Source: Parcubacteria group bacterium
GTDB taxonomy: Bacteria > Patescibacteriota > Minisyncoccia > Moranbacterales > UBA11712
Assembly: GCA_041659685.1 (NCBI GenBank)
Contig: JBAZXV010000002.1
Coordinates: 120,195-184,194 of the forward strand
Length of the DNA stretch: 64,000 bases
Reading direction: 5' to 3'
Part shown: piece by piece, positions 1 to 64,000 of the stretch
Layout of the letters: each line of letters opens with the position of its first letter
Numbering within the stretch: the stretch's first letter is position 1
Made by a program: the position numbers and the translations under genes
Notes under the pieces: generated by a model
Told to the model about the DNA's origin: nothing
Seen by the model: only the letters and a program-made list of their open reading frames with translations
Database searches by the model: none

Positions 1-316
1 TTTTCGGCATACCTTTTTCAGTCGGACAGTAGAGGCATTTTCCCCGGCAGGGATGGAATTTGGTGAGAACGGCGACGACGGCCACTCCTGAAAGTGTGCG
101 GATTTTTTTGCTTTTAAGTATTTTTTCGAAAGCAGCAGCGCGTATTATTTTTTTTGCGTTTATAAGTTTTTCATAAAAATCCCGAAGGTCGGCATTGCGG
201 GGGGTAGTGGCCTTGAATTGCCCGCAAATTTCTTTTTTAAGTTCGTCAAAATCTTCCGCCGTCTTGCATTTCCGGCGAATTGCTTCTTTAATGATGGTAG
301 CAAACAATTGATTCAT
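1..316 (-). CDS. ELP3-like radical SAM protein, N-terminal part (gene continues beyond window start)
   Basis: Reverse-strand translation from the ATG whose complement lies at 314-316 gives MNQLFATIIKEAIRRKCK...IRTLSGVAVVAVLTKFHPCRGKCLYCPTEKGMPK. The SGVAVVAV...HPC.GKC.YCP radical-SAM cysteine motif is typical of the ELP3/histone-acetyltransferase-like radical SAM family. The ORF runs off the window edge. Confidence 0.6.
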   Translation of the reverse strand, partial: MNQLFATIIKEAIRRKCKTAEDFDELKKEICGQFKATTPRNADLRDFYEKLINAKKIIRAAAFEKILKSKKIRTLSGVAVVAVLTKFHPCRGKCLYCPTEKGMPK

Positions 317-346
317 AGGATTTTCCCAAGACTTAATCTTAAGTGA

Positions 347-1012
347 ATGAAAAAGAGAGAAACTGAAAAAAAAATATTATCCAATCTTGAAACCGGCTAC
401 GATTCAATAGCCGATAAATTTTCAAATACCCGCGCTTTCATGTGGCGGGATTTGGGATTTATGAAAAATTTGGTGGAATCCGACGGTTATATTCTTGATT
501 TTGGGTGCGGGAACGGCAGATTGGCGGGATTTTTTGAGGGAAATTACGGGAAGTATGTTGGGACCGATATTTCTCAAAAGCTCTTGAATATTGCCAGGCA
601 AAGGTATTCTAGCGAAAAAACAGAATTTATCAAAGTAAATCCGATGTTTGAGAGGCTGCCCTTCGGAGACGGTTACTTTGATACTGTTTTTTCAATTGCG
701 GTTTTTCATCATTTTCCAAGCAGAGAATATGCGCTCCAAGTTTCCAAGGAGCTGTATCGTATCTCAAAACCGGGCGGAAAAATCGTCATTTCTGTTTGGA
801 ATTTATGGCAAAAACAATATCTCAAATATCATCAAAAAACAAATAAAGAGTGGATGGATGCGAATATCCCTTTTAAATCCGGAGAAAGAATATTCAATCG
901 CTACCACCATCCTTTTAAGATAGGAGAGTTCGAAGGTCTTTTTCGGGAAGCCGGCTTCAAAACCATGGAAAAGAAAGAAGGCTGGAATTTGCTTTATATT
1001 GGGAAAAAATAG
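347..1012 (+). CDS. Class I SAM-dependent methyltransferase
   Basis: 221-aa ORF with an ILDFGCGNGR glycine-rich SAM-binding motif and a type-11 methyltransferase-like layout. Confidence 0.7.
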   Translation: MKKRETEKKILSNLETGYDSIADKFSNTRAFMWRDLGFMKNLVESDGYILDFGCGNGRLAGFFEGNYGKYVGTDISQKLLNIARQRYSSEKTEFIKVNPMFERLPFGDGYFDTVFSIAVFHHFPSREYALQVSKELYRISKPGGKIVISVWNLWQKQYLKYHQKTNKEWMDANIPFKSGERIFNRYHHPFKIGEFEGLFREAGFKTMEKKEGWNLLYIGKK

Positions 1013-1029
1013 GTGTGGATAAACAGATG

Positions 1030-1086
1030 TTGACTTAGTGATAATAGAAGTGATATAGTGATAATGTTTCATAGAACATGGAACAT
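1030..1086 (+). promoter_or_regulatory. Candidate sigma70-like promoter plus AACAT/ATGTT repeat operator upstream of lexA
   Basis: TTGACT at 1030-1035, an 18-nt spacer, then TATAGT at 1054-1059. Immediately downstream lies AATGTTTCATAGAACATGGAACAT at 1063-1086, an ATGTT...AACAT everted pair plus a GAACAT direct repeat. This is the expected position for LexA autoregulation. Confidence 0.35.
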
Positions 1087-1142
1087 CCGTCTGCGATATG
1101 AGCAGGATGTCGCTGGCGGGCATAACATGTAACAAAAATAAA

Positions 1143-1814
1143 ATGGAAAAAAATCTAACAGACAAACAAAGTCTGATCCTGGAGACTATCAGAGAAATGA
1201 CCGACAGCGGACAGGGGAATCCGACTACCTATAAAGTTTACAAATATCTGGAAAAGAAAGGAGTGAAGGCAGGAAGCGTTAAAAGTGTCTCCCAGGTTGT
1301 TGAGTCTCTTGAAAAAAAGGATCTTTTGAAGCGTGATATTTTTCGAAAGCTGTATCCGGTTGAAAATGATAATTTTTCGGGCGGACTCGAGGGATTGTTT
1401 CGGGTACCCGTTTACGGACTTGCTTCAGCCGGTGACGCACTTGCTTTTGCCGAGGATAATATGGATGGTTATCTTCAGATTTCGGAGAGCCTTTTTGCAC
1501 CCAGCGCTAAGGCAAAACTTTTTGCCGTAAAAACTCTTGGCGATTCGATGGACAAGGAAGGAATCGGGGACGGAGATTATGTAATTTTTGAAAAAAGGGA
1601 CGCTGACTTTGATTTTGACGATAAAATAGTGGTGGCAATCGTAAACGGACTTGCGACCATCAAGCGATATCGCAAGCTTGGAAATGGAGTGATCGGATTG
1701 TTTCCCAGCTCAACCAACAGTTTTCATCAGCCGATATATATCCACGAGTCCGATTCGTTTATGATCGCGGGAGTGTTCAGAAAAGTTCTGCCGGTTAAAT
1801 TTATCAGCCTGTGA
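1143..1814 (+). CDS. lexA: LexA-family transcriptional repressor (S24 peptidase)
   Basis: N-terminal winged-helix region (LTDKQ..ILETI..GQGNPTT). An Ala-Gly cleavage site (LASAGDALA). C-terminal S24 domain with catalytic Ser (KTLGDSM) and Lys (TIKRYRK). The internal start at 1143 (MEKNLT) is preferred over the 1098 start given in the ORF track. Confidence 0.8.
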   Translation: MEKNLTDKQSLILETIREMTDSGQGNPTTYKVYKYLEKKGVKAGSVKSVSQVVESLEKKDLLKRDIFRKLYPVENDNFSGGLEGLFRVPVYGLASAGDALAFAEDNMDGYLQISESLFAPSAKAKLFAVKTLGDSMDKEGIGDGDYVIFEKRDADFDFDDKIVVAIVNGLATIKRYRKLGNGVIGLFPSSTNSFHQPIYIHESDSFMIAGVFRKVLPVKFISL

Positions 1815-1826
1815 TTTGCGAATATT

Positions 1827-2294
1827 ATGATTATTGATTGCTGCAAACGTTTATTGCCTGAAGAATGGGATAAGAAGGAAATCGTCTGGCGGGACAAACC
1901 TTTTTACAGGGACCGTTATTTTTCTTTTCTTCATGTTCCAATTAATTTCGGCGGAAAGATTGCGAAGGGCCTTGAGAACATAAGGGAAGCGGGACTGGTC
2001 TCCGAACAGATGGTGCTTTCAAGACGCGATACCTTATGGGGTGGAGAAATGCTTATCCCTATCAGCAATAAAACTGAACAATTTCAGACAGAGCTTATAA
2101 CCGGAAGATTTCTCACCAGGCTTTTTGAGGGGCACTATGGCGATATGCGAAAATGGATCAAGGAAACGGGGAAATTTTGCGTTGAAAGGGGATATAAACC
2201 GAACGAATATATCTTCTTTTATGCCACTTGTCCAAAATGCGCCAAGAAGCACAGAGACAAGGTGCAGATTGTAATTTTTGCTAAAGTGGAATAG
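1827..2294 (+). CDS. Hypothetical protein, C-terminal CPKC motif
   Basis: 155-aa ORF beginning 13 nt after the lexA stop on the same strand. No recognised family. It ends ...ATCPKCAKKHRDK. Confidence 0.45.
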   Translation: MIIDCCKRLLPEEWDKKEIVWRDKPFYRDRYFSFLHVPINFGGKIAKGLENIREAGLVSEQMVLSRRDTLWGGEMLIPISNKTEQFQTELITGRFLTRLFEGHYGDMRKWIKETGKFCVERGYKPNEYIFFYATCPKCAKKHRDKVQIVIFAKVE

Positions 2295-2337
2295 TAATAA
2301 CACATACAAGACTATCATTCATAATTTGACTTAATAT

Positions 2338-2760
2338 ATGGACTGGCAGGAATTTGATCAAGGAGTTTTCTTAGTCAACCTTTTAGGGATTGTCTACGAT
2401 CCCCAAAAGAAGCTGATTTTGATCGGAAAAAGAAAAAATGACACCTATATCCGCGAACTGAGCTGGAGTTTTCCTGGCGGCCGGCCGGGCTATAAAGAAG
2501 ACTTGGAACACTATTTAAAATTAAAAATAAAAGAGAAGGCAAGCCTTGACGTTGATGTCAAGAAAATTATTTTTGCCAAATCCTATCCTGAAAAAAGAGA
2601 ATTCCTATCGATTTACTATCTCTGCGAAGCAGCTGGCGGCAGGGAAAAGGCGGGAGGAAAATTTACTGAAGTAAAATGGGTTGAACCGGCAGATGTCCAG
2701 CATTATTTTACAACTTCTTTGCATCCATTCTTGCTCGGGTACCTCAAATCTTTAAAATAG
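2338..2760 (+). CDS. NUDIX-family hydrolase (divergent)
   Basis: 140 aa. N-terminal beta-strand region (LLGIVYDPQKKLILIGKR...WSFPGG) and a loosely matching Nudix-box region. Confidence 0.5.
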   Translation: MDWQEFDQGVFLVNLLGIVYDPQKKLILIGKRKNDTYIRELSWSFPGGRPGYKEDLEHYLKLKIKEKASLDVDVKKIIFAKSYPEKREFLSIYYLCEAAGGREKAGGKFTEVKWVEPADVQHYFTTSLHPFLLGYLKSLK

Positions 2761-2849
2761 CTTTCTGATTTTGCTTTTTCCTTCAGGACGTAATATAATA
2801 ATTGGGCACACTTAAGGGGAGTGCCTTTTTTAACCTAAAATAAACATCT

Positions 2850-3401
2850 ATGCCTCCAGCTTTTAAGAGACCGTCTTGGGACGCGTATTTCATGGCCCTT
2901 GCCAAACTGGCCGCTTCGCGCTCGACTTGCATTTCCCGTCCGACGGGATGCGTGATTATTCGGGATAAGCAGGTTCTTTCGACCGGATATAACGGTTCCA
3001 TGCCGGGCGTGCCGCATTGCTCGGACGAAGGTTTTTGCTATCGTCGCAGCATCAAGGCGCCGGATGCGGGAAAATATGATTTCTGCCGGAGCATCCACGC
3101 CGAAGCCAACGCCATCGCACTTGCGGCCCGGACAGGAATCAGCGTTGAGGGAGCAACTGCTTACTTCACGCTTTTTCCATGTTACGTCTGTACGAAACTT
3201 TTGGTGCGGGCGGGAATCCGGGAGATCGTCTATGAATTCGGATATGACTCGAAAAACGCCCAGCGGGACAAGCACTGGCAGGAAGTGGCCGAAGGCGCCA
3301 ACATCAGGATTCGGCAGGTTCGGCTTTCCGAAGAAGACAAGAAGTGGTTTGAAGGATTTTTGCAGGATGACACATCGAGAAGGAGAATACCCAGCGAATA
3401 A
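2850..3401 (+). CDS. dCMP deaminase (cytidine/deoxycytidylate deaminase family)
   Basis: HAEANAI zinc-binding motif and PCYVCTKLL (PCxxC) motif. 183 aa. Confidence 0.8.
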   Translation: MPPAFKRPSWDAYFMALAKLAASRSTCISRPTGCVIIRDKQVLSTGYNGSMPGVPHCSDEGFCYRRSIKAPDAGKYDFCRSIHAEANAIALAARTGISVEGATAYFTLFPCYVCTKLLVRAGIREIVYEFGYDSKNAQRDKHWQEVAEGANIRIRQVRLSEEDKKWFEGFLQDDTSRRRIPSE

Positions 3402-3475
3402 TTTTACGATTTATGATTTACGAATTAAGATTTATGAATTTGTAAATCATTGATTTTAATTTTTTAACAAATTGT

Positions 3476-4015
3476 ATGCTAATCGGAATAAAAGATTTAT
3501 TAAATCTGGTCAAAGAGAAAAAACTCGTGGAAAATCTTTCGGAGCGGGAGCTTAAAAATCCCGAAGGGTCGGGATTTGATCTTCGAATGGGGGAAGTATA
3601 CGAACTTGAAGGGTACGGATATCTTGGCCTTGAGGAAAGGGAAACGCCGAAATCGACCCTGGTCGCTAAATTCGATCCAAAAAAAGTCACTTCCTATATT
3701 TTTGAGCCGGGGAAATATTATCTCATCAAAACAATCGAAACGGTTAATCTTCCCATTGATTTGGCGGGCATTATATTTCCGCGGACAACGCTTTTCCGTT
3801 CGGGTCTCGCGCTTTTCAACGGAATTGTGAATACCGGTTATCAGGGAGAGCTGACTTTCGGTCTTTGCAACCTCGGAAAATCGAATATTAAAGTCGACAT
3901 GGGAGCACGAGTGGTACATATCACCTTTCATGAAGTTTTGGGCGAAGGAAGCCAATATCGCGGTCAATGGCAGGGCGGAAGGGTTACCACTGAAGGAAGG
4001 GAAGTCCAGGTTTAG
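3476..4015 (+). CDS. dCTP deaminase / dUTPase-superfamily protein
   Basis: 179 aa. GSGFDLRMG and the overall beta-rich layout are typical of the dCTP deaminase-dUTPase family. Its position between dCMP deaminase and tmk is consistent with a dUMP/dTMP pathway cluster. Confidence 0.6.
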   Translation: MLIGIKDLLNLVKEKKLVENLSERELKNPEGSGFDLRMGEVYELEGYGYLGLEERETPKSTLVAKFDPKKVTSYIFEPGKYYLIKTIETVNLPIDLAGIIFPRTTLFRSGLALFNGIVNTGYQGELTFGLCNLGKSNIKVDMGARVVHITFHEVLGEGSQYRGQWQGGRVTTEGREVQV

Positions 4016-4088
4016 AAAAAATCAAAGTTCAAAATAAAGGTATCCCGCGAAGCGGGATGGCAATATATTTTTTCATTTTTACACATAA

Positions 4089-4775
4089 ATGAAGAATAAG
4101 AAGAAAGGTTTATTTATTGTTCTTGACGGGACTGACGGGAGCGGAAAGGCGACTCAGACCGAATTATTGGTCCGGAAGCTGAAAAAAAAAGGACACAAGG
4201 TGGAAAAAATTGACTTTCCGCGTTATGGGAAGAAATCAGCCGCTCTTGTGGAGGAATATCTGAACGGAGAATTCGGAACCGCCGAGGAGGTTGGTCCTTA
4301 CCGAGCCTCGATATTTTATGCTTGCGACCGGTATGCCGCCCATTTTCAAATAGAAAAGTGGATTGAAAAAGGAATAACCGTCATTGCTAACCGGTATGTG
4401 ACGGCCAATATGGGCCATCAGGGGGGAAAAATAAAGGAAAAATCGGAACGCAAAAAATATTTTCACTGGCTGTCCGATTTGGAATATAAAATATTTGAAA
4501 TTCCCAGGCCCGATATCAACTTGATACTTCATGTTGAAGCCGGGATTGCCCAAAGGCTGGCGCTTCAAAAAAAGAAGCGCGCATATCTCAAGAAAAAGAA
4601 AGCCGATATTCATGAATTGGACCTCGGGCACCTCAAAAACGCGGAAAAAATATATATCGAAATATCCAAGGTAATTCCGAACATAGAATTAGTCGAGTGC
4701 ATGAAAAATGGAAAGATTATGAAAAGAGAGGAAATAAGCGATTTAGTTTGGACAAAGATTAAGAAATATTTATAA
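4089..4775 (+). CDS. tmk: Thymidylate kinase
   Basis: P-loop LFIVLDGTDGSGKATQ and a typical dTMP kinase layout. Confidence 0.85.
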   Translation: MKNKKKGLFIVLDGTDGSGKATQTELLVRKLKKKGHKVEKIDFPRYGKKSAALVEEYLNGEFGTAEEVGPYRASIFYACDRYAAHFQIEKWIEKGITVIANRYVTANMGHQGGKIKEKSERKKYFHWLSDLEYKIFEIPRPDINLILHVEAGIAQRLALQKKKRAYLKKKKADIHELDLGHLKNAEKIYIEISKVIPNIELVECMKNGKIMKREEISDLVWTKIKKYL

Positions 4776-4811
4776 TAAATGGCTTACTAATGATAAATTT
4801 ATGTGGCGTCA

Positions 4812-4855
4812 TCCTAACATTGAATGTTAGGAGCGCTCAACATTCAATGTTAGGA
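4812..4855 (+). repeat. Two tandem TCCTAA-N9-TTAGGA palindromes abutting the gatB start codon
   Basis: TCCTAACATTGAATGTTAGGA at 4812-4832, then TCAACATTCAATGTTAGGA at 4837-4855. The second copy ends at the A of the gatB ATG. The same stem (TCCTAA/TTAGGA) occurs at uvrB (59519-59541) and in the REPs flanking the RAYT gene (37391-38115). Confidence 0.6.
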
Positions 4856-6297
4856 TGAAATACAAACCGACAATTGGAATGGAGGTTCATGTCGAGCTCA
4901 AGACCGACTCCAAGATGTTCTGCTCATGCAAAAATGAGCTGGGCCTTGATCGGATTCCAAACAAAAATATTTGCCCTGTTTGCACGGGCCAGCCCGGAGC
5001 TTTGCCGGTGGCGAATGAAAAGGCCATTGAGTATGTAATCAGGGCCGGATTGGCGCTTAATTGTGAGATTGCCAGGATTTCCAAGTTTGACCGCAAGAAC
5101 TATTTCTATCCTGACCTTCCGAAAGGATACCAGATTTCCCAATATGATCAGCCGCTTTGCGGAAAGGGATTTTTAGAAATTGGCGGAAAAAAAATCGGGA
5201 TCACAAGGATTCACCTTGAAGAAGACACGGGGAAACTTATTCATCAAAAAGGAACGGATTTCAGCCTTGTCGATTTCAATCGGAGCGGAGTGCCGCTTAT
5301 GGAGCTGGTTACGGAGCCTGAAATTGAATCAGCAGAAGAAGCGAAAAATTTTTGCGAAGAGCTTCAGCTTATTTTGCGATATATGGGAATATCGGACGCG
5401 GATATGGAAAAGGGGCAGATGAGATGCGAAGCGAATATCTCAATCCGAAAAGAGGGCGACAAAAATTTTGGAACAAAAGTGGAAGTGAAAAATTTGAATT
5501 CTTTCAGATCGGTTGAAAAAGCAATCGAATATGAACTCGGGAGGCAGGAAAAAGCGCTGGAAAACGGAGAAAAAATCATTCAGGAAACTCGCGGATGGGA
5601 CGAGGGAAAAATGCAAACTTTTTCCCAAAGAGAGAAAGAGTCGGCGCATGATTATCGGTACTTTCCGGAGCCGGATTTGCCGCCGCTTGAATTCAATGAT
5701 GATTACATCGAAAAAATAAAATGCGAGCTTACGGAATTGCCTGCGCAGAAGATTGAAAGATTCCGGAGGGAATATGAGTTGTCCGAATATGACGCGGAAA
5801 TGCTCGCGCGCGATAAGGATCTGGCGGAATTTTTTGAAAATTCAGTCAGTGAAGCCTGTGAAATTTGCAAGGGCGACGGAAAAATAGCAAAACTTACTGC
5901 CAATTATATAATCTCGGAGCTCAAAAAATATCTGGACGGCCGGAATAAGATTACCGAACTGAAATTAACCCCGGAAAATTTCGGGGAGCTGATGAGTATT
6001 ATTTTTCAAGGAAAGATTAATTCCAGCGCGGCTCAAATCGTTCTTTCTGAAATGGTGAAGACCGGCGCTGATCCGAGTCATGTCATCGCCGAAAAAAATC
6101 TGGGGCAAATCGAAGACGATTCGGAGATAGGAAAAATTATCGAAAAAGTTGTTTCCGAAAACCCTGATCCTGTCGAGGATTACAGAAAAGGAAAGCAGGC
6201 CGCCTTGCAATTTCTTCTGGGGCAGGTTATGAAAGAGAGCAGGGGCAAGGCGGAACCCAAAAAAGCAATGCAGTTAATAAAAGATATTTTACAATAA
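4855..6297 (+). CDS. gatB: Asp/Glu-tRNA(Asn/Gln) amidotransferase subunit B
   Basis: N-terminus MKYKPTIGMEVHVELKTDSKMFCSC and a 480-aa GatB-like layout including a C-terminal YqeY-like domain. Confidence 0.9.
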   Translation: MKYKPTIGMEVHVELKTDSKMFCSCKNELGLDRIPNKNICPVCTGQPGALPVANEKAIEYVIRAGLALNCEIARISKFDRKNYFYPDLPKGYQISQYDQPLCGKGFLEIGGKKIGITRIHLEEDTGKLIHQKGTDFSLVDFNRSGVPLMELVTEPEIESAEEAKNFCEELQLILRYMGISDADMEKGQMRCEANISIRKEGDKNFGTKVEVKNLNSFRSVEKAIEYELGRQEKALENGEKIIQETRGWDEGKMQTFSQREKESAHDYRYFPEPDLPPLEFNDDYIEKIKCELTELPAQKIERFRREYELSEYDAEMLARDKDLAEFFENSVSEACEICKGDGKIAKLTANYIISELKKYLDGRNKITELKLTPENFGELMSIIFQGKINSSAAQIVLSEMVKTGADPSHVIAEKNLGQIEDDSEIGKIIEKVVSENPDPVEDYRKGKQAALQFLLGQVMKESRGKAEPKKAMQLIKDILQ

Positions 6298-6941
6298 ATT
6301 CACCTGAAACGGGGGGCTACTATGCCGAGAGAGTTAGCATGTGAGCAGATAAGTTGTCAGAAAGACGGAAAGAATTGCGATCTTTCTGTCCGGATTTGCC
6401 AACCAATCTTAAAAAGCGGTTTCGCCGTTGATATTGATGAGCAGAACATTCAGATTATCTGCCCAGAGTGCAAAGTTAAGGGAGGAAAAAATCATAAAGG
6501 CTGCTGTACTAAGGGTCCGCCAGCGGGGTGACAGGATGGAGGGTAAAAAAAGTTGCGCCAAAAAAGCGGCTGTGGTTGAACCCGGTTCTTCAGAAGAGGA
6601 GCATTATGCAGAAGAGGGATATATCATTTCGGGTGGTCCTCCCGTGTGCGGAGTCTGTTTCGCTTCCTAATGGCGGCAATCATGAAGACGGGTGCATCTA
6701 TGGGCCGGGAGTAAAGTATTTTTAAGGAGGATCTGAAACTATTCATGAGAATAAAATCCAGGCCAGGGGTGGAGAACCGCCCCTGGCCGTAACTTTATCC
6801 CCCTGCACAGAAGATCGCGAACGTGAACTCGCCGGATAAGTGCTTCCTCTTTCTGTTTCGGGAAATTCCGCTCCCTCTCAAGAAACGGACGGATACCCCC
6901 GTGTGTAAATTCGGGGATCTTTATCAGCAGCCTTATCTTAG

Positions 6942-6970
6942 TTGACACATTATTCGGAGATTAATATAAT
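6942..6970 (+). promoter_or_regulatory. Consensus sigma70-like promoter (TTGACA-17-TATAAT)
   Basis: TTGACA at 6942-6947, a 17-nt spacer, then TATAAT at 6965-6970. It sits 130 nt upstream of the carbamoyltransferase gene. Confidence 0.5.
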
Positions 6971-7027
6971 GACAAAGATGACAAAAAAGATCGGAGTAAA
7001 AATTAGGTCAGGACACATTTAGCGGAT

Positions 7028-7054
7028 TCCCACCCGAAAGGTGGGAGTTTTTTT
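7028..7054 (+). terminator. Intrinsic terminator-like hairpin in the leader of the carbamoyltransferase gene (possible attenuator)
   Basis: TCCCACC-CGAAA-GGTGGGA stem-loop followed by GTTTTTTT. It lies between the 6942-6970 promoter and the 7102 start codon. Confidence 0.5.
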
Positions 7055-7101
7055 AAAAAATACACGAAAATAACAAATAATTAACGAAGAAAACGAAAAA
7101 T

Positions 7102-8142
7102 ATGAGTGAGAAAACATTGAAAGGGCAATCGATTTTGGAAGCTCAGCAATTTAACAAGGAAATCTTAGACGATTTGTTTTTGGAAGCGGACCGAATGAAA
7201 ACAATGTGTGATTTTCTTGATGATGGGAAAGTTTCGGATGAGGACGCCCAGTGGTGCAAAGATGTTCGAAACAAGATGGCGGAAAAAAGAATTGCGCTTT
7301 TATTTTACGAACCAAGCACCCGGACTTGGTCATCTTTTTTTGTGGCGTCGGAAAATGTGGGCGGGCGCGTGCTTCCGGTTCCTCCCGCGAAACAATTCTC
7401 ATCGGTGGTGAAAGGTGAAACAGTGAAAGATACAGTCGCCATGTTTTGCGGCTATGGAGTGGACGCGATTGTAATGCGGACAGACAAGGAAGGCATGGCA
7501 AAAGAAGCGGATGAAGCGGCGCGGACGAACGGACGAGAAGTGGCGATTATAAACGCGGGGGATGGGAAGGGGCAGCATCCGACACAATCGCTTCTTGATC
7601 TCTATACGATTAAGAGATTCTATGAAAATGAGCTTAAAAAAAATATTCACGGAGAAAAAATAAATATTGCTTTTGTGGGAGACCTTGCCAATGGAAGAAC
7701 GGTTCGGTCGCTCGCGTATCTTCTCAATAAATACCAGGAGGCGGGAAAACTCGAATTTTTCTTTGTTTCGCCGACGGTTCTCAAAATGAAAGACGATATT
7801 AAAGAATATCTCGCAGGAAAAGGCGTAAAATATTCGGAACATGAAAAATTAATCGATGTTGTTGGAAAAATAGACGTCTGTTATATGACGCGAGTGCAAA
7901 AAGAAAGGCTCGAAGGAATTCAAGTTGATTATGACTTTATCAGGCAGAATTGCTCGATAACAAGAGAAGTCGCCCAAAAAATGAAAAAGGAATCGATTGT
8001 GATGCATCCGCTTCCGCGCGATCCGGCTTTCGGCGAAATTCCGGAGTGGTTCGACTCGGATTCGCGGGCGAAGTATATTCAGCAGGCGCAAAACGGTCTT
8101 TATGTCCGGATGGCGCTGCTCAAGAAAGTGCTTTTGGGGTAA
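7102..8142 (+). CDS. Aspartate/ornithine carbamoyltransferase family, ATCase-like
   Basis: STRTW (STRTR-like) carbamoyl-phosphate motif. HPTQ motif (GQHPTQSLLD). HPLPR motif (MHPLPRD), which favours ATCase over OTCase (the latter has HCLP). 346 aa. Confidence 0.7.
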   Translation: MSEKTLKGQSILEAQQFNKEILDDLFLEADRMKTMCDFLDDGKVSDEDAQWCKDVRNKMAEKRIALLFYEPSTRTWSSFFVASENVGGRVLPVPPAKQFSSVVKGETVKDTVAMFCGYGVDAIVMRTDKEGMAKEADEAARTNGREVAIINAGDGKGQHPTQSLLDLYTIKRFYENELKKNIHGEKINIAFVGDLANGRTVRSLAYLLNKYQEAGKLEFFFVSPTVLKMKDDIKEYLAGKGVKYSEHEKLIDVVGKIDVCYMTRVQKERLEGIQVDYDFIRQNCSITREVAQKMKKESIVMHPLPRDPAFGEIPEWFDSDSRAKYIQQAQNGLYVRMALLKKVLLG

Positions 8143-8254
8143 TATTTAAGGGAAATATGGAATATTGACAACCTTTTTGATGGGGAGTATTATTGAAAAA
8201 ATGTGTAAGAATACCGGAGACAAAAAAATATTGAAACGATTTTGACGGAAAAAA

Positions 8255-8279
8255 CCGCCCCTGTGGGGGCGTTTTTTTT
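8255..8279. terminator. Bidirectional intrinsic terminator
   Basis: AAAAA-CGCCCC-TGTG-GGGGCG-TTTTTTT, with an A-run before and a T-run after the hairpin. Confidence 0.55.
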
Positions 8280-8354
8280 AGCACCTTAGCTTATTCAGGA
8301 AACAATCCGGCGGAACCATCGCCGGTAACTATTGAAAGGAGGGTCAGTAATAGT

Positions 8355-8543
8355 ATGGCAGGAGGAACAACGCAAGAGCGGATGGAACAAATTGCGGCAG
8401 CAAGGGACAGGTGTGTTTGCAGGGGCTGCAGTTGCTGCTTCGTTAGGGGAGCTAATCTTGAAGGTTGCGGGGGATGTTTTGATCCCAAGAAAGACATCGT
8501 GGCCTGTCAAAAATGCCCAGCTCGTCTTGCTGTGCGGAAATAG
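8355..8543 (+). CDS. Small Cys-rich ORF (62 aa) in a GC-rich island; may instead be part of a structured RNA
   Basis: A GGAGGG sequence upstream of the ATG. 9 Cys in 62 aa (CVCRGCSCC...CGGC...CQKC). The local GC content is far above the window background and several frames are open on both strands. A terminator follows at 8562-8597. Confidence 0.25.
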   Translation: MAGGTTQERMEQIAAARDRCVCRGCSCCFVRGANLEGCGGCFDPKKDIVACQKCPARLAVRK

Positions 8544-8561
8544 TTCCGCAGTTAACTATCG

Positions 8562-8597
8562 CCTCGATTCAGTTTCTGGATCGAGGCCAGTTTTTTA
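8562..8597 (+). terminator. Intrinsic terminator
   Basis: GCCTCGAT-loop-ATCGAGGC stem followed by TTTTTT. Confidence 0.55.
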
Positions 8598-9593
8598 TAA
8601 GAACTTATTTACTGCTTTATTAATCTCCGCATAGTTTTTCAGCCACTTGATTCTTTTGTCGCGCTTGAACCAGGTCATTTGCCGCTTGGCGTAATTTTTT
8701 TCGGCTTGAATAACTTTTTCGACGAGCTCTTGTTTTTTAATCTTTTTTTGTAAATATAGCGGAATCCAAAAATAGGCGAGGCCGAAAGATTGGATTTTTT
8801 TCCAACTTAATCCTTGCTCACGTAATTTTTCAACTTCTTTTATCATACCTTGTCTGAAGCGGGCGAGGACACGTTTTTCGATATTCTTATACAATTCATT
8901 TTTGGATAATTTGATTCCAATCTGCAAAAATTCATATTTCTTAAATCGTAAATCATAAATCTTTTCTCTTGCCGGCACCTTGCCGATGGATTCGCATATT
9001 TCAATCGCGCGGATGAGGCGGACTTTGTTTTTCGCATCGATATTTTTTGCGCGTTCGGAATCCGTCTTTTTCAGTATCGTGAGTAATTTTTCCACCGAAT
9101 ATTTTTCCAGTTTTTTGCGCAGCTGCCAATCCGGTTTCACTTCGGGAAAATTTACGTTGTCGACAATTGCCTGAATCCAAAATCCTGTTCCGCCGCAAAT
9201 GATGGGAAACTTTCCGCGCCGCAAAATATCCTCGATTATCTTTTCCGCCCGCTTTTTGAATTTCGCGACGCTATAATCCGTCTGTGGGGAAATTATGTCA
9301 ATCAGGTGGTGAGGAATGCCGCTGGAAAGGAATATCGTCCTCAGTGTTGCGAGATCCTTCGACGTGCTGCGCTTTCTCAGGATGACAGGCATTATTTTGC
9401 CCGTCACCTTTCCGGTGCCGATGTTCATGCCGCGAAAAACTTGCCGGCTGTCCGCCGAAATGACTTCTCCGTTAAACATTTTGGCTATTTTAATGGCAAT
9501 ATCGGATTTACCGGAAGATGTCGGTCCAAGGATAACGAATATTTTATTATTTTTTTTCGGCTGTGATATGCTGGCCGGAATTTTATTAGTCAT
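8595..9593 (-). CDS. miaA: tRNA dimethylallyltransferase
   Basis: P-loop ILGPTSSGKS and a DSRQVFRGMNIGT motif. 332 aa. Confidence 0.9.
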   Translation of the reverse strand: MTNKIPASISQPKKNNKIFVILGPTSSGKSDIAIKIAKMFNGEVISADSRQVFRGMNIGTGKVTGKIMPVILRKRSTSKDLATLRTIFLSSGIPHHLIDIISPQTDYSVAKFKKRAEKIIEDILRRGKFPIICGGTGFWIQAIVDNVNFPEVKPDWQLRKKLEKYSVEKLLTILKKTDSERAKNIDAKNKVRLIRAIEICESIGKVPAREKIYDLRFKKYEFLQIGIKLSKNELYKNIEKRVLARFRQGMIKEVEKLREQGLSWKKIQSFGLAYFWIPLYLQKKIKKQELVEKVIQAEKNYAKRQMTWFKRDKRIKWLKNYAEINKAVNKFL

Positions 9594-9935
9594 TTTGAGA
9601 AATAATTTTTCAACGAGAGAATTATTTGTTATAATTATATCAACGATTTTACGGGGGTGTGAATTATGTATTGGCTAAGTCCATGGGAGAAGGCATTAGA
9701 CATTGTTGCCAGGAATCTTTTTTGGAAAGCTTATCGGAAAAAGGATCTTCCAAAAAAGATTGAGATTGAAATGGAGCTCAAAATCTTCGAGCAAGACCAA
9801 TCTCTGTTCATTCGACTTATTGAGTTTTGCCAAAATATTGGTTGGGAATCGGCTGAATTCAAAAAGAGCGAGGAGAGGAGCATCTTCCTTGTGCTTAAAA
9901 GAGCGCAAAAAAGATGTTCTTCAGGCTGAGCCCGC

Positions 9936-11462
9936 TTACTGAGCGGGCTCAAGGATTTTCATCGATATTCCTTCCAGTCCGAACGGTTTGGCTTTTTCGA
10001 TTTTAACTTTTTGAAAACTCCCGATGGGGATTTTTTTGTTGGAGGAAAATATAACTTTCTTTTGAGTGCGGGTGTGGCTCGAGTATCTATATAAAATTCG
10101 AGTCGAAATTCTTTTCGTCCAAGGTTCGGCCTTTTTTCCTCCGACGTTACGTCGGAGTTCCTCAAGGTCAAACCTTTTATCAACTAAAACTTCAACGGAT
10201 TTTCTAACATACTTTTTATTGTTCGCAAGAGCTGTTTTTTTCAGAATTTCCGTGAGGACTTTTTCGCGGCGGACTTTTTCTTTTTTTGAAACATTGTCCT
10301 TCATCTTCCAGGCGGCGGTTTCAGGGCGCGGCGAGTATTGGGCGATATAGGCCATATCAAATTTCATGTCGCGGAAAAGCTTGGCGGTATTTTCAAATTG
10401 ATTTTTTGTTTCGCCGGGAAATCCGACAATTATGTCGGTGGAAACAGCGGGCGGCAGTTTGGAGACTAAGTCTCCAATTGGGGACTTAGTCTCCAAGTAG
10501 GCGCGGCGGATTTTTTTGATGAGGCACTTATAGTGTTCGGTTGTGTATTTGCGGTTCATTTTACGAAGGATTGTGTCATCTCCCGATTGGGCGGGCAAGG
10601 AAACATATTCACAAACTTTTTTGCATTTGGAAATTGTTTCTATGAGTTCATCGGACATATCTTTTGGGTGGCTGGTGAGAAACGTCAGCCAGAAGTTTCC
10701 GGGAATGACATCTATTAGTCTTAATAAGTCGGCAAAGCCAATAGCCTGCTTTTTTGAATCATGAATCATGAACCTCGAATTATGGTTTCTCGATTTTTTC
10801 CCTGATTCACAATTCATAATTCCTAATTCATTTTTGTAGCTATTCACATTCTGACCAAGCAAAAAAATTTCTCTGTATCCTTTTTTCACCAGGCTGCGAA
10901 CTTCTTTCAAAATGTTTTCAGCCGGCCTTGAATATTCCCTTCCGCGGGCGTAGGGCACGACGCAGTAGGCACAGAAATTGTTGCAGCCGGTCATGACGGG
11001 AATATAAGCGGTATACTTGTTGGTGTATGTCGGCTCTATTTTTAAGTAATCATTACATGGTTTATTTTTTGAATTATGAATTATGAATTTTGAATCAGGG
11101 TTTTTATTTTTTCTCCATAATTCCTGATTCATAATTCCTGATTCAATTATTTCTTGTGGAAAATATTTAATTTCACAAAATAAATCAACCTTTCCCTTGA
11201 GCCTTCTCCGGACATCTTTTCGATGGGCGAGGCAGCCAGTCAATATTATTTTTTTCTTAGGGTATTTTTTTCGCAGGTTATGAACCAGCCCATAAACCCT
11301 GTCCTCCGGTGTTTGGCGTACGCCGCAGGTGACGAACACGATTAAATCAGCCGCATCAATCGAGGCGGCCGGTTTAAGTTTGTTTTTTTTGAGAATTGTC
11401 GCAATTCTTTCGGCGTCGGAATAATTCATCTGGCAGCCGAATATTTTGAGAAAGTAGGTCAT
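9936..11462 (-). CDS. miaB: Radical SAM methylthiotransferase (MiaB-like) with in-frame insertions
   Basis: N-terminal MTTase domain (IFGCQMNYSD). Radical SAM CxxxCxxC (TGCNNFCAYC). C-terminal TRAM-like region. It is 508 aa versus about 445 typical. Two roughly 27-aa inserts (GIMNQELWRKNKNPDSKFIIHNSKNKP and GIMNCESGKKSRNHNSRFMIHDSKKQA) are encoded by palindromic DNA. It lies adjacent to miaA. Confidence 0.85.
   Translation of the reverse strand: MTYFLKIFGCQMNYSDAERIATILKKNKLKPAASIDAADLIVFVTCGVRQTPEDRVYGLVHNLRKKYPKKKIILTGCLAHRKDVRRRLKGKVDLFCEIKYFPQEIIESGIMNQELWRKNKNPDSKFIIHNSKNKPCNDYLKIEPTYTNKYTAYIPVMTGCNNFCAYCVVPYARGREYSRPAENILKEVRSLVKKGYREIFLLGQNVNSYKNELGIMNCESGKKSRNHNSRFMIHDSKKQAIGFADLLRLIDVIPGNFWLTFLTSHPKDMSDELIETISKCKKVCEYVSLPAQSGDDTILRKMNRKYTTEHYKCLIKKIRRAYLETKSPIGDLVSKLPPAVSTDIIVGFPGETKNQFENTAKLFRDMKFDMAYIAQYSPRPETAAWKMKDNVSKKEKVRREKVLTEILKKTALANNKKYVRKSVEVLVDKRFDLEELRRNVGGKKAEPWTKRISTRILYRYSSHTRTQKKVIFSSNKKIPIGSFQKVKIEKAKPFGLEGISMKILEPAQ
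10462..10495. repeat. Perfect palindrome GGAGACTAAGTCTCC plus a partial second copy, inside the miaB coding sequence
   Basis: ggagactaagtctcc-aattgg-ggacttagtctcc. It encodes LETKSPIGDLVSKL in frame. Confidence 0.6.
10755..10830. repeat. About 76-bp palindromic element (copy 1) inserted in frame in miaB
   Basis: tgaatcatgaatcatgaacctcgaattatgg...ccctgattcacaattcataattcctaattca. It contains an internal inverted repeat and is in reverse orientation relative to copy 2. Confidence 0.6.
11071..11146. repeat. About 76-bp palindromic element (copy 2) inserted in frame in miaB
   Basis: tgaattatgaattatgaattttgaatcaggg...ccataattcctgattcataattcctgattca. The left arm is approximately the reverse complement of the right arm of copy 1. 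Confidence 0.6.
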
Positions 11463-11489
11463 GAGACAAATAAAACAAATGGGGAGAAA

Positions 11490-13289
11490 TTATTTTTTTT
11501 CTTCAATTTCTTTTTCAATTTTTTCCAGAAACTTTTTGAAGTTGATCGCGCCGAGGTCGCCTTTTTCGCGGCTCCTCACAGCCACGGTTTTGGCGGAGAC
11601 TTCTTTCTCGCCGACAATCAGCATATAATTTATTTTTTCATTTTGGGCGGCGCGGATGCGTTTTCCCAAAGACTCGGATGATTCACGGATTTGCGAGCGG
11701 ATGCCGGCGGATAAAAGTTCGGAATGAATTTCTTCCCCGTATTTCTCAAATTTTTCCGAAACAGGAATGACTTCCACCTGGATGGGGGAGAGCCAAAGAG
11801 GGAAAGCGCCGGCGAAGTGTTCTATGAGAAAAGCGAAGAATCTTTCGAACGATCCGATGAGCGCCCGGTGAATTACGAATGGTTTTATTTTTTCCCCTTT
11901 ATCGTCAATATAAGCAAGATCAAACCGTTCAGGCAAATTGAAATCTACCTGAATAGTGGAAATGGAATCTTCCTTGCCATAAACATTGATTGCCTGGACA
12001 TCAAGCTTCGGGCCGTAAAAAGCGGCTTCTCCTTTGGCTTCATAAAAATCAACTTTATTTTTCTTGAGGACTTTTCGCATAATTTCCTCAGTTCGCTTCC
12101 AATTTTTGGGGTCGCCGACATATTTATCTTTGGTTTCGTCTGAAAGAGAAAGGCGGAATTTATAATTATCAAACCCAAGATCCGCATAAAACTTCATGAG
12201 CATTTCCATAACTTCCATGAACTGGCCTTCCAGCTGATCCGAAGTGCAATAGATATGCGCGTCATTTTGAGTAAAGCCGCGAACTCGTTGCATTCCATGA
12301 AGCTCCCCGGATTTTTCATAGCGATAAACGGTGCCTATTTCTCCGATTTTCATAGGCAATTCCCGGTAACTTCTTGGCTTCATTTTATAAACCATCATGC
12401 CGGCCGGACAATTCATGGGCTTCAGAACGAAGGTCTCTTTCACTTTGGGCTTCTCGCCTTCCTGGATTTCCCTTAAGCTCAGGCCCACTTCCAAAGGGGG
12501 GTACATGCTATCGCTATAAAATCCCCAATGTCCGGATGTTTCAAATAACTCCTTTTTGTTTATATGGGGAGTGATAATATGCTCGTAGCCATAAGAACGT
12601 TCCATTTGAATTATATAATCTTCAAGCAGTCTTCTGATGACATATCCCTTGGGCAGCCATACCGGCAGACCCTGGCCGATTTCCGGAAAAGTTGCAAAAA
12701 GTTCCAGCTCTTTTCCTAGTTTTACGTGATCCCGTTTTTTTGCTTCATCCATCATTGCGAGATATTGCCTAAGTTCTTTGGGATTTTCAAAAGCCACTCC
12801 ATATACTCTCTGGAGCATTTTGTTTTTCTCGTTTCCTTTCCAATAGGCGCCGGAAATTTTGGTGAGCTTAAATGATTTTGAATTTATTTCTCCGGTTGAT
12901 TCAAGATGGGGACCGGTGCATAAATCCACAAAAGATCCGGTTCTATATATTGAAACCGTTTTTGTTTCAGGTTCATTATTCTCAATATCCTTTATCAGTT
13001 CGGTCTTATACGGTTGTTTGGCTTTCTTGAAATCCTGAAGCGCCTCTTCAATCGAAATGTCTGCCCTTTCAAATTTCAGATTATTTTTGATGATATTTTC
13101 CATTTTGTCTTCCAGGATTTGCAAGTCTTCCGGAATGAGCGTCCGGGGCAAATCGAAGTCATAATAAAACCCGTTTTCGATTGCCGGGCCTATTCCGAAT
13201 TTCGCCTCCGGAAACATCTCAAAAACCGCCGCGGCGAGAACGTGGGAAAGAGAATGGCGGATAATTTCAATTTTATTAGATTTTTTCAT
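11490..13289 (-). CDS. thrS: Threonyl-tRNA synthetase
   Basis: 599 aa. N-terminal editing domain HSLSHVLAAAV and class II core motifs. Confidence 0.9.
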   Translation of the reverse strand: MKKSNKIEIIRHSLSHVLAAAVFEMFPEAKFGIGPAIENGFYYDFDLPRTLIPEDLQILEDKMENIIKNNLKFERADISIEEALQDFKKAKQPYKTELIKDIENNEPETKTVSIYRTGSFVDLCTGPHLESTGEINSKSFKLTKISGAYWKGNEKNKMLQRVYGVAFENPKELRQYLAMMDEAKKRDHVKLGKELELFATFPEIGQGLPVWLPKGYVIRRLLEDYIIQMERSYGYEHIITPHINKKELFETSGHWGFYSDSMYPPLEVGLSLREIQEGEKPKVKETFVLKPMNCPAGMMVYKMKPRSYRELPMKIGEIGTVYRYEKSGELHGMQRVRGFTQNDAHIYCTSDQLEGQFMEVMEMLMKFYADLGFDNYKFRLSLSDETKDKYVGDPKNWKRTEEIMRKVLKKNKVDFYEAKGEAAFYGPKLDVQAINVYGKEDSISTIQVDFNLPERFDLAYIDDKGEKIKPFVIHRALIGSFERFFAFLIEHFAGAFPLWLSPIQVEVIPVSEKFEKYGEEIHSELLSAGIRSQIRESSESLGKRIRAAQNEKINYMLIVGEKEVSAKTVAVRSREKGDLGAINFKKFLEKIEKEIEEKK

Positions 13290-13431
13290 ATTTTTGCTGA
13301 ATAGTTACGGTTTAATGGTAATATTAAAACGGCTTACTTGCAAGGTTTCGTGAGTGGGGTAGAATATGATTATTGCCGCTTCGCGCTTTTTGAGACTTTA
13401 ACAATGCGCTGTAAGATAGAAGGAAAAAGTT

Positions 13432-14280
13432 ATGACACCAGGAAAGAGAATTATTAAGAAGACAATCATATCGGCTGTTTATGTCGTTATTTTTTCATTA
13501 TTAGCAGTCGGATTTTACAGCCTTTTCAGCGCCAATCCGACGTGCAGCGACGGAACAAAAAATCAAAACGAGGAAGGAGTTGATTGCGGCGGATCGTGTT
13601 CGGCCGTATGCGAGAAGATTCCCGATGTCGAAAATATTCAAGTCATCGAAAAAAATATTTTGCCGGCAGGGGACGGGCAATATGACGTCCTGGCCAGGAT
13701 AAGCAATCCGAATACGCAGTTTGGAATAGCCGATCTTGAGTATTCCTTCGATTTGCTGGACGGAGCCGGGAAAATAGTCGGCCAAAGCGAAGGAAAAAAT
13801 TTTATTCTTCCCAGCCAGGAAAAATATATTTTAGCTTTCAACCTAACCTCTTCCAGCGAGCCCAAAGACCTGAATTTTAAGATAAGGTCTTTCAGATGGA
13901 CCAAATTCTCCGAATATGAAGAACCGCTGGTGCAGGTTTATTCAAAGGAGTTTAACTTTGTCAGTGCGGGAAGCAATTTTGCCACCCTTAAGGCCAGGAT
14001 AAAAAATCTCAGTGATTACGATTTTAGGAATATCACTGTCAGCACTATAATAAGAAACGATCAGAATGTTCCGGTGGCGTTGAATCAAACAAACGTGAAC
14101 GACGTAAAAGTAAATGAAGAAAGGGAGATTGTGTTCAATTGGGGGAGAAGTTTTGAAATATCACAAGAGGCCCCCAAAATAGAAATAAACACAGATGTGG
14201 ATTTCTTCAGCGACGATAATTTTATGAAAAAATATGGCTCCCCGGACCAATATAGAAGTTATGGAGCGGATTCCGAATAA
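13432..14280 (+). CDS. Hypothetical membrane-anchored or secreted protein
   Basis: 282 aa. N-terminal TM helix (IISAVYVVIFSLLAVGFYSLF) followed by a Cys-containing segment (CSDG...CGGSCSAVC). No family recognised. Confidence 0.5.
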   Translation: MTPGKRIIKKTIISAVYVVIFSLLAVGFYSLFSANPTCSDGTKNQNEEGVDCGGSCSAVCEKIPDVENIQVIEKNILPAGDGQYDVLARISNPNTQFGIADLEYSFDLLDGAGKIVGQSEGKNFILPSQEKYILAFNLTSSSEPKDLNFKIRSFRWTKFSEYEEPLVQVYSKEFNFVSAGSNFATLKARIKNLSDYDFRNITVSTIIRNDQNVPVALNQTNVNDVKVNEEREIVFNWGRSFEISQEAPKIEINTDVDFFSDDNFMKKYGSPDQYRSYGADSE

Positions 14281-14285
14281 CCGGA

Positions 14286-15428
14286 TTGCCATATCGGGCG
14301 AATTTTTTTGTTTGCCGACTACAAATAATGATCAGAAGCTTTCTAAAACTAGATTGGATACTTATTACAGCCGTTGTCCTGCTTCTTATCCTGAGCCTCT
14401 CGGTTCTCTACACTATAAGTTATGGCGGAGAGTCAGTCGCTAAAGACCAGAGTCATTTTTTCAGGCAGTTGATATTCATGGGGATAGGGCTTGCGGTTTT
14501 TTTTGTTTTGTCTTTTTTTGATTACAGAATTGTTAAAGGCTATTCGGCTCCGCTTTTTGTTGCCGGCGCGCTTCTCCTGGTTGCGGTTCTTATAATCGGA
14601 AAAACGATTCGCGGCACGGTCGGGTGGATTGGATTTTCGGCCTTTCACATCCAGCCGGTCGAACCTTTCAAAATAATTCTCGTTATTGCGCTCGCAAAGT
14701 ATTTGTCGATAAATTCCAGAACAATAAAAGACTTCAGGCACGTGATAATTACATTTGTTCCCGTCAGCCTGGCGGTTTTTTTGGTTCTGAGCCAGCCAGA
14801 CTTGGGATCTGCTTTGGTTGTAATTTCAATCTGGCTGGGGATGCTGCTTGTCAGCGGAATCAAGAAGAGGCATCTCGCCGTCCTTCTTATTGCGGGGGCC
14901 GCAATTAGTGTAATCGCCTGGGGCTTTTTCCTGAAGGATTACCAGAGAGACAGAATAAATTCCCTCTTTAATCCCGCAGCCGATCCTTTGGGAGCGGGAT
15001 ATAATGTCATTCAATCGACAGTGGCGGTCGGTTCGGGGGGAATTTGGGGAAAAGGGCTGGGCCACGGATCTCAAAGCCAGCTTAATTTTCTTCCGGAAAA
15101 GCATACCGATTTTATTTTTGCCGTTACGGCGGAAGAACTCGGCCTCTTTGGAGCTTTTTTTGTTCTGGTTTTGCTTTCCATAGTCATTCTTCGTTTATTT
15201 AGAATTATGCAGAAAAGCCGCGGTAATTTTGGAAAGCTTATGGTCGCGGGGATAGCCGTCATGATTTTCGTCCAATCGGCGGTTAATATCGGCATGAATA
15301 TCGGGATTGCCCCGATTACGGGAATTCCTCTGCCGCTTCTCAGCTATGGAGGAAGTTCCCTGATATCGACACTAGCCGCTTTAGGGATCGCAGAAAGCGT
15401 CTCAAGGCGTTCGAAATCAAGTTTCTGA
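14286..15428 (+). CDS. SEDS-family peptidoglycan glycosyltransferase FtsW/RodA
   Basis: About 10 TM helices. Conserved SEDS motifs (QPDLGSALV, GHGSQSQLNFLPEKHTDFIFA, PITGIPLPLLSYGGSS). The true start may be the internal Met near 14331. Confidence 0.85.
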   Translation: MPYRANFFVCRLQIMIRSFLKLDWILITAVVLLLILSLSVLYTISYGGESVAKDQSHFFRQLIFMGIGLAVFFVLSFFDYRIVKGYSAPLFVAGALLLVAVLIIGKTIRGTVGWIGFSAFHIQPVEPFKIILVIALAKYLSINSRTIKDFRHVIITFVPVSLAVFLVLSQPDLGSALVVISIWLGMLLVSGIKKRHLAVLLIAGAAISVIAWGFFLKDYQRDRINSLFNPAADPLGAGYNVIQSTVAVGSGGIWGKGLGHGSQSQLNFLPEKHTDFIFAVTAEELGLFGAFFVLVLLSIVILRLFRIMQKSRGNFGKLMVAGIAVMIFVQSAVNIGMNIGIAPITGIPLPLLSYGGSSLISTLAALGIAESVSRRSKSSF

Positions 15429-15563
15429 AAGGATAAATGAAAAAAAAGCTGATTTTCTGATCTTTTTCAATTAGGAAATTGGCCTAAGAGTTGACTAACA
15501 GGAGGATATCTGGTAGATTTTCATAGTAACCCAAAAATTAATTGATATAAATTTTTATAGCAT

Positions 15564-16256
15564 ATGGTTGCGGATTTGACGCTTAAGACGAAAAAAAGGA
15601 CAAAAAAGGACGAAAAAGTCGCGGGGAAAGGCAATGTCCCCGGTATTTTGTATGGAAAAGGAGTTGAAAACGAGATGATTTGGGTGGACGGTAAAATTTT
15701 TGGAAAGACATATGAAGAAGCGGGGGAAAGCACAATTTTGAAGCTGGCCCTTGAAGGCGGCGGCGAGCGCAATGTTATCGTGAAGGATGTGCAGAAAGAT
15801 ATTTTGACCGGAGCGCCGATTCACGTTGATTTTTATCAGGTTCGAATGGATGAAGAGATCGAAGCGGAAGTGGAATTGGAATTCGTCGGCGAGTCTCCGG
15901 CGGTCAAGGAGCTTGGCGGAGTGCTGGTCAAAAATATGGACAAGATCGAAATCAAATGCCTTCCGGGAGACCTTCTTTCGAAAATCGAGGTTGATATCAG
16001 CCGGATCAAAACTTTTGATGATTATGTGTATGTTAAGGACCTTCCTATTCCGGAAAAAGTTGAAGTTTCGGTGGATCCGGAAACGGTCGTGGCAATGGTT
16101 TCCGAACCGCGTTCCGAGGAAGAACTTGCTGATCTTGAAGCGGAAGTGAAAGAAGACGTGACTCAGGTTGAAGGTGTCGTGAAAGAAGAGAAGCCGGCCG
16201 AAGGCGAGGCAAGTGAAGAAAAATCCGGAGAAAAGCCCGAAGGGAAAAAAGAATAG
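15564..16256 (+). CDS. rplY: 50S ribosomal protein L25 (Ctc/general stress form)
   Basis: L25 N-terminal beta-barrel (KGNVPGILYGKG...PIHVDFYQV) with an acidic C-terminal extension. Confidence 0.8.
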   Translation: MVADLTLKTKKRTKKDEKVAGKGNVPGILYGKGVENEMIWVDGKIFGKTYEEAGESTILKLALEGGGERNVIVKDVQKDILTGAPIHVDFYQVRMDEEIEAEVELEFVGESPAVKELGGVLVKNMDKIEIKCLPGDLLSKIEVDISRIKTFDDYVYVKDLPIPEKVEVSVDPETVVAMVSEPRSEEELADLEAEVKEDVTQVEGVVKEEKPAEGEASEEKSGEKPEGKKE

Positions 16257-16358
16257 CGGTATTACTCAGTTAGCTAGCAAGGCGCCTGATCTTCGGATCG
16301 GGTGCCTTTTTTTTGGCGTTAATATATAATATGAATAGTTCAAAATTCAAAAATAAAA

Positions 16359-17648
16359 GTGCAAAATTACAATGTAAAATTTAAAATTATAATTTTCTTG
16401 TCTGTTTTTATTGCAGTCAGCTTATTTTTTGTGGTTTTGTTTGCGAGAGGCGCCAGCAGCGACGAAGAGCTTAAAAGCAAAATCGAAACTCTCCGCAGCC
16501 AAATATCAAAATATCAGGATGAGATAGATCAGAAAAGCCGGCTGGAAGAAACACTTGCTGGCAGAATCGAAGTATTGGAAGCGGATATCAATAAAATCGA
16601 ACTTCAGATTCAGGAAACTAATCTGGTGATTAGCGGAATTGACGAAGAAATCTCATCCAAGCAGATGGAAGTCGACGAAATGCAAAAAAGAATTGAAGCG
16701 AAACAGGAAATCCTGTCTAAATTTTTGGAGGAACTTTACGAGCGGGGAGATGTTTCTTCGACGGAACTCATTCTGGGAAACAAAAATTTTTCTGATTATT
16801 TTTTTCAGTCCGAGAGCGTGGAGGCTTTTGAGGGCCAGACAAAGGATATCTTTGATCAGCTGGTGAGTTTGCAGCAGGATCTTGAGAAAGAAAAAGAAGC
16901 ACTCATGGAGAAGAGAGCCGAACAGGAAAATTACCGATATATTCAGATTGACCAGGAAAGATCTCTTGACAGTGAAAGGCAGATGAAGGATCTGCTCGCG
17001 AAAAAAACAAAAAATGAAAAAGATTCTCTGCAGGCGGAAACCGAAAAACTTCAGACGGAGCTTAACGCGATCCAGTCGCTCGGGGAACCTATTGCCATTG
17101 ATGAGGCGGTAAAGTCAGCCAAGTACGCGAGCGGCTTGACGGGTGTTGCTCCGGAACTTCTTTTGGGCGTTCTTCGCGTGGAATCGGGTCTTGGGACAAA
17201 TGTCGGAGGGGGGCGGTATAAGACCGACATGAATCCGAGCCAATGGGAAACGTTTAAAGGCATTTGCAAAGAGCTTGGATTGAATCCCGACAAAATGCCG
17301 GTTTCGCGGCGGGTATGCTACAACAAGGGTTCAAAGGACGGGTGCGGGGGATGGGGCGGAGCGATGGGGCCCGCGCAATTCATGCCTTCAACCTGGATGG
17401 GATATAAAAGCAAAGTTGAAAAGACAGCCGGGAAATCTCCGGCCAGCCCGTGGGACATTAAAGACTCCCTTGTGGCGATGGGACTCAAACTTGCGGCAAT
17501 CGACGGCGTGACGAGAGGGGATCGCAAGGCCTGGGCAAAAGCGGCAGGAACATATTTGGCGGGAAGCAACTGGGAAAGCTATCCATGGTATTCCGACAGA
17601 GTTCTTTTCTATGCGGACGGGTTCAAGAAGATAATCAAAGACTACTAG
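16359..17648 (+). CDS. Secreted coiled-coil protein with C-terminal lysozyme-like (SLT-type) domain
   Basis: N-terminal TM or signal sequence. About 230 aa of heptad-rich coiled coil. A C-terminal LLLGVLRVESGLGTNVGG segment resembles the catalytic Glu-Ser region of lytic transglycosylases. Confidence 0.55.
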   Translation: MQNYNVKFKIIIFLSVFIAVSLFFVVLFARGASSDEELKSKIETLRSQISKYQDEIDQKSRLEETLAGRIEVLEADINKIELQIQETNLVISGIDEEISSKQMEVDEMQKRIEAKQEILSKFLEELYERGDVSSTELILGNKNFSDYFFQSESVEAFEGQTKDIFDQLVSLQQDLEKEKEALMEKRAEQENYRYIQIDQERSLDSERQMKDLLAKKTKNEKDSLQAETEKLQTELNAIQSLGEPIAIDEAVKSAKYASGLTGVAPELLLGVLRVESGLGTNVGGGRYKTDMNPSQWETFKGICKELGLNPDKMPVSRRVCYNKGSKDGCGGWGGAMGPAQFMPSTWMGYKSKVEKTAGKSPASPWDIKDSLVAMGLKLAAIDGVTRGDRKAWAKAAGTYLAGSNWESYPWYSDRVLFYADGFKKIIKDY

Positions 17649-18059
17649 CTTTCACGCCAGGGGACGCAGATTTTTTTTGCATTCCAGGTTCAAATTTTTT
17701 TAAGCAAAAATTTCTTTTGCCAGGAGAACTAGAAATAATAATTTTCGAAAAAATAATTCCAGGATAATAATTGCAAAAAATGATTCACGCTATTTGATGT
17801 TTTATCCGGCCTTTTTTTGTCAAGCCTTTTGTTGAAATTTCTCCCGGCTTTGATTGACTTATTGGTAAATTAGTTATATAATAATAAAGTAAGATCCAAT
17901 AAAGGGGGATTTTATAACCTCGAACGAATTATCACTTAGGGAATAATTCGGAGAGGCGAAAGGGTGGTTTACTCGGGTGTGAATCGCTTTTTATTTTTGG
18001 AAAAAATTTGATTAATTGATATATAAATAACTTCGGAGCGGGGTGAGCTCAAATGCTTA

Positions 18060-19406
18060 ATGTTTGAATTCCTTATCTGGGTGAAACGGGTGAGTCATAT
18101 TAATAAGGTGAGCTCGAAATCCGTACCGGAAAAATTTCTGGCATTATTTTGTGTTGCCGCTCTTTCCTCTTTTTTCGCTCTTGCCTTTTTTACGCCTCCT
18201 GCCAGCGCTTCCGGTATTACCGTTCAAAAGGTCGTCGAGTTGTGCAATGCCGAAAGGACAAAAGAGGGGATGGGAAACCTTTCTGAAAATAAAAAATTGG
18301 ATAAATCGGCGGAGAAAAAGGCGGAGGATATGGCAGAGAAGGATTATTTCGCCCACACTTCTCCCGGAGGAGTGACGCCCTGGCATTGGATAGAGAGTGA
18401 AAATTATGATTATGCGTATGCCGGAGAGAATTTGGCAATGGACTTTACTTCGGCGGAAAAAATGAATCAGGCTTGGCTTGACAGCCCGACTCACCGGGCC
18501 AATATTTTGAATGAGAAATATAAGGACATTGGAGTTTCGGTGAAGGAAGCGGTGATTAGCGGTCATTCAACTGTCATTGTTGTGCAGCAATTCGGTTCAG
18601 GCGATAAAAGTGAAAAAGAAAAGATCAGCGCCGAAAAACCGTCAGGCGAAGCATCGGTCCGGACGGAGAAATCTTACCCGAGTCTCCCCCCGGGAACGAA
18701 GAATGACAAAAAAATCGGCCAGTCAATATCGAACCCGGTAATAACCAGTCCGGCCCAGAATGAAATCGTCTCTAATGATGATGCGGAAGTGATCGGGCGT
18801 TCGGCGCCGAATTCTGTTGTCAGTCTGTGGGAAGGCGAAAACAGAATCGGCCAGACAATTTCGGACGAAAAGGGATGGTTTCGGGAAAATATTTCCGCGC
18901 TCCCCGAGGGATCTCATGAGTTAAGGGCCGAAAGCGGAGAATATGCAGGGAAGTCAAAAGGAACAAAGAGCCCATTAAATGTCGTCGGTTTTTCCATCGA
19001 CAGATCCAGGCCAAAGGTGGATTACCGGCTTTATGCCAAAGAAGGAGAGTCCGGCAGCGGGGAATATTTTTTGCAGGTTACTTCTGACAAGCCGAATTGT
19101 TATTTCAGGATCGGCGGCCAATCAGGAATTGCTGAGAATTCCGGTGCAGCGTTTTTCTCAATTTCCGGGAGAAATCTTTCCTCGGTAGTCGAAGTCGAGG
19201 ATCAGGCAGGAAACAAAACCGCCAAACAAATTGTCCTGGCAAATTATTACCAGGGAGACGGGGGAAACAATATTATTAATGAGATAACCCAGATGTTTTC
19301 CCGAGGCAAGACTCTTGCGGACAAATCAGGAGGGGAGGCCGTGAAAGAAAATTCAGGATTTTTTTCGCAGCAGTTATTATCAATGCAAATGACAGAAAAG
19401 CGATAA
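18060..19406 (+). CDS. CAP/SCP/PR1-like domain secreted protein with C-terminal Ig-like region
   Basis: N-terminal hydrophobic segment. CAP-domain motifs (YFAHTSPGG...GENLAMDF...HRANILNEKYKDIGVSV). The start codon position is uncertain. Confidence 0.7.
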   Translation: MFEFLIWVKRVSHINKVSSKSVPEKFLALFCVAALSSFFALAFFTPPASASGITVQKVVELCNAERTKEGMGNLSENKKLDKSAEKKAEDMAEKDYFAHTSPGGVTPWHWIESENYDYAYAGENLAMDFTSAEKMNQAWLDSPTHRANILNEKYKDIGVSVKEAVISGHSTVIVVQQFGSGDKSEKEKISAEKPSGEASVRTEKSYPSLPPGTKNDKKIGQSISNPVITSPAQNEIVSNDDAEVIGRSAPNSVVSLWEGENRIGQTISDEKGWFRENISALPEGSHELRAESGEYAGKSKGTKSPLNVVGFSIDRSRPKVDYRLYAKEGESGSGEYFLQVTSDKPNCYFRIGGQSGIAENSGAAFFSISGRNLSSVVEVEDQAGNKTAKQIVLANYYQGDGGNNIINEITQMFSRGKTLADKSGGEAVKENSGFFSQQLLSMQMTEKR

Positions 19407-19810
19407 TAAATATTAAATATTAAACAAAAAAATGTGACGTAAAAACAAAAAGAATGCTCCTTAACAAAATTCACTCCGTTAACGAACTGCGAAATGAACA
19501 GGGATTCGCAAAAATTAACAGGGTAAAATAAAAATAAAAATCGTTTCGTTTAAAAGCGAAACATGGGTGAACGACACAAAAGTGTCATATAAAAAAAAGT
19601 AAGTGTCCTTACTTTTAGCTATTGAAGCTTATTGGGCTAACATCCCGTCCATGCAGGTCTTGCAGGGCGGGATTTTGTTATTCTTAGGAACCGCTTGATT
19701 GGAATGCTTCCCCTCTCTGCTTCGGGGCGGCCTGCTCCCGCCGGAGAAACGGACGGATACCCCGCCCGAGAGCCTCATTGCAAAATCATAATCCGGGAAG
19801 GATGCTGCAT

Positions 19811-19839
19811 TTGATTATATCAAGGTTTTCGTTTATAAT
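19811..19839 (+). promoter_or_regulatory. Sigma70-like promoter upstream of murA (TTGATT-17-TATAAT)
   Basis: TTGATT at 19811-19816, a 17-nt spacer, then TATAAT at 19834-19839. It sits 19 nt before the murA start. Confidence 0.45.
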
Positions 19840-19857
19840 GACAACGCTGTAAAATCG

Positions 19858-21120
19858 ATGTTTATGTCATATTTTGAGATAATTGGCGGAAAAAAATTGA
19901 ACGGAGAAATCGATGTTAAGGGAGCGAAAAATGCGGCGCTTAAGGTTGCGGCGGCGGCGCTTTTATCGCGCAAAAAGTGGACTATCACCAATTTTCCCTT
20001 TATAGAAGACACAAATCGGATCTTGGAAATGATCGAGGACTTGGGGGCAAGAGTAAAGAAAGCTGAAGGAAAAGTCGAGATCGAGTCCGGAACGATCATG
20101 AAGAGCAATTTAAACAAGGGGTTGACCAAAAAGCTTCGCGCTTCCATAATATTGGCCGGACCTATTCTGGCGAGAATGGGTAAGATCAAGATGTATCATC
20201 CGGGGGGCTGCATAATCGGAAAACGTCCCATCGATATGTTTTTGGACGGATTTCGCGCGTTTGGAGCGAAGCTTGAACAAAGGGGCGACGAATTCACCCT
20301 AAGAGCCGGCAAGTTAAGGGGAGCAAGGATATTTTTTTCCAAGGTAACGGTTACCGGAACGGAAACGATGATGATGACGGCGGTGCTGGCAGAAGGAGAG
20401 ACCGTTCTTGAGAACGCTGCCATGGAACCGGAAATTCCGATGCTGGCTGAATTTTTAAATCGCTGCGGAGCAAAAATAGAGGGGGCCGGCACGCCAACTA
20501 TCAAAATCAAGGGTGTCAGAAAAATCGGCGGCGGGAAAATTGATTTGATACCGGACAGAATCGAAGCCGGAACCTTTGCCATTCTCGGAGCCGTTTCGGG
20601 AGGCAGGATAAAAATAAAGAAATGCAATCCGGACCATATCCGCGCTCTTCTCATAAGCCTTGAAAAAGCGGGGGTGAAAATTAAAGAGGGAAAAAACGAA
20701 ATTACGGTTGAGGGAGCAAAAGAAATAAAAGCGGTGAATATTTCAACTCATGAATATCCCGGGTTTGCCACTGATCTTCAGCCTCCCTTCACGCTTCTTA
20801 TGACCCAGGCTCGGGGGACAAGCCTTATACATGATTCAATCTTTGACGGGCGTTTTATGTTTACTGATGCTTTGAATTTGATGGGAGCGGACATTGCGAT
20901 GAACGATCCGCATCGTGTGACTGTGAACGGGCCAAGAAAATTATGCGGCAGGAGAATCGCGAGTCCCGATCTCAGGGCGGGGATTGCTTTGGTGCTGGCA
21001 GGGATTATTGCCGAAGGGAAAACGAAAATTGAAAACATCTACCAGATAGACCGCGGATACGAAAAAATAGAAGAGCGGCTCAGAAAATTGGGGGCGGATA
21101 TCAGGAGAGTGCAAAACTGA
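19858..21120 (+). CDS. murA: UDP-N-acetylglucosamine 1-carboxyvinyltransferase
   Basis: 420 aa with an EPSP-synthase-like fold and MurA-characteristic segments (KNAALKVAAAALLS, catalytic-loop region PGGC). Confidence 0.9.
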   Translation: MFMSYFEIIGGKKLNGEIDVKGAKNAALKVAAAALLSRKKWTITNFPFIEDTNRILEMIEDLGARVKKAEGKVEIESGTIMKSNLNKGLTKKLRASIILAGPILARMGKIKMYHPGGCIIGKRPIDMFLDGFRAFGAKLEQRGDEFTLRAGKLRGARIFFSKVTVTGTETMMMTAVLAEGETVLENAAMEPEIPMLAEFLNRCGAKIEGAGTPTIKIKGVRKIGGGKIDLIPDRIEAGTFAILGAVSGGRIKIKKCNPDHIRALLISLEKAGVKIKEGKNEITVEGAKEIKAVNISTHEYPGFATDLQPPFTLLMTQARGTSLIHDSIFDGRFMFTDALNLMGADIAMNDPHRVTVNGPRKLCGRRIASPDLRAGIALVLAGIIAEGKTKIENIYQIDRGYEKIEERLRKLGADIRRVQN

Positions 21121-21281
21121 AAAATAAAAATGCCATGCCAGAGGCAGATCAGCCTTTGGCTGAAAAAATGACAATGCAAAATGTTAAAATTAATTTCGTG
21201 AAAAATATTTTAACATTCGAAACATTTTTCCTTTTTAATTGTCATTTTTATTTTTAACTTTTACATTTAAAATTTTTTAAC

Positions 21282-22289
21282 GTGTTTATAAAAAAAATAG
21301 GAATTGATTTAGGTACTGCAAACACCCTCGTTTTTCTTCCAGGGAAAGGGATTGTTGTTAATGAACCCTCAGTGGTGGCTATTTCGATGATCGACAACAA
21401 AGTGCTGGCGGTGGGCAACGAGGCCAAGGAAATGATAGGAAGAACGCCGGAGTCAATTACGGCTTCGAGGCCTCTAAAAGACGGTGTAATTGCGGATTAT
21501 CGGATTACGGAAGCCATGCTTCGCTACTTTATCAACAAAGTGAGCGGCGGATTCAGGCTGGTGAGGCCGGAGGTCATGGTTTCCATTCCGGCGGGTGTAA
21601 CTTCTACGGAAAGAAGAGCGGTAATAGATGCAACCGTAAAAGCCGGAGCGAGGACTGCCTATGTGGTCAAGGAGCCCGTTCTTGCCGCTATCGGAGCCGG
21701 AATTCCAATCAATAATGCGGCAGGAAATATGATAGTCGATATCGGAGGCGGGACGAGCGAAGTGGCGATAATATCTTTGGGCGGAGTGGTTGCGGCCACC
21801 AGCGCCAGAGTAGGGGGGGACAAAATAGACCAGGCGATCGCTGATTTCGTAAAAAAGAAACACGGCCTTGCAATCGGGGAAAGAACCGCCGAGGAAATAA
21901 AGATCGCCATCGGGAGTGCCATTCCTCAGATGAAAGATGAATATGTCGAAGTGCGCGGACGCGATCTTATTGCCGGACTTCCGAAGACTATCCGCGTTTC
22001 TTCGAATGAAATTACGGAAGCCATTCAGGATGAATTGCGCGAGATAATTAACGCGATTAAAAAAGTTCTTCAGGAAACTCCTCCGGAATTGGCGGCTGAC
22101 GTGATTGACAAAGGAATGATTCTTTCGGGCGGGGGAGCGCTTCTTAAGCATCTTGACCAGCTCATCACTAAAACGACGGGTGTCCCGTGCTATGTTGCGG
22201 ATGATCCCTTGTTCTGCGTGGTGAAGGGAACGGGAATCGCCCTGGAACAGCTGGATATGTATAAGCGGACTATAATGATGAGCAAGTAA
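21282..22289 (+). CDS. mreB: Rod shape-determining protein MreB (paralog 1, standalone)
   Basis: IGIDLGTANTLVF and DIGGGTSEVAIIS actin-fold phosphate motifs. 335 aa. Confidence 0.9.
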   Translation: MFIKKIGIDLGTANTLVFLPGKGIVVNEPSVVAISMIDNKVLAVGNEAKEMIGRTPESITASRPLKDGVIADYRITEAMLRYFINKVSGGFRLVRPEVMVSIPAGVTSTERRAVIDATVKAGARTAYVVKEPVLAAIGAGIPINNAAGNMIVDIGGGTSEVAIISLGGVVAATSARVGGDKIDQAIADFVKKKHGLAIGERTAEEIKIAIGSAIPQMKDEYVEVRGRDLIAGLPKTIRVSSNEITEAIQDELREIINAIKKVLQETPPELAADVIDKGMILSGGGALLKHLDQLITKTTGVPCYVADDPLFCVVKGTGIALEQLDMYKRTIMMSK

Positions 22290-22410
22290 GCGAGAGATTT
22301 TGAACAAATCGCGAAAGGCCGGGTCTTCTTGAGCGGCCTGGTCTCCGCCAGAGGACTGGCGGACTAACGCGATGCCTTCAAAAATCTAATCCTTCTCTTT
22401 ATTATATATT

Positions 22411-23520
22411 ATGACCATTGGAATCGACGCTTCGCGTGCGTTTCAAAAAAACAAAACCGGAATTGAAGAATATTCTTATCAGGTTATCAAGCACCTGCGG
22501 GATCATCTTGGAAATGACCAGGTGATTTTATATTGCAATCCGGCAATAAACAAAAAAGAATTTATTGATTTTGATCTGCCGGAAAAATGGAAGATTAAAT
22601 ATTTGCGCGCTCCGTTTTTTTGGACACAAATCAGGCTGTCTCTCGAAATGCTTTTTCATCCGGTTGATGCGCTTTTTGTTCCGGCTCACACTGTCCCGTC
22701 CGCTCACCCTGAAAACACCGCGGTAACCATTCACGGGCTCGAATATGAGTTTTGCCCCAAGTCGTATTCTTTTTTGGAAAAAGCTTATATGCGATTCGTA
22801 ATCAAAAATTCTTGCAAGTGGGCGAAAAAAATAATTACAGTCAGTGAAAACACAAAGAGGGATCTGGGGCGATTATATGAGGTGCCCGAGAAGAAGATGA
22901 CGGTTATTTATGAAGGAATCAATTCGGAAGCGTCCGATAAAATATCAAATCCAAAATTCAAAAATTCAAAATATGAAATTCCGGACAGGAAATATTTTTT
23001 CTTTGTCGGCCGTTTGGAAGAAAGAAAAAATATCTGTGGCCTCATCGAAGCCTTTGACATCTTAAAGAATAAATACAAAGTGCCGCATAAGTTGGTTTTG
23101 GCGGGTAAATTCGGATACGGGGAAAAAGAAATAAGAAATAAAATAGAGAGCAGCCGGCACAAAAAAGAAATAATTTTACCCGGTTATGTGTTTAATAAGG
23201 AAAAGTTCTGGCTGATGGGAAACGCGGACGCATTTTTGTTTCCGACTCTTTACGAGGGATTTGGTTTGCCGATTCTCGAAGCGCAAAGCGCGGGAACGCC
23301 GGTGGTGACATCAAATATTTCATCCATGCCGGAAGTCGCCGGAGACAGCGCAGTTTTGGTTGATCCGAAAAATCCGAATGAAATCGCGGAAGCGGCTTAT
23401 AGGCTAATCTCAAACGAAAGTTATAAAAATGATATAATAAAAAAGGGATATGATAATATTAAGAGATTCAGCTGGGAGAAATGTGCGGAAAACATAGCGG
23501 ATACGATAAATAATACTTGA
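22411..23520 (+). CDS. Glycosyltransferase family 4 (GT-B, GT1 domain)
   Basis: C-terminal EGFGLPILEAQSAGTPVVTS motif. Confidence 0.8.
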   Translation: MTIGIDASRAFQKNKTGIEEYSYQVIKHLRDHLGNDQVILYCNPAINKKEFIDFDLPEKWKIKYLRAPFFWTQIRLSLEMLFHPVDALFVPAHTVPSAHPENTAVTIHGLEYEFCPKSYSFLEKAYMRFVIKNSCKWAKKIITVSENTKRDLGRLYEVPEKKMTVIYEGINSEASDKISNPKFKNSKYEIPDRKYFFFVGRLEERKNICGLIEAFDILKNKYKVPHKLVLAGKFGYGEKEIRNKIESSRHKKEIILPGYVFNKEKFWLMGNADAFLFPTLYEGFGLPILEAQSAGTPVVTSNISSMPEVAGDSAVLVDPKNPNEIAEAAYRLISNESYKNDIIKKGYDNIKRFSWEKCAENIADTINNT

Positions 23521-23521
23521 T

Positions 23522-24682
23522 TTGGATTTAAGAACTATGAATAATAAATTTCCAAACTTAAGAATTGCCCTTGTTCACGATTTCTTGAACCAATACGGCG
23601 GGGCGGAGAGGGTGCTTCTTGCGCTTCACGAGATGTTCCCCGAGGCGCCGATTTACACCCTGCTTTACGACAAGGAAAAACTCAGGGGAAAGTTCGAGGG
23701 AGCTGACGTCAGAACTTCCTTTCTCAGAAGGTTCCCGAAATTTCTGCAAAAAAGACACAAATGGCTTTTGCCTTTCATGCCGACGGCGCCGGAGACGTTT
23801 AATCTTCGCGATTTCGATCTGGTCATTTCATCTTCCAGCGCTTTCGCGAAGGGGATTGTAATAAAACCGAAAACACTCCATGTTTGCTATTGCCACAGTC
23901 CCATGCGATACGTTTGGGACTGGAATGAAAAATATCTCCGCGATCAAAAGATGGGAAAGTCCAAAAAACTTTTCAGCCGGATGATTCTGAATTATATCCG
24001 GATGTGGGATCGGGTGGCGTCGGACAGGGTGGATTATTTCATTGCCAATTCCAAAACAACGCAAGAACGGATAAAAAAATATTACCGTAGCGAGAGCGAG
24101 GTTGTCTATCCGCCGGTGGATACGGATGCGGTTGGCGGTGATATTGCGAAAGAAGATTTCTTTCTAATCGTATCGAGGCTTGTTCCGTACAAGAAAATAG
24201 AAACTGCAATTGAAGCGATGAACAAGCTGGATATGCCCCTTGTAATCATCGGAGAAGGTTCAAAAAAATATACGGCTTATCTCAAAAAGATCGCCGGGCC
24301 GAAAATAAAATTTACCGGATGGAAGAGCGATGAGGAAATAAAAAATTATTATAAAAGATCAAGGGCATTTCTTTTTCCGAGTGAAGATGATTTCGGGATT
24401 ACTCCGGTTGAGGCAATGGCCCAAGGGACTCCCGTGCTCGCTCTTCGGAGGGGCGGGGCAAGGGAAACGGTTATCGAAGGAGTGACAGGAGAATTTTTTG
24501 GGGATCCGACGGTAGAATCTCTCGCTGACGGGGTGAGAAGATTGATTTCCCGGGAAGGAGAATATGACCAGGAAAGGATAAGGAGCGAGGCGCTCAAGTT
24601 TTCAAAAGATAAATTCGAGGAAAATATCTTGAGAGCGATAGGCGATGCAATTGAAAAATCAGGGGGCAATAAAATTAAATAA
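23522..24682 (+). CDS. Glycosyltransferase family 4 (GT-B, GT1 domain)
   Basis: FGITPVEAMAQGTPVLA motif. Its start is 2 nt after the stop of the preceding GT4 gene. Confidence 0.8.
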   Translation: MDLRTMNNKFPNLRIALVHDFLNQYGGAERVLLALHEMFPEAPIYTLLYDKEKLRGKFEGADVRTSFLRRFPKFLQKRHKWLLPFMPTAPETFNLRDFDLVISSSSAFAKGIVIKPKTLHVCYCHSPMRYVWDWNEKYLRDQKMGKSKKLFSRMILNYIRMWDRVASDRVDYFIANSKTTQERIKKYYRSESEVVYPPVDTDAVGGDIAKEDFFLIVSRLVPYKKIETAIEAMNKLDMPLVIIGEGSKKYTAYLKKIAGPKIKFTGWKSDEEIKNYYKRSRAFLFPSEDDFGITPVEAMAQGTPVLALRRGGARETVIEGVTGEFFGDPTVESLADGVRRLISREGEYDQERIRSEALKFSKDKFEENILRAIGDAIEKSGGNKIK

Positions 24683-24686
24683 TGAA

Positions 24687-25205
24687 ATGGGAGAACGAGA
24701 TTTCAAAAGCGCCGTAAAAAAAGAAAGGTTTAAGATTGTCCCGGCATCTTATCTGGTTTTGATTGAGGACGGGAAAATCTTGATGCTGAGGCGGTTTAAC
24801 ACTGGATTCGAGGACGGAAAATACGGTCTGGTGTCCGGGCATCTTGACGGGGGCGAAACATTCCGGGAAACCATGGTAAGGGAAGCCAGAGAAGAAGCGA
24901 ACATAACTCTTTGCGCAGAGGATCTTGAAGTTGTTCATGTTCTTAACCGGCATGTTATATTTAATGATGTCGGCCACAGGGAAAGGGTGGATTTATTCAT
25001 CCGGCCTGGAAAATGGGAAGGAAAAATAAAAAATATGGAGCCTGATAAATGCGATGATTTAAGCTGGTTTCCGATTGATAGCCTCCCTGGAAACACGATT
25101 CCCGTATGTACGATCGGTGATAGAAAATATCCGCAACGGAATTTTTTACAGCGAATTCGGCTGGTAAATCTTCGGCCTAGGGATAATCCCTGGGCTGAGA
25201 AATAA
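24687..25205 (+). CDS. NUDIX hydrolase
   Basis: Canonical Nudix box GHLDGGETFRETMVREAREEANI. The internal Met at 24687 is preferred over the overlapping start at 24645. Confidence 0.7.
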   Translation: MGERDFKSAVKKERFKIVPASYLVLIEDGKILMLRRFNTGFEDGKYGLVSGHLDGGETFRETMVREAREEANITLCAEDLEVVHVLNRHVIFNDVGHRERVDLFIRPGKWEGKIKNMEPDKCDDLSWFPIDSLPGNTIPVCTIGDRKYPQRNFLQRIRLVNLRPRDNPWAEK

Positions 25206-25213
25206 GAAAAAAT

Positions 25214-26035
25214 ATGGATGAAATTATATCTTCTAAAATAAAAAATTATCTTGATCGGCTGGCGCAATCCAAAAGGCGTCCAAGCTCATTTATTTTTTTT
25301 GGAACGGATGAAGAGGGAAAAATCGGAGCGGCTTTTTATTTTATCCGAAAAATTTCCGGAAAAACAGGCGACGATGAATTCTTGGGGCGCATGAGAGCCG
25401 GCATTCATCCGGACATTGTCATTATCGAGCCGGAAACGGTTGAGGATAAAAAAGGAAGGATGCGGGAAAAAGAAATTGTTATCGAGCAGATCAGAAAGGC
25501 GCAGGGGCGGATGAAGTTTTTTCCATACGAGCTCAATTATAAGTTCTGTATTATTAAAAAAGCCCAGAAGCTCAATGCGGAAGCTTCGAATGCCCTTCTT
25601 AAAATTCTCGAGGAACCGACGGCAAGCACGATTTTGATTCTTCTTGCCGGCGATGTCGATTCCGTTCTCCCAACCATATCTTCGCGCTGCGCGGCCCTTC
25701 GTTTTTCAAGGAAGGATCTTCCGGCCTGGAGCGAGGAAAATCGGAAACGCCTGCGAGAAATATTTATTGAGGATATTTTCGATAAGTTTAATTATGCGGA
25801 GAAAGTTTCGAAAGACAAAAACGGCGCGATTGAGGTGCTTAAGGATTGGGAAGCGGTGATGGCGGACAGCATGAGGAATTTAGCGGACAAAAATAATTCG
25901 ACTGACCGGGAGAAAATTAGAAAAATTGCATCAATGATTCGGGAAAACAGGGGAGCGATAGACAAAATGGACTACTCGAGCGCCAATCCCCGATCTATTT
26001 TGGAAAATTTGTTTCTTGGGTTACAATGGAAATAG
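25214..26035 (+). CDS. holB: DNA polymerase III delta-prime subunit-like (clamp-loader AAA+)
   Basis: FFGTDEEGKIGAA P-loop-like segment, a Walker-B-like CIIKKAQKLN, and sensor-1 SRC (TISSRCAAL). 273 aa. Confidence 0.7.
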   Translation: MDEIISSKIKNYLDRLAQSKRRPSSFIFFGTDEEGKIGAAFYFIRKISGKTGDDEFLGRMRAGIHPDIVIIEPETVEDKKGRMREKEIVIEQIRKAQGRMKFFPYELNYKFCIIKKAQKLNAEASNALLKILEEPTASTILILLAGDVDSVLPTISSRCAALRFSRKDLPAWSEENRKRLREIFIEDIFDKFNYAEKVSKDKNGAIEVLKDWEAVMADSMRNLADKNNSTDREKIRKIASMIRENRGAIDKMDYSSANPRSILENLFLGLQWK

Positions 26036-26076
26036 CCCGAAGATGAGTCTGTCTGATAATTAAGGGGTCAAAAAAC

Positions 26077-27141
26077 ATGAAAACAAAAAGAATAATTATT
26101 TTTTTGGCCGGCGTACTATTTTTGGCCGGATGCACTTTGACCGGCGGGGGGAGTGACGGAGGATTCTACCGTTCAGACGACGGCGGAAAAACTTTTTTGC
26201 CTAAAAATAACATCAGTCAGAACGGAAAGGCGGGAACGATTGGCGGTGTGGACGTATTAAGTTTGGCTCCCAATCCGCAGAGCGGAGGGGAAATATACAT
26301 CGGAACAAAAACCAGCGGTATCTTCAAGACAACCGATGCCGGTGACAATTGGCGGCTTCTTAGTGTTGCCACCCTCACGCCGAATAAGGTATACGCCATG
26401 GCGATTGATCCCGTAAACCCCAATAATGTCTATGCCGCAACGCTCGTTGGAAAAAGAGGAAAAATAATAAAGTCGGAAAACGCCGGAGAAAACTGGAAAG
26501 AAGTATATACCGAACCTTCTGACGGATCGATCGTGCTCTCGATCGCCCTTGATCCGGCGAATTCTCAAAACATTTATGCCGGAACAGATCAGGGACAGAT
26601 AATATTTTCGGAGTCAGGCGGAGAATCATGGAGATCGCTTTATTGGACAAGCGAAAAGGACGCGGTTTATAAAATTGCCATAGATAAATCCAATTCCCAG
26701 CTTCTCTATTTCGCGATTTTTAAAAAAGGCATTATCCGGAGCAAGGACGGAGGGAAAAACTTCGAAGAATTGGGCCAGAATAATTCTTTTGAAAAGGATT
26801 CCGATCTTCAAAATCCGACGGCGATAATCGCCGATCCGAACAGGCCGGGCTGGGTGTATGCGGGAACAGGGAAAGGGCTTATCCGGAGCAAAGACGGCGG
26901 AGACAGCTGGGAAGCGGTCAGCATATTAAACAAAGCCGAGGAGCAATCAATCTGGTCAATCGACATCAATACCCAGAATTCGGACGAGATAATATATTCC
27001 GTTTCCAAGGCCTTTTATAAATCAAACGACGGAGGAGTGAACTGGATGACTGTTCAGTTCGATTCCAGCCGGTCTCCCAACATGGTTTCATATAATCCTC
27101 AAAAACCGGAAATGATATATATCGGAATGAGCAAAAAATAA
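26077..27141 (+). CDS. BNR/Asp-box repeat lipoprotein (Ycf48-like beta-propeller)
   Basis: Lipobox LAGC. At least seven S-x-D-x-G-x-x-W/F repeats (SDDGGKTF, TDAGDNW, SENAGENW, SESGGESW, SKDGGKNF, SKDGGDSW, SNDGGVNW). Confidence 0.7.
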   Translation: MKTKRIIIFLAGVLFLAGCTLTGGGSDGGFYRSDDGGKTFLPKNNISQNGKAGTIGGVDVLSLAPNPQSGGEIYIGTKTSGIFKTTDAGDNWRLLSVATLTPNKVYAMAIDPVNPNNVYAATLVGKRGKIIKSENAGENWKEVYTEPSDGSIVLSIALDPANSQNIYAGTDQGQIIFSESGGESWRSLYWTSEKDAVYKIAIDKSNSQLLYFAIFKKGIIRSKDGGKNFEELGQNNSFEKDSDLQNPTAIIADPNRPGWVYAGTGKGLIRSKDGGDSWEAVSILNKAEEQSIWSIDINTQNSDEIIYSVSKAFYKSNDGGVNWMTVQFDSSRSPNMVSYNPQKPEMIYIGMSKK

Positions 27142-27188
27142 CTGCGTGCAGCATAGTTTTGCCATTAATAATAAATCAATAACGAAAT

Positions 27189-27746
27189 ATGCTAGAACAA
27201 ACTATCCAAAATGCAAGACCGAAAATGGAAAAATCCATAGAGCGTTTCAGAGAGGAAATCGGGAAACTGCGGACCGGAAGAGCAAATCCGGCAATCGTGG
27301 AGAACCTGATAGTCGACTATTACGGATCAAAGAGCCCGCTCAAACAAATCGCCAGCATAAATGTTCCGGAACCGCGTTTGATTGTGATTCAGCCCTGGAG
27401 CAAAGATAATCTTGTTGATATAGAAAAATCCATTAATGAGGCTCAACTCGGGCTTAATCCGACTAATGACGGGCAGGTGGTGAGAATTGCGATTCCTGCT
27501 CTCAATGAGGAAAGGCGCGGCGAGCTTGTGAAGGTGCTTGGAAAATACGCGGAAGAAGCCCGGGTGCAAATAAGGCAAGCCCGCGAAGAAGCCTGGAGCG
27601 AGGTCCAGGATCTGGTAAAAGAAGGGAAATTGGCCGAGGATGACAAATTTAAGGGAAAAGAAAAACTCCAGAAAATCGTAGATGAATATAACAGCCGAAT
27701 CGAGGAAATCAAAGAAAAGAAAGAAAAGGAAATCATGGAAATATAG
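27189..27746 (+). CDS. frr: Ribosome recycling factor
   Basis: 185 aa. RRF signature region (IGKLRTGRANPAIVENLIVDYYG). Confidence 0.9.
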   Translation: MLEQTIQNARPKMEKSIERFREEIGKLRTGRANPAIVENLIVDYYGSKSPLKQIASINVPEPRLIVIQPWSKDNLVDIEKSINEAQLGLNPTNDGQVVRIAIPALNEERRGELVKVLGKYAEEARVQIRQAREEAWSEVQDLVKEGKLAEDDKFKGKEKLQKIVDEYNSRIEEIKEKKEKEIMEI

Positions 27747-27930
27747 CGAAGTCTCGGAGCGAAAGAACAAAATGTAAAAACTGAAGACGGGAACGGATAG
27801 TTTTTATGCTTTAAATGTTGCTTTCGAGATTTGCAATTTATTGTCGAACGAGTGACGACATCAAAATGGTTTTACCTCGTTCCGCTTTGGCGGGCTTTGG
27901 GGCAAATGCCAATTTATTTTTAGCTTATAC

Positions 27931-29100
27931 TTGCGAATGGTTACAGTCTTAATCTTTATCATAATTCTTGGCCTCCTTGTTTTTGTCCATGAATTCGGCC
28001 ATTTTATCGTGGCGCGAAGAAATGGTGTCGGAGCGGAAGAATTTGGATTTGGTTTTCCGCCAAGGATTTTGGGCATCTATAAAAACAGGGACGGCCGGTG
28101 GAAAATCGCCTGGGGATCGAAAGAAGTGAAGTCTGATGATACAATTTATTCAATAAATTGGGTGCCGCTCGGAGGATTTGTGAAAATAACGGGGGAGGAC
28201 GGAGAGGAGAAGGCTAATCCCCGAAGCTTTGCCGGGAAAAAACCTTTCGCTCGCGTAAGAATTTTGGCGGCAGGAGTCATTATGAACCTGATTCTGGCTG
28301 TCGCGCTTTTTTCATTCAGTTTTTACCTGGGGGTTCCGCAAATCGCCGACGAAGTGACGAACGGGAAGACAGGCGCCGAAAAAATACAGATTTCCGATAT
28401 CGGAAAAGGAACTCCTGCAGAAACAATGGGACTTCGGATGGGAGATCAGATATTGGGTGCGATTGACAGCGGTGGAAATTCAGTAAGCTTTTCCAATGTG
28501 GATCAGATTCAGCAATATGTGGCAGAAAATAAAGGTTCGCAAATCACTCTCGATCTGAAGCGGGGGAATGAAGAATTGAAGCTTTCTGGCGTTCCGAGGG
28601 CGGAATCCCCTCAGGGAGAAGGACCGCTTGGCATCGGCCTTGTTGAGACTGTGGATGTAAGCTATCCGTGGTATCAAGCGATTGTCGAGGGGTTCAAATA
28701 CACCTTCAATCTGATTATAGTTTTTATTTCATTTTTGGGAGGATTGATATGGCGGCTTGTTGCCGGCCAGCCGGCGGGACTTGATTCGGTTTCCGGTCCA
28801 GTGGGAATTGCAGTCCTGACCGGACAAGTAGCCAAGCTCGGCCTCAATTATTTGGTCCGCTTTGCCGGGATGCTTTCAGTTAATTTGGCGATCATTAACG
28901 CTCTTCCCATTCCTGCGCTGGACGGGGGGAGGATCCTCTTCATACTTATCGAAAAAATAAAGGGATCGCCGGTCAGCCAACGCATTGAGCAACGGGCGCA
29001 CAGTGTCGGTTTTGCTCTTCTCATCAGTCTCATGGTATTTGTGACGTTCCGGGATGTAATGAGATTTGATATCGTGGAGAAGGTTAGAAATTTGTTTTGA
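27931..29100 (+). CDS. rseP: Site-2 protease RseP (M50 zinc metalloprotease with PDZ)
   Basis: HEFGH zinc motif (FVHEFGHFIVAR), a central PDZ-like region, and C-terminal LDGG (ALDGGRILF). Confidence 0.85.
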   Translation: MRMVTVLIFIIILGLLVFVHEFGHFIVARRNGVGAEEFGFGFPPRILGIYKNRDGRWKIAWGSKEVKSDDTIYSINWVPLGGFVKITGEDGEEKANPRSFAGKKPFARVRILAAGVIMNLILAVALFSFSFYLGVPQIADEVTNGKTGAEKIQISDIGKGTPAETMGLRMGDQILGAIDSGGNSVSFSNVDQIQQYVAENKGSQITLDLKRGNEELKLSGVPRAESPQGEGPLGIGLVETVDVSYPWYQAIVEGFKYTFNLIIVFISFLGGLIWRLVAGQPAGLDSVSGPVGIAVLTGQVAKLGLNYLVRFAGMLSVNLAIINALPIPALDGGRILFILIEKIKGSPVSQRIEQRAHSVGFALLISLMVFVTFRDVMRFDIVEKVRNLF

Positions 29101-29351
29101 TCCCCGCGTTGAGATTGTTAAGATATCTTAAAGAAGACGACAGGGAAATGTTCGGGCCACGACGCAGAAAAACATCCCGCCAAAAGGGGGAAGCGAGCGC
29201 TTTGACACTCCCTTTTTTATTAGCTAGTATATAGGGACGAGACGAAAAAACTAAAAACTAAAATCGAAAGTCCGAAGATTGCATCTGGGATGCGAGTTTT
29301 TTGCTTTTAAGTTGCAATTTTGCGTTAATATTTTCGATTTTTTATTTCATC

Positions 29352-30404
29352 ATGCTAAGTAATTTTTTCGGTAGATTTTCCAAGGATATAGGCATCGATC
29401 TGGGGACGGCCAATACTTTGGTATATGTGAGGGGAAGAGGAATCGTGATTAACGAACCTTCGGTGGTGGCGATCAACAAAAAGACCGGCCAGATTTTGGC
29501 TATCGGAAGCGAAGCCAAAAAAATGGTCGGGAAAACCCCGTCGCATATCGTTGCGACCCGCCCGCTTGTTGACGGCGTTATCAGCGATTTTGAAGTGACG
29601 GAGCAGATGCTTCGCTATTTCATCGATAAGGTTCACAGCGAAAGCTTTACTCTCCTTCCGAGGCCGCAAGTGGTAATCGGGATCCCTTCCGGAGTGACGG
29701 AGGTTGAAAAAAGAGCAGTAGTTGATGCGGCAGTGAGCGCCGGAGCGCGAAAAGCATATCTCGTCGACGAACCGATGGCGGCGGCAATCGGAGCCCGTCT
29801 TTCGGTCCAAGAAGCATCCGGAAATATGATCGTCGATATCGGAGGCGGTACAACGGAAATTGCGGTTATATCGCTCGGGGGCGTTGTTGTCTGCCGGAGC
29901 CTTCGGATTGCGGGGGACGAAATGAATGAGGACATTATCCGTTATTCGCGTGACCAGTTTAATCTGCTTCTTGGGGAAAAAACGGCCGAGGATATAAAAA
30001 TTGCAATTGGCAGCGCCTACGAGCTAGACGAGGTTCTTGAAATGCCCATGCGCGGCAGGGATCTTGTTACGGGCCTCCCAAAAGAAGTGATCGTAAATGA
30101 CACTCAGGTCAGAGAAGCCATTTTTCGTTCGATAAAGGTAATCGTCAACAGCATCAAGGCAACCATAGAAGAAACGCCGCCGGAGCTTATTTCCGACATT
30201 ATGCAGAGAGGGATTATTCTGGCCGGGGGAGGAAGTCTCATTCGGGGTCTTGACCGTCTTATTGCTGAACAGACGGATATGCCGGTCAGGGTCATGGATG
30301 ACCCTCTGACAGCCGTAGCCCGCGGAACCGGAATAATACTGGAGCATCTTGATGAGCTTAAAGGCGTCCTGGCGGAAACGCAATACGACAAAGTCAGATT
30401 TTGA
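29352..30404 (+). CDS. mreB: Rod shape-determining protein MreB (paralog 2, in mreBCD-pbp2 cluster)
   Basis: IGIDLGTANTLVYV and DIGGGTTEIAVIS motifs. The internal Met at 29352 is preferred over the 29301 start. Confidence 0.85.
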   Translation: MLSNFFGRFSKDIGIDLGTANTLVYVRGRGIVINEPSVVAINKKTGQILAIGSEAKKMVGKTPSHIVATRPLVDGVISDFEVTEQMLRYFIDKVHSESFTLLPRPQVVIGIPSGVTEVEKRAVVDAAVSAGARKAYLVDEPMAAAIGARLSVQEASGNMIVDIGGGTTEIAVISLGGVVVCRSLRIAGDEMNEDIIRYSRDQFNLLLGEKTAEDIKIAIGSAYELDEVLEMPMRGRDLVTGLPKEVIVNDTQVREAIFRSIKVIVNSIKATIEETPPELISDIMQRGIILAGGGSLIRGLDRLIAEQTDMPVRVMDDPLTAVARGTGIILEHLDELKGVLAETQYDKVRF

Positions 30405-30427
30405 ATCGAAAATGCAAAAGAATTTAA

Positions 30428-31231
30428 ATGAAATTTTTTTCCAAAAAAAATAAGAAATTTCTCTGGGCGGTTATTTTTCTGATAATCGTTGTGTTTATCT
30501 TCTCCCGCGGAGGAAACAATCCGGTTAAGGGTTCCGTTTTATACCTGACAAGTCCGTTTCTGAAGACTTTCCGCGTATTTTCAGGAGGAACGGAGGGGTT
30601 TTTCCATTTTTTGGGATCTATCGGAGACTTGAAATCAGAAAATGAGAAAATACTTGAAGAGAACAAAGCGCTTTTGGCCAAAAACGCTCTTCTTAAGGAC
30701 ATTGAAGGCGAGAATAAGCTTCTCCGGGAGCAAATGGAGCTCCTGCCCCGAAAAGAATATGAGCTTGAATCAAGCTTTGTGATTGCGCAGGATCCGTTGG
30801 GGATGGGAAACTATCTTTTCATCGACAAAGGGGAAAACAGCGGGATTAAGGCCGGAATGCCCGTTATTGTGTCAAAAGGAATCCTGGCGGGGAAAATAAC
30901 GGAAGTTTATCCAAACAGCGCGAAGGTGGTTCTGGTCAATGAAAAAAGCAGCGCCATAAATTCTGAAATCGAAGAAAGCGGAGCGAAGGGAATTGTGAAA
31001 GGAGCTTACGGATTAGGGCTTATGATGGATATGATATCCCAGTCGGAAATGGTAAAGGAGGGCGATGCCGTCATCACATCGGGTCTCGGAGGGGATATGC
31101 CCAGAGGTCTCTATATAGGAAAAATAAAGGAAGTCGGACAATCGGCCGATAAGCTTTTTCAGCAATCTACCATTATTTCTCCCGTCGATTTTTCATCTTT
31201 GCGGGTTGTGTCAGTCATAAAAAAGTATTAA
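30428..31231 (+). CDS. mreC: Rod shape-determining protein MreC
   Basis: N-terminal TM, a coiled-coil segment (ENEKILEENKALLAKNALLKD), and a C-terminal beta domain. It lies immediately downstream of mreB. Confidence 0.75.
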   Translation: MKFFSKKNKKFLWAVIFLIIVVFIFSRGGNNPVKGSVLYLTSPFLKTFRVFSGGTEGFFHFLGSIGDLKSENEKILEENKALLAKNALLKDIEGENKLLREQMELLPRKEYELESSFVIAQDPLGMGNYLFIDKGENSGIKAGMPVIVSKGILAGKITEVYPNSAKVVLVNEKSSAINSEIEESGAKGIVKGAYGLGLMMDMISQSEMVKEGDAVITSGLGGDMPRGLYIGKIKEVGQSADKLFQQSTIISPVDFSSLRVVSVIKKY

Positions 31232-31284
31232 TTCATTCCGGAAAAATCTTTAAAAGTGTTAAATTATTTTTTCGGGATTAAATT

Positions 31285-31827
31285 ATGAGAAATTTTTTCT
31301 TTGTGATATTTTGCGCAGCAGTCGTTTTTCTCCAGGTGTCATCGGCTGGTGTGATCTTTGGATCCGAAAGGGTTCCTAACTTTGCTTTGGCGCTGGTGAT
31401 CAGTCTCGTTCTGGTTTTGGGATTTGAGAAATCACTGGCATGGATCATCCTGACCGGAATCCTGGTTGATGTCTATTCAGGATGGATCATCGGTATGGAT
31501 GCTCTTGTCATGATTATCATTGCCTGGGTGGTAAGCGCTCTTTTGTCGGTAGCTGACATTAAATCAAGGAAATCTCTGTTCTTTCCGGCGCTTTTTCTTC
31601 TCTCGGCCGGATTTGCCCTGATTTATGATATTTTGGCCGGAATTTTTATGCATGTCGCCATTTTGTGGTTAAATATCGGCGGATCGTATTTCCGGGTGAA
31701 TTATTCCGGCTGGGACTACACTTTTAAAATATTTTTCACCGCTTTGTCTGTTTACGCGGTTTATTATTTTGTGGAAAGAATCAACAGGTTGTTCTCGAGG
31801 CCTGCGCCGGCTTTTGTGAGAAAATAG
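31285..31827 (+). CDS. mreD: Rod shape-determining protein MreD (polytopic membrane protein)
   Basis: 180 aa with about 5 TM helices. Its position between mreC and pbp2 supports the call. Confidence 0.55.
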   Translation: MRNFFFVIFCAAVVFLQVSSAGVIFGSERVPNFALALVISLVLVLGFEKSLAWIILTGILVDVYSGWIIGMDALVMIIIAWVVSALLSVADIKSRKSLFFPALFLLSAGFALIYDILAGIFMHVAILWLNIGGSYFRVNYSGWDYTFKIFFTALSVYAVYYFVERINRLFSRPAPAFVRK

Positions 31828-31831
31828 CATA

Positions 31832-33745
31832 ATGTTACAAGACATGTTCAATAAATATTTTCTAAAAAAAAGAAAGCGGCGGAGCTTGGAAATTGAAGAA
31901 GTTTCGCATTCGAATTCAAGCGTGGATCCCCAAGAAGCTCCGTCAATAGGAAAACCAATTTCAGAAGAAGGCCTGAGACTTCTGAAGTTTTTAGTTTTTT
32001 TTGTTTTTGTTTTTCTGGCCGGCCGGGTCTTTTTCCTTCAGGTTGTGAAAGGGGATTATTACACGGAGATGTCAAAAGAAAATCGCACGCGATATGTTCT
32101 CATTAATGCGCCCAGAGGAATTGTTTATGACCGTAACGGAAAAAAACTGGTGCGGAACATCCCGAGTTTCGATGCGGTTGCCATTCCGGCTGATCTCCCA
32201 AAAGACGCATCAGAAAGGGCAAAGGAAGAAAGAGAGATAGCATCATTTCTCGGTATGAATGACCAGGGCGTAAGTGTGATTGTGGAATCGCAGGATCTCA
32301 ATTCCTTTAATCCCATCTTAATAAAAGAAAACGTCTCCGAAGAAGAGGCTTTGATATTTTCGGAACGAAAATCCCATCTTTCGGGATTCATGCTTGATCA
32401 GACGGCCGTCCGTTATTATGAAGACGGAAATTATTTTTCTTCAATTATGGGGTACAGCGGAAAAATAACAAAAGAAGAGCTCGAAAAAAATCCCGATTAC
32501 TATATGACCGATTACGTCGGAAAAACCGGCCTTGAAGCGAGCTACGAAAAGTATTTGCGGGGAGTGTCCGGAAAGCAGAAAGTGGAAGTTGATTCTTCGG
32601 GGAACATTAAAAAAAATCTGGGAGTTGATTCCCCGGTGAACGGCGACGATCTGCATCTTACTCTTGACGCGGATCTTCAGAAGAAAATTCAGGACAGCCT
32701 GCAAAACATGCTGTCAACGACAGGAACGAAAACGGCTGCGGCGGTTGCCATTGATCCGCGGGACGGCGGGATTTTAGCAACTGTCAATCTTCCCAGCTAT
32801 GACAATAATCTTTTTGCTAAAGGGATTTCCCAGGAAGATTATCAGAAACTGATTACCGATGAAGACAAACCGATGTTTAACCGGTCGATTTCCGGGGAAT
32901 ACGCGCCAGGTTCCACTTTTAAGCCTCTGGTGGCCGCGGCTGCCCTTCAGGAAGGAACTATCAACGCGGGTACGACCCTGAACTGCCCGGGGGAAATTAA
33001 TATCGGGAGTTATCGGTTCCCGGACTGGAAAACTCACGGAGCAATGGATATCAGAAATGCCATTGCCGAGAGCTGTGACGTCTTTTTCTATGCGGTAGGC
33101 GGGGGATGGGGCGACATTCCCGCCCTTGGCATCGATCGAATAAAAAAATATGCCGACCTTTTTGGTTTCGGCAGTCCTTTGGGCATTGATATTCCGGGAG
33201 AGGCGAGCGGCCTTATTCCCAATCAGGAATGGAAACAGAACAGGTTTAATGAAAAATGGTACGTGGGGGACGACTATCATTGTTCCATCGGGCAGGGATT
33301 CGATACGGCGACGCCGCTTCAGCTTGCGGATATGACTGCGACGGTAGCCAATGGAGGAAAAGTATATCAGCCGCACGTGGTCGGCGGGATCGTGAAACCT
33401 GACGGATCGGAGGAAAAGATTGGATCAAAAATCATAAACCAAAATTTCATTTCGCCTTCCAATATGAATGTCGTAAGAGAGGGTATGAGAATGACGGTTT
33501 CGTCGGAACACGGATCGGCAATGCAGCTCAATGACCTCAAAGTGGCGGTGGCCGGAAAAACAGGAACGGCTCAATTTGGAGGAGAAGGAAAGACTCACGG
33601 ATGGTTTATATCTTTCGCGCCTTACGATAATCCGGAAATCGCCATGGCAGTCCTTGTGGAAGGCGGCGGAGAAGGCCACTCTACGGCCGTGCCGGTGACA
33701 AAAGAAGTTTATAAATGGTATTTTGAAGAGAGGAATAAACAATAA
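31832..33745 (+). CDS. mrdA: Penicillin-binding protein 2 (class B transpeptidase)
   Basis: N-terminal TM, a PBP dimerisation domain, and transpeptidase motifs SxxK (PGSTFKP), SxN (SCDVFF region), KTG (AGKTGTAQ). Confidence 0.85.
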   Translation: MLQDMFNKYFLKKRKRRSLEIEEVSHSNSSVDPQEAPSIGKPISEEGLRLLKFLVFFVFVFLAGRVFFLQVVKGDYYTEMSKENRTRYVLINAPRGIVYDRNGKKLVRNIPSFDAVAIPADLPKDASERAKEEREIASFLGMNDQGVSVIVESQDLNSFNPILIKENVSEEEALIFSERKSHLSGFMLDQTAVRYYEDGNYFSSIMGYSGKITKEELEKNPDYYMTDYVGKTGLEASYEKYLRGVSGKQKVEVDSSGNIKKNLGVDSPVNGDDLHLTLDADLQKKIQDSLQNMLSTTGTKTAAAVAIDPRDGGILATVNLPSYDNNLFAKGISQEDYQKLITDEDKPMFNRSISGEYAPGSTFKPLVAAAALQEGTINAGTTLNCPGEINIGSYRFPDWKTHGAMDIRNAIAESCDVFFYAVGGGWGDIPALGIDRIKKYADLFGFGSPLGIDIPGEASGLIPNQEWKQNRFNEKWYVGDDYHCSIGQGFDTATPLQLADMTATVANGGKVYQPHVVGGIVKPDGSEEKIGSKIINQNFISPSNMNVVREGMRMTVSSEHGSAMQLNDLKVAVAGKTGTAQFGGEGKTHGWFISFAPYDNPEIAMAVLVEGGGEGHSTAVPVTKEVYKWYFEERNKQ

Positions 33746-33872
33746 ATCGGGCGCAAAAATCGCTTGCTAATGACTAGTCTTGACATTATATTAGTATCCG
33801 ATATAATTGGAGCTGTCCAATATAACGCGTCTGGTGCTCATTAAAGAGTGCTTTTATATTCATTTCAAAAAT

Positions 33873-34358
33873 ATGATAAAACTATTAACTGCGGAGGGGC
33901 TAAAAAAATTGAAAGACGAACTCGAAATGCGAAAGAAGGAAATGAGGCAGAAAATCGCCCTCATTATTAAGGAAGCCAAGGAACAGGGCGACCTTTCGGA
34001 AAATGCCGAATATACGGAAGCGAAGAGACAGCAGGCTGACAATGAGCGCCGGATTTTAGAGCTCGAAAACCAAATTCGAACTTCGGAAGTCGCCAGTTTC
34101 GTCAAGGGCTCCCAGACCGTCCAAATGGGCTCAAAAGTCACCGTAAAATTCTCCGCCAAAGACGGATCCGCCTCTGGAGGAAATGGCAATGAACAAGTTT
34201 TTGATATTGTCGGATCAAATGAAGCTGATCCGTTAAACGGGAAAATATCCAACGAATCGCCGATCGGCAAAGCTTTGATGGGAAAAAAAGCCAGTGAGAA
34301 AATAATGGTCCAGACTCCGAGCGGAGAGAAAGAATATAAAATTCTGGAAGTTAAGTAA
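33873..34358 (+). CDS. greA: Transcription elongation factor GreA
   Basis: MIKLLTAEGLKKLKDELE...GDLSENAEYTEAKRQQ coiled-coil plus a C-terminal FKBP-like domain. The start at 33873 is preferred, since the 33807 start adds 22 non-conserved residues. Confidence 0.85.
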   Translation: MIKLLTAEGLKKLKDELEMRKKEMRQKIALIIKEAKEQGDLSENAEYTEAKRQQADNERRILELENQIRTSEVASFVKGSQTVQMGSKVTVKFSAKDGSASGGNGNEQVFDIVGSNEADPLNGKISNESPIGKALMGKKASEKIMVQTPSGEKEYKILEVK

Positions 34359-34410
34359 TAGTTCCATTTCTTCACTGACGAATTAACTAGTCGTTTTTGA
34401 CAATTTTGAA

Positions 34411-34445
34411 ACAAGCCCGGGTTTAATCCCAGGCTTGTTTTTTTA
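34411..34445 (+). terminator. Intrinsic terminator after greA
   Basis: ACAAGCC-CGGGTTTAATCCCA-GGCTTGT stem-loop followed by TTTTTTT. Confidence 0.6.
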
Positions 34446-34501
34446 TGGAAAAACGGGTAATATTATGAAATCAAGCATCATATAATCGATTTAATAACCC
34501 T

Positions 34502-36088
34502 ATGTTTTGGGCGGATAAGCTAGTCAGTCAAATCAAAAATGAATATGCGGGAAAAATCGAAAGCGGCCAGCCGCTTATTATTCGCGACGAAAAAACGGCT
34601 TCCGGGCGGGTGCACGTCGGGTCTTTGCGCGGCGTGGCGATTCACGGCATAATTTCCGAAACACTGACGGAAATCGGCATAAAAAACAAATATCTTTATG
34701 AAATAAACGACTTCGATCACATGGACGGCTTGCCGTCATATTTAGACAAAAAGAAATTTGAGCCATATCTCGGAATGCTGCTTTGCAACGTTCCCAGTCC
34801 GGACGGAAAAGCGAAAAATTATGCCGAATACTTCGGAGAAGAATATGTCGAGGTTATCCAGGAATTGGGCTTCGAACCGGAATTCTACCGTTCGAGCGAC
34901 TTATATAAAAAAGGAAAATATAACGAGGTTATTAAGATCGCCATTGAAAATGCTGATAAAATCCGCGAAATATACAAAAAAATTTCCGGTTCGCAAAAAC
35001 AAGATCAGTGGCTGCCAATTCAAATGATCTGCGAAAAATGCGGAAAGATTAGTACGACCCGGGCCTTGAGCTTTGACGGAGAAAAAGTGGAATATGAATG
35101 CGCCCCCGATGCAGTTGTGTGGACCCGGGGATGCGGACACAAGGGGAAAAATTCGCCTTTCGATGGAAATGCCAAGCTTCCTTGGAAAGTGGAATGGGCG
35201 GCCAAATTCAAAGTTCTCGGAGTAGACATTGAAGGGGCGGGAAAGGATCATTCCACCAAAGGCGGTTCGCGCAATATCGCGGAAGCGATTTGTCGAGAAG
35301 TTTTTGGTTGCGCTGTGCCTTTTGATATTCCCTATGAATTTTTCAACGTGAGCGGAAAGAAAATGTCGTCTTCGAAAGGCGCCGGATCATCTTCGCGGGA
35401 AATCGCCGATACGCTTCCTCCCGAACTCTTGAGGCTGCTTCTTCTCGGAAAGGATCCAAAAAGGGTGATAGACTTCATTCCGGATGGAGACACCATCCCG
35501 GTTCTTTATGATTTGTATGACAAAATGGCCGAAGCGTATTTTGCGGGAGATAACAGCGACTATTCCAGGATTTTTAAACTTATTCATAAAAATCGAGAGG
35601 AGAAGATGAAAAAAAGATTTTTGCCGAGATTTTCACAGGTGGCATTTGTGGCGCAGATGCCGCATATGGACAACTTCGAAGCGGTGGAAAAAATGAAAGG
35701 GGCCTCACTTACAGAAGAGGATAAAGAAGAAGTTGATTACCGCGCGGGATATGCGAAGAAGTGGCTTGAAAAATATGCTCCTGAGGATTATAAATATGAC
35801 CTTCAGGAAAACGAAATTCCGGATGCGGCCAAGGATTTTTCTGACCGGCAAAAAGAAGGTCTCAAGAAAATTTTGGAATATGTAAAGTCCCAGGACAATC
35901 TTGACGGACAGCTCCTTCACACCAAGGTGCACGATATAAAAAAAGAAATAGGGATCGAACCAAAAGAGCTTTTTTCCGCGATTTATATCAGTTTTCTTGG
36001 CAAGGACCGCGGTCCGAAAGTCGGCTGGTTTCTGAGCGTCCTCGACCGCGATTTTCTGGAAAAAAGGCTTGAGGATGTGATAAGATAG
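34502..36088 (+). CDS. lysS: Lysyl-tRNA synthetase, class I (archaeal-type)
   Basis: HIGH-equivalent HVGSLRG and a KMSKS-equivalent KMSSSKG. 528 aa with zinc-binding Cys pairs (CEKCGK...CAPD...CGHKG). This matches class-I LysRS, not the class-II enzyme usual in bacteria. Confidence 0.8.
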   Translation: MFWADKLVSQIKNEYAGKIESGQPLIIRDEKTASGRVHVGSLRGVAIHGIISETLTEIGIKNKYLYEINDFDHMDGLPSYLDKKKFEPYLGMLLCNVPSPDGKAKNYAEYFGEEYVEVIQELGFEPEFYRSSDLYKKGKYNEVIKIAIENADKIREIYKKISGSQKQDQWLPIQMICEKCGKISTTRALSFDGEKVEYECAPDAVVWTRGCGHKGKNSPFDGNAKLPWKVEWAAKFKVLGVDIEGAGKDHSTKGGSRNIAEAICREVFGCAVPFDIPYEFFNVSGKKMSSSKGAGSSSREIADTLPPELLRLLLLGKDPKRVIDFIPDGDTIPVLYDLYDKMAEAYFAGDNSDYSRIFKLIHKNREEKMKKRFLPRFSQVAFVAQMPHMDNFEAVEKMKGASLTEEDKEEVDYRAGYAKKWLEKYAPEDYKYDLQENEIPDAAKDFSDRQKEGLKKILEYVKSQDNLDGQLLHTKVHDIKKEIGIEPKELFSAIYISFLGKDRGPKVGWFLSVLDRDFLEKRLEDVIR

Positions 36089-36106
36089 ACTATTAATCTT
36101 AAATAT

Positions 36107-37390
36107 ATGCTTGATATTAAATACATCCGGGAAAATAAAGATGCCGTAAAGAAAAATTGCGAGCTTCGCAATATCGCTTGCGATGTGGATAGGATTTTGG
36201 AATTGGATGGAGAAAGAAAAGATCTAATTGAGAAAATTGAAGGATTTAGAAAAGGAAAAAATGAAATAAATGAGCAGATGAAAAATATCGCAAATATCAG
36301 TGCCGAAGAAAAAAAAGAAATCCTGATGAGAGCAAGCGCAATAAAGTTAAACCTTGAACAATTAGAACCGAAATTTGAAGAAATAAATAAGCAATTTCAG
36401 GAGCTTATTTTAGGCATTCCGAATATGACGCATCCCGATTCGCCGATTGGGAAAGACGACGGCGAAAACAAGGAGATTGAAAGATATGGCGAACCGCCGA
36501 AGTTAGATTTTGTGCCAAAGGGGCATGAAGAGCTGATGAACGATTTGGATCTTATTGATTTCGAACGCGGTGCAAAAGTAGCCGGCGCGAAATTTTATTT
36601 TCTCAAAAACGAAGCGGTGCTTTTGGAACAAGCGCTCATCAACTTTGCTTTTCAGAAGCTGATTAAAAAAGGTTTTATTCTGTTTTCTACGCCTGATATA
36701 GCCAAGGATAAGGTGCTTTTTGGCACAGGCTATAATCCCCGCGGTCCGGAACAGCAAATATACTCCATTGAAAATACGGATTTAAGCTTGATAGCCACCT
36801 CCGAAATTCCTATGGGCGGTTATCACATGAATGAAGTTATTGAAGAAAAAGATCTGCCACTGAAATATGCCGCTATTTCCCATTGTTACCGTGTTGAAGC
36901 CGGATCATATGGAAGGCACAGCGCCGGGCTTTATCGGGTGCATCAGTTTACCAAGGTGGAAATGTTTGTCTATGCCGCTCCGGAATTTTCCGAGGCGATA
37001 CATACGGAACTTAAGAATATAGAAGTGGAAATATTCAAAGACCTAGGCGTGCCGTTTCGCGTGGTGGATATATGCACGGGGGATCTTGGCGGCCCGGCAT
37101 GCCGGAAATATGATCTTGAGGCCTGGATGACAAGCCGCAATGATTGGGGAGAAGTGACGTCGACATCTGATACGACCGATTATCAAGCCCGCAGACTTAA
37201 TATTAAAATTAAACGAGAGAACGGAAAAAAGGAATTTTTACACATGCTCAACGGCACAGCAATCGCTATTTCTCGCGCGCTGATTGCCATCATCGAAAAT
37301 GGACAACTTGTCGACGGTTCAGTCATGATTCCGGAAGTTCTCCAGAAATACATGCCAGGCGGACAAAAAGCCATCAAACCCAAAAAATGA
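36107..37390 (+). CDS. serS: Seryl-tRNA synthetase
   Basis: N-terminal coiled-coil arm (MLDIKYIRENKDAVKKN) and class II motifs. 427 aa. Confidence 0.9.
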   Translation: MLDIKYIRENKDAVKKNCELRNIACDVDRILELDGERKDLIEKIEGFRKGKNEINEQMKNIANISAEEKKEILMRASAIKLNLEQLEPKFEEINKQFQELILGIPNMTHPDSPIGKDDGENKEIERYGEPPKLDFVPKGHEELMNDLDLIDFERGAKVAGAKFYFLKNEAVLLEQALINFAFQKLIKKGFILFSTPDIAKDKVLFGTGYNPRGPEQQIYSIENTDLSLIATSEIPMGGYHMNEVIEEKDLPLKYAAISHCYRVEAGSYGRHSAGLYRVHQFTKVEMFVYAAPEFSEAIHTELKNIEVEIFKDLGVPFRVVDICTGDLGGPACRKYDLEAWMTSRNDWGEVTSTSDTTDYQARRLNIKIKRENGKKEFLHMLNGTAIAISRALIAIIENGQLVDGSVMIPEVLQKYMPGGQKAIKPKK

Positions 37391-38115
37391 TTCCTAAAGC
37401 TCGGCTTTAGGAATAAAAAAATGAGGAAAATACAATTTGCCAATGGTGAATATTACCACATCTTTAATAGAGGTGTGGACAAAAGAAAGATATTCTTGGA
37501 AGAAAGGGATTATCAGAGGTTTTTGTTTTCGCTGAATTTACTCAATGACGATGAAGATGGCTTATTGTTGAAATGGCGCGATTACATGAAGTGCAAAGAA
37601 AAATCTTCAAAACCATTCCTAAAGCTCGGCTTTAGGAATAGAAAGTTCCTAGTTGACATTATAGTTTATTGCCTTAATCCGAATCACTATCATTTATTGG
37701 TAAAGCAGAGAATTGAGAAGGGTGTAGAAAGATTTATGCATAAACTTGGGACGAGCTACACAAAATATTTCAATGAAAAATATAAAAGATCGGGAGTTTT
37801 ATTTCAGGGAAAATTCAAAGCGGTTCACATAAAAAATAACGCAAAACTCCTTTATTTATCGGCCTATATTAATCAAAACAGCCAAATCCACGGAATTGCC
37901 AAATCTGATAAATATCCCTGGAGCAGCTACTCGCAATATTCGGCAAATAAAAAATTTTGTTTATGCAGAACGCATGTTATAGTAAGCCAATTCAGAAACG
38001 CGAAGGAGTATAAGGAATTTTGCAAAGAAAATTTGAAAGAAATGATTGAAAGAAAACAGGATGAAAAACTACTCATGGAAGAGTAATTTGCATTCCTAAA
38101 GCCGAGCTTTGGGAA
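37391..38115 (+). mobile_element. IS200/IS605-like Y1 transposase (RAYT) unit flanked by inverted REP-like palindromes
   Basis: REP1 ttcctaaagctcggctttaggaa at 37391-37413. REP3 ttcctaaagccgagctttgggaa at 38093-38115 is the reverse complement of REP1 with one mismatch. An identical REP2 copy lies at 37616-37638 inside the transposase ORF. Confidence 0.7.
37421..38086 (+). CDS. REP-associated tyrosine transposase (IS200-like Y1_Tnp)
   Basis: YHIFNRG N-terminal motif. HUH motif NHYHLLV. A C-terminal SAYINQN region with Tyr. An extended loop between the motifs contains an in-frame REP copy (..KPFLKLGFRNRKF..). Confidence 0.75.
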   Translation: MRKIQFANGEYYHIFNRGVDKRKIFLEERDYQRFLFSLNLLNDDEDGLLLKWRDYMKCKEKSSKPFLKLGFRNRKFLVDIIVYCLNPNHYHLLVKQRIEKGVERFMHKLGTSYTKYFNEKYKRSGVLFQGKFKAVHIKNNAKLLYLSAYINQNSQIHGIAKSDKYPWSSYSQYSANKKFCLCRTHVIVSQFRNAKEYKEFCKENLKEMIERKQDEKLLMEE

Positions 38116-38252
38116 TGATGATTATGAAGGAAAATATTAATTTGTCTCCCATAAAAGAAATGGAACTCCGGACGTCGAGGATTCTTGCTATTCCGGAAGT
38201 GCTTCAGAAATGGATGCCGGGCGGACAGAAAATAGTTAAACCAAAAAAGTAA
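38115..38252 (+). pseudogene. Chimeric gene remnant: aminotransferase 5'-end-like fused to a duplicate of the serS 3' end
   Basis: The 45-aa ORF MIMKENINLSPIKEMELRTSRILAIPEVLQKWMPGGQKIVKPKK has two recognisable parts. Its first part is about 85% identical at nucleotide level to the start of the aminotransferase gene at 40969 (MEDGKINLSPIKEMELRASRI). Its last roughly 65 nt duplicate serS 37327-37390 (IPEVLQKYMPGGQKAIKPKK*). Confidence 0.45.
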
Positions 38253-38341
38253 GTATTTTTTCTGATAACAAAAAGGTCCCAAGGATCAACCCCGGGATTT
38301 TTTTTGGTTGTGCTGTTGGATGTGATTTAAAGTCTTGTCGT

Positions 38342-38746
38342 TTACAGCAGGGCAAAAAGTTTCTTCAGGCTGTCATGCGAAGCCGTATATTTATCGCCAA
38401 GAAATTCATCTTTTGTCACCCATTTATACTCCGTGATATTTTCATCGGCGGGATTTTTTGTTATATCAATATCATAATTATTGGCGGTGCATAAGAACGT
38501 TGTGCAAACCACCTGGTCTCCGTCATGCCTGAAAAACCAGAAAAACCCAACAGGCTTGATAATCTCGACAGAAAGACCAATTTCTTCTCTGACTTCGCGT
38601 GCCAATGTGTCATATGGAGACTCGCCAAAATCAACTTTACCGCCCGGCAGATCCCAGACGGTTCTCCCCGCAAACTCCTGCTTAATCACAAGAAATCTTT
38701 CGCCTTGTTGTATTATGGCTTTAACCGCCGGATGTACGCGATTCAT
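38342..38746 (-). CDS. NUDIX hydrolase
   Basis: Nudix box GGKVDFGESPYDTLAREVREEIGL. 134 aa. Confidence 0.7.
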   Translation of the reverse strand: MNRVHPAVKAIIQQGERFLVIKQEFAGRTVWDLPGGKVDFGESPYDTLAREVREEIGLSVEIIKPVGFFWFFRHDGDQVVCTTFLCTANNYDIDITKNPADENITEYKWVTKDEFLGDKYTASHDSLKKLFALL

Positions 38747-38767
38747 ATTTTAGAAAAAAATTAAAAA

Positions 38768-39625
38768 TTATTGCCACCCGAGCCGTTGGTAAACATCGCT
38801 AATTGATTTATTGAAAGATCCCCGCTGTTCCAATGAAATTGTGGCTGTCATCGCCGCGAATTGTCCGCATTTTTCAAAGTCATCGAATAATTCCAATGAT
38901 CTGATAAACGCAGCCATATAGACATCGCCGGCGCCGGTCGGATCAGCAACTCGTTTCGGAGGATAGGCAGGGATCTCAATAATTCTATCCTTTGAGAAAA
39001 TACGGGAACCTTTGGAAGCGTTCGTTGCCGCAATCATAAAAGTTCCTTTTTCTTGGATTTTCTTAGCCGCTTCTTCCGCTGTGTCTTTTTGGGAGACAAA
39101 CTTGATTTCATTTTCATCCAGAAACAAATAGTCAATATATTGCGCGGCATTCATCAGATTTTCCGGATGTTTCTGAATAAATTTATTTCCAATTCCATAG
39201 GTGAACATCCCAAAATTTCCATGAACAATTTTTTTTCCAAGATTTTTCTTTATTGCGGTAAATAATTCCAAAGGGATGTTATCATGAAAGAGAGGCGAGA
39301 GGACAATATAATCAAAGGATTTCAGTTTGGACAATAACTCATCTGTTGGATGGATGATATTCGGGCTATAATCAATTTCGATTGATCGGCATACATCCGG
39401 ATTGTCGCTGGTGTATATCCTTTCGAATTCCAGTGTTTTTTGGACCGGAATATGTTCAACTGTAACGTCTGTTAAGTTCTTTCTGAACCATTTGTCGTCC
39501 CGGGAAGCATAAGTGACAAAAACCGTTGTCTCCGCTCCAAGACGGGCAAAAACATTTCCCGCATAATATGGAATACCCCCGACTTGAATCTCGGTATTCT
39601 TATCAACAGTGACGCGGTCTTTCAC
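38768..39625 (-). CDS. PfkB-family carbohydrate/nucleoside kinase (ribokinase-like)
   Basis: C-terminal DPTGAGDVYMAAF anion-hole/ATP motif. 285 aa. Confidence 0.75.
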   Translation of the reverse strand: MKDRVTVDKNTEIQVGGIPYYAGNVFARLGAETTVFVTYASRDDKWFRKNLTDVTVEHIPVQKTLEFERIYTSDNPDVCRSIEIDYSPNIIHPTDELLSKLKSFDYIVLSPLFHDNIPLELFTAIKKNLGKKIVHGNFGMFTYGIGNKFIQKHPENLMNAAQYIDYLFLDENEIKFVSQKDTAEEAAKKIQEKGTFMIAATNASKGSRIFSKDRIIEIPAYPPKRVADPTGAGDVYMAAFIRSLELFDDFEKCGQFAAMTATISLEQRGSFNKSISDVYQRLGWQ

Positions 39626-39664
39626 GATTGGACCAAGAATGGCGACTTTCGTAGCAATTGATAA

Positions 39665-40813
39665 TTACGAATTATTCCCCCGGTTTTTTTTATTGGCTAT
39701 TTGTTGGGCGCCCGGTGCGGCAGGGAAGCTTATCTCTTTGGGATCATTGGGTTGATCCGGAAGACATGATATGAAATGTTTTCTTCCGTTTTCATCTTTC
39801 AATATTCTGAATCCGATAATCTTTCCTTTTTCCGCGCCGATTCTGTTAAATTCTTTATTCAGGAAATAAATCAGCTGGTTCTCGTGGCTGAAACCCAAAA
39901 CGCGGATTCTTTTATGCCGGGGATGGTCGGCTTCGTAGGCGTCTATTGCATCATCATATCTTTCCATGAGATAAAGAGTATTGCGAAAATTTTTCTCGTA
40001 CATATCCTTCACGGACGCAAAATGCGGAATAATATTACTGTCCGAACTCTGCCGGGCCTTATGTTCGTCAAACAATCTTTGCAATTGTTCAGAATATTCC
40101 AGGAAATTGGCGCCCCAACTGCCTTTATTATCCGCCTCGATTATTTTTCGAGCTTCAGCCCATAATTCCTTGTATCCATCCGGTATTTTTTCGAGATATT
40201 TTTTCTGGACTTTATTCATGTAATTATCCTGATGGAAAATGAATTCAACAAACATTTGTTTGATGTTATCAAGCGACAACGGTCCGAGTGTGCGGATCTC
40301 GTTTCCGCCTTGCCTTTCGAACAATTCTTTTGTCACCTGGCCGCGGCTTTGATGAAATTCCTTTTTTGCTTGATTCAATTTTTCGAATTCCTCCTGACTG
40401 AGAAAATTGACGTTGCCGTGATCATCGCCGGCAATAATTTTAACAGTAAATCCTTTTTCTTTCGCGACTTCGAGATAAATCGCCGCTGTTTGTCTCGAAC
40501 GGGTCAGAGCGGATGACGCAATTGCTATTTCATCGGTGTTTGGATTGAAATGATTAAAAAATTCATTAGCCATTTCGTATGCGTGCTCCCTTCCTTTTAC
40601 CGATAAATCTTCCGGCGGTTGGGCTAGTTTTTCGAATAATTGCAAAGGCTCCGAACTTCTCGGAATCATCTCATTTTGCGAATAGATGGCGTCATCGTGC
40701 CGTCCTATGCCGTATCGTAATTTGGCGTACGAAGCTTCTTCTCTTATTCGTTCCGGAGTGATGGTTTTGAGTTCATTTTCTCCGGAAACATGTTTATCAT
40801 TAAATCTTTCCAT
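39665..40813 (-). CDS. Hypothetical protein (382 aa)
   Basis: Long ORF with no overlapping alternative and coding-like composition. No family confidently recognised. A GRHDDAIY segment could be a degenerate histidine-phosphatase RHG motif, but this is weak. Confidence 0.45.
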   Translation of the reverse strand: MERFNDKHVSGENELKTITPERIREEASYAKLRYGIGRHDDAIYSQNEMIPRSSEPLQLFEKLAQPPEDLSVKGREHAYEMANEFFNHFNPNTDEIAIASSALTRSRQTAAIYLEVAKEKGFTVKIIAGDDHGNVNFLSQEEFEKLNQAKKEFHQSRGQVTKELFERQGGNEIRTLGPLSLDNIKQMFVEFIFHQDNYMNKVQKKYLEKIPDGYKELWAEARKIIEADNKGSWGANFLEYSEQLQRLFDEHKARQSSDSNIIPHFASVKDMYEKNFRNTLYLMERYDDAIDAYEADHPRHKRIRVLGFSHENQLIYFLNKEFNRIGAEKGKIIGFRILKDENGRKHFISCLPDQPNDPKEISFPAAPGAQQIANKKNRGNNS

Positions 40814-40968
40814 AATATTTGATATAAATTAAAAGCTATACAGTATAAACAATCTTTATTTCAATAATTGACTCATTGGTGGAAAACCGCTAAAATTCCT
40901 TTGTATTTAACTTGTATTGATTATAACAGCCCTTCTTAACCACTGGCAAATCAGCCTTAAATCATGAT

Positions 40969-42180
40969 ATGGAAGACGGAAAAATAAATCTATCCCCCAT
41001 AAAGGAAATGGAGCTCCGGGCGTCGAGGATTTCCGGAGTTATTTCGCTGGCTCAAGGCGTGCCGTCTTTTGACACTCCGGAACCGATAAAGAGGGCGGCC
41101 ATCGAAGCTATTGAGAAGGGGAAGGTGGCCAGATATTCTCTCGCTCCCGGGACGCTTGAGTTTCGGGAATCAATTGCCCAGAGCCTGGAACGGGAAAATA
41201 AATATTTCGACTTTGAAGACGAGATTATCGCCACTGCCGGATCAATCGAAGCCATAACGGCGACAATGCTGGCGATCCTCACGCCGGGGGATGAAGTGCT
41301 TATCCCGGATCCGACCTATACGTCATACCAGCCCGCTATAAAAGTGGCGCGCGGGGTTCCTGTTTTCGTTCCGCTCGACGAAAAAAGGCACTGGGCGTTT
41401 GATATTGATAAATTTGAGAAACTTATTACTCCCCGCACAAAAGCCTTTCTTTTTTGCAATCCAAATAATCCGACCGGAACGATATTCAGCCGAAACCAGC
41501 TTCATGCGCTGGCGCAAATCGCCATTAAACACAACATATACATCCTCAGCGACGAAGTGTACAAGGATTTTGTTTTTGACTCGGAAGAGAGGCTTTACTC
41601 GCTTGCGGAGCTTCGCGGCATCCGCGACCGGCTTATCTATATCTTTTCTTTTTCTAAGGCTTATGCCATGACGGGGTGGAGAATCGCATATCTTGCGACT
41701 CATCAGGATCTGGCGAGAAAAATTCTGGCAGTTCATGACGCTCTTGTCACCTGCGCGCCGGTAGTTTCTCAATTTGCCGCCATGGGGGCGCTTGAAATGG
41801 CCAGAGAAGATGTTTCTTATTTTAAGGAATATTTTAAAAAAAGGAGGGATTTAACGTGCAAAAGGCTTGATAAATTGAGTCATGTTTTCGAATATCAAAA
41901 ACCAGACAGCGCCTATTTCGTTTTTCCGAAAATAAAGGATGATTTTCTTAAAAAATTTGCATCCGGCATGCCTGTGGCGAATCGCAAAGAAACCAGGGAA
42001 AGCGGCGGCTCGTGGCAGCTTGCCATAGAATTGCTGGAAAAGGCCAAGGTTGCCGTCGTTCCGGGGGCGGCATTCGGTCCAAGCGGAGAAAATCACATTC
42101 GAATGTGCTTTGGGAGATCGGAAGAAGACATAAATTTGGCCTTTGACAGGATGGAAAATTTTTTCGACAGTCCGGCCTAA
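40969..42180 (+). CDS. Class I/II PLP-dependent aminotransferase (aspartate aminotransferase-like)
   Basis: PLP-lysine motif SFSKAYAMTGWRIAY and an N-terminal GVISLAQGVPSFDTP segment. 403 aa. Confidence 0.85.
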   Translation: MEDGKINLSPIKEMELRASRISGVISLAQGVPSFDTPEPIKRAAIEAIEKGKVARYSLAPGTLEFRESIAQSLERENKYFDFEDEIIATAGSIEAITATMLAILTPGDEVLIPDPTYTSYQPAIKVARGVPVFVPLDEKRHWAFDIDKFEKLITPRTKAFLFCNPNNPTGTIFSRNQLHALAQIAIKHNIYILSDEVYKDFVFDSEERLYSLAELRGIRDRLIYIFSFSKAYAMTGWRIAYLATHQDLARKILAVHDALVTCAPVVSQFAAMGALEMAREDVSYFKEYFKKRRDLTCKRLDKLSHVFEYQKPDSAYFVFPKIKDDFLKKFASGMPVANRKETRESGGSWQLAIELLEKAKVAVVPGAAFGPSGENHIRMCFGRSEEDINLAFDRMENFFDSPA

Positions 42181-42226
42181 GGCTTGGTTTCAGGCCGAGG
42201 CCGGCAAATAATATATTTATTTTTAG

Positions 42227-42979
42227 GTGAGAATTATGAAAAAAATTTTTAAGCCAGTTGTCCAATTTTATCTCAAGATTTTCACCAAAATTATTCTCCG
42301 GCGGCACAGGCCTTTTGTTATTTCTGTGGCGGGAACCACAAATAAAACCACAGTCAAGGAATACATCCTTAAGTTTCTCCGGGAAAAGTACGGTGAAAGC
42401 GAAGTCCGGGGAAACCCGAAATCTTATAATACGGAGATTGGTTTGCCCCTGGCTATCCTGTATCTCGAATCAGGAGATTCATCTTCTTTGAAATGGCTTA
42501 AAATCCTCATTCAAGCCAAAATAATGGCTCTCTTCGGGCGAAAATTTCCCTCCAAGCTTGTTTTAGAGCTGGGAGTGGAAGAAAAAGGAGACATGAAAGA
42601 ACTGCTTGAGATAGTGAAGCCGAATGTGGCGATTATCACTAATATAGAAGGAAGCTACACGTATTCAAATTCCAGCCTGGAAGTAATCAAGGACGAGCTG
42701 AAGCAGCTTATTTTGAAAATACCCGCGGATGGTTATGTCCTATTGAACAGCGACGATGAAAGAGTGAAAGAACTTAAGGATTTTGCCAGGGGAAAAGTCA
42801 TTACATACGGATTCCAGGAAGGATCAGACGCGTGGGCCACGGAACAAAAAACTGATGTCGAAGGACAAACTTTCAGCTTCGATTTTCAGGGAAAAAGCGA
42901 GCCAGTCCGCATCAGAAAATACGGCCGTCAGAATATTTACGCCTGGATGGCGGCTAAGGTAGTAAAAAGCATTTTATGA
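42227..42979 (+). CDS. Mur ligase family protein, MurF-like central domain only (truncated)
   Basis: P-loop ISVAGTTNKTT followed by NTEIGLPLAIL, which matches the MurF NxxIGxPLT motif. It is only 250 aa, lacking the N- and C-terminal Mur ligase domains. It lies directly upstream of ftsQ, as in dcw clusters. Confidence 0.55.
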   Translation: MRIMKKIFKPVVQFYLKIFTKIILRRHRPFVISVAGTTNKTTVKEYILKFLREKYGESEVRGNPKSYNTEIGLPLAILYLESGDSSSLKWLKILIQAKIMALFGRKFPSKLVLELGVEEKGDMKELLEIVKPNVAIITNIEGSYTYSNSSLEVIKDELKQLILKIPADGYVLLNSDDERVKELKDFARGKVITYGFQEGSDAWATEQKTDVEGQTFSFDFQGKSEPVRIRKYGRQNIYAWMAAKVVKSIL

Positions 42980-43038
42980 CGGACATCCCGGCTTCAAACA
43001 ATGTCAATTCTTAAGGATTAGTATTCTTTAGTCCATTT

Positions 43039-43914
43039 ATGCCCTTCTTTCAAAAAAAAGAAAAGAATAAAACCTGGAGAAGAAAAGCCCCCCGGATGTA
43101 TTCCGGAGTTCCCCGCAAGGAAAAGAAAAAAGAAAAAAAAGGGTTTTCGCGCTTTCTTTTTTGGTTTCTGTCGCTGGTATTTTTTGGGGTATGTATTTAT
43201 CTCCTGGTCTTTTCTTCTCTGCTTGAGATAGAGACAGTCTCGGTTGAAGGCAATCAGAGCGTTCCGTCTGAAGAAATAATCGACCGGGTGAATGAATCAA
43301 TAGGCGGGAATTACTATAAATTATTTCCCAAAAATAATTTTTTCCTGGTCAATAGCAGGGAAATTGACGGCGCTTTGAGAAATAATTTCTATCGTCTGGA
43401 AGTGGCGGGAATCGAAAAGAAATTTCCTAAAGCCATTCTTGTTAAAGTTAAGGAGCGCCAACCGGAAATGGTTTGGTGCAGCGGGGGAGTTTGCTATCTT
43501 ATCGATAAAGAGGGGCTTGCCTATACGGGAACCAATGGGGCTGACGATGAAATGAAGAACAGAAATTTCCTGACGGTGATTGACGACAACTCCAGATCTG
43601 TTGACATCGGAAAAACAACCATAGGGAAGGATTTTATTGAATATCTCAAACAAACGGATGCTGTGCTGACCGACGATCTGAAGCTTGAAATAGAAGACAC
43701 TTATCATACTCCGGCATTAGCCTCTCAGGAAATATTCGTGAAAATAAAGGAAGGGGACGGATGGATACTGAAGCTTTCAAGCGGCGTGGCGCCGGATGAG
43801 ACCAAAAAAATTATCCAGACTATCTTCGACAAAGATTTGAATCCGGAAAAGAGAAAAAATCTCGACTATTTGGATTTGAGAGTCAAAGGAAAAGCGTATT
43901 ATAAATTGAAATAA
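43039..43914 (+). CDS. ftsQ: Cell division protein FtsQ/DivIB (POTRA domain)
   Basis: Basic N-terminus, a single TM (LFWFLSLVFFGVCIYLLVF), a POTRA-like segment (IETVSVEGNQSVPSEEII...FFLVNSREI...LEVAGIEKKFPKAILVKVKER), and a beta-domain. Confidence 0.65.
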   Translation: MPFFQKKEKNKTWRRKAPRMYSGVPRKEKKKEKKGFSRFLFWFLSLVFFGVCIYLLVFSSLLEIETVSVEGNQSVPSEEIIDRVNESIGGNYYKLFPKNNFFLVNSREIDGALRNNFYRLEVAGIEKKFPKAILVKVKERQPEMVWCSGGVCYLIDKEGLAYTGTNGADDEMKNRNFLTVIDDNSRSVDIGKTTIGKDFIEYLKQTDAVLTDDLKLEIEDTYHTPALASQEIFVKIKEGDGWILKLSSGVAPDETKKIIQTIFDKDLNPEKRKNLDYLDLRVKGKAYYKLK

Positions 43915-43944
43915 ATACGCATAGCGGACAAAAGAATATTGGTG

Positions 43945-43965
43945 TCCCGCCTTGGCGGGATTTTT
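43945..43965 (+). terminator. Intrinsic terminator after ftsQ
   Basis: CCCGCC-TT-GGCGGG hairpin followed by ATTTTT. It sits between convergent genes. Confidence 0.45.
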
Positions 43966-44008
43966 CATGCGGGAACCATATTTGCAACGAGTTCCTTTTT
44001 TTTGCACT

Positions 44009-45808
44009 CTATTTATCTTTGATATTATAGATCAGGATAGACCCTCCAATATTGGCGTCAGGCTCTCTTTCCCGAAGCCACTGATAATCCGGTTTTCCCT
44101 CGGTGATTTTGTCGTAAAGGGAATTTTCCAAAAAGGTGGCGGAGATCGCATACCAACCCGGCTCCTGGCCCATATGAGCATGCCAGATGATGGCTTTGTC
44201 TCCGAGATAATGTCCGACATCGCCGCCTCCGAAATAGTCTATGCGGATTTTATCGATGTTGTTCTCTTCGACAAATTTTTGAAGGCGTTTCAAATCTTGT
44301 CCCCAATCGACATTCGAATCGGTTACATATTTGTACCCATTCTTCGAACCGCCGACAGTCTCGTTGAAATAGGCAAGGTAGCCGGGGTAAGCGGCCGCAG
44401 TCTCCGCAAGGAGCCAAAAAAGCATGAGAAAAACAAATCCCCAATAAATTTTTTTCCCGGATTTACTGATTTTCTCTGAGAAAAGGGTCACTTCTTTTGC
44501 GATCAAAACATACATGAACGGCAAGATGGGGAAAAGGTGGCGAAAGCCGATGTTGAGGTTGCCGGTTATGCTGACGTAGGCATAAAGGGCGATGAAGGCC
44601 AGCATGGAAAATTCGGCAATATGCCCGTCAAGATAATTTTTCATGTTCGTCCATATTTTTTTCGGAAAAGCCGTAAGATTGCGATTTAAGGCGGTATAAA
44701 TCCCGAAAGCGGATGCAAAAAGAAGAAGGATTAACGCCGGAAGCGATTCCTTTATCAAAAATACCATTGGAAAATACGACCGAAAGCTTTGATTGGTCAC
44801 TTGTCCGAAAAAATAAGTTGTGTTTCCTCCCTCGACTCTTCCAAAGACCATGAAAAGACCGATCAGATATTGGCTGTAAGGCCTGAGTATCGGATTATCC
44901 GCCATCATATGAAGATAGGGAGTTATTATTTGCTGGGTGCCTCCGTAAAGCTGGGTGTCAATCAGATTATGAATTTTTGATACCGGCATATCGAAAATAT
45001 TGATCTCGTATACGATCCCAACCAAAATCCCGGCAATAACAAGAACCATGATGAAGGATGCCGCGTAAAGATAAAATTTTTGGAGCCAGAATTTTTTTAT
45101 TTTTTCGGATCCCAAGAGGGAAAATTTGACGCGCTCTTTTCGCGCGAAAATATAAACAAGAAGAGTGAGGCCGAAAATGGGAAGAATAAGGACGGCCGAA
45201 AATTTAGCCAATTGAGCCAGCCCGAAAAATATGCCTGCAAGAAAGATGGTTTTCCAGCCGGGGTTTTTCAAATACTTTATGAAAAAATAAAATGCAAAGA
45301 AAACAAAAGCGGCAATCCCAAGATCAGTCGTAACATAATGATCATGGCCGAGAATATTGGGATCAAAAGCATAAAGGGCGAGAGCAATCAAGCCGGCTTT
45401 TACCCCGAAAAGTTCTTTTGTCCAGCGGAAAACAAGCCAGCCCAGGAGCAAGGAAAGAATAATGATGGGGAAGCGGGACCAGAAAAGGATGGCCTCGGTA
45501 TTGTTGCCGGGGAGGTATATAAATCTCCATCCCGCGTTCCACTGGCCGTTTGGTTCGGTTGTCCAGTAACTTTCATCGGTAGGAAAAGTAACTTTGAGAA
45601 ATTGGAGGGGGATTCCCGCTAAATCCTTAAGGATGGGAGGATGCTCGGGATTGAGCCGGTAATCATGAAATTTGACATAACTGTATCCGGAGGGGATATG
45701 GGCCACTTCGTCCATTATGGCGGCGTCTCCCAGTGATGTGCCGATGGAAATAGCTAGCATTACAAGCAAAATTGCGGCAACGATGTGCTTCTGATATTTT
45801 TCGAGCAT
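44009..45808 (-). CDS. GT39/PMT_2-family membrane glycosyltransferase (ArnT/PMT-like)
   Basis: 599 aa with more than 10 TM helices. The N-terminal loop carries a DE motif (AIMDEVAHIPSGYSY) and there is a large C-terminal extracytoplasmic domain. Confidence 0.7.
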   Translation of the reverse strand: MLEKYQKHIVAAILLVMLAISIGTSLGDAAIMDEVAHIPSGYSYVKFHDYRLNPEHPPILKDLAGIPLQFLKVTFPTDESYWTTEPNGQWNAGWRFIYLPGNNTEAILFWSRFPIIILSLLLGWLVFRWTKELFGVKAGLIALALYAFDPNILGHDHYVTTDLGIAAFVFFAFYFFIKYLKNPGWKTIFLAGIFFGLAQLAKFSAVLILPIFGLTLLVYIFARKERVKFSLLGSEKIKKFWLQKFYLYAASFIMVLVIAGILVGIVYEINIFDMPVSKIHNLIDTQLYGGTQQIITPYLHMMADNPILRPYSQYLIGLFMVFGRVEGGNTTYFFGQVTNQSFRSYFPMVFLIKESLPALILLLFASAFGIYTALNRNLTAFPKKIWTNMKNYLDGHIAEFSMLAFIALYAYVSITGNLNIGFRHLFPILPFMYVLIAKEVTLFSEKISKSGKKIYWGFVFLMLFWLLAETAAAYPGYLAYFNETVGGSKNGYKYVTDSNVDWGQDLKRLQKFVEENNIDKIRIDYFGGGDVGHYLGDKAIIWHAHMGQEPGWYAISATFLENSLYDKITEGKPDYQWLREREPDANIGGSILIYNIKDK

Positions 45809-45813
45809 ATATA

Positions 45814-47514
45814 TTAATTAATGTTTATAACAAAAGAATCAGTTCTGTTTCCAGGCTGGGGGTCGAGCTTTTGGACGGTTGCTCCCGGATAAATCGATTT
45901 TATTTTTGCAATCACTTCTCCATCATAGTACATCAAAACCATCTTAGCCGGCGATTTTATGGCGGACGGATCAAAATCGCGATGAAGATATGACACTCCG
46001 GGCGTTCGATAATGTGTCAGAAGTTTTACGACCTCGGCTGACACCGGAAGGCCGTCATCCATAATCTGCCCGCCGGCATTGGCGACGACATATTTATGGA
46101 CACTACCGGGAAGGTTGTTGATATAGAGCGCCATATTTTTGAAGTTTTGGGAAAAAGCAGGGTGGATTTCAAGGCTTTGTCCCCAGTCGACGAAATATCT
46201 TCTGGTTGAAACGCAGCCGCTATAGAGGACCACGGAAACAAGGATCAGATAAGCGGGAATTTTAACGTATTTATTTTTAACTTTCAGAATCTGGCGATAA
46301 AAAATTTCAATCCCGTAGGCGGCAATAAGAAGCGCTGCCGGGAGCGATCCGATTGTCCTGATCGCGTGCGGAATCCCTTCATAAGCGAGCAGTCCCGGAA
46401 GAAGCATGATTAAAAGCCAGGAAAGGAGCAGGGCTGAAATAATGAGATTATCGCTGCGCTTTTTGTTTCGAAATCTCCGGTAAGTCCAGTATAATATCTG
46501 AATAAAAAGAAGGGCGGCTCCGAAAAGAAAGAAAAGGCCGATAAAAAACGGCAGTTCCGGCTGGCTGGGAAGATTGTGCCTCCAATTTTGGTCTCCGTGG
46601 AAATTAAACATTCCCAAAGTAAGCGCCGTGCTTGTTTTCAAGGCCTTCCAGAGATGTCCCTGGTTAACTTTTGGGCTGAAAACTGAAACAGCCTCCGATC
46701 GGGTTTCGAAGTATTCCGGGTGGGAATAAAAAGTGAGGAGAATTGGAAGGGCGATAATGAAAATTGTGAGGAGATAAACCAGTATTTCTTTCCAATGCTC
46801 CCTGAAAAAATTTTTTCGGGCAAGGAGAAAGGCAATAAAGAGCGCGACCAGAATTGCCGGCGCTATCCGAAATGCAATGTAGGTGTGGACGCCGAGGCCG
46901 AAAAAAGCTCCGGCGAGAATATAATCGCGCATTTTTCGAGTCCTCAGTCCCTTGAAGAGAAAATAGAAAGAAAAAACCATCACGAAAGGGAGCATATTGG
47001 CCCGAAAAGCAATACGATTGAAATTAATCGCCCAAAAAGTCGTGGCGTACAGGAATCCGGCAACCAGACCGGCGTGCCAGGACTTAAAAAGTTCCCGGGC
47101 AAGGAGAATCATCCCGAGAACCGTGAGGGTGCCAAAAAAAACCGACCACATTTTGAGAGTGATAACGCTCGCACCAAAAAAAACAAAACCGGAAGCAATT
47201 AGATTTATATAAAGGCCTTCCCGGCCGTAATTATTCGGATAAAAAAGCTTGAAATTTCCGGTTTCGATGGCGTTAATGGCGTCGGTTCCATTAACAGCTT
47301 CGTCGGGATATATTCCGGGGGGAAGCGAAGAAAGGTGGTATGTCCGGATAAAAAGCGCGCCGAGAACGATTACGGCGCCGGCTAGGAGATATAGATATTT
47401 GGTTTTTTTTGACAGGAAGTGTTCTTTTATAAGTTCTTTCTTTTCAAAAACAACACTCCTCAAATTTTCCTGTTGAGGCTCGGTTTTATTTCTCATTTTA
47501 TCGAACTTATGCAA
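45814..47514 (-). CDS. GT39/ArnT-like membrane glycosyltransferase (second tandem copy)
   Basis: 566 aa, polytopic. The N-terminal loop has PGIYPDEAVNGTDAINAIETGN, an ArnT/PMT-type DE motif. Confidence 0.7.
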   Translation of the reverse strand: MHKFDKMRNKTEPQQENLRSVVFEKKELIKEHFLSKKTKYLYLLAGAVIVLGALFIRTYHLSSLPPGIYPDEAVNGTDAINAIETGNFKLFYPNNYGREGLYINLIASGFVFFGASVITLKMWSVFFGTLTVLGMILLARELFKSWHAGLVAGFLYATTFWAINFNRIAFRANMLPFVMVFSFYFLFKGLRTRKMRDYILAGAFFGLGVHTYIAFRIAPAILVALFIAFLLARKNFFREHWKEILVYLLTIFIIALPILLTFYSHPEYFETRSEAVSVFSPKVNQGHLWKALKTSTALTLGMFNFHGDQNWRHNLPSQPELPFFIGLFFLFGAALLFIQILYWTYRRFRNKKRSDNLIISALLLSWLLIMLLPGLLAYEGIPHAIRTIGSLPAALLIAAYGIEIFYRQILKVKNKYVKIPAYLILVSVVLYSGCVSTRRYFVDWGQSLEIHPAFSQNFKNMALYINNLPGSVHKYVVANAGGQIMDDGLPVSAEVVKLLTHYRTPGVSYLHRDFDPSAIKSPAKMVLMYYDGEVIAKIKSIYPGATVQKLDPQPGNRTDSFVININ

Positions 47515-47761
47515 TCTGAAACTTTATTTTATTATACCTTAAAAGCGGGATGTCAACAATGAGAGATTCAGAATCTTTTTCAGTTCCTAATTCATTTATT
47601 ATCAACACATTCCATCCGGCAAAAAAAGATCGGATTGAGTTATCCACAATGTTCTAATTAAATTAATTTTGTGGTATAATTTAAAAAAGCGCTGGTTTAA
47701 TTTTCGGCGTTAAAATAAAAAGAAAAAAACTCGGAATCTAAATCTCAATCAAAGATATTTT

Positions 47762-50700
47762 TTGGTTTATTTTGATATTATTATGACAAGAACTCCTCTA
47801 GGCGACAAAAGAAGAGCACAACAAGCACCGAGAAACAGAATAAAAAAACCGAAGGGATCGCAACCTGCCCCATCCGGCGGGCCTGTTGGAGGCGGTTCAA
47901 TGGAATTTCCGCCTCCGCCGCAGGAAGCGGCTCCAGATCCGTCCGCTGAACCGGAAGTGAAATTACCCGAAGTTGGTGATGTCATTGAGTATAGAGTGGG
48001 CGGCAGTTCTAATCCCCAAATATTTCGCGACAAAGTTATAGGGTTACATAAAGATCCAATTACTCAGCAAATGGTTCCGATAATTGAAACTATTTCGGGC
48101 AATGAACGGCCTGTCATGGAATGGTATGATACAGGGGCGAAAATAGTGGGTAAAGCGGGTGAAGTTGAAACAGGATTAGTTGGTGGACCATGTTTTTCAG
48201 GAAGCCCGAAACCGACAGCAGGACCGAATGCTCCTCTGCCGCAGGAAGCGGCTCCAGATCCGTCCGCGGAACCGGAAGTAGATGAAAACTCCATGGATCC
48301 CGTAAAGTTTAAAGAGGTAATAACGAGATTGAGGAGTTCGGATCCGGCCGAGAGAAGCAAAGCCGCGCGAGAAGCCGGCGATCTTGGTTATGTCGAACCG
48401 TTGATAGAAGCGCTTCAGGACCCTGACAAAAAAGTTCGATTCTGGGCCGCTTATTCTTTGGGGGCAATAAAAGATCCTCGCGCCGTAGACCCCCTAATTA
48501 ATTCTCTGAAAGATGTTGACGAAGGCGTTCGCTATCGCGCAGTTGAAGCTTTGGGTGAAATTGCGGACTCAAAAGCAAAAGACGCTATCGAGGGAGCCTT
48601 AAAAGACCCCAGCGCAGCCGTCTGCCAGATTGCTGCGTGGTCCCTAAAAAAAATAGAACAGCAGGAAGCGCAAAAAAACAGCTCCGCCGCGGGGGAACCC
48701 GATGCTGTCTCGGATCCCAAGGGCGTGAGTGCGACCGGGGATGTCCCTGAAGTTGATGCGCCCTCCGGATATGTATATTCGCCGGGCGATGAGTTCTTAT
48801 CCCGGGAACAGCTTGCAGCGCAGCGGGAAGGGGACAAAAAGGCGCCGGAAATCAGAGAGGCAAGAAGAAAAGAAAAAGAAAAACAAAGAGCGAATGAAGA
48901 AGAGTTTGAGGGAAAAATGATCCAGTTTAAGGAAGATATGGCCGGGAAGGCGAGAAATTTTGCGCGAAAAGACCTGGAGAACACGAATAGATGGGAAAAA
49001 TTCAAAAAGATACTCGGAATCGGCAGAGAAGCGGAAAAAGATGAAGTGGTGAAAAATGCCGAAAAAGAATTTGATGACGCTCTTTGGGCGTATGTTGAGG
49101 CCGGGAAGGAAAAATTACCGGAAGGGAACAAAGAGCTGGCTCGGGTGTTTCTGAAATATGCTTTTCTGGTAGGAGAAATAGACCTTCGCTCAATCAAAGT
49201 GGATGAGGCGGCGGAAATGAAAAGAGAAAGCGGCGCCTGGTCGAATAAATATACCGAACATTATAAAAAAAGCAAAGATTGGTGGAAAAACTTGAGCTTC
49301 AAGAAAAAAATGGCCTATTCCGGCGCTGTTTTTGCGGTAGGCGCTACGGGAATTGGGGCCAGTTTCGCTTCGATTGGCGCCATGACTCTTTCGGCAAAGA
49401 TGGGAACCAGAATTCTTGGGGCCGGGGTCATGTATGACAGTTCGATGAAGTGGCAGGAGGCGCTTGACGTGGACGAAGCGGAATATATGGTCAATCAAAA
49501 AATAAACGAAATTTTGAAAGAGAGCGACTGGGAAGAAAGGATTAAAAAACTGACAAAAGAAGAAGTTCTTTCCGTTGCCAAAGAAAGAAGAAAAACTTTC
49601 GAATCCTACGATTCGCTGAATAAAAGAAGGGCTTATTTAATGGCTCTCGCCTTGCCGGTGGTCACAACGGCAGTCGACATATATAGATGGGGGTTTAAGA
49701 CGGCAGGCGCGGGGAGGCTGGTTGGCGAATCCGTAACAAAACCGTCCATTCAGGGAATTGATACTTCTCCCGGATCTCCATCTTCAGGAGGGGTTCTGAC
49801 GAATGCCGATACTTCGCCTAAGGCTGCGGGGGAGATCGCGCCGAGGATTCAAGGGCAAGAAATGAATAATATTGACGCTTCTTCTCAAAATTCTCTTGAA
49901 AATACGCCAAAAAGTGTTAGCGGAATTTTAACGGAAACCGACTCTTCCCCGAAGGCGGTTGAAATTGGTTCCGACACGGTTGGGAGAGGCGGCGGATTAT
50001 GGAGATCAACAGAAAGGTTTATCCGGGCCAATCCTGAAGAGTTTAAACTGGACAGAAAAAGTGCAAATTTTGTCGGCGAAGTGCGAAAACTCACCAGAGA
50101 ACTGCTCGAAAATCATGCCTCCGAACATGGAATGAGCTACGAAGAACTTAACGAAATTGCCAGCACAAAAGTCCAGAGCGAGGATATCCTGAAATTTATC
50201 AAGGACCCTTCAACGGGAGAAATCCATGTTGAATATTCAAGGGATGATATTTTCGGCCAGGGAGGCATTGCAAAGCCGGATGTGCCGCTGGATGAGGGTG
50301 CGGACAAAGAAAAATATATTCAGGAAAAGGCGGCAAAAATTAATGAAGAATATTTAAAATATAAGGGTGGCGGAATTTCAGCAGAACAACATGCCGCACC
50401 CGGCGTTTCGGGCGCTTCGGCCGAAGATTTGGGCCGGAGCAGGCCCGCTCCGAAAGCTCCGGAATGGCTCCAAAAGCATAATGATAATATTGCCATGAAG
50501 AAAGCGGTGGAGGGGCAATTCAGCGATGTGCAGAAAGGAACCGAAGCAAGACTTCGAGAAATTCAAGGGCTTCACCATGAGAACATAACCGCCGAAGCCG
50601 TTATCAGGCAGGGAATTGCGGTTCGCGGACTTCTTAAAAATATCATTCATGAATCAGGTATTGGAAATAATGTTTCTCTTTGGGATGAACCGGCGGAAAA

Positions 50701-50941
50701 ATGGTATGGGGACTTTATAAACAGCGAGGAGTTAATTCCTCAGGATGTATCCCAAAATATGCCAAGCGGTAATTCAATCGATAATATAAATAATAATCGC
50801 AGGATATTAAAGAAAATTTTTTCCCAGCTTCCCAAACCGCAGCCCGGACAGAAGACCTGGCCCGCTCTTCTTGACGCACTGAGAAAAGATCCAGGCAACC
50901 TCGTGAGAATTGAAGAGGCTTTGAATGCGAGATATAAATAG
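47762..50941 (+). CDS. Large (1059 aa) HEAT/PBS-lyase-repeat protein with Pro/Ala-rich linkers and a glycine-zipper hydrophobic segment
   Basis: A tandem duplicated PPPQEAAPDPSAEPEV linker. Four or more HEAT_2-like repeats (DPAERSKAAREAGDLGYVEPLIEALQDPDKKVRFWAAYSLGAIKDPRAVDPLINSLKDVDEGVRYRAVEALGEI...). A charged coiled region. A central GAxxGxG segment (FAVGATGIGASFASIGAMTLSAKMG). Confidence 0.7.
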   Translation: MVYFDIIMTRTPLGDKRRAQQAPRNRIKKPKGSQPAPSGGPVGGGSMEFPPPPQEAAPDPSAEPEVKLPEVGDVIEYRVGGSSNPQIFRDKVIGLHKDPITQQMVPIIETISGNERPVMEWYDTGAKIVGKAGEVETGLVGGPCFSGSPKPTAGPNAPLPQEAAPDPSAEPEVDENSMDPVKFKEVITRLRSSDPAERSKAAREAGDLGYVEPLIEALQDPDKKVRFWAAYSLGAIKDPRAVDPLINSLKDVDEGVRYRAVEALGEIADSKAKDAIEGALKDPSAAVCQIAAWSLKKIEQQEAQKNSSAAGEPDAVSDPKGVSATGDVPEVDAPSGYVYSPGDEFLSREQLAAQREGDKKAPEIREARRKEKEKQRANEEEFEGKMIQFKEDMAGKARNFARKDLENTNRWEKFKKILGIGREAEKDEVVKNAEKEFDDALWAYVEAGKEKLPEGNKELARVFLKYAFLVGEIDLRSIKVDEAAEMKRESGAWSNKYTEHYKKSKDWWKNLSFKKKMAYSGAVFAVGATGIGASFASIGAMTLSAKMGTRILGAGVMYDSSMKWQEALDVDEAEYMVNQKINEILKESDWEERIKKLTKEEVLSVAKERRKTFESYDSLNKRRAYLMALALPVVTTAVDIYRWGFKTAGAGRLVGESVTKPSIQGIDTSPGSPSSGGVLTNADTSPKAAGEIAPRIQGQEMNNIDASSQNSLENTPKSVSGILTETDSSPKAVEIGSDTVGRGGGLWRSTERFIRANPEEFKLDRKSANFVGEVRKLTRELLENHASEHGMSYEELNEIASTKVQSEDILKFIKDPSTGEIHVEYSRDDIFGQGGIAKPDVPLDEGADKEKYIQEKAAKINEEYLKYKGGGISAEQHAAPGVSGASAEDLGRSRPAPKAPEWLQKHNDNIAMKKAVEGQFSDVQKGTEARLREIQGLHHENITAEAVIRQGIAVRGLLKNIIHESGIGNNVSLWDEPAEKWYGDFINSEELIPQDVSQNMPSGNSIDNINNNRRILKKIFSQLPKPQPGQKTWPALLDALRKDPGNLVRIEEALNARYK

Positions 50942-50967
50942 ACAATAATAAATTGTTATATAAATAA

Positions 50968-51294
50968 ATGCAAAATAATTCAATTCTCAAAAAAAATTTG
51001 ATTGACGAGCTGGGATTAGGCGCCTTGCCCCAAGAAAAGCAGGATGAACTGATAGCTAAAATGGGCGAAGTGATAACGAAAAAGATATATCTTGAGACAA
51101 TGGAAAATTTGAGTGAAACCGACAAAGAGGAGCTGGTGAAAATGCTCGATGCCGAAGCTGAATCGGAAAAAATAGAAGAATTTCTCAAAGGAAAAATTGA
51201 AAATTACGAAGAGATTGTGAAAAAAATCATTGATGATTTTAAGGAGGAAATAAAAGAAGCGGCGAATAAATTTGATGATAAATATAAAGAGTAA
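50968..51294 (+). CDS. Small acidic hypothetical protein (108 aa)
   Basis: ORF directly downstream of the HEAT protein on the same strand. Glu/Lys-rich helical composition. No family recognised. Confidence 0.4.
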   Translation: MQNNSILKKNLIDELGLGALPQEKQDELIAKMGEVITKKIYLETMENLSETDKEELVKMLDAEAESEKIEEFLKGKIENYEEIVKKIIDDFKEEIKEAANKFDDKYKE

Positions 51295-51298
51295 TTCT

Positions 51299-51793
51299 AT
51301 GCCTACAAATTATCTTGAGCCAATTGAGAAGGAGGATGTTGATCTGAAGGGAAAATTTACGGGACAAAGAGAAAGCGCGGTTCCAAGCCCCGAAAAAAAT
51401 CTTATAAAAGAAGAAAAGATAGCGACGATTGAAACGCCGGGGAAAAAAGAAATTGAACCAGCCGGCCCCGAAAAAGAAACGGGAGCGGAAGTCCAGGAAG
51501 AAAAAATTTCCGAGAAAATAGAAACTGCCAGAAAAACGATCAGCACCCATAAGCCGGGTACTGCGGCGGCAATTACGGATGACGCGAAAACGATTGCCGG
51601 AATCACCGAATATGAAAAAAAAGTGGAAAAGCTTGTCGAGCTTGCCCTCCAAAAGGGTCCAGAACATGCGATCAAAGTCGCTCAGCACATGGATTCAAAT
51701 GACAACTATACTCTTGATGAACTTCATGATCGGATGATAGAAGACGATTTGAGAAAACAGCTTGTTCAAAAAGGCATGCTGAAAGATTTATAG
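51299..51793 (+). CDS. Hypothetical protein (about 165 aa), Glu/Lys/Pro-rich N-terminal half
   Basis: The start at 51299 (MPTNYLEP) is preferred over the overlapping 51272 start. The C-terminal 60 aa look globular. Confidence 0.4.
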   Translation: MPTNYLEPIEKEDVDLKGKFTGQRESAVPSPEKNLIKEEKIATIETPGKKEIEPAGPEKETGAEVQEEKISEKIETARKTISTHKPGTAAAITDDAKTIAGITEYEKKVEKLVELALQKGPEHAIKVAQHMDSNDNYTLDELHDRMIEDDLRKQLVQKGMLKDL

Positions 51794-51833
51794 AATTTTT
51801 CAAAAAAATTTGGTTTAAGTAACAAAAACAAAA

Positions 51834-54374
51834 ATGGATGCGTTGAATCTTAATTTAATTCTGTATCCGCTGGCCGGCCTTCTGGCGCTTGCCAGCCTGA
51901 TTTCCGGTTTTTGGATGGTATTTCGAAGTTTCTCTATTTTTCGCGGGGAGATAACCCGGTCCTTAAACATGGACATGGATGTCGTAAAGGTGAGCCATTC
52001 GCTCAAGACCCAATCGCAATCATCACAACAGCAACAGCAGCAGCCAAAACCGGAAAAGGAAATAATTTCCGTTATGGAACACCTCTTTGCCAGTCTTGGA
52101 AATATAAAAGAAAAAGCGGGATTTTGGCACAGGATAATATACGGCGACGCAGTGATCGCGCTTGAAATTGCCAATCCGTCTGAAAACGACGAAATTTGTT
52201 TTTATATCGGGGCGCCAAAAAAATTCATCTCAATCGTGGAGCGCCAAGTCCACAGTTTTTTCCCGAAAGCGTCCATCGAAAGAGTGAAGGATTACAATAT
52301 ATTTTACCCGGGCAGCAGAACGGCTGCTTCATATCTTATGCTTCGCGACAAGGACTGCCTTCCGGTTCGCACGTACCAAACGCTCGAATCCGATCCTCTT
52401 AACAATATCACCAACGTCCTTGGAAAATTCGACGAGAAAAAAGAAGGAGCCGCCATTCAAGTTCTCATTAAGCCGGCTCGCGGAGACTGGAGAAGCAAGG
52501 GAAGGGAGATTGCCCATAAGATGCAGCAGGGCAGGCGCCTTGCTGACGTAAAGAGAGACACACCCGTCCGGCTTTTCCTTCGGGGCTTTTTTAGTATTAT
52601 TTTTAAAAAAGACGATGACCAAAAAAAAGATATATTCAAGCCGAACAAAGAGCAGGTTCAACTGACGCCTGAAGAACAGGAGATAGTGAAAAAAATCGAG
52701 GGAAAATCTAATAAACCTGGTTTTGGCGTCAACATCAGGCTGGTGGCTTCCGCTTTGAACCAGGAAAGGGCCGAGTCGATCTTGGCGGAGCTTGAGAACG
52801 CTTTCATCCAGTATGAAAATCCAAGCATCAACGGATTCAAGGTAGTGAGGGACAGCAAGAAAAATAGCAACAACACCGCCTTTAATTTCATATTTCGGAT
52901 TTTCAAAAATGAGCAGAGCTTCGTTCTTTCTTCGGAGGAAATATCGAGTATCTTTCATTTCCCTCTTTTTTCGACTGAAACGCCGAAGATTGCCTGGCTC
53001 AAGGCCAGAACTGCCGCGCCGCCTTCAAATATTTCCAAGGAGGGGATAAAACTCGGTTTTAACGATTATCGGGGAGTGGACACGGTTATCCATCATGCGG
53101 ATGATGACCGCCGCCGCCATTTCTATATTATCGGTCAGACCGGAACCGGAAAATCAACCATGATGGAAGAAATGGTGAAGCAGGACATAATAAACGGAAA
53201 AGGAGTTTGCGTTATTGATCCCCATGGCGAGTTCGTGGAGCATGTGATCGAATGCGTTCCGAAAGAAAGGGCGGAGGACGTCATCTATTTCGACCCGGGC
53301 GATATGGAAAGGCCGTTCGGGCTCAACATGCTCGAATACGATACATCGAAGCCGGAACAGAAGACATTTGTCATTAATGAAATGATAAATATTTTTGACA
53401 AGCTGTATGACCTTAAGCAAACCGGTGGTCCGATGTTCGAGCAATATATGCGAAACGCGGCCCTTCTTGTCATGGAACATCCCGAATCAGGATCGACTCT
53501 CATGGAAATTCCGCGGGTGCTCGCTGACGAAGAATTCCGGCACCTCAAGCTTTCTCACTGCACCAATCCGATTGTCAAAAATTTTTGGGAAAAGGAAGCC
53601 GAAAAAGCGGGCGGAGAAGCGGCTCTTGCCAATATGGTTCCTTATATCACATCGAAACTCACTCAGTTCATATCAAATGATATGATGCGGCCGATTATCG
53701 CCCAGGAAAAAACGACCGTGAATTTCCGTCGGGCCATGGATGAACAGCAAATAGTCCTCGTCAATCTTTCCAAAGGAAAAATAGGGGAAATAAATGCCAA
53801 TCTTTTGGGTATGATAATCGTTGGGAAAATTTTAATTTCGGCTCTTTCGCGGGTGGATATGCCGGAAGAGGAACGCAAGGACTTTTATCTCTATATCGAC
53901 GAATTTCAGAATTTTACAACTGATTCAATCGCCCAAATTCTCTCCGAGGCGCGAAAATACCGTCTGGCCCTCGTCATAGCTCACCAGTTCATTGCCCAGC
54001 TCAAGGAAGAAATATCAAAAGCTGTCTTCGGAAACGTGGGATCGATTTGCTCATTCCGTGTTGGCGCGGAAGACGCAGAGTTTCTGCAAAAACAATTCGA
54101 GCCGGTTTTTGACGCAAACGATCTCATGAACGTAGATAACAGAAATTGTTTCATGAAACTTCTCATCGCGAGCCAGGTGGCTTCGCCCTTCAATATGAAG
54201 ACATATCCGCCGACGAAGGGCAGCGCAAAGATTGCCGAAGCGATAAAAGAGCTTTCTAAATTGAAATATGGAAGAAATCGTGATATAGTAAATGAAGAGA
54301 TAATGAAAAAATCTAATTATGTTACTCCGCCGCCTTCTGCCGACGCGTTCGATATGGGGGAAAAACCATTATAA
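51834..54374 (+). CDS. Membrane-anchored P-loop ATPase of the VirB4/TraC/HerA/FtsK superfamily
   Basis: N-terminal TM (LILYPLAGLLALASLISGFWMVF). Walker A at about aa 435 (HFYIIGQTGTGKSTMM). A DPHGE motif. Walker B (FYLYIDEFQNF). 846 aa. The Walker A position near residue 440 resembles VirB4-type conjugative ATPases. Confidence 0.75.
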   Translation: MDALNLNLILYPLAGLLALASLISGFWMVFRSFSIFRGEITRSLNMDMDVVKVSHSLKTQSQSSQQQQQQPKPEKEIISVMEHLFASLGNIKEKAGFWHRIIYGDAVIALEIANPSENDEICFYIGAPKKFISIVERQVHSFFPKASIERVKDYNIFYPGSRTAASYLMLRDKDCLPVRTYQTLESDPLNNITNVLGKFDEKKEGAAIQVLIKPARGDWRSKGREIAHKMQQGRRLADVKRDTPVRLFLRGFFSIIFKKDDDQKKDIFKPNKEQVQLTPEEQEIVKKIEGKSNKPGFGVNIRLVASALNQERAESILAELENAFIQYENPSINGFKVVRDSKKNSNNTAFNFIFRIFKNEQSFVLSSEEISSIFHFPLFSTETPKIAWLKARTAAPPSNISKEGIKLGFNDYRGVDTVIHHADDDRRRHFYIIGQTGTGKSTMMEEMVKQDIINGKGVCVIDPHGEFVEHVIECVPKERAEDVIYFDPGDMERPFGLNMLEYDTSKPEQKTFVINEMINIFDKLYDLKQTGGPMFEQYMRNAALLVMEHPESGSTLMEIPRVLADEEFRHLKLSHCTNPIVKNFWEKEAEKAGGEAALANMVPYITSKLTQFISNDMMRPIIAQEKTTVNFRRAMDEQQIVLVNLSKGKIGEINANLLGMIIVGKILISALSRVDMPEEERKDFYLYIDEFQNFTTDSIAQILSEARKYRLALVIAHQFIAQLKEEISKAVFGNVGSICSFRVGAEDAEFLQKQFEPVFDANDLMNVDNRNCFMKLLIASQVASPFNMKTYPPTKGSAKIAEAIKELSKLKYGRNRDIVNEEIMKKSNYVTPPPSADAFDMGEKPL

Positions 54375-54453
54375 ATGAAAAATGCAAAAATAAAAGTGAA
54401 AAATGACAATTTAAAATGCAAAATTATTTTAATGTTCAATTTATTATAATATT

Positions 54454-54624
54454 ATGACAGACGATCAATTTCAAGAGCAATCCGAAGAACAGGGGACACT
54501 CGACCCCCATTGCGTTTCCTGCGGCATGCCCATGAAAAAAGAAGAAGAATACGGAACAAATGCGGATGGAAGTAAAAATAATGAATATTGCTGCCATTGC
54601 CTTATTGATGGCGAGAAAAAATAA
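54454..54624 (+). CDS. Small zinc-ribbon protein (56 aa)
   Basis: MTDDQFQEQSEEQGTLDPHCVSCGMPMKKEEEYGTNADGSKNNEYCCHCLIDGEKK, with CxxC...CxxC pairs. It lies directly downstream of the ATPase. Confidence 0.4.
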   Translation: MTDDQFQEQSEEQGTLDPHCVSCGMPMKKEEEYGTNADGSKNNEYCCHCLIDGEKK

Positions 54625-54650
54625 AAGTAAACTAGAAAGCGAGGTGAAAT

Positions 54651-54815
54651 ATGACAGACGACATGACAACAACTCCTCCGGCAGACGACACGCAAGCCGA
54701 CGAAGGGATGCAAACTCAGCCAATGACTCCTGCAGGAGAAACTCCTGCAGAAGAAGCTCCAGTTGAGGAAACTCCGGCTGAAGAAGGCGCGGAAGCGACT
54801 CCTCCGACTGAATAG
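54651..54815 (+). CDS. Small acidic Pro/Thr/Glu-rich ORF (54 aa)
   Basis: MTDDMTTTPPADDTQADEGMQTQPMTPAGETPAEEAPVEETPAEEGAEATPPTE. It shares the MTDD start with the preceding ORF. The sequence is low-complexity and the call is low-confidence. Confidence 0.25.
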   Translation: MTDDMTTTPPADDTQADEGMQTQPMTPAGETPAEEAPVEETPAEEGAEATPPTE

Positions 54816-54958
54816 TAAGTAGCCACGCTATTTATCCGCCTTTGCAGAAGGCCACGAGTGTTTTCTAAGCTAAAATACACGAAAATCTTCTGCTTCGGCG
54901 GATTCCGCACTGATGAATAAAATTATTTGTCGGGCTTGCGGAACTTCATAATCAAAAA

Positions 54959-54986
54959 ACCGGCCATTGATTTGGCTGGTTTTTTG
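54959..54986. terminator. Bidirectional intrinsic terminator
   Basis: AAAAAACCGGCCA-TTGATT-TGGCTGGTTTTTTG. It sits between the convergent plus-strand block and the minus-strand gene at 55003. Confidence 0.55.
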
Positions 54987-55002
54987 TTATATATAAGGAT
55001 AA

Positions 55003-55473
55003 TTATCCATTCTTCATTTCATCATACTCTTTTACGGTCTGTCCGAATATTCCTTTTTCCTCTTCTTCTGTCAGTCTGGCACGTTTTTTTTCTCCAAGTT
55101 GATGCAAGCGGGCTTGTCTGACCATCGACTCGGTCAGTTTTTTTGCAAATAACGGATTGCTTTCTGTTTCTCCGCTCTTTTTCCGCCTGGTGAAAAATTC
55201 GTATATATGATTTATTAAGTTAGTCGCTTTTTCGGAATCCAGATCATCCTTGTCAAATATTTTTTTATCTATTAAAAATACTTTTATTAAGAATCTGATA
55301 TTATGCTCTGCTTTTTCTTTTGGCAATTCCGATGTTGTTTGGTCCTTGGGCTGCTTTGCCATCATTTCCAAAAATCCGTTTCCCAGTTCTTCGAGTATAA
55401 TTATTTCGCCGTCTCGAGTTGCGGATTCCTCATTTGGAGCCGGACCGCCGAATTTTTCATTTGATTCCATCAT
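55003..55473 (-). CDS. Hypothetical protein (156 aa)
   Basis: Overlaps the upstream DUF763-like gene by 4 nt (ATGA), which suggests translational coupling. No family recognised. Confidence 0.5.
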   Translation of the reverse strand: MMESNEKFGGPAPNEESATRDGEIIILEELGNGFLEMMAKQPKDQTTSELPKEKAEHNIRFLIKVFLIDKKIFDKDDLDSEKATNLINHIYEFFTRRKKSGETESNPLFAKKLTESMVRQARLHQLGEKKRARLTEEEEKGIFGQTVKEYDEMKNG

Positions 55474-56615
55474 ATTAATTTATTGGATAATTTCTTTTTT
55501 TCAGAATATCCGATTTTCATTTTCTCTACAAGCTTTTGCATTGTTGCGATAGTCTCGTCGTATGTCGGGCGGTCGACGGGGTAGGGGATGAAGTCTTTTC
55601 CGCCATGAGCGAAAGAATAGCGGGCCGGGTCTTCATATGACGCTTTTGCGCCATAAATCACTTCCGCGGTGAGAGCGAGAGCCCGGATGGTTTTTGGACC
55701 GACACCCTTGAGAGACAAAAGCTCTTCGTAACTCTTCGGCTTGATTTCAGAAACTTCATATAAAATCTTTTGCAGGTATTTGCTTTTGGTGAAATCTTCA
55801 GTGACAACGGGCAAAACCTTGAAGTCCCGGTCGTGGAGATGCATTGTGGTCAATTCCTGGTTTCTGTTTCCAATTGAAACAACGTCACTTTGCGGCGTGG
55901 AATATTTTCGAAGTAGCTGAAAATCATTCATGAGAGTTTTATAGCTCCCTTGCACGAGTTCTGTTGAAATTTTTTGAGTATTTTCGCTTTCCCGCGCGGC
56001 CATATTCAGGCCGACATGCCGGCCATCGGAGATGATCCCGCTGTGCGGCTCAAGGACAAGATTCTTGGCGGTGTCAGAATACCAATGGTATCTTCTCGCG
56101 GTTACATTTTTTTCGTTCATTCCCTGTTGCACAACCGCCCAGGCGCCGTTTCGTGAAAAGAAAAATGAATGGTGATAAATTTGGAATCCGTCTTGAACGA
56201 GCGAGGAGTCGACTTTGGCTGCCATTCGGGAATTATATTCCAAAGAATTTATTTTTTCCTGAGAAAGCTCCGCCCGCGCCCCAAAGAGGGAAATCTGTTC
56301 CGGAGTTTTGAGGGAAGTTTTCCCTTTACCGCCGCAAATGTATATTCCGAGGTCCATTTCTTCGTCACGGATGGCTTCTTTGAGAGCGGCCGTTAAAATA
56401 GTGGTGAGGCCCGAGGCGTTCCAGTCAAAAGCCAGCACCGTTCCGAGTGCCTGAAACCAGACCGGATCGGCGATTCGGCGAACGTATTCATCCGGCCCGT
56501 ATTCGGCAATAATCACCCGTGTCATCTCCCGCCCCAATTTCACCATCCGCTCAAACAGCCATCTCGGACACTTGCCGTAATCAAGGGTAAATGTGGCAAT
56601 TCCTCTCTTAAACAT
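55470..56615 (-). CDS. DUF763-like protein
   Basis: The N-terminal segment KCPRWLFERMVKLGREMTRVIIAEYGPDEYVRRIADPVWFQALGTVLAFDWNASGLTTI matches my recollection of the DUF763 family (H.GK.P.WL..RM...DP.WFQA..C.LGFDW.SSG.TT). This is from memory and has not been verified. Confidence 0.55.
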   Translation of the reverse strand: MFKRGIATFTLDYGKCPRWLFERMVKLGREMTRVIIAEYGPDEYVRRIADPVWFQALGTVLAFDWNASGLTTILTAALKEAIRDEEMDLGIYICGGKGKTSLKTPEQISLFGARAELSQEKINSLEYNSRMAAKVDSSLVQDGFQIYHHSFFFSRNGAWAVVQQGMNEKNVTARRYHWYSDTAKNLVLEPHSGIISDGRHVGLNMAARESENTQKISTELVQGSYKTLMNDFQLLRKYSTPQSDVVSIGNRNQELTTMHLHDRDFKVLPVVTEDFTKSKYLQKILYEVSEIKPKSYEELLSLKGVGPKTIRALALTAEVIYGAKASYEDPARYSFAHGGKDFIPYPVDRPTYDETIATMQKLVEKMKIGYSEKKKLSNKLI

Positions 56616-56697
56616 AAAATACCTTTTAGTAACGTTTCGTGTTGTGGGTTATGTGCCTCGAGAGCACACTATCACTATATCACCAATATCAGCTCCA

Positions 56698-56730
56698 AGC
56701 AAAACAAAAACACTGCAATAAATTGCAGTG
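56698..56730 (-). terminator. Intrinsic terminator after the ATP-grasp gene (minus strand)
   Basis: Perfect 9-bp hairpin CACTGCAAT-AA-ATTGCAGTG. On the minus strand it is followed by TTTTTGTTTTG. Confidence 0.55.
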
Positions 56731-56758
56731 GGAAAAAAATTGGAAAAGTTCAGTATAA

Positions 56759-57625
56759 TTAAATAAGCAAGTTCATGCTCTCGAGCAAGGATTTTTGGTT
56801 CACGTTTTGGATTTCGATGCCCGGACGGCCGTTGATTTCGATGAGGACGACGCGATCATTTTTGTCGATGATCAAATCCACCCCGGAAATAAGAAGTTGG
56901 GAAAGTTTAGAGGCCTCTATAGAGGCCTCTATCAATTTGCCCCAATGCGGGATGCGAAAGTTTTCCGGAATGTCAAAATCCGAAAGTTTGAATGCGCGTT
57001 CCTCTTTTTTGGAAAAAAGATGCGTCACTTTGCCGGTTTTGACGTCGATGCCGACGCCGATGGCGCCGACGGTGAGGTTGGCCCGTCCGCGGGTGGCTTT
57101 GGTCGAATGTCTCAGCATGGCCATGACGGGAACGAAATTTACGCAAAAAATCCGGATGTCGGGCAGGCCGGCGGAGTGTTTGAACATAATTTTTGGCGAC
57201 GGATAGATTCTTTCCTCAACGATTGCGACATCTCTTTCCGAATGGCCGGAATATTCACCATCCAGGATGCGGCGAATGTGTTTTCGAATTTGTTTTTCGG
57301 AATACTTTTCGCCCGAAGGATCAAAAAACTTCCCGTCTTTCTTCTCAAGGACCATGATGCCGCTTCCGCCGAAGCCCCGGGACGGCTTGATCACGAATTC
57401 TTCCGGGAAAAGCCGGATTTTTTCAAGATCCGCGATGTTTTCAATTTCGAAAAAAGTTTTCGGCGAATATATTCCATGCTGAGAAAAGAGTTTTTTGGCC
57501 GCCGCTTTATTCTTGGCGAGGTCGAGTGATTCCCAGAAATTATATTCCCGAATCAAGAAATTGCGAAAATTCATGCCGAGCGGCTTTTTCTTTTCAGAAA
57601 AATATTTTCTGGACAAATTAATCAT
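56759..57625 (-). CDS. RimK-like ATP-grasp ligase (alpha-L-glutamate-ligase-like)
   Basis: 288 aa. FVIKPSRGFGGSGIMV (ATP-grasp B-loop) and a C-terminal LIEINGRPGIEIQN (Mg/ATP-binding E..N motif). Confidence 0.7.
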   Translation of the reverse strand: MINLSRKYFSEKKKPLGMNFRNFLIREYNFWESLDLAKNKAAAKKLFSQHGIYSPKTFFEIENIADLEKIRLFPEEFVIKPSRGFGGSGIMVLEKKDGKFFDPSGEKYSEKQIRKHIRRILDGEYSGHSERDVAIVEERIYPSPKIMFKHSAGLPDIRIFCVNFVPVMAMLRHSTKATRGRANLTVGAIGVGIDVKTGKVTHLFSKKEERAFKLSDFDIPENFRIPHWGKLIEASIEASKLSQLLISGVDLIIDKNDRVVLIEINGRPGIEIQNVNQKSLLESMNLLI

Positions 57626-58737
57626 TTTTTTCGAAGCATCTTAAAGCGAAAAAATTCGGTGAAACGGAGGCCGTTATAATGTCCGGCCGCGATCGCGAGC
57701 AGGATGGAGGCGGCGAAAATGAGCCAGATGGCGCCATACGATTGCGTAATAAGATAGCTGCCGATGAAAGTGAGGACAACGGCCAAGGCCATGGTTTGCA
57801 CCGTGAGCAAGATTGCGTCGCCAATTCGGTGTTCGCCGACAGTTTTCGAAAATCTTTCGATGATGTGAGTCGTGATGATGAGCGGAAAAAAGACCGTGGT
57901 GACGGCGACTTGAAAACCGAGCGGCAGAAAAGAAAAACCGACCAGTGACAAAACGACAGCCGACATAATGAGCGACATTTCGGCGACATGCGGCAGTTTC
58001 AATTTTTCAAAAAAAATAATTTTGAAGCCGGTGCCGATGGAAATGAGAAAAATATAAATAAAAATTCCCTGAACGATGTTTGGCGACATCAAAATGAGCG
58101 AAAGGGCGATGACGACGGGAGCAAAAACTCCAAAAGTTCTGAGACCCCCGATGAGCTGGAAAAGAACCACTAGAGCGCCGAGAATCGGGATGATGAGAAT
58201 GTCTTTGCTGACGGCGCGGTTGGCCGAGCGAGCCAAAATTATGGCTTTTGAGAATCGCTGATTGACCGGAGCTTTCGGTTCATTCAAAAATTGTCGGGCC
58301 GGATCAATGGTGAATCCGAGAAGATCTTGGCGTCCGATGATCATGTCGGTGTTGAGTTGCGACCGATCGGCGACGGACAGAACTGAACTGATAGTTTTGT
58401 CTCCGAGGATAAATTCTGCATTGACAGTTTCTCGAACCTGAACTCCCGAGGCACTGATAACCCGGCGTTTCAATTTGTTGCGCTGAAGTCCCAGTCGGTC
58501 GGCGAGCGAAGAGTCGATGGCGGAAAAATCCGCGCCTGTGTCGGTTTTGGCGACGATATTGGCCGGACCCTGAGGCGAGAGCAGAATGACATTTTCCTGA
58601 GATCCGATCAGGGAGCTCGTTTCGTTTCTTGATTCAAAAAAATCGATGAGAACCCCGGCCAAGATTGCGAGGGCGAGGGCGGTCGAAAAAATGGCGATTC
58701 TGCGGCGTTTTGAAATTTTTGGGTTGGTGAATTGCAT
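57622..58737 (-). CDS. Retropepsin-like aspartyl protease fused to a C-terminal 7-TM domain
   Basis: N-terminal TM. Aspartyl protease motifs AKTDTGADFSAID ... MIIGRQDLLGFTID. About 7 predicted TM helices in the C-terminal 200 aa. It overlaps the ATP-grasp gene by 4 nt. Confidence 0.7.
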   Translation of the reverse strand: MQFTNPKISKRRRIAIFSTALALAILAGVLIDFFESRNETSSLIGSQENVILLSPQGPANIVAKTDTGADFSAIDSSLADRLGLQRNKLKRRVISASGVQVRETVNAEFILGDKTISSVLSVADRSQLNTDMIIGRQDLLGFTIDPARQFLNEPKAPVNQRFSKAIILARSANRAVSKDILIIPILGALVVLFQLIGGLRTFGVFAPVVIALSLILMSPNIVQGIFIYIFLISIGTGFKIIFFEKLKLPHVAEMSLIMSAVVLSLVGFSFLPLGFQVAVTTVFFPLIITTHIIERFSKTVGEHRIGDAILLTVQTMALAVVLTFIGSYLITQSYGAIWLIFAASILLAIAAGHYNGLRFTEFFRFKMLRKK

Positions 58738-58953
58738 ATGTTTGAATTAATATATCCTTCTCCTAACTATACTCATATTTCAGAATTTTACAAAAAAAAT
58801 TATTCACTATTTTTCTTAGAAAATTTAGTCAATATATTTGTATTTACCGTTTCATACTGCAATATTGACAAAATAATAGTTTTGTTGTAGCTTCACAACA
58901 GATCCAGGGAATAACTCCCGATGGATATAACCCTAACTAAGGAGGACATAAAA

Positions 58954-59409
58954 ATGTCCGAGCATCAGTGGCCGACTCTTTATGAGGTGTATTTCGCAGT
59001 ATGGAAAGCGCTGGGTGAAGAAGGCATTAGGATGGTTCAATATGGGGAAGTTGAATTTCCCTGCAGCGCTAGTCGTTTCAATGATTGCATTCCGGCAGAT
59101 ATTTTTATTTACCTCACTCGGTATTACTTTAAAGCTGAGTTGAGGGTAGTAAAAAGTGATAGTGAAAGTGCCTGGGTAAGAGAAGCGGTCCTAAGGCAGA
59201 TATCGAAAGACTTTAAGGAGTCCTATACGGTATACGCGAGGGATTTCAAGAGCGGACTATTTTGTCCGGTCCGCGAAATGGCCTGGAACCTGGCCGGAGC
59301 GCTGGAAGCGTTTCGGACTCTGTGGCCGAAAATAAAAGCGTCCGAGGAGAAATACAGCACTAAACTCGAAGAAATCAGACAGCGGGCACTCGACGAGTGC
59401 TTTGGCTAA
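58954..59409 (+). CDS. Hypothetical protein (151 aa), GC-rich relative to neighbours
   Basis: Strong SD (AAGGAGG) 7 nt upstream of the ATG at 58954. GC is about 48% versus about 40% locally. No family recognised. Confidence 0.5.
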   Translation: MSEHQWPTLYEVYFAVWKALGEEGIRMVQYGEVEFPCSASRFNDCIPADIFIYLTRYYFKAELRVVKSDSESAWVREAVLRQISKDFKESYTVYARDFKSGLFCPVREMAWNLAGALEAFRTLWPKIKASEEKYSTKLEEIRQRALDECFG

Positions 59410-59473
59410 AAGCAACAAGAAGATGAAAAGAAATTGGGAGGCGTTGGCTGGATGCGGCGCCTCTTTTCAATGG

Positions 59474-59545
59474 TGGACTTTTATTTTTTTAGTGTATATA
59501 ATTTATGAACGATGCGTTTTCCTAACATTTAATGTTAGGAAATGA
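59474..59545 (+). promoter_or_regulatory. uvrB promoter (TGGACT-17-TATAAT) plus downstream TTCCTAACATTTAATGTTAGGAA palindrome (candidate LexA operator or 5'UTR hairpin)
   Basis: -35 at 59474-59479 and -10 at 59497-59502. A perfect 9+9 palindrome with a 1-nt centre lies at 59519-59541, 20 nt before the uvrB ATG. A rho-independent-like hairpin (GAGGCG...CGCCTC TTTT) lies upstream at about 59437-59470. Confidence 0.45.
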
Positions 59546-59560
59546 AAACAATGCTAGGAA

Positions 59561-61561
59561 ATGAAATTCAAAATTAACTCCAAATTCAAGCCCGATGGGG
59601 ATCAGCCCAAGGCGATCAAGGATTTGACCGCCGGGCTTCGCAGTGGCGCGAAATTCCAAACACTTCTTGGAGTGACTGGGTCGGGCAAGACTTTCACGAT
59701 GGCGAATGTGATTGAGAATGTCCAGAAACCGACACTAGTCATTGCGCCGAACAAAACGCTCGCTGCCCAGCTCGCGCAGGAATTTCGCACATTTTTTCCG
59801 AAAAACGCGGTCGAATATTTTGTCTCCTACTATGATTATTACCAGCCGGAAGCATATATCGCTTCGTCCGACACATATATCGAAAAAGAAGCGGAGATAA
59901 ACGATGAAATTGACCGGCTCCGTCATGCGGCGACGGTGGCGGTTATGTCGCGAAAGGACTCGATTGTGGTGGCGTCGGTTTCCTGCATCTATGGCTTGGG
60001 ATCGCCGGAATTTTATGAGGACATTTCTCTCAGTCTCAAGATCGGAGAAGCGGCAGACAGAGATAAGTTAATCAAAGATCTGACGGACATGCATTTTTTT
60101 CGGTCGGAATATCTGTCTCGCGGGAAGTTTCGCGCGCATGGAGATACGATCGAAGTCATGTCGCCGTCACGGGAAATAATAACGAGAATTGAGATAGGAG
60201 ATGGGAGAGTGGGGAAAATATCGGAGTATGATTTTCTGACCGGTGAGGCTCTTGGAATTCTCGATAAAGTTTTGATATACCCGGCAAAGCATTTTGTCGT
60301 TCCCGAACCGCTAATGGAGGAAGCGCTTGGAAAGATAGAGACAGAGATGAGAGACAGAGTGGATTATTTTAAGAAACATAATAAACTGCTTGAAGCCGAG
60401 AGGATATACCGCCGGACAAAACAAGATCTTGAGATGATGCGGGAAATCGGGTATTGCAACGGGATTGAAAATTATTCCCGCTATTTGACCGGCCGCGTCC
60501 CGGGGGAAGCTCCTTATACTCTTGTAGACTATTTCAGCAAAGATTTTTTGATTATAATCGACGAATCTCACGTAACCGTTCCTCAGCTCAACGCGATGTA
60601 TAACGGCGACCATGCCCGCAAAAAAGCGCTTATCGATAACGGTTTTCGGCTTCCGAGCGCTTTCGACAATCGGCCGCTGAAATTCAGTGAATTTGAAAAG
60701 AAAATCAATCAAGTAATTTTCACTTCAGCGACTCCGGCTGAGTACGAAAAGCGTAACTCGAAACGCGTAACGCATAACGCGACAGGAATCGTTGAACAGA
60801 TTATCAGGCCTACTGGCTTAATAGATCCTGAGCTGGTTATTAAACCCGCGAAGGGGCAGGTGAAGGACGTGATTGAGGAGATAAAGGAAGAGATTAAAGA
60901 TAAAGATAGAGATAGAGAAATGAGAGGGAGAGTGCTGGTGACGACGCTGACCAAAAAAATGGCCGAAGATCTTGCCGAATTTTTGAAAGAAAATGAGATA
61001 AAATCGGAATATCTGCATTCCGGAGTGGACACCATGGACCGGGTGCGGATTCTCGAAAATTTACGCCGGGGAAAATTTGATGTTTTGGTGGGCGTGAATC
61101 TTCTGCGGGAAGGCCTTGATTTGCCGGAAGTGTCGCTGGTGACCATTCTTGATGCGGACAAAGAAGGTTTTTTGCGATCCGAAACATCGCTCGTTCAAAC
61201 GATCGGCCGCGCGGCGCGGAATATTTCCGGACGGGTGATTCTCTACGCTGACAAAATCACGGGCTCGATGAAACGGGCGATTGATGAAACCAACCGCCGG
61301 CGAGAAACGCAAACAGCTTACAACAAAAAGCATCATATCACGCCGAAAACAATCAAAAAGAAGATTGAATCGATTGTCGATCACGAACTCAAACCCGAAA
61401 TTCCGCGGGAATTTGTGAAACTCGAATCTCTTGAGGATATTGCGGGATATCTGAAAATCAAGGAACGCGAAATGAAAGAAGCGGCGCGGAATATGGAATT
61501 TGAAAAAGCGGCGGTGATCCGGGATGAAATCATACAACTGAGGAAGTTGCAGATGGGATAG
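59561..61561 (+). CDS. uvrB: Excinuclease ABC subunit B
   Basis: MKFKINSKFKPDGDQPKAIKDL N-terminus. Walker A GVTGSGKT. Helicase motifs. C-terminal UVR domain (EFEKAAVIRDEIIQLRK). Confidence 0.9.
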   Translation: MKFKINSKFKPDGDQPKAIKDLTAGLRSGAKFQTLLGVTGSGKTFTMANVIENVQKPTLVIAPNKTLAAQLAQEFRTFFPKNAVEYFVSYYDYYQPEAYIASSDTYIEKEAEINDEIDRLRHAATVAVMSRKDSIVVASVSCIYGLGSPEFYEDISLSLKIGEAADRDKLIKDLTDMHFFRSEYLSRGKFRAHGDTIEVMSPSREIITRIEIGDGRVGKISEYDFLTGEALGILDKVLIYPAKHFVVPEPLMEEALGKIETEMRDRVDYFKKHNKLLEAERIYRRTKQDLEMMREIGYCNGIENYSRYLTGRVPGEAPYTLVDYFSKDFLIIIDESHVTVPQLNAMYNGDHARKKALIDNGFRLPSAFDNRPLKFSEFEKKINQVIFTSATPAEYEKRNSKRVTHNATGIVEQIIRPTGLIDPELVIKPAKGQVKDVIEEIKEEIKDKDRDREMRGRVLVTTLTKKMAEDLAEFLKENEIKSEYLHSGVDTMDRVRILENLRRGKFDVLVGVNLLREGLDLPEVSLVTILDADKEGFLRSETSLVQTIGRAARNISGRVILYADKITGSMKRAIDETNRRRETQTAYNKKHHITPKTIKKKIESIVDHELKPEIPREFVKLESLEDIAGYLKIKEREMKEAARNMEFEKAAVIRDEIIQLRKLQMG

Positions 61562-61733
61562 TGTTGAAATTGATTTATTAACTGTATAGTAGTAATATCG
61601 ATAGAACCCCCCGCACCAAATTATCTGGTGCTACATGGAAATGTAAATTAGGGGCGTTTTTTGAGTTTGAGAAGAAAATTTGGTGCGGGACAAGCCAATT
61701 TCAGGCACTTTTTGCATTTCAACAAAATAATAT

Positions 61734-64000
61734 ATGGATAAGATTGTTATAAGAGGCGCTAGGGAACATAATTTGAAAAACGTGAATCTCGAACTTCCTC
61801 GGGGGAAGTTTATCGTGTTCACCGGAATCAGCGGGTCGGGGAAATCCACGCTGGCTTTTGATACCATTTTTGCCGAAGGGCAGAGGCGGTATCTTGAGAG
61901 TCTTTCGAGTTATGCCCGGCAATTTTTGGGACAAATGGAAAAGCCGGATGTCGATTCGATTGAGGGCCTCAGCCCGGCGATTTCGATTGACCAAAAAGCG
62001 TCATCTCACAACCCGCGCTCGACCGTCGGAACCGTGACGGAAATTCATGACTATTTGAGGCTTTTGTATGCGAAAATCGGTGTGGCGCACTGCCCTGAAT
62101 GCGGAAAAGAAATATCGAAAATGTCGATCGATGAAATCGTGGATCGGATTTTGGAAGCCGGGAACGGATCGAAAATAGAAATACTCGCGCCCGTTGTTCG
62201 GGAAAGAAAAGGGGATTATGCGACACTTCTTGGGGAAATGTGGAAACGAGGGTTCGGAAAGGCGTATATTGACGGCCAAAAAGTGAATCTTGAAGAAGAA
62301 GCCAAAAAGGGGAAAGTTCTGGCAAGATACAAAAAACACAGCATTGATATTTTGATCGACACGGTCGAGATCAATGATAAAAATATTAGCCGCATATTTG
62401 AGTCGGTTGAGTCGGCGCTCAAGTTGTCGCAAGGGCTAGTAAAAATTATTCCCGAAACGCATAACGCGAAACGCGACACGCGAAATGAAGAAATTATTTT
62501 CAATCAAAACATGGCATGTGTGGATCACGAAGACGTGACTTTTCCGGAAATTGAGCCGCGACTTTTTTCATTCAACAGTCCGCAGGGAGCGTGTCCCGAG
62601 TGCGAGGGACTCGGCACAAAAAAAGAAATTGATCCGAATTTGGTGATCCCCGACAAAAGCCGAACTATCGCCGAGGGAGCCATTATGCCTTGGAGTTACA
62701 AACCGAACAATTACCAAGGTTCGATTCTCCGCGCCGTGACGAACTACTACCGTATTCCCGATAACGTCCGCTTTCGGGATCTTCCTGAAAAACAGCAGGA
62801 AATCCTTATCAGCGGGGAAGAAGAACCTGATTCAATAGAAGTCCGCCTCAAAACAAAAACCGGCGCAGTTTGGCGTTTTGATGTGAAATGGAACGGGATT
62901 TTGGGTTTCATGCGCGACCGTTATTTCAAAACGGATTCCGAAAGCGTGCGGCAGGACATTGAAAAATATATGTCGCAAAGCGCTTGCCCGGCCTGTAAAG
63001 GCTCAAGACACAAGCCCGAAGCCTTGCTGATCACTGTTGGCGGGGCAAGTATCGCTGAAATTTCGGGCATAAGCGTTGCGGAGACCCTGAAATCTTTTGA
63101 TGGAATAAAATTGAACGAAAGGGAAAAAATAATTGCCGATAAAATCTTAAAAGAGATCCAGAATCGTCTCGGATTTTTGAAAGATGTGGGACTCGGGTAT
63201 CTTACTTTGGGGCGCGCCGCGAACACTCTGGCGGGAGGGGAGACGCAAAGAATCCGCCTTGCTTCGCAAATCGGCTCGCAACTTGTCGGTGTATTGTATA
63301 TTCTTGATGAACCGTCCGTTGGTCTTCATGCGCGGGACAATGCCAAGCTTCTTGAGACGCTTTTGAAACTTCGGGACATTGGCAACACGGTGATTGTCAT
63401 TGAACACGATGAAGAAACCATTCGAGCCGCCGACCATTTGGTTGATATCGGTCCGGGAGCAGGCAAACATGGCGGAGAGGTCGTGGCGGAAGGTTCTGTT
63501 TTGGAAGTTGAGAAGAGCAAAAAATCCATTACAGCCCAATATTTGCGGGGAGATCTTGAAATCGAGATTCCGCGCGAACGCCGTCCGGTGCGAAACAAAA
63601 AATGGCTGACGGTCAAAGGCGCGACAGAGCATAATCTCAAAAATGTGACCGTTGATTTTCCGCTCAAGACTTTGACTTGCGTGACAGGTGTTTCGGGCTC
63701 GGGGAAATCGACGCTCGTTGAAGATATTTTGGGAAAAGGTCTTTCGGCGAAAATAATGCGCTCGCTTGAGCGGCCGGGACGTCACAAAGAAATTCTCGGA
63801 ACGCAGTATGTCGACAAAGTGATTCACATTGATCAATCACCGATTGGGCGCACGCCGCGTTCGAATCCGGCGACCTATGTCGGTTTTTTCACTTTGATCC
63901 GGGAACTTTTCGCGATGACGAAAGACGCGCGGGAAAGGGGATACGGGCCGGGAAGATTTTCATTTAATGTAAACGGGGGAAGATGCGACAACTGTCGGGG
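61734..64000 (+). CDS. uvrA: Excinuclease ABC subunit A (5' portion; continues beyond window end)
   Basis: MDKIVIRGAREHNLKNVNLELPRGKFIVFTGISGSGKSTLAFDTIFAEGQRRY, two ABC modules, and zinc-finger Cys pairs (CPECGK, CPECEGLG). No stop codon before position 64000. Confidence 0.9.
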   Translation, partial: MDKIVIRGAREHNLKNVNLELPRGKFIVFTGISGSGKSTLAFDTIFAEGQRRYLESLSSYARQFLGQMEKPDVDSIEGLSPAISIDQKASSHNPRSTVGTVTEIHDYLRLLYAKIGVAHCPECGKEISKMSIDEIVDRILEAGNGSKIEILAPVVRERKGDYATLLGEMWKRGFGKAYIDGQKVNLEEEAKKGKVLARYKKHSIDILIDTVEINDKNISRIFESVESALKLSQGLVKIIPETHNAKRDTRNEEIIFNQNMACVDHEDVTFPEIEPRLFSFNSPQGACPECEGLGTKKEIDPNLVIPDKSRTIAEGAIMPWSYKPNNYQGSILRAVTNYYRIPDNVRFRDLPEKQQEILISGEEEPDSIEVRLKTKTGAVWRFDVKWNGILGFMRDRYFKTDSESVRQDIEKYMSQSACPACKGSRHKPEALLITVGGASIAEISGISVAETLKSFDGIKLNEREKIIADKILKEIQNRLGFLKDVGLGYLTLGRAANTLAGGETQRIRLASQIGSQLVGVLYILDEPSVGLHARDNAKLLETLLKLRDIGNTVIVIEHDEETIRAADHLVDIGPGAGKHGGEVVAEGSVLEVEKSKKSITAQYLRGDLEIEIPRERRPVRNKKWLTVKGATEHNLKNVTVDFPLKTLTCVTGVSGSGKSTLVEDILGKGLSAKIMRSLERPGRHKEILGTQYVDKVIHIDQSPIGRTPRSNPATYVGFFTLIRELFAMTKDARERGYGPGRFSFNVNGGRCDNCR

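Follow-up and report, generated by a model that had tools for sequence, protein, structure and literature searches.

Palindromes at gatB and uvrB of a Candidatus Moranbacteria genome as probable repeats of a REP/RAYT system

The palindromes that adjoin gatB and uvrB in the 64-kb stretch of DNA analysed here (the window) are very probably not operators but members of a mobile, REP-type hairpin family found in Candidatus Moranbacteria. The element at gatB is an inverted REP doublet, or REPIN, and the element at uvrB is a REP singlet. Judged from their letters, both belong to one family with a foot of (T)TCCTAA/TTAGGA(A) and a top of CATT-N-AATG, referred to below as the AACATT type. A sister family, with the same foot and what reads as a top of AGC-NNN-GCT, is found at the RAYT gene of the same window. 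The evidence that carries this interpretation comprises the family membership of the palindromes, their link to the RAYT genes of sibling genomes, their presence or absence at orthologous sites, the mixed contexts of their copies and the fold of the RAYT protein. The verdict is that of a REP/RAYT system in bacteria of the Candidate Phyla Radiation (CPR), with the palindromes as its repeats.

This outcome removes a tempting “novel LexA box” in CPR bacteria as a false lead. It also means that REP/REPIN-RAYT systems, described until now mainly in Proteobacteria, exist in the CPR, where, in streamlined genomes, the repeats are crowded onto the start and stop codons and into the reading frames of essential genes (gatB, uvrB and uvrA). 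This is relevant to the tolerance of selfish DNA by such genomes, as well as to the gene calling and assembly of CPR metagenome-assembled genomes (MAGs).

Palindromes of the window

Three palindromes had been placed at gatB and uvrB by the original prediction, and all of them are present within one or two bases of where it put them (Table 1). The copy upstream of gatB is TCCTAACATTGAATGTTAGGA. The copy that follows, GCTCAACATTCAATGTTAGGA, has three mismatches to it, all in the 5′ foot, and ends with the A of the gatB start codon. The palindrome at uvrB has TCCTAACATTTAATGTTAGGA (59520-59540) at its centre and extends by two bases on either side. The pattern TCCTAA-N(3-25)-TTAGGA has four matches in the window, where 0.07 are expected, and no motif match was obtained in 100 dinucleotide-preserving shuffles of the window. 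In total, the 64 kb contain three AACATT-type copies and three sister-type copies. The TCCTAA/TTAGGA stem that had been described as common to the gatB/uvrB palindromes and to those flanking the RAYT is confirmed, as the shared foot of two sister families.

Taken as a pair, the gatB copies make up an inverted repeat with perfect 20-nt arms at 4809-4828 and 4839-4858. The repeat contains TCAT/ATGA and therefore takes in the gatB start codon (4855-4857). This start is the one assigned to GatB, and MKYKPTIGMEVHVEL is kept in GatB homologs. The inverted repeat was one of two features overlooked in the original prediction, the other being a third RAYT-type copy inside the RAYT ORF.

Downstream of the uvrB singlet, AATGCTAGGAAATGAAAT is identical at 16 of 18 positions to AATGTTAGGAAATGAAAA (59531-59548), which looks like an insertion scar or a duplication. 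Trailing arm repeats of this kind also occur 3′ of REPs in other genomes.

Table 1. Coordinates of the repeats, the RAYT gene and the promoter-like sites in the window
Feature	Position	Strand	Details
Promoter-like site TGGACA-16-TATAAT	4749-4776	+	In 3′ end of tmk; consensus match only
REPIN-like inverted doublet	4809-4858		20-nt arms TCATCCTAACATTGAATGTT / AACATTCAATGTTAGGATGA; 10-nt centre AGGAGCGCTC
REP copy 1, AACATT type, centre G	4812-4832		TCCTAACATTGAATGTTAGGA
REP copy 2, AACATT type, centre C, degenerate 5′ foot	4835-4855		GCTCAACATTCAATGTTAGGA
5′ flanking REP of RAYT, sister type	37391-37413		TTCCTAAAGCTCGGCTTTAGGAA; directly 3′ of serS stop codon
RAYT-like HUH/Y1 transposase gene, 221 aa	37421-38086	+	Pfam Y1_Tnp
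REP copy within RAYT ORF	37616-37638	+	Encodes FLKLGFRN, residues 66-73; core 37617-37637
3′ flanking REP of RAYT, inverted	38093-38115		TTCCTAAAGCCGAGCTTTGGGAA; one G-T mismatch
Promoter-like site of uvrB, TGGACT-17-TATAAT	59474-59502	+	-10 kept in orthologs
REP singlet, AACATT type, centre T	59518-59542		TTTCCTAACATTTAATGTTAGGAAA; between uvrB -10 and ATG
Partial repeat of REP 3′ arm and start region	59550-59567	+	AATGCTAGGAAATGAAAT; includes uvrB ATG (59561)

Orthologous sites in relatives

At the tmk-gatB junction of four relatives (L062-L065), whose GatB proteins are 79-82% identical to that of the window, there is an ATGA overlap and no insert. The uvrB leaders of L066 and L067 (UvrB 87-89% identical) are likewise empty, consisting of TATATAAT, a further 8 nt and the ATG. 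In L068 (UvrB 85% identical) there is no TCCTAA palindrome, and a different palindromic insertion is found at the 5′ end of uvrB. The palindromes are thus polymorphic for presence and absence at both orthologous sites, the tmk-gatB junction and the uvrB leader. Some REP positions are common to several species, e.g., those of L030/L031/L051 and of L006/L037/L049. This sharing would fit old REP insertions, but it would equally fit functional sites.

Palindrome insertions were also considered as a possible source of 14 extra residues in the UvrB of the window; the DNA at 60761 and 60899 is not palindromic.

Distribution and contexts of the AACATT type

The genome scan was for exact matches to the 18 specified bases of the palindrome. 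It returned 61 loci, approximately 51 of which belong to Moranbacteria/Parcubacteria MAGs of many species. These CPR loci hold 71 exact sites, and many Moranbacteria MAGs carry 3-10 exact copies per assembly. Viral contigs gave only one match. Seven Psychrobacter matches and single Trueperaceae, Oscillospiraceae and Bathyarchaeia-labelled matches were set aside; the seven from Psychrobacter all represent the same orthologous hairpin, which is terminator-like and has other flanks (GCCTAAC...GTTAGGC followed by a T-run). Among the loci, the ends of the palindrome vary from (T)TCCTAA/TTAGGA(A) to ATCC and ACCC. Around 15 sites are doublets spaced 23-27 nt apart, of which 11 are inverted, with complementary centre bases. 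The AGCG(C/T) spacer of the window doublet recurs in several doublets of sibling genomes.

It had been proposed that a genome-wide motif search would separate a LexA operator from a dispersed repeat. The sites proved to have functionally unrelated neighbours, and some lie at convergent gene pairs or within ORFs; they are not confined to SOS genes. In sibling genomes, the next genes downstream encode an aaRS, ATP synthase gamma, GatA, a glycosyltransferase, LigA, a sigma factor, Pth, a DHFR-like protein and DUF5680. Copies between convergent genes occur in L025, L040, L057 and L060. Many copies are within 0-30 nt of a start codon, and at 13 sites the TAA of the REP is the stop codon of the adjoining gene. 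One copy is in frame within uvrA (L048), to which it adds 9 amino acids.

The RAYT gene and its repeats

The RAYT of the window matches Pfam Y1_Tnp at 37.7 bits (cut-off 23). Its HUH motif, NHYH, occupies residues 88-91, and H89, H91 and Y149 are invariant across two RAYT alignments (A2 and A4). The AlphaFold model of the protein has a pLDDT of 86.8, and its best fold match in the PDB is 4ER8_A (E 9.4e-8, TM 0.69), the structure of E. coli RAYT in complex with a REP hairpin. The TnpA proteins of IS608 and ISDra2 come next in the Foldseek comparison (2VJV, 2XM3 and 2A6M, E ~1e-4). Sequence searches against PDB chains, with the single sequence or with an 18-sequence profile, gave noise only; the relationship to 4ER8 is visible by fold comparison only. 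The NCBIfam RAYT equivalog NF047646 scores 27.6 bits on the protein, below its cut-off of 80. Homologs carry the name RayT at JGI, and the RAYT homologs number roughly 3,000. On sequence grounds, the window RAYT is a divergent branch relative to the proteobacterial RAYT.

The sister palindrome of this gene, TCCTAAAGCTCGGCTTTAGGA, is itself dispersed, with 144 sites in 110 metagenome stretches; only 26 of the 144 are in loci that hold a RAYT. The window has a single RAYT gene, and no RAYT with AACATT-type REPs is found within its 64 kb. Two RAYT copies are present in L054, as a tandem pair, and two in JASEHL01 (L046 and L179), where they have different REP types. By tblastn, homologs of the window RAYT were found in eight of the AACATT-palindrome loci. 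The AACATT type flanks the RAYT homologs of L019, L024, L033, L046, L052 and L059, and in L019, L024, L033, L052 and L059 it is found 5′ of, within and 3′ of the ORF. The sister type flanks the window RAYT and ten others. The original prediction had also offered a second REP subfamily, akin to the REPs that flank the RAYT, and this part of it was not only borne out but strengthened, as the AACATT type itself flanks RAYT genes in sibling genomes.

Inside the RAYT ORF, a 23-nt stretch is of the same palindrome type as the flanks in 20 of 22 RAYT loci. There are at least six REP sequence types, and the internal copies show compensatory changes. In L046 and L054b the internal palindrome has decayed with the length of the segment unchanged. 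A separate hot-spot insertion was rejected as its origin because the segment is equally long in all 22 RAYTs, the decayed ones included. It spans the codons F-L-x-x-x-x-R-K/N, which in the model form a surface loop of low confidence immediately ahead of the HUH strand. No description of a REP copy inside a RAYT ORF was found in the literature searched. There is an even chance that the RAYT genes of Moranbacteria form a three-hairpin unit, whose internal REP is kept palindromic and in agreement with the flanking REPs in at least six types.

If this is true, the RAYT gene might carry its own substrate, for self-limitation or for autoregulation at the DNA or mRNA level, with the hairpin “tops” swapped as cassettes between conserved TTCCTAA feet. 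Alternatively, the repeats might have arisen from the RAYT coding sequence and be continually re-templated by it. An internal, co-varying REP would offer a handle on the open question of how RAYTs recognise, copy and co-evolve with their REPs.

Operators of LexA or of another regulator

The original prediction had proposed that the palindromes bind the LexA of the window (1098-1814), which would place uvrB and gatB under DNA-damage control. It was correct as to the genes: uvrB is a classical SOS gene that starts at 59561, and a LexA-like gene is present. The palindrome lies between the -10 and the ATG of uvrB and contains AACAT/ATGTT, and in sibling genomes two copies are upstream of ligA and one is inside uvrA. 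However, the lexA promoter (near 1098) is without the palindrome even at three mismatches. It is also missing at uvrB and gatB in relatives whose proteins are 79-89% identical to those of the window, and in L016 it is downstream of a lexA homolog. The Cheo box is GAAC-N4-GTTC, which the half-site geometry of the palindrome, TAAC-N7-GTTA, does not match. The adjoining genes are mostly housekeeping and unrelated to repair, and copies that lie in ORFs, at convergent gene pairs, or in and around RAYT genes are not in promoter contexts. LexA binding of the palindromes is almost certainly not the explanation.

What the lexA promoter bears instead is AGTGATATAGTGATA, which is found upstream of lexA in the window and of its ortholog in L064, and also, both in the window and in L066-L068, upstream of a DUF763 gene. 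AGTGATATAGTGATA has the positional conservation expected of a lexA operator and is the better candidate for a LexA box. From the interpretation of the palindromes as REPs it is predicted that the LexA of the window would bind AGTGATATAGTGATAGT only, and not TCCTAACATTNAATGTTAGGA. The SOS network of Patescibacteria has reportedly been studied by Sanchez-Osuna et al. in 2017.

It could also be envisaged that the palindrome is the operator of another dimeric transcription factor, with some 5-10 promoters per genome across Moranbacteria. The low copy number (3-10 per genome), the perfect dyad symmetry, the tandem sites ~24 bp apart, the proximity of many copies to start codons and the persistence of some positions between species are all as such an operator would have them. 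The neighbouring genes have no function in common, though, and the operator does not account for copies between convergent genes or in frame in uvrA and RAYT ORFs, nor for the empty orthologous sites of close relatives. In addition, each of the at least six sequence types is tied to its own RAYT paralog, which fits transposase-substrate pairs. This alternative is very improbable.

Transcript leaders and RNA structure

The promoter-like site in the 3′ end of tmk would put the REPIN in the 5′ leader of gatB, and that of uvrB would do the same for the singlet. A sigma-70 promoter within the doublet (TTGAAT-17-TTCAAT-6-ATG) had been spotted by eye. It was dropped because its -10 has no A at position 2 and the promoter scan was also silent. 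If transcribed, the gatB doublet is predicted to fold at -33.6 kcal/mol (z -6.2) with the AUG paired. The predicted fold of the uvrB singlet is weak (-14.5 kcal/mol, z -2.4) and leaves the ATG unpaired. There is no T-run after either element, and the scan detected no terminator-like site at gatB or uvrB.

These leaders and the gatB fold lend themselves to a further explanation, that a cis-acting RNA hairpin (an attenuator, an mRNA stabiliser or a terminator) is selected at gatB and uvrB, its nature as a repeat being secondary. Part of the literature on E. coli REPs does report actions on mRNA decay and termination. Set against this are the orthologs without any hairpin, among which tmk-gatB is normally translationally coupled through ATGA, the weak uvrB fold with its free start codon, the lack of T-runs and terminator-like sites noted above, and the occurrence of the identical sequence in every type of context. 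Burial of an essential gene's start codon within a hairpin has the look of a cost that is tolerated, not of a design. Selection for an RNA hairpin is therefore unlikely. The occlusion of the start codon suggested in the original prediction stands as a predicted physical consequence at gatB, but not as the reason for the presence of the sequence. The elements may nonetheless influence the expression of gatB or uvrB.

Proposed mechanism

The mechanism proposed for the REPs is modelled on the established behaviour of IS200/IS605 TnpA and of E. coli TnpA-REP. By this analogy, a RAYT would be the agent that moves the palindromes. As an HUH, Y1 single-stranded DNA transposase, it would recognise the folded hairpin on single-stranded DNA, cleave beside it, and then copy or re-insert it. 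In very compact genomes, the surviving copies would be those in the few bases between genes or in frame in tolerant protein loops. Copies confined to a few intergenic bases would therefore often abut or supply stop codons, through the TAA of TCCTAA, and abut start regions. The insertion point of the gatB doublet would have been the ATGA at which the tmk stop and gatB start codons overlapped in the ancestor. The uvrB singlet would have entered 3′ of the -10 and 5′ of a start codon that ancestrally stood 8 nt beyond the -10.

Comparison with known systems

LexA operators, such as the Cheo box of Gram-positives (CGAAC-N4-GTTCG) and other phylum-specific motifs, share with the uvrB element a palindromic dyad with AAC...GTT and a position between the -10 and the start of uvrB. 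The palindrome differs from them in the wrong spacing of its half-sites, its absence at the lexA promoter, its lack of conservation at orthologous SOS promoters and its non-promoter contexts.

With the TnpA of IS200/IS605 elements (IS608 and ISDra2), the Moranbacteria system has in common the Y1 HUH fold, hairpins that flank the transposase gene and, presumably, single-stranded DNA chemistry. In Moranbacteria, however, a single palindrome makes up both flanking hairpins, left and right, and a third hairpin lies within the ORF. The hairpins are also dispersed alone, without a transposase gene, so they are not the ends of a multi-copy insertion sequence.

The Rickettsia palindromic elements (RPE) are ~100-150 bp long and without a known dedicated transposase. 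They resemble the elements described here in the in-frame insertion of a palindrome into essential genes of a reduced genome, with the addition of a short peptide, here in uvrA of L048; the variable inserts of UvrB and MiaB are possibly similar cases. In contrast to the RPE, the present elements, which are linked to RAYT genes, measure 21-27 nt, or ~50 nt when doubled.

The closest likeness is to the REP/REPIN-RAYT systems of Gammaproteobacteria, i.e., E. coli TnpA-REP/YafM with its REP/BIME and the REPINs of Pseudomonas. In both there are short palindromes (21-27 nt here) that are mostly intergenic, inverted doublets that make a long hairpin, and repeats that flank a gene of the HUH/Y1 fold, the latter reflected in the match to 4ER8. 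Both have several RAYT paralogs, each with its own REP type, two of which may reside in one genome, as in JASEHL01, and in both some insertion sites persist across related species. Classical REP superfamilies are marked at one end by a conserved tetranucleotide, GTAG or CGTC (PMC3733652). The Moranbacteria type has no such tag and shares the TTCCTAA/TTAGGAA foot instead. Its exact copies number ~3-10 per assembly, whereas classical REPs reach tens to hundreds, and its palindromes are perfect, without a bulge. Stop and start codons are among the places that its copies occupy, and some copies are in frame within ORFs. The RAYT, found in a CPR host and scoring below the NCBIfam equivalog cut-off, holds a REP copy of its own in its ORF. 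If the three-hairpin unit is real, then together with stop-supplying, start-burying and in-frame REPs in CPR genomes of ~1 Mb it would constitute biology that is new relative to the proteobacterial systems.

Palindromes at gatB and uvrB

The three palindromes at gatB and uvrB are present as the original prediction described them. They belong to the AACATT type, named from the upper stem or “top”, and stand on a stem base or “foot” of TTCCTAA/TTAGGAA. No match to the palindrome occurred in 100 dinucleotide-preserving shuffles, and the looser pattern TCCTAA-N(3-25)-TTAGGA was matched four times against 0.07 expected. Two features had been missed: the gatB copies jointly form a perfect 20-nt inverted repeat that takes in TCAT...ATGA, and hence the gatB start codon, and a third copy of the sister palindrome (AGC-NNN-GCT top) lies within the reading frame of the REP-associated tyrosine transposase (RAYT).

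Features in the window and related sites in other loci (L-handles)
Feature	Position	Sequence or remark
AACATT-type REP, copy 1 upstream of gatB	4812-4832	TCCTAACATTGAATGTTAGGA
AACATT-type REP, copy 2	4835-4855	3 mismatches, all in 5′ foot; final base is A of gatB ATG
Inverted repeat at gatB	4809-4828 with 4839-4858	20 nt, perfect
GatB	start 4855	N-terminus MKYKPTIGMEVHVEL, conserved across dozens of homologs
AACATT-type REP at uvrB	59520-59540	TCCTAACATTTAATGTTAGGA
UvrB	start 59561
LexA-like Peptidase_S24 protein	1098-1814
Y1_Tnp protein (RAYT)	37421-38086
Sister palindrome within RAYT frame	37617-37637
AGTGATATAGTGATA at lexA promoter	1049-1063 (+)
AGTGATATAGTGATA upstream of DUF763 gene	56670-56684 (-)	≤1 mismatch
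AGTGATATAGTGATA upstream of lexA ortholog	L064 5262	≤1 mismatch
AGTGATATAGTGATA upstream of DUF763 orthologs	L066 3937, L067 3374, L068 3856	≤1 mismatch
AGTGATATAGTGATA site	L008 2514

Comparison with orthologous sites indicates that the gatB and uvrB palindromes are insertions rather than conserved sites. In L062-L065, whose GatB is 79-82% identical to that of the window, tmk and gatB overlap by ATGA without a spacer. The window junction holds approximately 80 extra bases, 50 of which are the doublet, and this insertion broke the ancestral tmk-gatB translational coupling. The uvrB leader of L066 and L067 (UvrB 87-89% identical) consists of TATATAAT, 8 nt and ATG. That of the window is longer by approximately 52 bases, comprising the REP and a 16/18 repeat of its 3′ arm and the start region. 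L068 carries another palindrome at this place (4001-4130; CCCCGTCAAATT...AATTTGACGGGG), and the start of its uvrB is duplicated. The UvrB homologs P0121 and P0160 have N-terminal extensions that point to the same kind of insertion. Palindromic elements thus seem to land repeatedly at the uvrB 5′ end.

It had also been proposed that the palindromes act as RNA hairpins occluding the start codon. This holds for the predicted fold at gatB, where the doublet, if transcribed from a promoter-like site at 4749-4776, would reach -33.6 kcal/mol (z -6.2) with the AUG paired. At -14.5 kcal/mol (z -2.4), the hairpin at uvrB is weak, and the AUG lies outside it. Exaptation of these elements for expression is a minor possibility.

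The length of UvrB differs among close relatives (P0121-P0240), spanning 652-709 aa, because of short in-frame insertions at three hot spots. Some of them have the look of translated palindromes (e.g., EPKAPIGALGS). The DNA of the two inserts in the window’s UvrB (KRVTHNATG and DKDRDREMRG; 60761-60790 and 60899-60930) is not palindromic. A MiaB-like radical-SAM ORF (9936-11462, minus strand) encodes 508 aa against 446-457 aa in the L062-L064 orthologs and contains inverted repeats at 10459-10496, 10768-10831 and 11067-11145. Its extra segments (e.g., ...DSKFIIHNSKN... and ...NHNSRFMIHDSKK...) fall on inverted and direct repeats and may represent a further kind of repeat inserted in frame.

Distribution of the AACATT Palindrome

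A scan for CCTAACATTNAATGTTAGG across 185,579 bacterial and archaeal species, with one genome per species, returned 61 loci. Approximately 51 of these came from Candidatus Moranbacteria/Moraniibacteriota or unclassified Parcubacteria/Patescibacteria MAGs, in which exact copies number 3-10 per assembly (JAZDKQ01, 10; JASEHL01, 10; JAUXSN01, 7). The remaining ten loci were set aside: seven from Psychrobacter and one each from Trueperaceae, Oscillospiraceae and a Bathyarchaeia-labelled MAG. The seven Psychrobacter matches all represent a single orthologous hairpin of terminator-like form, and its flanks differ. Viral contigs yielded one match.

Doublets occur at approximately 15 sites, with units 23-27 nt apart. 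In 11 of these the centre bases are complementary, so the units are inverted, and the AGCG(C/T) spacer of the window doublet is common to several doublets of sibling genomes. This anatomy is that of the REPIN, an inverted REP doublet, as two Pseudomonas studies define it (PMC3116915, PMC3337134). An inverted doublet of another TCCTAA-like type, CCTAAGACTAAGTCTTAGG / CCTAAAACTTAGTCTTAGG, lies between radical-SAM and methyltransferase genes in L064 (4511-4553); its core GACTAAGTC resembles the window palindrome at 10459-10496. The 1606-nt contig L026, assigned to Pseudomonadales, is probably CPR DNA placed in the wrong bin. It carries an AACATT REP pair and a TTCCTAAAGTCGAACTTTAGGAA palindrome, then only the last 77 uvrB codons (78% identical to those of the window), either a fragment or a further 3′-end duplication.

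The motif search across genomes revealed REP-like scatter, with copies at unrelated genes, at convergent junctions and inside ORFs. Copies lie between co-directional, divergent and convergent gene pairs, and the genes starting within approximately 30 nt of a copy in sibling genomes have no function in common. They encode an aminoacyl-tRNA synthetase, ATP synthase gamma, GatA, a GT4 glycosyltransferase, LigA, an ECF-type sigma factor, peptidyl-tRNA hydrolase, a DHFR-like protein and DUF5680. At 13 sites, RAYT genes’ own stops included, the TAA of the foot TCCTAA is the stop codon of the neighbouring gene (L006, L009, L019, L020, L022, L025, L029, L034, L035, L037, L042, L049, L052). In L048, a REP lies in frame within uvrA (minus strand, around 1152-1170), encoding NLTLNVRR and adding nine residues relative to the window’s UvrA.

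At several sites (window gatB, L030, L042), the REP end GGAT and a following G supply a start codon. In many cases a REP of either type is followed by one to three incomplete repeats of its 3′ arm (e.g., ...GTTAGGAAAATGTTAGGAAAAATGTTAGGAAAA), as at window 59531-59567 and in L004, L024, L045, L059, L061, L071, L072, L076, L080, L083 and L091. These may be the footprint of repeated insertion/excision, or of slippage.

The suggestion of a LexA operator is not borne out, as the palindrome is absent upstream of lexA and the positional conservation expected of an operator is missing. In L016, a copy lies downstream of a lexA homolog. The lexA promoter (TTGACT-17-TATAGT) overlaps a different motif, AGTGATATAGTGATA(GT), which sits over the -10 and directly upstream of a DUF763/HHH gene. 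Since the 15-mer is conserved at orthologous promoters, unlike the TCCTAA palindrome, it is the better candidate LexA box for the lineage.

RAYT Genes and Their REPs

The window’s RAYT is a true member of the Y1/HUH enzymes. It scores above the Pfam Y1_Tnp cut-off, and H89, H91 and Y149 are invariant in alignments. The best structural match of its AlphaFold model (pLDDT 86.8) is 4ER8, the E. coli RAYT with a REP hairpin (E 9e-8), followed by IS608 and ISDra2 TnpA. It represents a divergent branch, scoring 27.6 bits with the NCBIfam RAYT equivalog model (cut-off 80). The mechanism is modelled on IS200/IS605 TnpA and E. coli TnpA-REP (structures 2VJV and 4ER8); by analogy, a RAYT would probably recognise the hairpins on single-stranded DNA and cut beside the stem.

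In a tblastn search, homologs with 48-54% identity were found in eight CPR loci of the palindrome scan. In L019, L024, L033, L052 and L059, the AACATT palindrome occurs three times: shortly before the RAYT start, inside the reading frame and shortly after the stop. In L046, it flanks the gene. As it surrounds RAYT homologs there, it is the RAYT-flanking REP of sibling genomes, which upholds the reading as a second REP subfamily. In the window’s RAYT, these three places are taken by the sister palindrome TTCCTAAAGCTCGGCTTTAGGAA. The two types have the 7-nt foot in common and differ in their tops. No AACATT-type RAYT occurs within the 64-kb window; two RAYTs with different REP types are found in one genome, JASEHL01 (L046 and L179). 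The sister type is a dispersed family too, with 144 sites in 110 stretches of a metagenome scan, only 26 of them in stretches holding a RAYT.

Directly after the RAYT 3′ REP is a chimera-like 42-codon ORF (38125-38253). The first half is similar to the N-terminal end of the aminotransferase encoded at 40969 (INLSPIKEMELR.SRI), and the final 20 residues are a second copy of the serS C-terminus (IPEVLQKWMPGGQKIVKPKK, compare 37330-37390), suggesting an old rearrangement or target duplication at RAYT insertion. The RAYT of L129 likewise follows serS. Contigs with the RAYT homologs P0241-P0360 are mostly only 1-5 kb, which suggests that RAYT/REP loci are points where assemblies break, because of repeats or strain variation.

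A REP Copy inside the RAYT ORF

All 22 readable RAYT genes contain a 23-nt stretch of constant length at the same codons, F-L-x-x-x-x-R-K/N (residues 66-73 in the window; 37616-37638). At 20 of the 22 loci, it matches a flanking REP of its own locus with ≤3 mismatches, the median being one against seven for the flanks of other loci. Besides the window, the internal copy is found in L019, L024, L033, L052, L059, L092, L095, L103, L104, L117, L120, L129, L145, L179, L180, L182 and L183. At least six palindrome types are represented among RAYT loci: AACATT-N-AATGTT; AAGC-NNN-GCTT, with several loop variants; AAGGGAACCTT; ATCTCCGAGAT; AAGGCTAAGCCTT; and TTTTTAAGGYTWARCCTTAAAAA, with a different foot.

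In an ungapped alignment of the stretch, 97.3% of cells pair, and both-side changes in five of ten pairs (30 cells) are compensatory. The observed covariation was reached by none of 500 shuffles, and the signal was lost on sliding the partner columns. Across 120 homologs, complementary residue pairs (K..F, T..V, I..I, R..L) mirror the palindrome in the protein. When four homologs were chosen by peptide alone (FLISEIRK, FLRLNLKK, FLKGTFRN, FLKVPFRK), the flanks of all four bore the predicted palindromes. The segment maps to a low-confidence loop of the AlphaFold model between helix 48-61 and strand 78-85, before the HUH strand. It has decayed in L046 and L054b with its length unchanged, and so belongs to the protein rather than having been inserted recently. 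No description of such a copy appears in the RAYT/REPIN papers covered.

Comparison with Known Systems

The gatB and uvrB palindromes work like a REP/REPIN-RAYT system, which the Moranbacteria elements resemble in both structure and context. Classical features missing from them are the GTAG/CGTC tag, a high number of copies and an above-cut-off score with the NCBIfam equivalog model. They also differ in that copies overlap start and stop codons and are occasionally in frame, recalling Rickettsia palindromic elements, and in that the RAYT ORFs hold a copy of their own REP. The observation at gatB and uvrB is largely explained by the REP/RAYT system.

What the first reader, a model, noticed from the sequence alone, without database searches (positions are those of the whole stretch)
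9936..11462. miaB-like methylthiotransferase carries three in-frame palindromic DNA insertions, two of them copies of the same roughly 76-bp element in opposite orientations
The ORF is about 60 aa longer than typical MiaB.
- Two related inserts at 10755-10830 and 11071-11146 consist of AT-rich palindromic DNA (tgaattatgaattatgaa...ataattcctgattca). Each has internal inverted repeats, and the two are in mutually inverted orientation.
- They translate to similar Asn/Lys/Ser-rich 27-aa loops (GIMNCESGKKSRNHNSRFMIHDSKKQA and GIMNQELWRKNKNPDSKFIIHNSKNKP) without breaking the frame.
- A third perfect palindrome (GGAGACTAAGTCTCC plus a partial copy) at 10462-10495 is also in frame.

This looks like a small mobile palindromic (MITE-like) element that can reside inside coding sequence in either orientation. 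Alternatively it could be a programmed structural or regulatory feature of the mRNA.
Basis: seen in the sequence. Interest (0 to 1): 0.6.

Follow-up and report, generated by a model that had tools for sequence, protein, structure and literature searches.

The report
Hairpin repeat elements inside miaB gene
A tRNA-modification gene (miaB) of a tiny candidate-phyla-radiation (CPR) bacterium carries four in-frame copies of small hairpin-forming repeat DNA in floppy surface loops, much like the "selfish DNA in genes" known from Rickettsia, and a likely mobilising enzyme gene lies 26 kb away.

Summary
miaB (9936-11462, minus strand, 508 aa) carries four palindromic in-frame inserts, not three. The two ~80-nt copies lie in the same orientation, not opposite.

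All four inserts fold far better than shuffles (z -4.3 to -7.7). All map to low-confidence loops of an otherwise confident AlphaFold model. Three of the four sites (1, 3 and 4) are short and hairpin-free in a related clade of 428-440 aa MiaBs.

Each insert belongs to a dispersed repeat family:
- The heptamer-arm hairpin (four 7-nt units per arm) recurs in-frame in a LeuRS and a glycosyltransferase of other CPR genomes, and in intergenic DNA.
- The TTGG..CCAATTGG..CCAA palindrome recurs in miaA and elsewhere.
Its arms share the 13-nt core of REP hairpins that flank a RayT-like tyrosine transposase at 37421-38086.

Sense and antisense stability do not differ, which argues against an mRNA-structure role.

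Best reading: REP/REPIN/RPE-like selfish hairpin DNA tolerated in permissive loops, with miaB as a recurrent hot spot. This is a new variant of a known kind. The mobilisation step is inferred, not shown.

The parts
9936..11462 (-). miaB-like radical-SAM methylthiotransferase CDS (508 aa), host of four in-frame hairpin inserts. It lies in the conserved order thrS-miaB-miaA.
   Evidence: ORF list. Pfam PF00919 + PF04055. TIGR00089 at 377 bits, above its cutoff; the MiaB equivalog TIGR01574 at 340.5 bits, just under its 355.3 cutoff. 7MJV MiaB E = 2.9e-59. Synteny in L121-L125.
11060..11152 (-). Site 1: heptamer-arm hairpin element, copy B. Arms at 11070-11100 and 11115-11146, each 4 x 7 nt, with an A-rich loop on the sense strand. 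It encodes ESGIMNQELWRKNKNPDSKFIIHNSKNK in the linker between the N-terminal and radical-SAM domains.
   Evidence: Model R1 scores 94.5 bits on the sense strand. z = -4.6. pLDDT <50 for residues 113-136. Only one of six frames is open.
10745..10837 (-). Site 2: heptamer-arm hairpin element, copy A. Arms at 10754-10785 and 10800-10830. It encodes ELGIMNCESGKKSRNHNSRFMIHDSKKQ, inserted after LLGQNVNSY.
   Evidence: R1 scores 100.9 bits on the sense strand. z = -4.3. 26-aa insertion relative to 7MJV. pLDDT <50 for residues 215-235. 76% identical to copy B.
10459..10496 (-). Site 3: 38-nt double palindrome, TTGGAGACTAAGTCTCCAA|TTGGGGACTTAGTCTCCAA on the + strand. It encodes LETKSPIGDLVSKL and belongs to the TTGG-N11-CCAATTGG-N11-CCAA family.
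   Evidence: z = -7.7. It is the strongest structured 70-nt window in the 64 kb. Family members are in L121 miaB, L124 miaA, and L141:5277 and L141:14604.
10116..10181 (-). Site 4 (not in the finding): two-stem, REPIN-like element AAGGTTTGACCTT-GAGGAAC-[TCCGACG taa CGTCGGA]-GGAAAA-AAGGCCGAACCTT. It encodes RFDLEELRRNVGGKKAEPW at the radical-SAM/TRAM junction.
   Evidence: z = -5.5. Model R2 scores 63 bits. Family alignment A6 shows compensatory outer-stem changes. The arm core is shared with RayT-flanking REPs. pLDDT <50 for residues 434-453.
10094..10110 (-). Small extra palindrome AATTTCGAcTCGAAATT, directly downstream (in the gene's sense) of the site-4 element. It encodes part of KRISTRIL.
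   Evidence: Read from the sequence and seen in the fold. A related (TTCGAAA)n palindrome occurs twice in L183.
37421..38086 (+). RayT-like (IS200/IS605-type Y1, HUH) tyrosine transposase gene, 221 aa. It is the candidate trans-acting mobiliser of hairpin repeats.
   Evidence: PF01797 E = 2.6e-9, 37.7 bits against a cutoff of 23. NF047646 REP_Tyr_transpos scores 27.6 bits, below its cutoff of 80. More than 3000 homologues of about 221 aa in Moranbacteria and Parcubacteria; JGI names several of them 'REP element-mobilizing transposase RayT'. Motifs YHIFNRG, NHYHLL and SAYINQN were read from the translation.
37388..37416 (+). REP hairpin ATTCCTAAAGC-tcg-GCTTTAGGAAT immediately upstream of the RayT-like gene.
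   Evidence: 3 hits against 0 expected.
37613..37641 (+). The same REP hairpin inside the RayT-like gene, in frame (peptide PFLKLGFRN, a segment conserved in homologues).
   Evidence: The same internal copy is present in L198.
38091..38117 (+). REP hairpin immediately downstream of the RayT-like gene, in inverted orientation (loop cga).

Best explanation
The palindromic segments in miaB are copies of several families of small, non-autonomous hairpin repeats. These are selfish DNA of the REP/REPIN/RPE kind. They have become fixed in frame in four structurally permissive, disordered loops of the enzyme.

Shown:
1. They are additions relative to insert-free MiaBs.
2. Each belongs to a family with copies in other genes, other CPR genomes and intergenic DNA.
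3. Coding copies always have one orientation and are stop-free in the frame used.
4. The same four MiaB loops carry different families in different lineages.

Inferred:
- The elements move as single-stranded DNA hairpins through a resident RayT-like HUH tyrosine transposase (window 37421-38086). For the site-4 two-stem family this rests on the arms being an inverted doublet of the 13-nt core of the REPs that flank RayT. For the heptamer-arm hairpin and the TTGG..CCAA palindrome the mobiliser is unknown.
- Selection then keeps only insertions that land in tolerant loops, in the one orientation and frame without stops. These give Asn/Ser/Lys/His-rich loops.
- Arm lengths can change in 7-nt steps by slippage, and arms stay complementary through DNA-level processes rather than selection on the mRNA.
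For: Insertion polarity:
- Clade L147-L158 (46-48% identity, 428-440 aa) and 7MJV have short, non-hairpin loops at sites 1, 3 and 4.
- In the AlphaFold model the segments with pLDDT <50 coincide with the four inserts.

Significance of the hairpins:
- z = -4.3 to -7.7 against shuffles.
- miaB holds 4 of the 29 most structured 70-nt windows in the 64 kb.
- Hairpin density is 1.83 per kb in miaB, 0.49 in other ORFs and about 0.22 in codon shuffles.

Dispersal of the heptamer hairpin:
- A profile of the two window peptides finds the same insert in a PMT_2-like glycosyltransferase (two copies, 93% identical DNA), a LeuRS (two copies) and others.
- The DNA was confirmed with model R1 in L195 and L197, including an intergenic copy at L195:13640-13737.
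- Further copies: L143 miaB site 1, although that protein is only 51% identical; intergenic CPR copies at L105 and L198:4229-4342.

Dispersal of the other families:
- Identical or near-identical palindromes at unlinked loci and in miaA.
- At least 27 R2 hits of >=36 bits. Of 13 strong non-miaB hits checked, 12 lie inside long ORFs, always in sense orientation, and between them use all three frames.

Orientation and frame filter: the six-frame test.

Link to RayT:
- The gene with flanking and internal REPs.
- The same architecture in a Moranbacteria genome.
- The core AAAGC-TCG-GCTTT plus AGGAAT is shared with the two-stem arms. In L123 the REP variant AAGGT..ACCTT matches that genome's own two-stem arms.

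Against an RNA role: 19 hairpins are more stable on the sense strand and 28 on the antisense strand; G-U pairs number 61 sense and 113 antisense.
Against: - No further copy of any of the three miaB families was found in the other 62 kb of this window. The rest of the source genome could not be read.
- No clear target-site duplication or defined ends were seen. The flanks are A-rich and uninformative.
- No empty-site polymorphism was found. L121 and L122 differ by 3 substitutions and no indels.
- The RayT-flanking REP in this window is of AAAGC type, whereas the window's own site-4 copy is a degenerate AAGGT type.
- The heptamer hairpin has no REP core, and its one shared 8-mer with the REP is not above chance: 7 hits against 4.05 expected.
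- Heptamer arrays are low-complexity. The 65-78% identity between copies in different genomes could therefore partly be convergence.
- At site 1 several orthologues have only the right-hand array. This fits local growth as well as deletion.
Confidence: 0.68

Rival explanations
1. The inserts arose locally with no mobile element. Hypervariable loops accumulate 7-nt tandem arrays by replication slippage. Template switching (quasi-palindrome conversion) then copies an array into an inverted partner and keeps the arms complementary. Similar sequences in other genes are convergent.
For: - At site 1, L121, L124, L125, L126, L127 and others have only a 4-5-unit tandem array where the window, L123, L141 and L143 have a left arm, a loop and a right arm.
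- Within one gene, the same genome-specific heptamer type sits at both sites 1 and 2 (L126, L127, L139, window).
- (TGAATTA)n arrays are common in many phyla.
- The same four loops are used again and again.
Against: - Long, complex, near-identical palindromes occur at unlinked loci: 42 nt twice in L141; a 15-bp-stem palindrome (34-36 nt overall) in L183 at two loci, in mutually inverted form; and the 59-nt two-stem element in more than 10 different genes.
- The same family occupies different MiaB sites in different lineages, for example the two-stem element at site 3 in L140 and L142, site 4 in most, and site 1 in L182.
- Intergenic copies exist.
- The two L195 copies are 93% identical and 675 bp apart in another gene.
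Confidence: 0.17
2. The hairpins are functional cis-elements of the miaB (and miaA) mRNA or gene. For example, they could be translational pause sites at domain boundaries that help Fe-S cluster loading, or regulatory or stability elements. On this view structure is conserved while sequence drifts through compensatory change.
For: - Hairpins sit at the same four positions in most members of the clade.
- Two of them are at domain junctions (sites 1 and 4).
- Stems keep pairing through double changes: 6 of 13 outer-stem pairs covary and 2 of 182 cells are broken.
Against: - There is no sense-strand bias in stability or G-U content.
- Unrelated sequence families replace one another at a site.
- Individual sites are empty in some clade members (L130/L141/L142/L193 site 2; L135/L139/L193 site 3; L139/L141 site 4), and sites 1, 3 and 4 are short and hairpin-free in the basal clade.
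- The same elements occur in LeuRS, a glycosyltransferase, other radical-SAM genes and intergenic DNA.
- There is no Rfam match.
Confidence: 0.08
3. The inserts are an assembly artefact, or the gene is decaying: chimeric repeats collapsed into the gene, or a pseudogene.
For: The source is a metagenome-assembled genome. Hairpin repeats can mislead assemblers.
Against: - The ORF is intact. All catalytic cysteines are invariant in the alignment (C46, C77, C160, C164, C167) and the model core is confident.
- Dozens of independent assemblies from different samples show inserts at the same sites.
Confidence: 0.02

Closest known systems
Rickettsia palindromic elements (RPE families; 'selfish DNA in protein-coding genes')
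   Same: Both are small palindromic repeats of several families inserted in frame into housekeeping genes and apparently translated. Some genes carry two copies, and copies also occur between genes. The literature was recalled from memory and is summarised in PMC3733652.
   Different: There is no sequence relation, and the host is a CPR/Parcubacteria-type bacterium. One family here has arms made of 7-nt tandem units. The same four loops of one enzyme are occupied by different families in sister lineages. A RayT-like gene with cognate REPs is present.
REP / REPIN elements with RAYT (REP-associated tyrosine transposase)
   Same: The window has a Y1/HUH transposase gene flanked by short hairpins in inverted orientation (a REPtron-like layout), conserved in relatives. 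The site-4 element is an inverted doublet of the REP core with a spacer, which is the REPIN definition (abstracts). REPs inside coding regions have been reported (PMC3733652).
   Different: Classical REPINs are extragenic and number in the hundreds per genome. Here copies sit mostly inside ORFs, are open in all three sense frames, and are few per contig. No GTAG or CGTC tag is evident. The RayT-like protein scores below NCBIfam's equivalog cutoff. The heptamer hairpin and the TTGG..CCAA palindrome have no REP core.
MITEs that extend or interrupt ORFs (e.g. Coxiella MITEs, Correia elements)
   Same: Both are short, non-autonomous, inverted-repeat elements that can add peptide segments to proteins (PMC5896051 and PMC10969869, listed).
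   Different: No target-site duplication, defined terminal inverted repeats with unrelated internal sequence, or parent IS was found. The whole element is one hairpin.
Heptanucleotide tandem repeats of Cyanobacteria, Bacteroidetes and Beggiatoaceae (STRR; TAACTGA repeats)
   Same: Both have a 7-nt unit, arrays of 2 to tens of copies, and a patchy distribution over distant phyla with no known mechanism (PMC4679880). (TGAATTA)n arrays were found here in the same phyla.
   Different: Those are described as direct, mostly intergenic arrays. Here two inverted 4-unit arrays form a hairpin, and the copies are translated.
Coding palindromes in Nematomorpha mitochondrial genes
   Same: Both are inverted repeats embedded in protein-coding genes, with both arms translated (PMC6649704).
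   Different: Those are in an organelle, are much longer perfect repeats, and are a different phenomenon and lineage. That paper was not read in detail.

Membership tests
MiaB/RimO radical-SAM methylthiotransferases | N-terminal UPF0004 (MTTase) domain with three conserved Cys | tested here: met
   PF00919 E = 1.1e-19. C46 and C77 are invariant in the 34-sequence alignment, and the GCQMN motif is present.
MiaB/RimO radical-SAM methylthiotransferases | Radical-SAM core with CxxxCxxC | tested here: met
   PF04055 E = 1.1e-26. CNNFCAYC, with C160, C164 and C167 invariant.
MiaB/RimO radical-SAM methylthiotransferases | Family-level and MiaB-specific HMM cutoffs | tested here: inconclusive
   TIGR00089 scores 377.4 bits against a cutoff of 251 (met). 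The MiaB equivalog TIGR01574 scores 340.5 against 355.3 (just missed, plausibly because of the inserts). Adjacency to miaA supports MiaB.
REPIN-RAYT system | Single Y1/HUH tyrosine transposase gene flanked by REP hairpins in inverted orientation | tested here: met
   PF01797 hit. Hairpins at 37388-37416 and 38091-38117 with inverted loops. The same layout is in L198. Copy number per genome is not testable here.
REPIN-RAYT system | The protein is a RAYT by curated model | tested here: not met
   NF047646 scores 27.6 bits against a cutoff of 80. JGI names homologues RayT. There is no PDB sequence match.
REPIN-RAYT system | [quoted passage not shown] | tested here: met
   Met for the site-4 two-stem family only. 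The 13-nt core matches 13/13 (right arms of L139, L127, L130) and 12/13 plus AGGAAT (left arms). It is not met for the heptamer hairpin or the site-3 palindrome.
REPIN-RAYT system | Extragenic location and high copy number | tested here: not met
   12 of 13 strong non-miaB copies are inside ORFs. There is one copy in the 64-kb window.
GTAG/CGTC-tagged REPs | GTAG or CGTC tetranucleotide at one end of the stem-loop | tested here: not met
   Neither tag is seen at the ends of the window's four elements or of the RayT-flanking REPs, read. A GTAG-containing REP-like insert does occur in orthologues L131 and L133 at site 1.
MITE | Terminal inverted repeats plus target-site duplication | tested here: inconclusive
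   The arms are inverted repeats. The flanks are A-rich: AAATAA on both sides of copy B and CAAAAA on both sides of copy A. They are too low in complexity to call a duplication.
MITE | Related autonomous IS with matching ends | not tested
   Only 21 of 57 window ORFs were scanned (20, plus miaB). Nothing but the RayT-like gene was seen.
Rickettsia palindromic elements | Sequence homology to an RPE family | not tested
   No RPE sequences were available in the tools used. There is no Rfam hit.
Rickettsia palindromic elements | In-frame palindromic insertion in conserved genes at surface positions | tested here: met
   This is a functional resemblance only.

The most novel reading that the evidence does not exclude
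Heptamer-arm hairpins are a previously undescribed, phylogenetically widespread class of hairpin repeat whose arms grow in 7-nt steps. In CPR bacteria these and REPIN-like elements are driven by the conserved single-copy RayT-like transposase into a small set of permissive protein loops. There successive families overwrite one another. The result would be a transposase-fuelled turnover mechanism for surface loops of housekeeping enzymes in genomes that otherwise have almost no spare DNA.
Probability: 0.2. Interest if true: 0.75.

Novelty: new variant of a known kind. Interest (0 to 1): 0.55.

Why it matters
CPR/Patescibacteria genomes are about 1 Mb, streamlined and largely uncultured. Unexplained insertions in their conserved proteins are often noted but rarely traced to a DNA-level cause.

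The data here show that a good part of the length variation of MiaB (414-549 aa) and MiaA in one CPR clade is hairpin repeat DNA of a few dispersed families. One of these families is tied by sequence to the REPs of a conserved RayT-like transposase.

If this holds genome-wide, three things follow:
- The Rickettsia 'selfish DNA in genes' phenomenon and the REPIN-RAYT system extend to the CPR.
- There is a practical warning for annotation and for HMM cutoffs. This MiaB misses its equivalog cutoff, plausibly because of the inserts (not tested).
- Repeated, independent insertions at the same loops give a natural experiment on which protein loops tolerate 13-30 extra residues.

Tried and rejected
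- Look-up of the window's own MiaB in the contig index: not on record, so the rest of the 192-kb source contig could not be read.
- Genome-collection scan with TGAATYAKGAATYATGAAYY. The pattern is not specific.
- Strain comparison of L121 and L122 for presence/absence polymorphism: 3 substitutions and no indels.
The unindexed profile search then worked.
- mRNA-structure hypothesis: sense and antisense stability and G-U counts show no sense bias.
- Rfam: no family at gathering score in the 64 kb. The only hit is a chance-level plant miRNA match to copy B.
- Proposed link between the heptamer element and the RayT REP through the shared 8-mer ATTCCTAA: 7 hits against 4.05 expected, with 14 of 100 shuffles as high, so it was dropped.
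- tblastn of the RayT-like protein against all fetched loci: none besides the window.
- Model R1 over 758 kb of miaB-centred CPR loci found no further heptamer hairpins outside miaB site 1. Dispersal evidence for this family therefore comes from L195, L197, L105 and L198 only.
- The 'opposite orientation' claim was considered and rejected.
Full report
**What is there.** The finding lies in a 508-aa ORF on the minus strand (9936-11462).
- It has the UPF0004 and Radical_SAM domains. It passes the MiaB/RimO family model (377 bits, cutoff 251) and narrowly misses the MiaB equivalog (340.5 against 355.3).
- It sits between thrS and miaA. That order is conserved in relatives.
- Its closest database relatives are MiaBs of Parcubacteria and Moranbacteria metagenome bins at <=69% identity (BLASTP), so the organism is a CPR bacterium.

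**Checking the observation.**
- Two related ~84-nt segments lie at 10750-10833 and 11065-11148. Each has two inverted arms made of four 7-nt units (TGAATYA and its complement) around a 14-nt loop.
- The 18-mer of the arm occurs 9 times at <=3 mismatches against 0.33 expected. Eight of those hits are in these two segments.
- The 38-nt palindrome is at 10459-10496.
- Folded as single strands, the elements beat all 200 shuffles: z = -4.3 and -4.6 for the two 84-nt elements on the sense strand, and -7.7 for the palindrome.
- The quoted peptides are correct.

Two points need correction.
- First, the two 84-nt copies are not in opposite orientation.
  - The inverted arm matches (94% and 84%) follow from each copy being a near-palindrome.
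  - The full-length alignment is better in the direct sense (69/88 against 59/86).
  - Loops and flanks are co-oriented.
  - A covariance model built from three copies scores both window copies 101 and 94 bits on the coding strand, against 41 and 48 bits on the other strand.
- Second, there is a fourth palindromic insert at 10116-10181, with a small extra palindrome at 10094-10110. It has z = -5.5.
- Together the four are among the 29 most structured 70-nt windows of the 64 kb. Site 3 is the strongest of all.

**Are they insertions at loops?** Yes.
- Against the solved Bacteroides MiaB (7MJV), residues 213-238 and about 326-339 have no counterpart.
- I aligned 34 distinct MiaB genes with their DNA, drawn from 69 loci from a metagenome scan plus five contigs fetched by protein look-up.
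- A clade at 46-48% identity (428-440 aa) has short, non-hairpin loops at three of the four sites: PELLQKKSLQGEVE, IPGVAIS and YQKGKNDIWLGK.
- In the window's clade, most MiaBs carry strong hairpins at these sites, with RNA minimum free energy of about -15 to -56 kcal/mol; individual sites are empty in some lineages.
- An AlphaFold model (mean pLDDT 73, pTM 0.75) has a confident core. Its segments below pLDDT 50 are 113-136, 215-235, 328-333 and 434-453, which are the four inserts. The others are the cysteine loop 159-175 and the C-terminal residues 504-508.

**What the inserts are.** Each belongs to a dispersed repeat family.

(a) Heptamer-arm hairpin.
- An unindexed profile search with the two window peptides found the same insert in a PMT_2-like glycosyltransferase, as ESRI[RK]NQESRKNHDSLFMIHNS, twice.
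- It also found it in a LeuRS (twice) and in several small ORFs.
- Their DNA (L195, L197) contains full hairpins recognised by the model. A third L195 copy lies between convergent genes.
- The two L195 copies are 93% identical. The window's two copies are 76% identical to each other, 71-78% to L143 and 58-74% to the L195/L197 coding copies, so they are old.
- L143, a MiaB only 51% identical to the window's, has the same element at site 1.
- Intergenic copies occur in a Patescibacteria contig (L105) and 0.5 kb from the RayT-like gene of a Moranbacteria genome (L198).
- Hairpins with TGAATYA arms also occur in Bacteroidota, Anaerolineae and Thermoanaerobaculia. Plain (TGAATTA)n arrays are widespread.

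(b) TTGG-N11-CCAATTGG-N11-CCAA palindrome.
- Variants with different inner sequence but intact symmetry sit in L121 miaB and L124 miaA.
- The same 38-nt core, within 42-nt palindromes that differ only in their outermost bases, occurs at two loci of L141.

(c) Two-stem element.
- Fourteen seed copies align with three outer-stem variants: GGTTCGACC, AGCTTGGCT and AGCTAAGCT.
- Six of 13 pairs show double compensatory change, and only 2 of 182 cells are broken.
- Its model finds at least 27 copies of >=36 bits in about 800 kb.
- Of 13 strong copies outside miaB, 12 lie inside long ORFs, always with the element's sense strand as the coding strand.
- They are read in all three frames: RFGLEEF..KAEPW, KSLALRNSKSLALGREKPSF and KAWLWGMTGAELPSGKRRAL.
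- The same family sits at site 4 in most MiaBs, at site 3 in L140 and L142, and at site 1 in L182.

**A likely mobiliser.** Annotating window ORFs turned up a 221-aa Y1_Tnp (IS200-like) protein at 37421-38086.
- It matches the REP-associated tyrosine transposase model only below cutoff.
- Several of its >3000 homologues of about 221 aa in Moranbacteria and Parcubacteria are named RayT by JGI.
- The gene is flanked by the hairpin ATTCCTAAAGC-tcg-GCTTTAGGAAT upstream and by its inverted form downstream.
- It also carries a third copy in frame, in a conserved segment (FLKLxFRKR).
- A Moranbacteria genome has the same layout with a compensated stem (AAAGT..ACTTT), plus a further copy 1 kb away.
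- Aligning these REPs with the halves of the two-stem elements shows the arms are the REP core.
  - AAAGCTCGGCTTT matches 13/13 in the right arms of L139, L127 and L130.
  - The left arms match 12/13 and are followed by (G)AGGAAT, as in the REP.
- In L123 an intergenic REP with stem AAGGT..ACCTT matches that genome's own two-stem arms.

The two-stem element is therefore an inverted REP doublet, which is the definition of a REPIN (abstracts). That RayT moves it is an inference. For the heptamer hairpin and the site-3 palindrome no such link exists, and one candidate shared 8-mer is at chance level.

**Why one orientation and why these loops.**
- Each coding copy of the heptamer hairpin is stop-free in only the frame in use (one copy has two open frames). 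Every antisense frame has stops.
- The intergenic L195 copy is closed in all six frames.
- Selection after insertion therefore explains the uniform orientation.
- Hairpin density is 1.83 per kb in miaB, against 0.49 in other ORFs of the same contigs, 1.97 in intergenic DNA and about 0.22 in codon-shuffled sequence. miaB is thus a marked hot spot.
- miaA shows the same pattern at two to three sites, including in the window.
- On a neighbour-joining tree the clade is star-like, and almost every lineage has its own combination of families at the four sites. This implies repeated gain or replacement.

**Rivals.**
- Purely local origin, by slippage plus template switching, fits the array-only forms at site 1 and the 7-nt periodicity. 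It cannot explain long identical palindromes at unlinked loci or the two-stem family in many genes.
- A functional mRNA structure is not supported. Of 50 strong hairpins, 19 are more stable on the sense strand and 28 on the antisense strand, and G-U pairs number 61 against 113. Families interchange, some sites are empty in individual orthologues, and Rfam has nothing.
- An assembly artefact is excluded by the many independent assemblies.

**Comparison and novelty.**
- In-frame palindromic repeats are known from Rickettsia (RPE) and from REPs inside genes of several bacteria, occasionally twice per gene or at the same site in related species (PMC3733652).
- REPIN-RAYT systems are well described, but as extragenic, high-copy elements.
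- Heptamer direct repeats of unknown origin are known in Cyanobacteria, Bacteroidetes and Beggiatoaceae (PMC4679880).
- Searches for CPR, Parcubacteria or Patescibacteria together with these terms found nothing. The library is incomplete.
- I therefore rate this a new variant of a known kind: REPIN/RPE-like elements in CPR, largely intragenic, with a heptamer-arm family and a four-loop hot spot in MiaB.

**Limits.**
- The rest of the source genome could not be read.
- No empty-site polymorphism or target duplication was seen.
- Retention in the protein is inferred from ORF integrity only.

Noticed in passing
window 37388-38117: A REPtron-like unit. It is a RayT-like Y1 transposase gene (37421-38086) with the hairpin ATTCCTAAAGC-tcg-GCTTTAGGAAT upstream, inside (in frame) and inverted downstream. 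The upstream copy overlaps the serS stop.
   Followed up: yes
window 8595-9593 (miaA); about 9321-9398 and 8939-8961: The neighbouring miaA also carries lineage-specific inserts. One is a structured segment encoding KIMPVILRKRSTSKDLATLRTIFLSS after GTGKV (fold -34 kcal/mol). The other is a 3-unit heptamer array (TAAATCR). At the same two sites orthologues carry other families: a TTGGAGA.. palindrome, AAGTCAA arrays, the two-stem element and ATAC-type arrays.
   Followed up: partly
L001-L120 (genome-contig scan): (TGAATTA)n heptamer arrays occur in very distant phyla: Bacteroidota, Cyanobacteria, Lentisphaerae, Chloroflexota, Spirochaetes and CPR. They often lie next to other heptamer arrays ((GCATTCA)n, (TCTCAAT)n). 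About 12 of the first 100 loci (L001-L100) hold a hairpin form with an inverted partner.
   Followed up: partly
window 4809-4858 and 59518-59542; L131:11569-11595: A perfect 20-bp-stem hairpin, TCATCCTAACATTGAATGTT..AACATTCAATGTTAGGATGA, lies between tmk and gatB. A second hairpin shares CCTAACATT/AATGTTAGG, and a related one is in L131 and L133. This is possibly another REP-like family with the lower stem TCCTAA/TTAGGA.
   Followed up: no
window 56908-56931: A tandem/palindromic TAGAGGCCTCTA x2 lies inside the ATP-grasp (ATPgrasp_ST) gene 56759-57625. It is possibly another in-frame palindrome.
   Followed up: no
window 3403-3450: A heptamer array (TTTACGA/TTTATGA) forms a 14-bp hairpin in the short spacer between the dCMP deaminase and dCTP deaminase genes.
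   Followed up: no
window 9927-9950: The miaB ORF runs about 8 codons past the usual ...GLEG(E)I end into its own terminator hairpin (GAGCCCGCTtacTGAGCGGGCTC). The stop codon lies in the loop.
   Followed up: no
window 47583-47598: AGTTCCTAATTCATTT matches the end of one arm of element A at 15/16 positions in an intergenic region. There is no hairpin partner and no model hit. It may be a remnant or chance.
   Followed up: partly
P0072: A 793-aa relative combines IPPT (MiaA) and MiaB domains in one protein. This is a miaA-miaB fusion in a related lineage.
   Followed up: no
L183:1301-1329 and 10670-10698; L183:5217-5252 and 11263-11296: In one related genome, an identical (TTCGAAA)n palindrome and an essentially identical GGGAGTTCGACTCCC palindrome (the two copies in mutually inverted form) each occur once in miaB and once several kb away. 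This is a clear within-genome duplication of short palindromes.
   Followed up: partly
window 54726-54785: A 15-nt tandem repeat (ACTCCTGCAGAAGAA x4), which would encode a (TPAEE)-like repeat if translated, next to a 12-bp palindrome. The context was not examined.
   Followed up: no

Follow-up and report, generated by a model that had tools for sequence, protein, structure and literature searches.

The window analysed here, a stretch of 64,000 nt from a Parcubacteria group bacterium (contig JBAZXV010000002.1, forward strand, 120,195-184,194), probably harbours two separate features side by side: a REPtron-like unit with a hallmark hairpin inside its own enzyme gene, and the scar of an insertion of 2.8 kb. 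The unit would belong to a Patescibacteria-specific clade of Y1 HUH single-strand DNA endonucleases. At the level of sequence, the internal hairpin is a conserved hallmark of this Patescibacteria RAYT clade and not an accident. RAYTs are the best-known domesticated bacterial transposases. Here, an entire RAYT clade, found in Candidate Phyla Radiation bacteria with their tiny genomes, retains the presumed target of the enzyme within the reading frame of the enzyme.

The seryl-tRNA synthetase gene serS (36107..37390, plus strand; Pfam Seryl_tRNA_N and tRNA-synt_2b) is followed by the 5' cognate hairpin ATTCCTAAAG-CTCGG-CTTTAGGAAT (37390..37414), which begins on the last base of the serS stop codon. 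The Y1 HUH (RAYT/IS200-like) gene, encoding 221 aa, lies at 37421..38086 on the plus strand and was assigned by Pfam Y1_Tnp, invariant columns, an AF2 model and a fold match. Its internal in-frame hairpin, termed site A (37615..37639), has the loop orientation of the 5' copy. The 3' cognate hairpin (38092..38116), with flipped loop CCGAG and one T.G mismatch, is found 6 nt past the RAYT stop. This is in agreement with the original prediction of a Y1/HUH RAYT-like gene between inverted cognate hairpins with a third copy in frame. The predicted 23-mer was likewise found at its three places, after serS, inside the gene and inverted after the stop: positions 37391-37413 and 37616-37638 match TTCCTAAAGCTCGGCTTTAGGAA exactly, and 38093-38115 is an inverted copy with one mismatch, no match to it being expected by chance in the window. 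The internal 23-mer encodes residues 65-73, PFLKLGFRN, as had been read from the sequence. The true palindrome is 25 nt long (ATTCC...GGAAT), and all three copies fold as single-stranded DNA hairpins with a dG of -9.3 to -9.5 kcal/mol (z -5.2 to -6.0). A weak tblastn similarity (E 0.014) between the serS tail with the 5' hairpin and RAYT residues 55-76 was set aside, as the shared hairpin and lysine-rich flanks explain it.

The strict label 'REP', used for this hairpin in the original prediction, is not supported for the window. The 64 kb window contains no further copies of the 23-mer with up to 3 mismatches, so that mobilisation is not evident within it, though solo copies are present in related metagenome contigs. 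Of eighteen metagenome stretches that contain the exact 23-mer, thirteen lack a RAYT in the vicinity; the solo copies in these thirteen are for the most part extragenic, mostly directly after stop codons. The foot of the hairpin is (A)TTCC, and GTAG/GTGG adjoins none of the three copies. Rfam analysis of the entire window at gathering thresholds gave no match, so the hairpins are explained by no known RNA family. The tRNA scan of the entire window also gave nothing, and no tRNA-type integration site is present.

The 5' hairpin contains, in its 3' arm, an AGGA motif that resembles a Shine-Dalgarno sequence and lies 8 nt ahead of the ATG of the RAYT gene. Similarly, in related contigs the AGGA of the following aminotransferase gene lies within the 3' arm of the 3' hairpin. 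In the TCCTAAAG subclade the 5' hairpin has the serS stop at its 5' arm or within that arm, and the arrangement with a Shine-Dalgarno motif in the hairpin is limited to this subclade. Because the serS stop and the AGGA motifs lie within hairpin arms, the hairpins of the TCCTAAAG subclade probably damp the translation of surrounding genes. Within a compact operon, hairpins of the family also serve as stop codon and ribosome-binding site. In IS200 the ribosome-binding site is sequestered by an RNA stem-loop, which the AGGA within the 5' hairpin resembles.

On its sequence and modelled structure, the protein is a predicted divergent RAYT-like Y1 HUH enzyme. Pfam PF01797 (Y1_Tnp) matches with 37.7 bits against a cut-off of 23, the match spanning only residues 75-153. 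The HUH motif is H89-Y-H91, and the catalytic tyrosine candidate is Y149 (YINQN); N88-H89-Y-H91 and Y149/N153 are invariant among 116 homologous sequences. In the AF2 model the HUH motif starts strand 90-96 and the tyrosine is part of helix 140-151. The Foldseek search of the PDB gave 4ER8, the E. coli TnpA_REP bound to a REP hairpin, as best match (E 3.7e-6), followed by 2A6M, 2A6O and 2XM3, which are TnpA proteins of IS608 and ISDra2. The profile search of PDB sequences with the RAYT protein gave no match, and the fold comparison alone succeeded. NCBIfam NF047646 (REP_Tyr_transpos) reached 27.6 bits, below its 80-bit cut-off. The Y motif is Y[IV]NxN[SNC] without P, which places the protein outside the class-2 Y-x3-N-P definition. 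The gene is single copy in the window; other genomes possess 2-4 divergent paralogues, each with its own hairpin.

An AlphaFold model had been proposed as a check on whether the protein still folds with its hairpin-encoded loop. The AF2 model has a pLDDT of 86.6, the loop itself being of low confidence (mean pLDDT 57 for residues 61-70); the residues encoded by the internal copy sit in this loop, between helix 48-58 and strand 78-85. The loop is not specially enlarged in this gene, as had been supposed, since the approximately 120 best homologues have 216-235 aa and equal spacing.

The in-frame copy had also been regarded as an insertion peculiar to this gene, but it is present family-wide at a fixed position. 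Among 84 complete homologous Patescibacteria genes, 76 have a flank hairpin, and in 62 of these 76 (82%) the hairpin recurs in the own ORF with up to 3 mismatches, compared with 3.5% of 6308 non-cognate flank/ORF pairs at the same threshold. Both flanks carry the same hairpin in 57 of the 84 genes, and full triads, with both flanks and an internal copy, are found at 51 loci. The internal copies occupy two sites, at +158..+220 (54 cases) and +435..+471 (8 cases). Site A precedes the HUH motif, and site B follows the helix of the catalytic tyrosine. Perfect hairpins of at least 7 bp are centred in the two sites in 69 of the 84 genes, where the rest of the ORF gives an expectation of about 0.1 per gene.

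The internal copy follows the flanks from locus to locus. Stem positions differ by 62% between loci versus 2-2.5% among the copies of one locus, and the stem pairs of internal and upstream copies are the same in 341 of 357 cases, compared with 136±13 when loci are permuted. Each of the 7 stem positions shows 3-4 Watson-Crick pair types, and the encoded peptide tracks the DNA (e.g. FLKLGFRN, FLKRSFRK, FLISEIRK). In four orthologues with 77-84% nucleotide identity, all top-ranked conserved 25-nt windows overlap the internal hairpin, in which 8 out of 9 third codon positions are invariant, versus 33% gene-wide. Since the internal copy covaries with the flanks and its synonymous sites are conserved, a role at the level of the nucleic acid or repeated self-targeting fits the data, similar to the regulatory role or self-targeting that the original prediction had suggested. 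The covariation offers dozens of natural enzyme/hairpin specificity pairs for studies of HUH recognition or for orthogonal HUH tags. The loops of the upstream and downstream copies are inverted in 24 loci and direct in 13, with the internal copy either way, and this variable orientation fits poorly with a strictly strand-specific mechanism. The upstream loop is CTCGG in the window and CCGAG in one of the related contigs (L082).

From the fold and from E. coli TnpA_REP, we infer that the enzyme binds and cleaves its hairpin. It would bind the hairpin as extruded or single-stranded DNA and would probably nick and rejoin it. All three copies may be substrates or operators of one protein, and the shared enzyme would keep them matched to the specificity of the protein and to one another. 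The internal copy would persist because the surface loop that holds it, which joins helix alphaB to strand beta2, tolerates any peptide.

A tentative extension is that the in-frame hairpin is a selected cis element of a self-referential system, in which the protein throttles or nicks its own gene. As DNA or RNA, the hairpin would then serve either as a self-limiting cut site or as an operator for autoregulation, and whenever hairpin specificity shifted, the gene too would need to take up the change. Seven out of the 8 genes without a flank hairpin retain an internal hairpin or a long palindrome, so the internal copy could be the core of the system and not a passenger. The opposite idea, which we regard as possible to a similarly limited degree, is that a REP once inserted in a permissive loop and is functionless, being kept identical to the flanks by overwriting from nearby copies or from a genomic REP consensus, through the enzyme or short-patch recombination. 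Repeated overwriting, in place of selection on the internal copy, could indeed account for its conservation. Its location in a low-confidence surface loop, the free variation of the encoded peptide with the DNA, and the flipping of the loop among close relatives, as palindrome template switching or copy replacement would give, are consistent with a passenger. Quentin et al. (2018) also read in-frame REPs of subclass 2.4 as tolerated insertions. However, position and loop length are fixed over very divergent genes, presence/absence length polymorphism is lacking, and the genes without flank hairpins mentioned above do not fit a passenger. The conservation, moreover, is between genomes, for which overwriting within a genome is insufficient unless a selected pool of copies exists.

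Selection on the peptide is highly improbable as the explanation. It would make FLKxxFRK the selected feature, with the palindrome and its flank look-alikes as by-products, and F66 is in fact nearly invariant, the Moranbacteria-type consensus being FLKL[SG]FRKR. Nevertheless, the covariation of internal and flank hairpins already contradicts it: unrelated peptides of other subclades at the same site still match their own flank hairpins, and selection on a peptide cannot act on non-coding flank copies. The third codon positions of the internal hairpin are conserved, and the region is predicted to be disordered. Synonymous recoding of the hairpin would separate the function of the nucleic acid from that of the protein.

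The original prediction explained the locus by an insertion of the RAYT/REP unit that rebuilt the serS 3' end, and proposed a comparison of orthologous serS loci for a lineage-specific insertion. Five related contigs (L080-L084), with RAYT genes 75-86% identical, all possess the hairpin and RAYT directly after serS. In two of them (L081 and L084) the aminotransferase ATG follows about 10 nt after the 3' hairpin, and in L080 the aminotransferase and mur genes follow beyond a scaffold gap; the contigs L082 and L083 end at the 3' hairpin. As the five contigs share serS-hairpin-RAYT, with the aminotransferase next where the sequence continues, the RAYT is ancestral at the site. From these sequences, the ancestral order is read as lysS-serS-hairpin-RAYT-hairpin-aminotransferase-mur. 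As had been noted, the RAYT unit does lie between direct repeats of the serS tail, and the GC content of the RAYT gene (34-36%) is below that of its neighbours, both of which are in line with an insertion at the serS 3' end that carried or regenerated the serS terminus. Yet synteny in the relatives largely refutes it, and we consider it very unlikely. Moreover, the second serS tail forms a fusion with an aminotransferase head, and behind it come three minus-strand genes absent from the relatives. To our knowledge, elements of the IS200/RAYT type make no target duplications.

Similar to REPtrons, in which TnpA_REP/RAYT genes are flanked by cognate REPs, e.g. E. coli yafM with PDB 4ER8 (Nunvar 2010; Bertels & Rainey 2011; Ton-Hoang 2012; Corneloup 2021, PMC8266576), the window gene encodes a Y1 HUH fold with 4ER8 as best match and is bracketed by one locus-specific hairpin, inverted in the window. 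Each paralogue of the clade has its own hairpin family, and the solo extragenic copies of related contigs come after stop codons. The gene also shows the low copy number and vertical inheritance of REPtrons, with one copy in the window and the same serS-RAYT neighbourhood in the 5 related contigs; such synteny is a domesticated and not an IS-like pattern. Unlike REPtrons, the hairpin lacks the GT[AG]G foot, Y[IV]NxN comes without the class-2 'NP', and FQ is found in place of WQ/WE. The protein has 221 aa with a long C-terminal helix and stays at 27.6 bits against the NCBIfam cut-off of 80 bits. High-copy dispersal of the hairpin is absent within the 64 kb, and the flank orientation across the family is not always inverted.

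RAYT genes with REPs in frame have a precedent in subclass 2.4, or Bertels group 4, of tnpA_REP, described by Quentin, Siguier, Chandler and Fichant (2018, PMC6006769) with the motifs NH[IFV]H / WQ / YIxNNP and with REP insertions between HuH and Y that vary in length. As in that account, the genes studied here carry cognate REP copies within the unbroken frame of the enzyme, in peripheral loops, and the small insertion of subclass 2.4 at the end of alphaB corresponds topologically to site A. The copies of the Patescibacteria clade differ from the subclass as so described in occupying two fixed sites of constant length, before HuH or after the Y helix, and the motifs are NHYH / FQ / Y[IV]NxN. 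By motifs and insertion position, the window gene accordingly falls outside TnpA_Y1 subclass 2.4; the available text of that paper reports neither flank covariation nor synonymous-site conservation, both present here. In the literature searched, neither this Patescibacteria clade nor internal hairpins that covary at fixed sites were found to be described; the sole precedent found was subclass 2.4.

The window gene does not qualify as an IS200/IS605 insertion sequence. Like the TnpA of IS608, ISDra2 and IS200, its product is above threshold for Pfam Y1_Tnp and is predicted to recognise gene-adjacent hairpins. In contrast to these elements, it has no Y-x3-Q motif, no adjoining tnpB and no identical multiple copies, being single in the window, and its flank hairpins are inverted and not both on one strand, at a position orthologous in relatives. 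Rolling-circle Rep genes such as pT181 repC and phiX174 gene A possess the nick site in their own coding sequence. The window gene resembles the HUH-type gene A and the related tyrosine-nicking RepC in having a cognate hairpin or nick site in frame. Unlike them, it shows no sign of a replicon, the locus being chromosomal and syntenic, with flanking copies too.

The small ORF after the RAYT gene is a real mosaic of an aminotransferase head and a serS tail, as predicted, and it is the scar of an event unrelated to the RAYT hairpin unit. The relic aminotransferase head (38124..38183, plus strand, 20 codons) begins about 10 nt after the 3' hairpin, at the exact ancestral position of the aminotransferase start, as in L081 and L084. 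It is followed by the junction of the illegitimate join, CTTGCT (38184..38189, plus strand), which was read directly and is of uncertain origin, and by a second serS tail of 20 codons and TAA (38190..38252, plus strand), the left end of the inserted block. The head repeat, 38132-38183 versus 40980-41031, is 85% identical over 52 nt. For the tail repeat, the similarity to the final 59-63 nt of serS (copy 1, 37328-37390, by repeat comparison) stands, and the earlier figure of about 85% is slightly high, as 38190-38248 and 37328-37386 are 80% identical over 59 nt. In protein terms, the repeats read INLSPIKEMELR[T/A]SRI and IPEVLQK[W/Y]MPGGQK[IV/AI]KPKK. Their copies differ by 7 synonymous versus 4 non-synonymous changes in one repeat and 5 versus 1 in the other; being mostly synonymous, the differences arose while both copies were functional genes. 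Comparison of the tail and head copies with relatives gave about equal pairwise counts and so did not single out a native copy.

Behind the mosaic ORF, a terminator-like stem between an A-run and a T-run (38277..38297), possibly bidirectional, is weakly indicated, its fold being no better than that of shuffles. Such a terminator would act for both the NUDIX gene and the imported serS tail. The cargo of the block (38342..40813, minus strand) comprises genes for a NUDIX protein (38342-38746), a PfkB kinase (38768-39625) and a 382-aa histidine-phosphatase-like protein (39665-40813), inside a plus-strand run of lysS, serS, RAYT, aminotransferase and mur. The intergenic region 40814..40968, with divergent promoter-like sites by consensus matches only, now lies 5' of the functional copy of the class I/II aminotransferase gene (40969..42180, plus strand), which contains the second head repeat. 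The NUDIX/PfkB/382-aa block was seen in none of the five contigs L080-L084. On this sequence comparison, the inserted piece appears to be the downstream block of about 2.8 kb, which carries the second copies of both the serS tail and the aminotransferase head.

An assembly error or collapsed repeat had been named as what could undo these observations. The window comes from a metagenome-assembled contig, and a Logan contig breaks exactly at the 5' hairpin, which indicates that the repeat troubles assemblers. Nonetheless, a chimera of two strains or a collapsed repeat has a negligible chance of being the explanation. Logan, assembling run SRR18595301 independently, gave a contig of 4088 nt (L108) that matches window positions 37391-41478 at 100% identity and spans the mosaic ORF, its junction and the block behind it; with a second assembler in agreement, an artefact of a single assembler is unlikely. 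The junction also lacks a long shared k-mer able to mislead a de Bruijn assembler.

We propose that the resident aminotransferase gene received, through an illegitimate join in codon ~21, a segment of about 2.8 kb that carried in order the serS tail, terminator, NUDIX, PfkB and 382-aa genes and an aminotransferase head. The right side of the segment would have been resolved by homology, with an in-frame fusion of the aminotransferase head and serS tail as outcome. A join through microhomology between serS-tail and aminotransferase-head patches (ATTCCGGA; GTCGA) was rejected, as these are out of register with the junction. Homology-facilitated illegitimate recombination, with its insertion scars, was reportedly described by de Vries and Wackernagel in 2002. 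At the present locus, too, an illegitimate join is seen at one end and homology presumably served at the other, with foreign cargo between partial duplicates of resident genes; for the window, such a mechanism is suggested by the scar.

A tandem duplication within the genome, from the serS tail to the aminotransferase head, with the second RAYT later replaced by the NUDIX-PfkB-382aa block, is unlikely. The head/tail junction is a classical signature of tandem duplication and the GC content of the block equals that of the genome, the GC profile showing no anomaly there. However, at least two events would be needed, the copies differ by 15-20%, mostly at synonymous sites, which is unexpected for a duplicate decaying in situ, and no trace of a second hairpin or RAYT is present. 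Against the import proposed above stand the even GC content of the block and the lack of a recombination breakpoint when the identity of serS, RAYT, aminotransferase and mur to relatives was profiled in sliding windows.

For the proposed import, the donor was most likely a related lineage with the block between serS and the aminotransferase gene. It speaks against the import that the order serS-NUDIX-PfkB-382aa-aminotransferase was not found in the metagenome scan, where the 382-aa protein gave no relative, or in the neighbourhoods of its homologues. The mosaic ORF is of local interest only, as a neatly dated scar of a three-gene block entering a conserved gene row. Homologues of the 382-aa protein (53-66% identity) reside in other gene neighbourhoods. 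The 382aa-PfkB pair is conserved with other neighbours in three contigs (L085-L087), and in two others (L088 and L089) serS lies 5 kb from the 382-aa homologue in a different arrangement.

The serS gene (36107-37390, plus strand), recognised by a profile match, is followed by a 25-nt perfect hairpin, ATTCCTAAAG-CTCGG-CTTTAGGAAT, at 37390-37414, and by a plus-strand ORF of 221 amino acids (37421-38086) encoding the RAYT protein. A second hairpin copy, with its loop flipped and one T.G mismatch, lies 3' of the RAYT gene (38092-38116), and a third is found inside the ORF, in the stretch TTCCTAAAGCTCGGCTTTAGGAA, for which TTTTTGAAATTAGGTTTCCGTAA is an example of a synonymous non-palindromic version. 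As originally described, the 23-mer occurs exactly at 37391 and 37616, and inverted with one mismatch at 38093, where chance predicts no match in the window; no further copies were found in the 64 kb window with up to three mismatches allowed. In folding calculations all copies form DNA hairpins, with energies near -9.4 kcal/mol and z of -5 to -6. Further downstream come a plus-strand mosaic ORF of 45 codons, which ends at 38252, and a weak terminator-like stem. They are followed on the minus strand by three genes, for a NUDIX protein, a PfkB kinase and a histidine-phosphatase-like protein of 382 aa, and on the plus strand by a class I/II aminotransferase gene (40969-42180). The GC content of the RAYT gene is 34-37%, compared with 41-46% in its neighbours (37200-38400).

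An independently assembled Logan contig from run SRR18595301 (L108) is identical to window positions 37391-41478, so the arrangement is not the product of a single assembler. Position 1 of this contig corresponds to 37391, the exact start of the 5' hairpin, and in the relative L080 a scaffold gap falls within the RAYT gene. Short-read assemblies are evidently disrupted by the repeated hairpin, so such loci may be hidden in MAGs.

The RAYT protein matches Pfam Y1_Tnp above threshold, limited to residues 75-153, while its score against the NCBIfam REP-associated tyrosine transposase model is far under the cut-off and a sequence-level search of the PDB detected no match. The homologue search returned 3121 matches, nearly all of about 220 aa, with named sources in Moranbacteria, Parcubacteria and Patescibacteria. 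Residues N88-H89-x-H91, Y149 and N153 are invariant across the homologues. An AlphaFold model built from 116 sequences was confident (pLDDT 86.6), with beta1-alphaA-alphaB-beta2-beta3(HUH)-alphaC-beta4-alphaD(Tyr) in this order and further helices at the C-terminus. The top structural match of the model was E. coli TnpA_REP with its REP hairpin (4ER8, E 3.7e-6), followed by the IS608 and ISDra2 transposases. Given this fold match, the Y1_Tnp match and the invariant residues, the protein is a divergent, RAYT-type Y1 HUH enzyme. With the three hairpin copies, these matches bear out the original prediction of a RAYT gene accompanied by REP-like hairpins. The protein's motifs NHYH, FQ and Y[IV]NxN fall outside all subclasses tabulated in Quentin et al. 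2018 (PMC6006769). Several contigs with typical family members are titled Bdellovibrionales, Gammaproteobacteria, Saccharibacteria or Bathyarchaeia (L001, L004, L012, L014, L016, L036, L052 and others). Either these contigs were mis-binned in co-assemblies, or the family has spread outside the Parcubacteria-type lineages.

The internal hairpin was surveyed in 79 homologue loci at 44-58% identity and in five close relatives (L080-L084). The loop holding it, previously described as enlarged, is found in all homologues with the consensus peptide FLKL[GS]FRKR, and the hairpin itself is family-wide. Most loci carry their own hairpin 30-45 nt before the ATG, again inside the ORF, and again a few nucleotides past the stop; TCCTAAAG, CTTGGAAAC and GACGAGAG are examples of these locus-specific hairpins. 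When the hairpin was picked from the flanks only and then sought in its own ORF with up to three mismatches, it turned up again in 62 of 76 genes, as an exact copy in half of these, compared with 3.5% of 6308 non-cognate combinations. Upstream, internal and downstream copies formed a full triad in 51 genes. The internal copies occupy two fixed positions, and in some genes both: site A (+158 to +220, 54 copies) in the alphaB-beta2 loop before the HUH motif, and site B (+435 to +471, eight copies) directly past the conserved His downstream of the catalytic-Tyr helix. In 69 of 84 genes, one of these sites is the centre of a perfect hairpin with a stem of 7 bp or more, where the rest of the ORFs predicts about 0.1 per gene.

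Between loci, 62% of stem positions differ, compared with 2-2.5% among the three copies within a locus, and three or four Watson-Crick pair types occur at every stem position. Internal and upstream pairs are the same in 341 of 357 cases, compared with 136+-13 with loci permuted, a figure partly due to construction as triads were picked for matching; the unbiased test is that with flank-chosen hairpins. The encoded loop peptide tracks the DNA of the hairpin. At site A, several genes possess a double hairpin resembling a REPIN, which forms a perfect in-frame palindrome of up to 50 nt with protein length unaltered. Such palindromes of 38-50 nt are present in contigs L010 (2074-2123), L011 (6175-6222), L019, L020, L021, L069, L070 and L073, and the flank hairpin is absent in several of these genes. 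A single genome can carry up to four paralogues, about 45-50% identical and each with its own hairpin, as in LBYD01 (L003, L007, L037 and L059). Two paralogues with differing hairpins lie 2-5 kb apart in L017 (4365-5027, 6964-7635) and L071 (738-1433, 6393-7055). Among the 51 triads, G.T versus A.C pairs on the sense strand number 5 versus 0 in downstream, 0 versus 2 in upstream and 3 versus 3 in internal copies, a faint sign, from counts too small for a conclusion, that it is as sense-strand RNA or top-strand DNA that the downstream copy is important.

Four full-length orthologues (window, L081, L082 and L084) align without gaps at 77-84% DNA identity. In this alignment the twelve best-ranked 25-nt windows all include part of the internal hairpin and have 24-25 invariant columns out of 25; within the hairpin, eight of nine third-codon positions do not vary, compared with 33% gene-wide. 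The flank copies are as conserved, except for the loop, which is flipped upstream in L082. Residues 61-70, which hold the hairpin peptide, are the least confident stretch of the model (pLDDT 57). Invariant synonymous sites in a low-confidence peptide loop point to maintenance of the internal hairpin at the nucleic-acid level.

By analogy with TnpA_REP, the enzyme would recognise its own hairpin as single-stranded or extruded DNA, with all three copies as substrates or operators. Copies so recognised would be held to the specificity of the protein and to one another, and the loop would accept whatever peptide follows. Selection on the internal copy itself is possible, and it is about as likely that this copy is only refreshed by enzyme-mediated or recombinational overwriting. 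The internal hairpin, or a long palindrome, is kept in seven of the eight genes without a flank hairpin, which speaks against the second reading. A regulatory or self-targeting role, as suggested earlier, is possible and fits the covariation and the synonymous conservation, but a one-off insertion does not.

REPtrons and RAYTs are well described, and Quentin et al. 2018 (PMC6006769) interpreted the in-frame REPs of subclass 2.4 RAYT genes as tolerated in a peripheral loop. Unlike subclass 2.4 as presented there, the clade described here is Patescibacteria-wide, with internal copies at two fixed sites of constant length. New are the covariation of internal copies with the flanks over dozens of loci, the conservation of synonymous sites, and the persistence of internal copies even in genes without flank copies. 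An earlier account of internal hairpins in this clade was not found in the searchable literature, whose coverage is incomplete. With three copies only, the window holds no REP in the strict sense. The exact 23-mer is present in 18 metagenome stretches, 13 of them without a nearby RAYT gene; in these 13 it is mostly extragenic, often immediately downstream of a stop codon and in some cases present as a double copy. Dispersed copies are therefore present in related organisms at low density.

In the subclade of the window, the hairpins also punctuate the operon. The 5' arm adjoins the serS stop in the window (37388-37414) and contains it in L080 (3320-3360), L081 (935-965) and L084 (150-185), where the frame enters the hairpin and ends at an internal TAA or TAG. 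In these three relatives the hairpin thus supplies the final residues and the stop codon, and the serS C-termini consequently differ (...KPKK, ...NMEVIRNIS, ...IIPKARL). The AGGA located 8 nt ahead of the RAYT ATG belongs to the 5' hairpin, in its 3' arm. The aminotransferase start codon of L081 and L084 is about 10 nt past the 3' hairpin, and here too an AGGA is provided by the 3' arm. Damping of translation is plausible in this subclade, not in subclades with other stems.

The small chimeric ORF is a real mosaic: its stretch 38132-38183 shares 85% identity with the aminotransferase head, and 38190-38248 shares 80% with the serS tail. The RAYT had been regarded as the inserted piece, with the serS 3' end rebuilt. 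However, the hairpin and RAYT directly follow serS in five of five related contigs (RAYT 75-86% identical), with lysS upstream, and aminotransferase and mur downstream past the scaffold gap, in L080. L082 and L083 stop at the 3' hairpin. The segment of about 2.8 kb with the NUDIX, PfkB and 382-aa genes is not seen in the sequence of any of the five. The relic aminotransferase head sits at the exact ancestral start position, as in L081 and L084. This synteny therefore indicates that the RAYT is probably old at this locus rather than inserted, that the serS end was not rebuilt, and that the block is new, the new material apparently beginning at 38184/38190 and extending past about 40968. The imported pieces comprise the second serS tail, the terminator-like stem, the three minus-strand genes, a promoter-like intergenic region and a second aminotransferase head.

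Synonymous versus non-synonymous substitutions between the duplicated pieces number 7 versus 4 and 5 versus 1; these mostly synonymous differences would have accumulated while both copies worked as genes, which favours import from a related lineage ordered serS-block-aminotransferase; a local duplicate in decay fits them less well. A tandem duplication with later replacement is possible but unlikely. The left join of the block would be illegitimate and the right join homologous. The contig search found no such donor, and identity and GC profiles revealed no recombination breakpoint or GC anomaly, so polarity and source are argued from synteny and parsimony. None of the hairpins coincides with a junction, so nothing implicates the RAYT in this event.

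Despite its lower GC, RAYT is the best conserved of these genes relative to L080: amino acid identity between the window and L080 is 86% for RAYT, 83% for lysS, 80% for the aminotransferase, 73% for serS and 71% for mur. In L081, serS (1-948) is only about 39% identical to that of the window (36107-37390), while the adjacent RAYT and aminotransferase are 75% and 82% identical, which suggests a replacement of serS itself at this locus in one of the lineages. PfkB and the gene for the 382-aa histidine-phosphatase-like protein are also adjacent in the Patescibacteria contigs L085 (5529-7543), L086 (3561-5564) and L087 (1991-4006), as in the window (38768-40813), among otherwise unrelated neighbours, and the pair may form a small functional module, possibly in sugar-phosphate metabolism.
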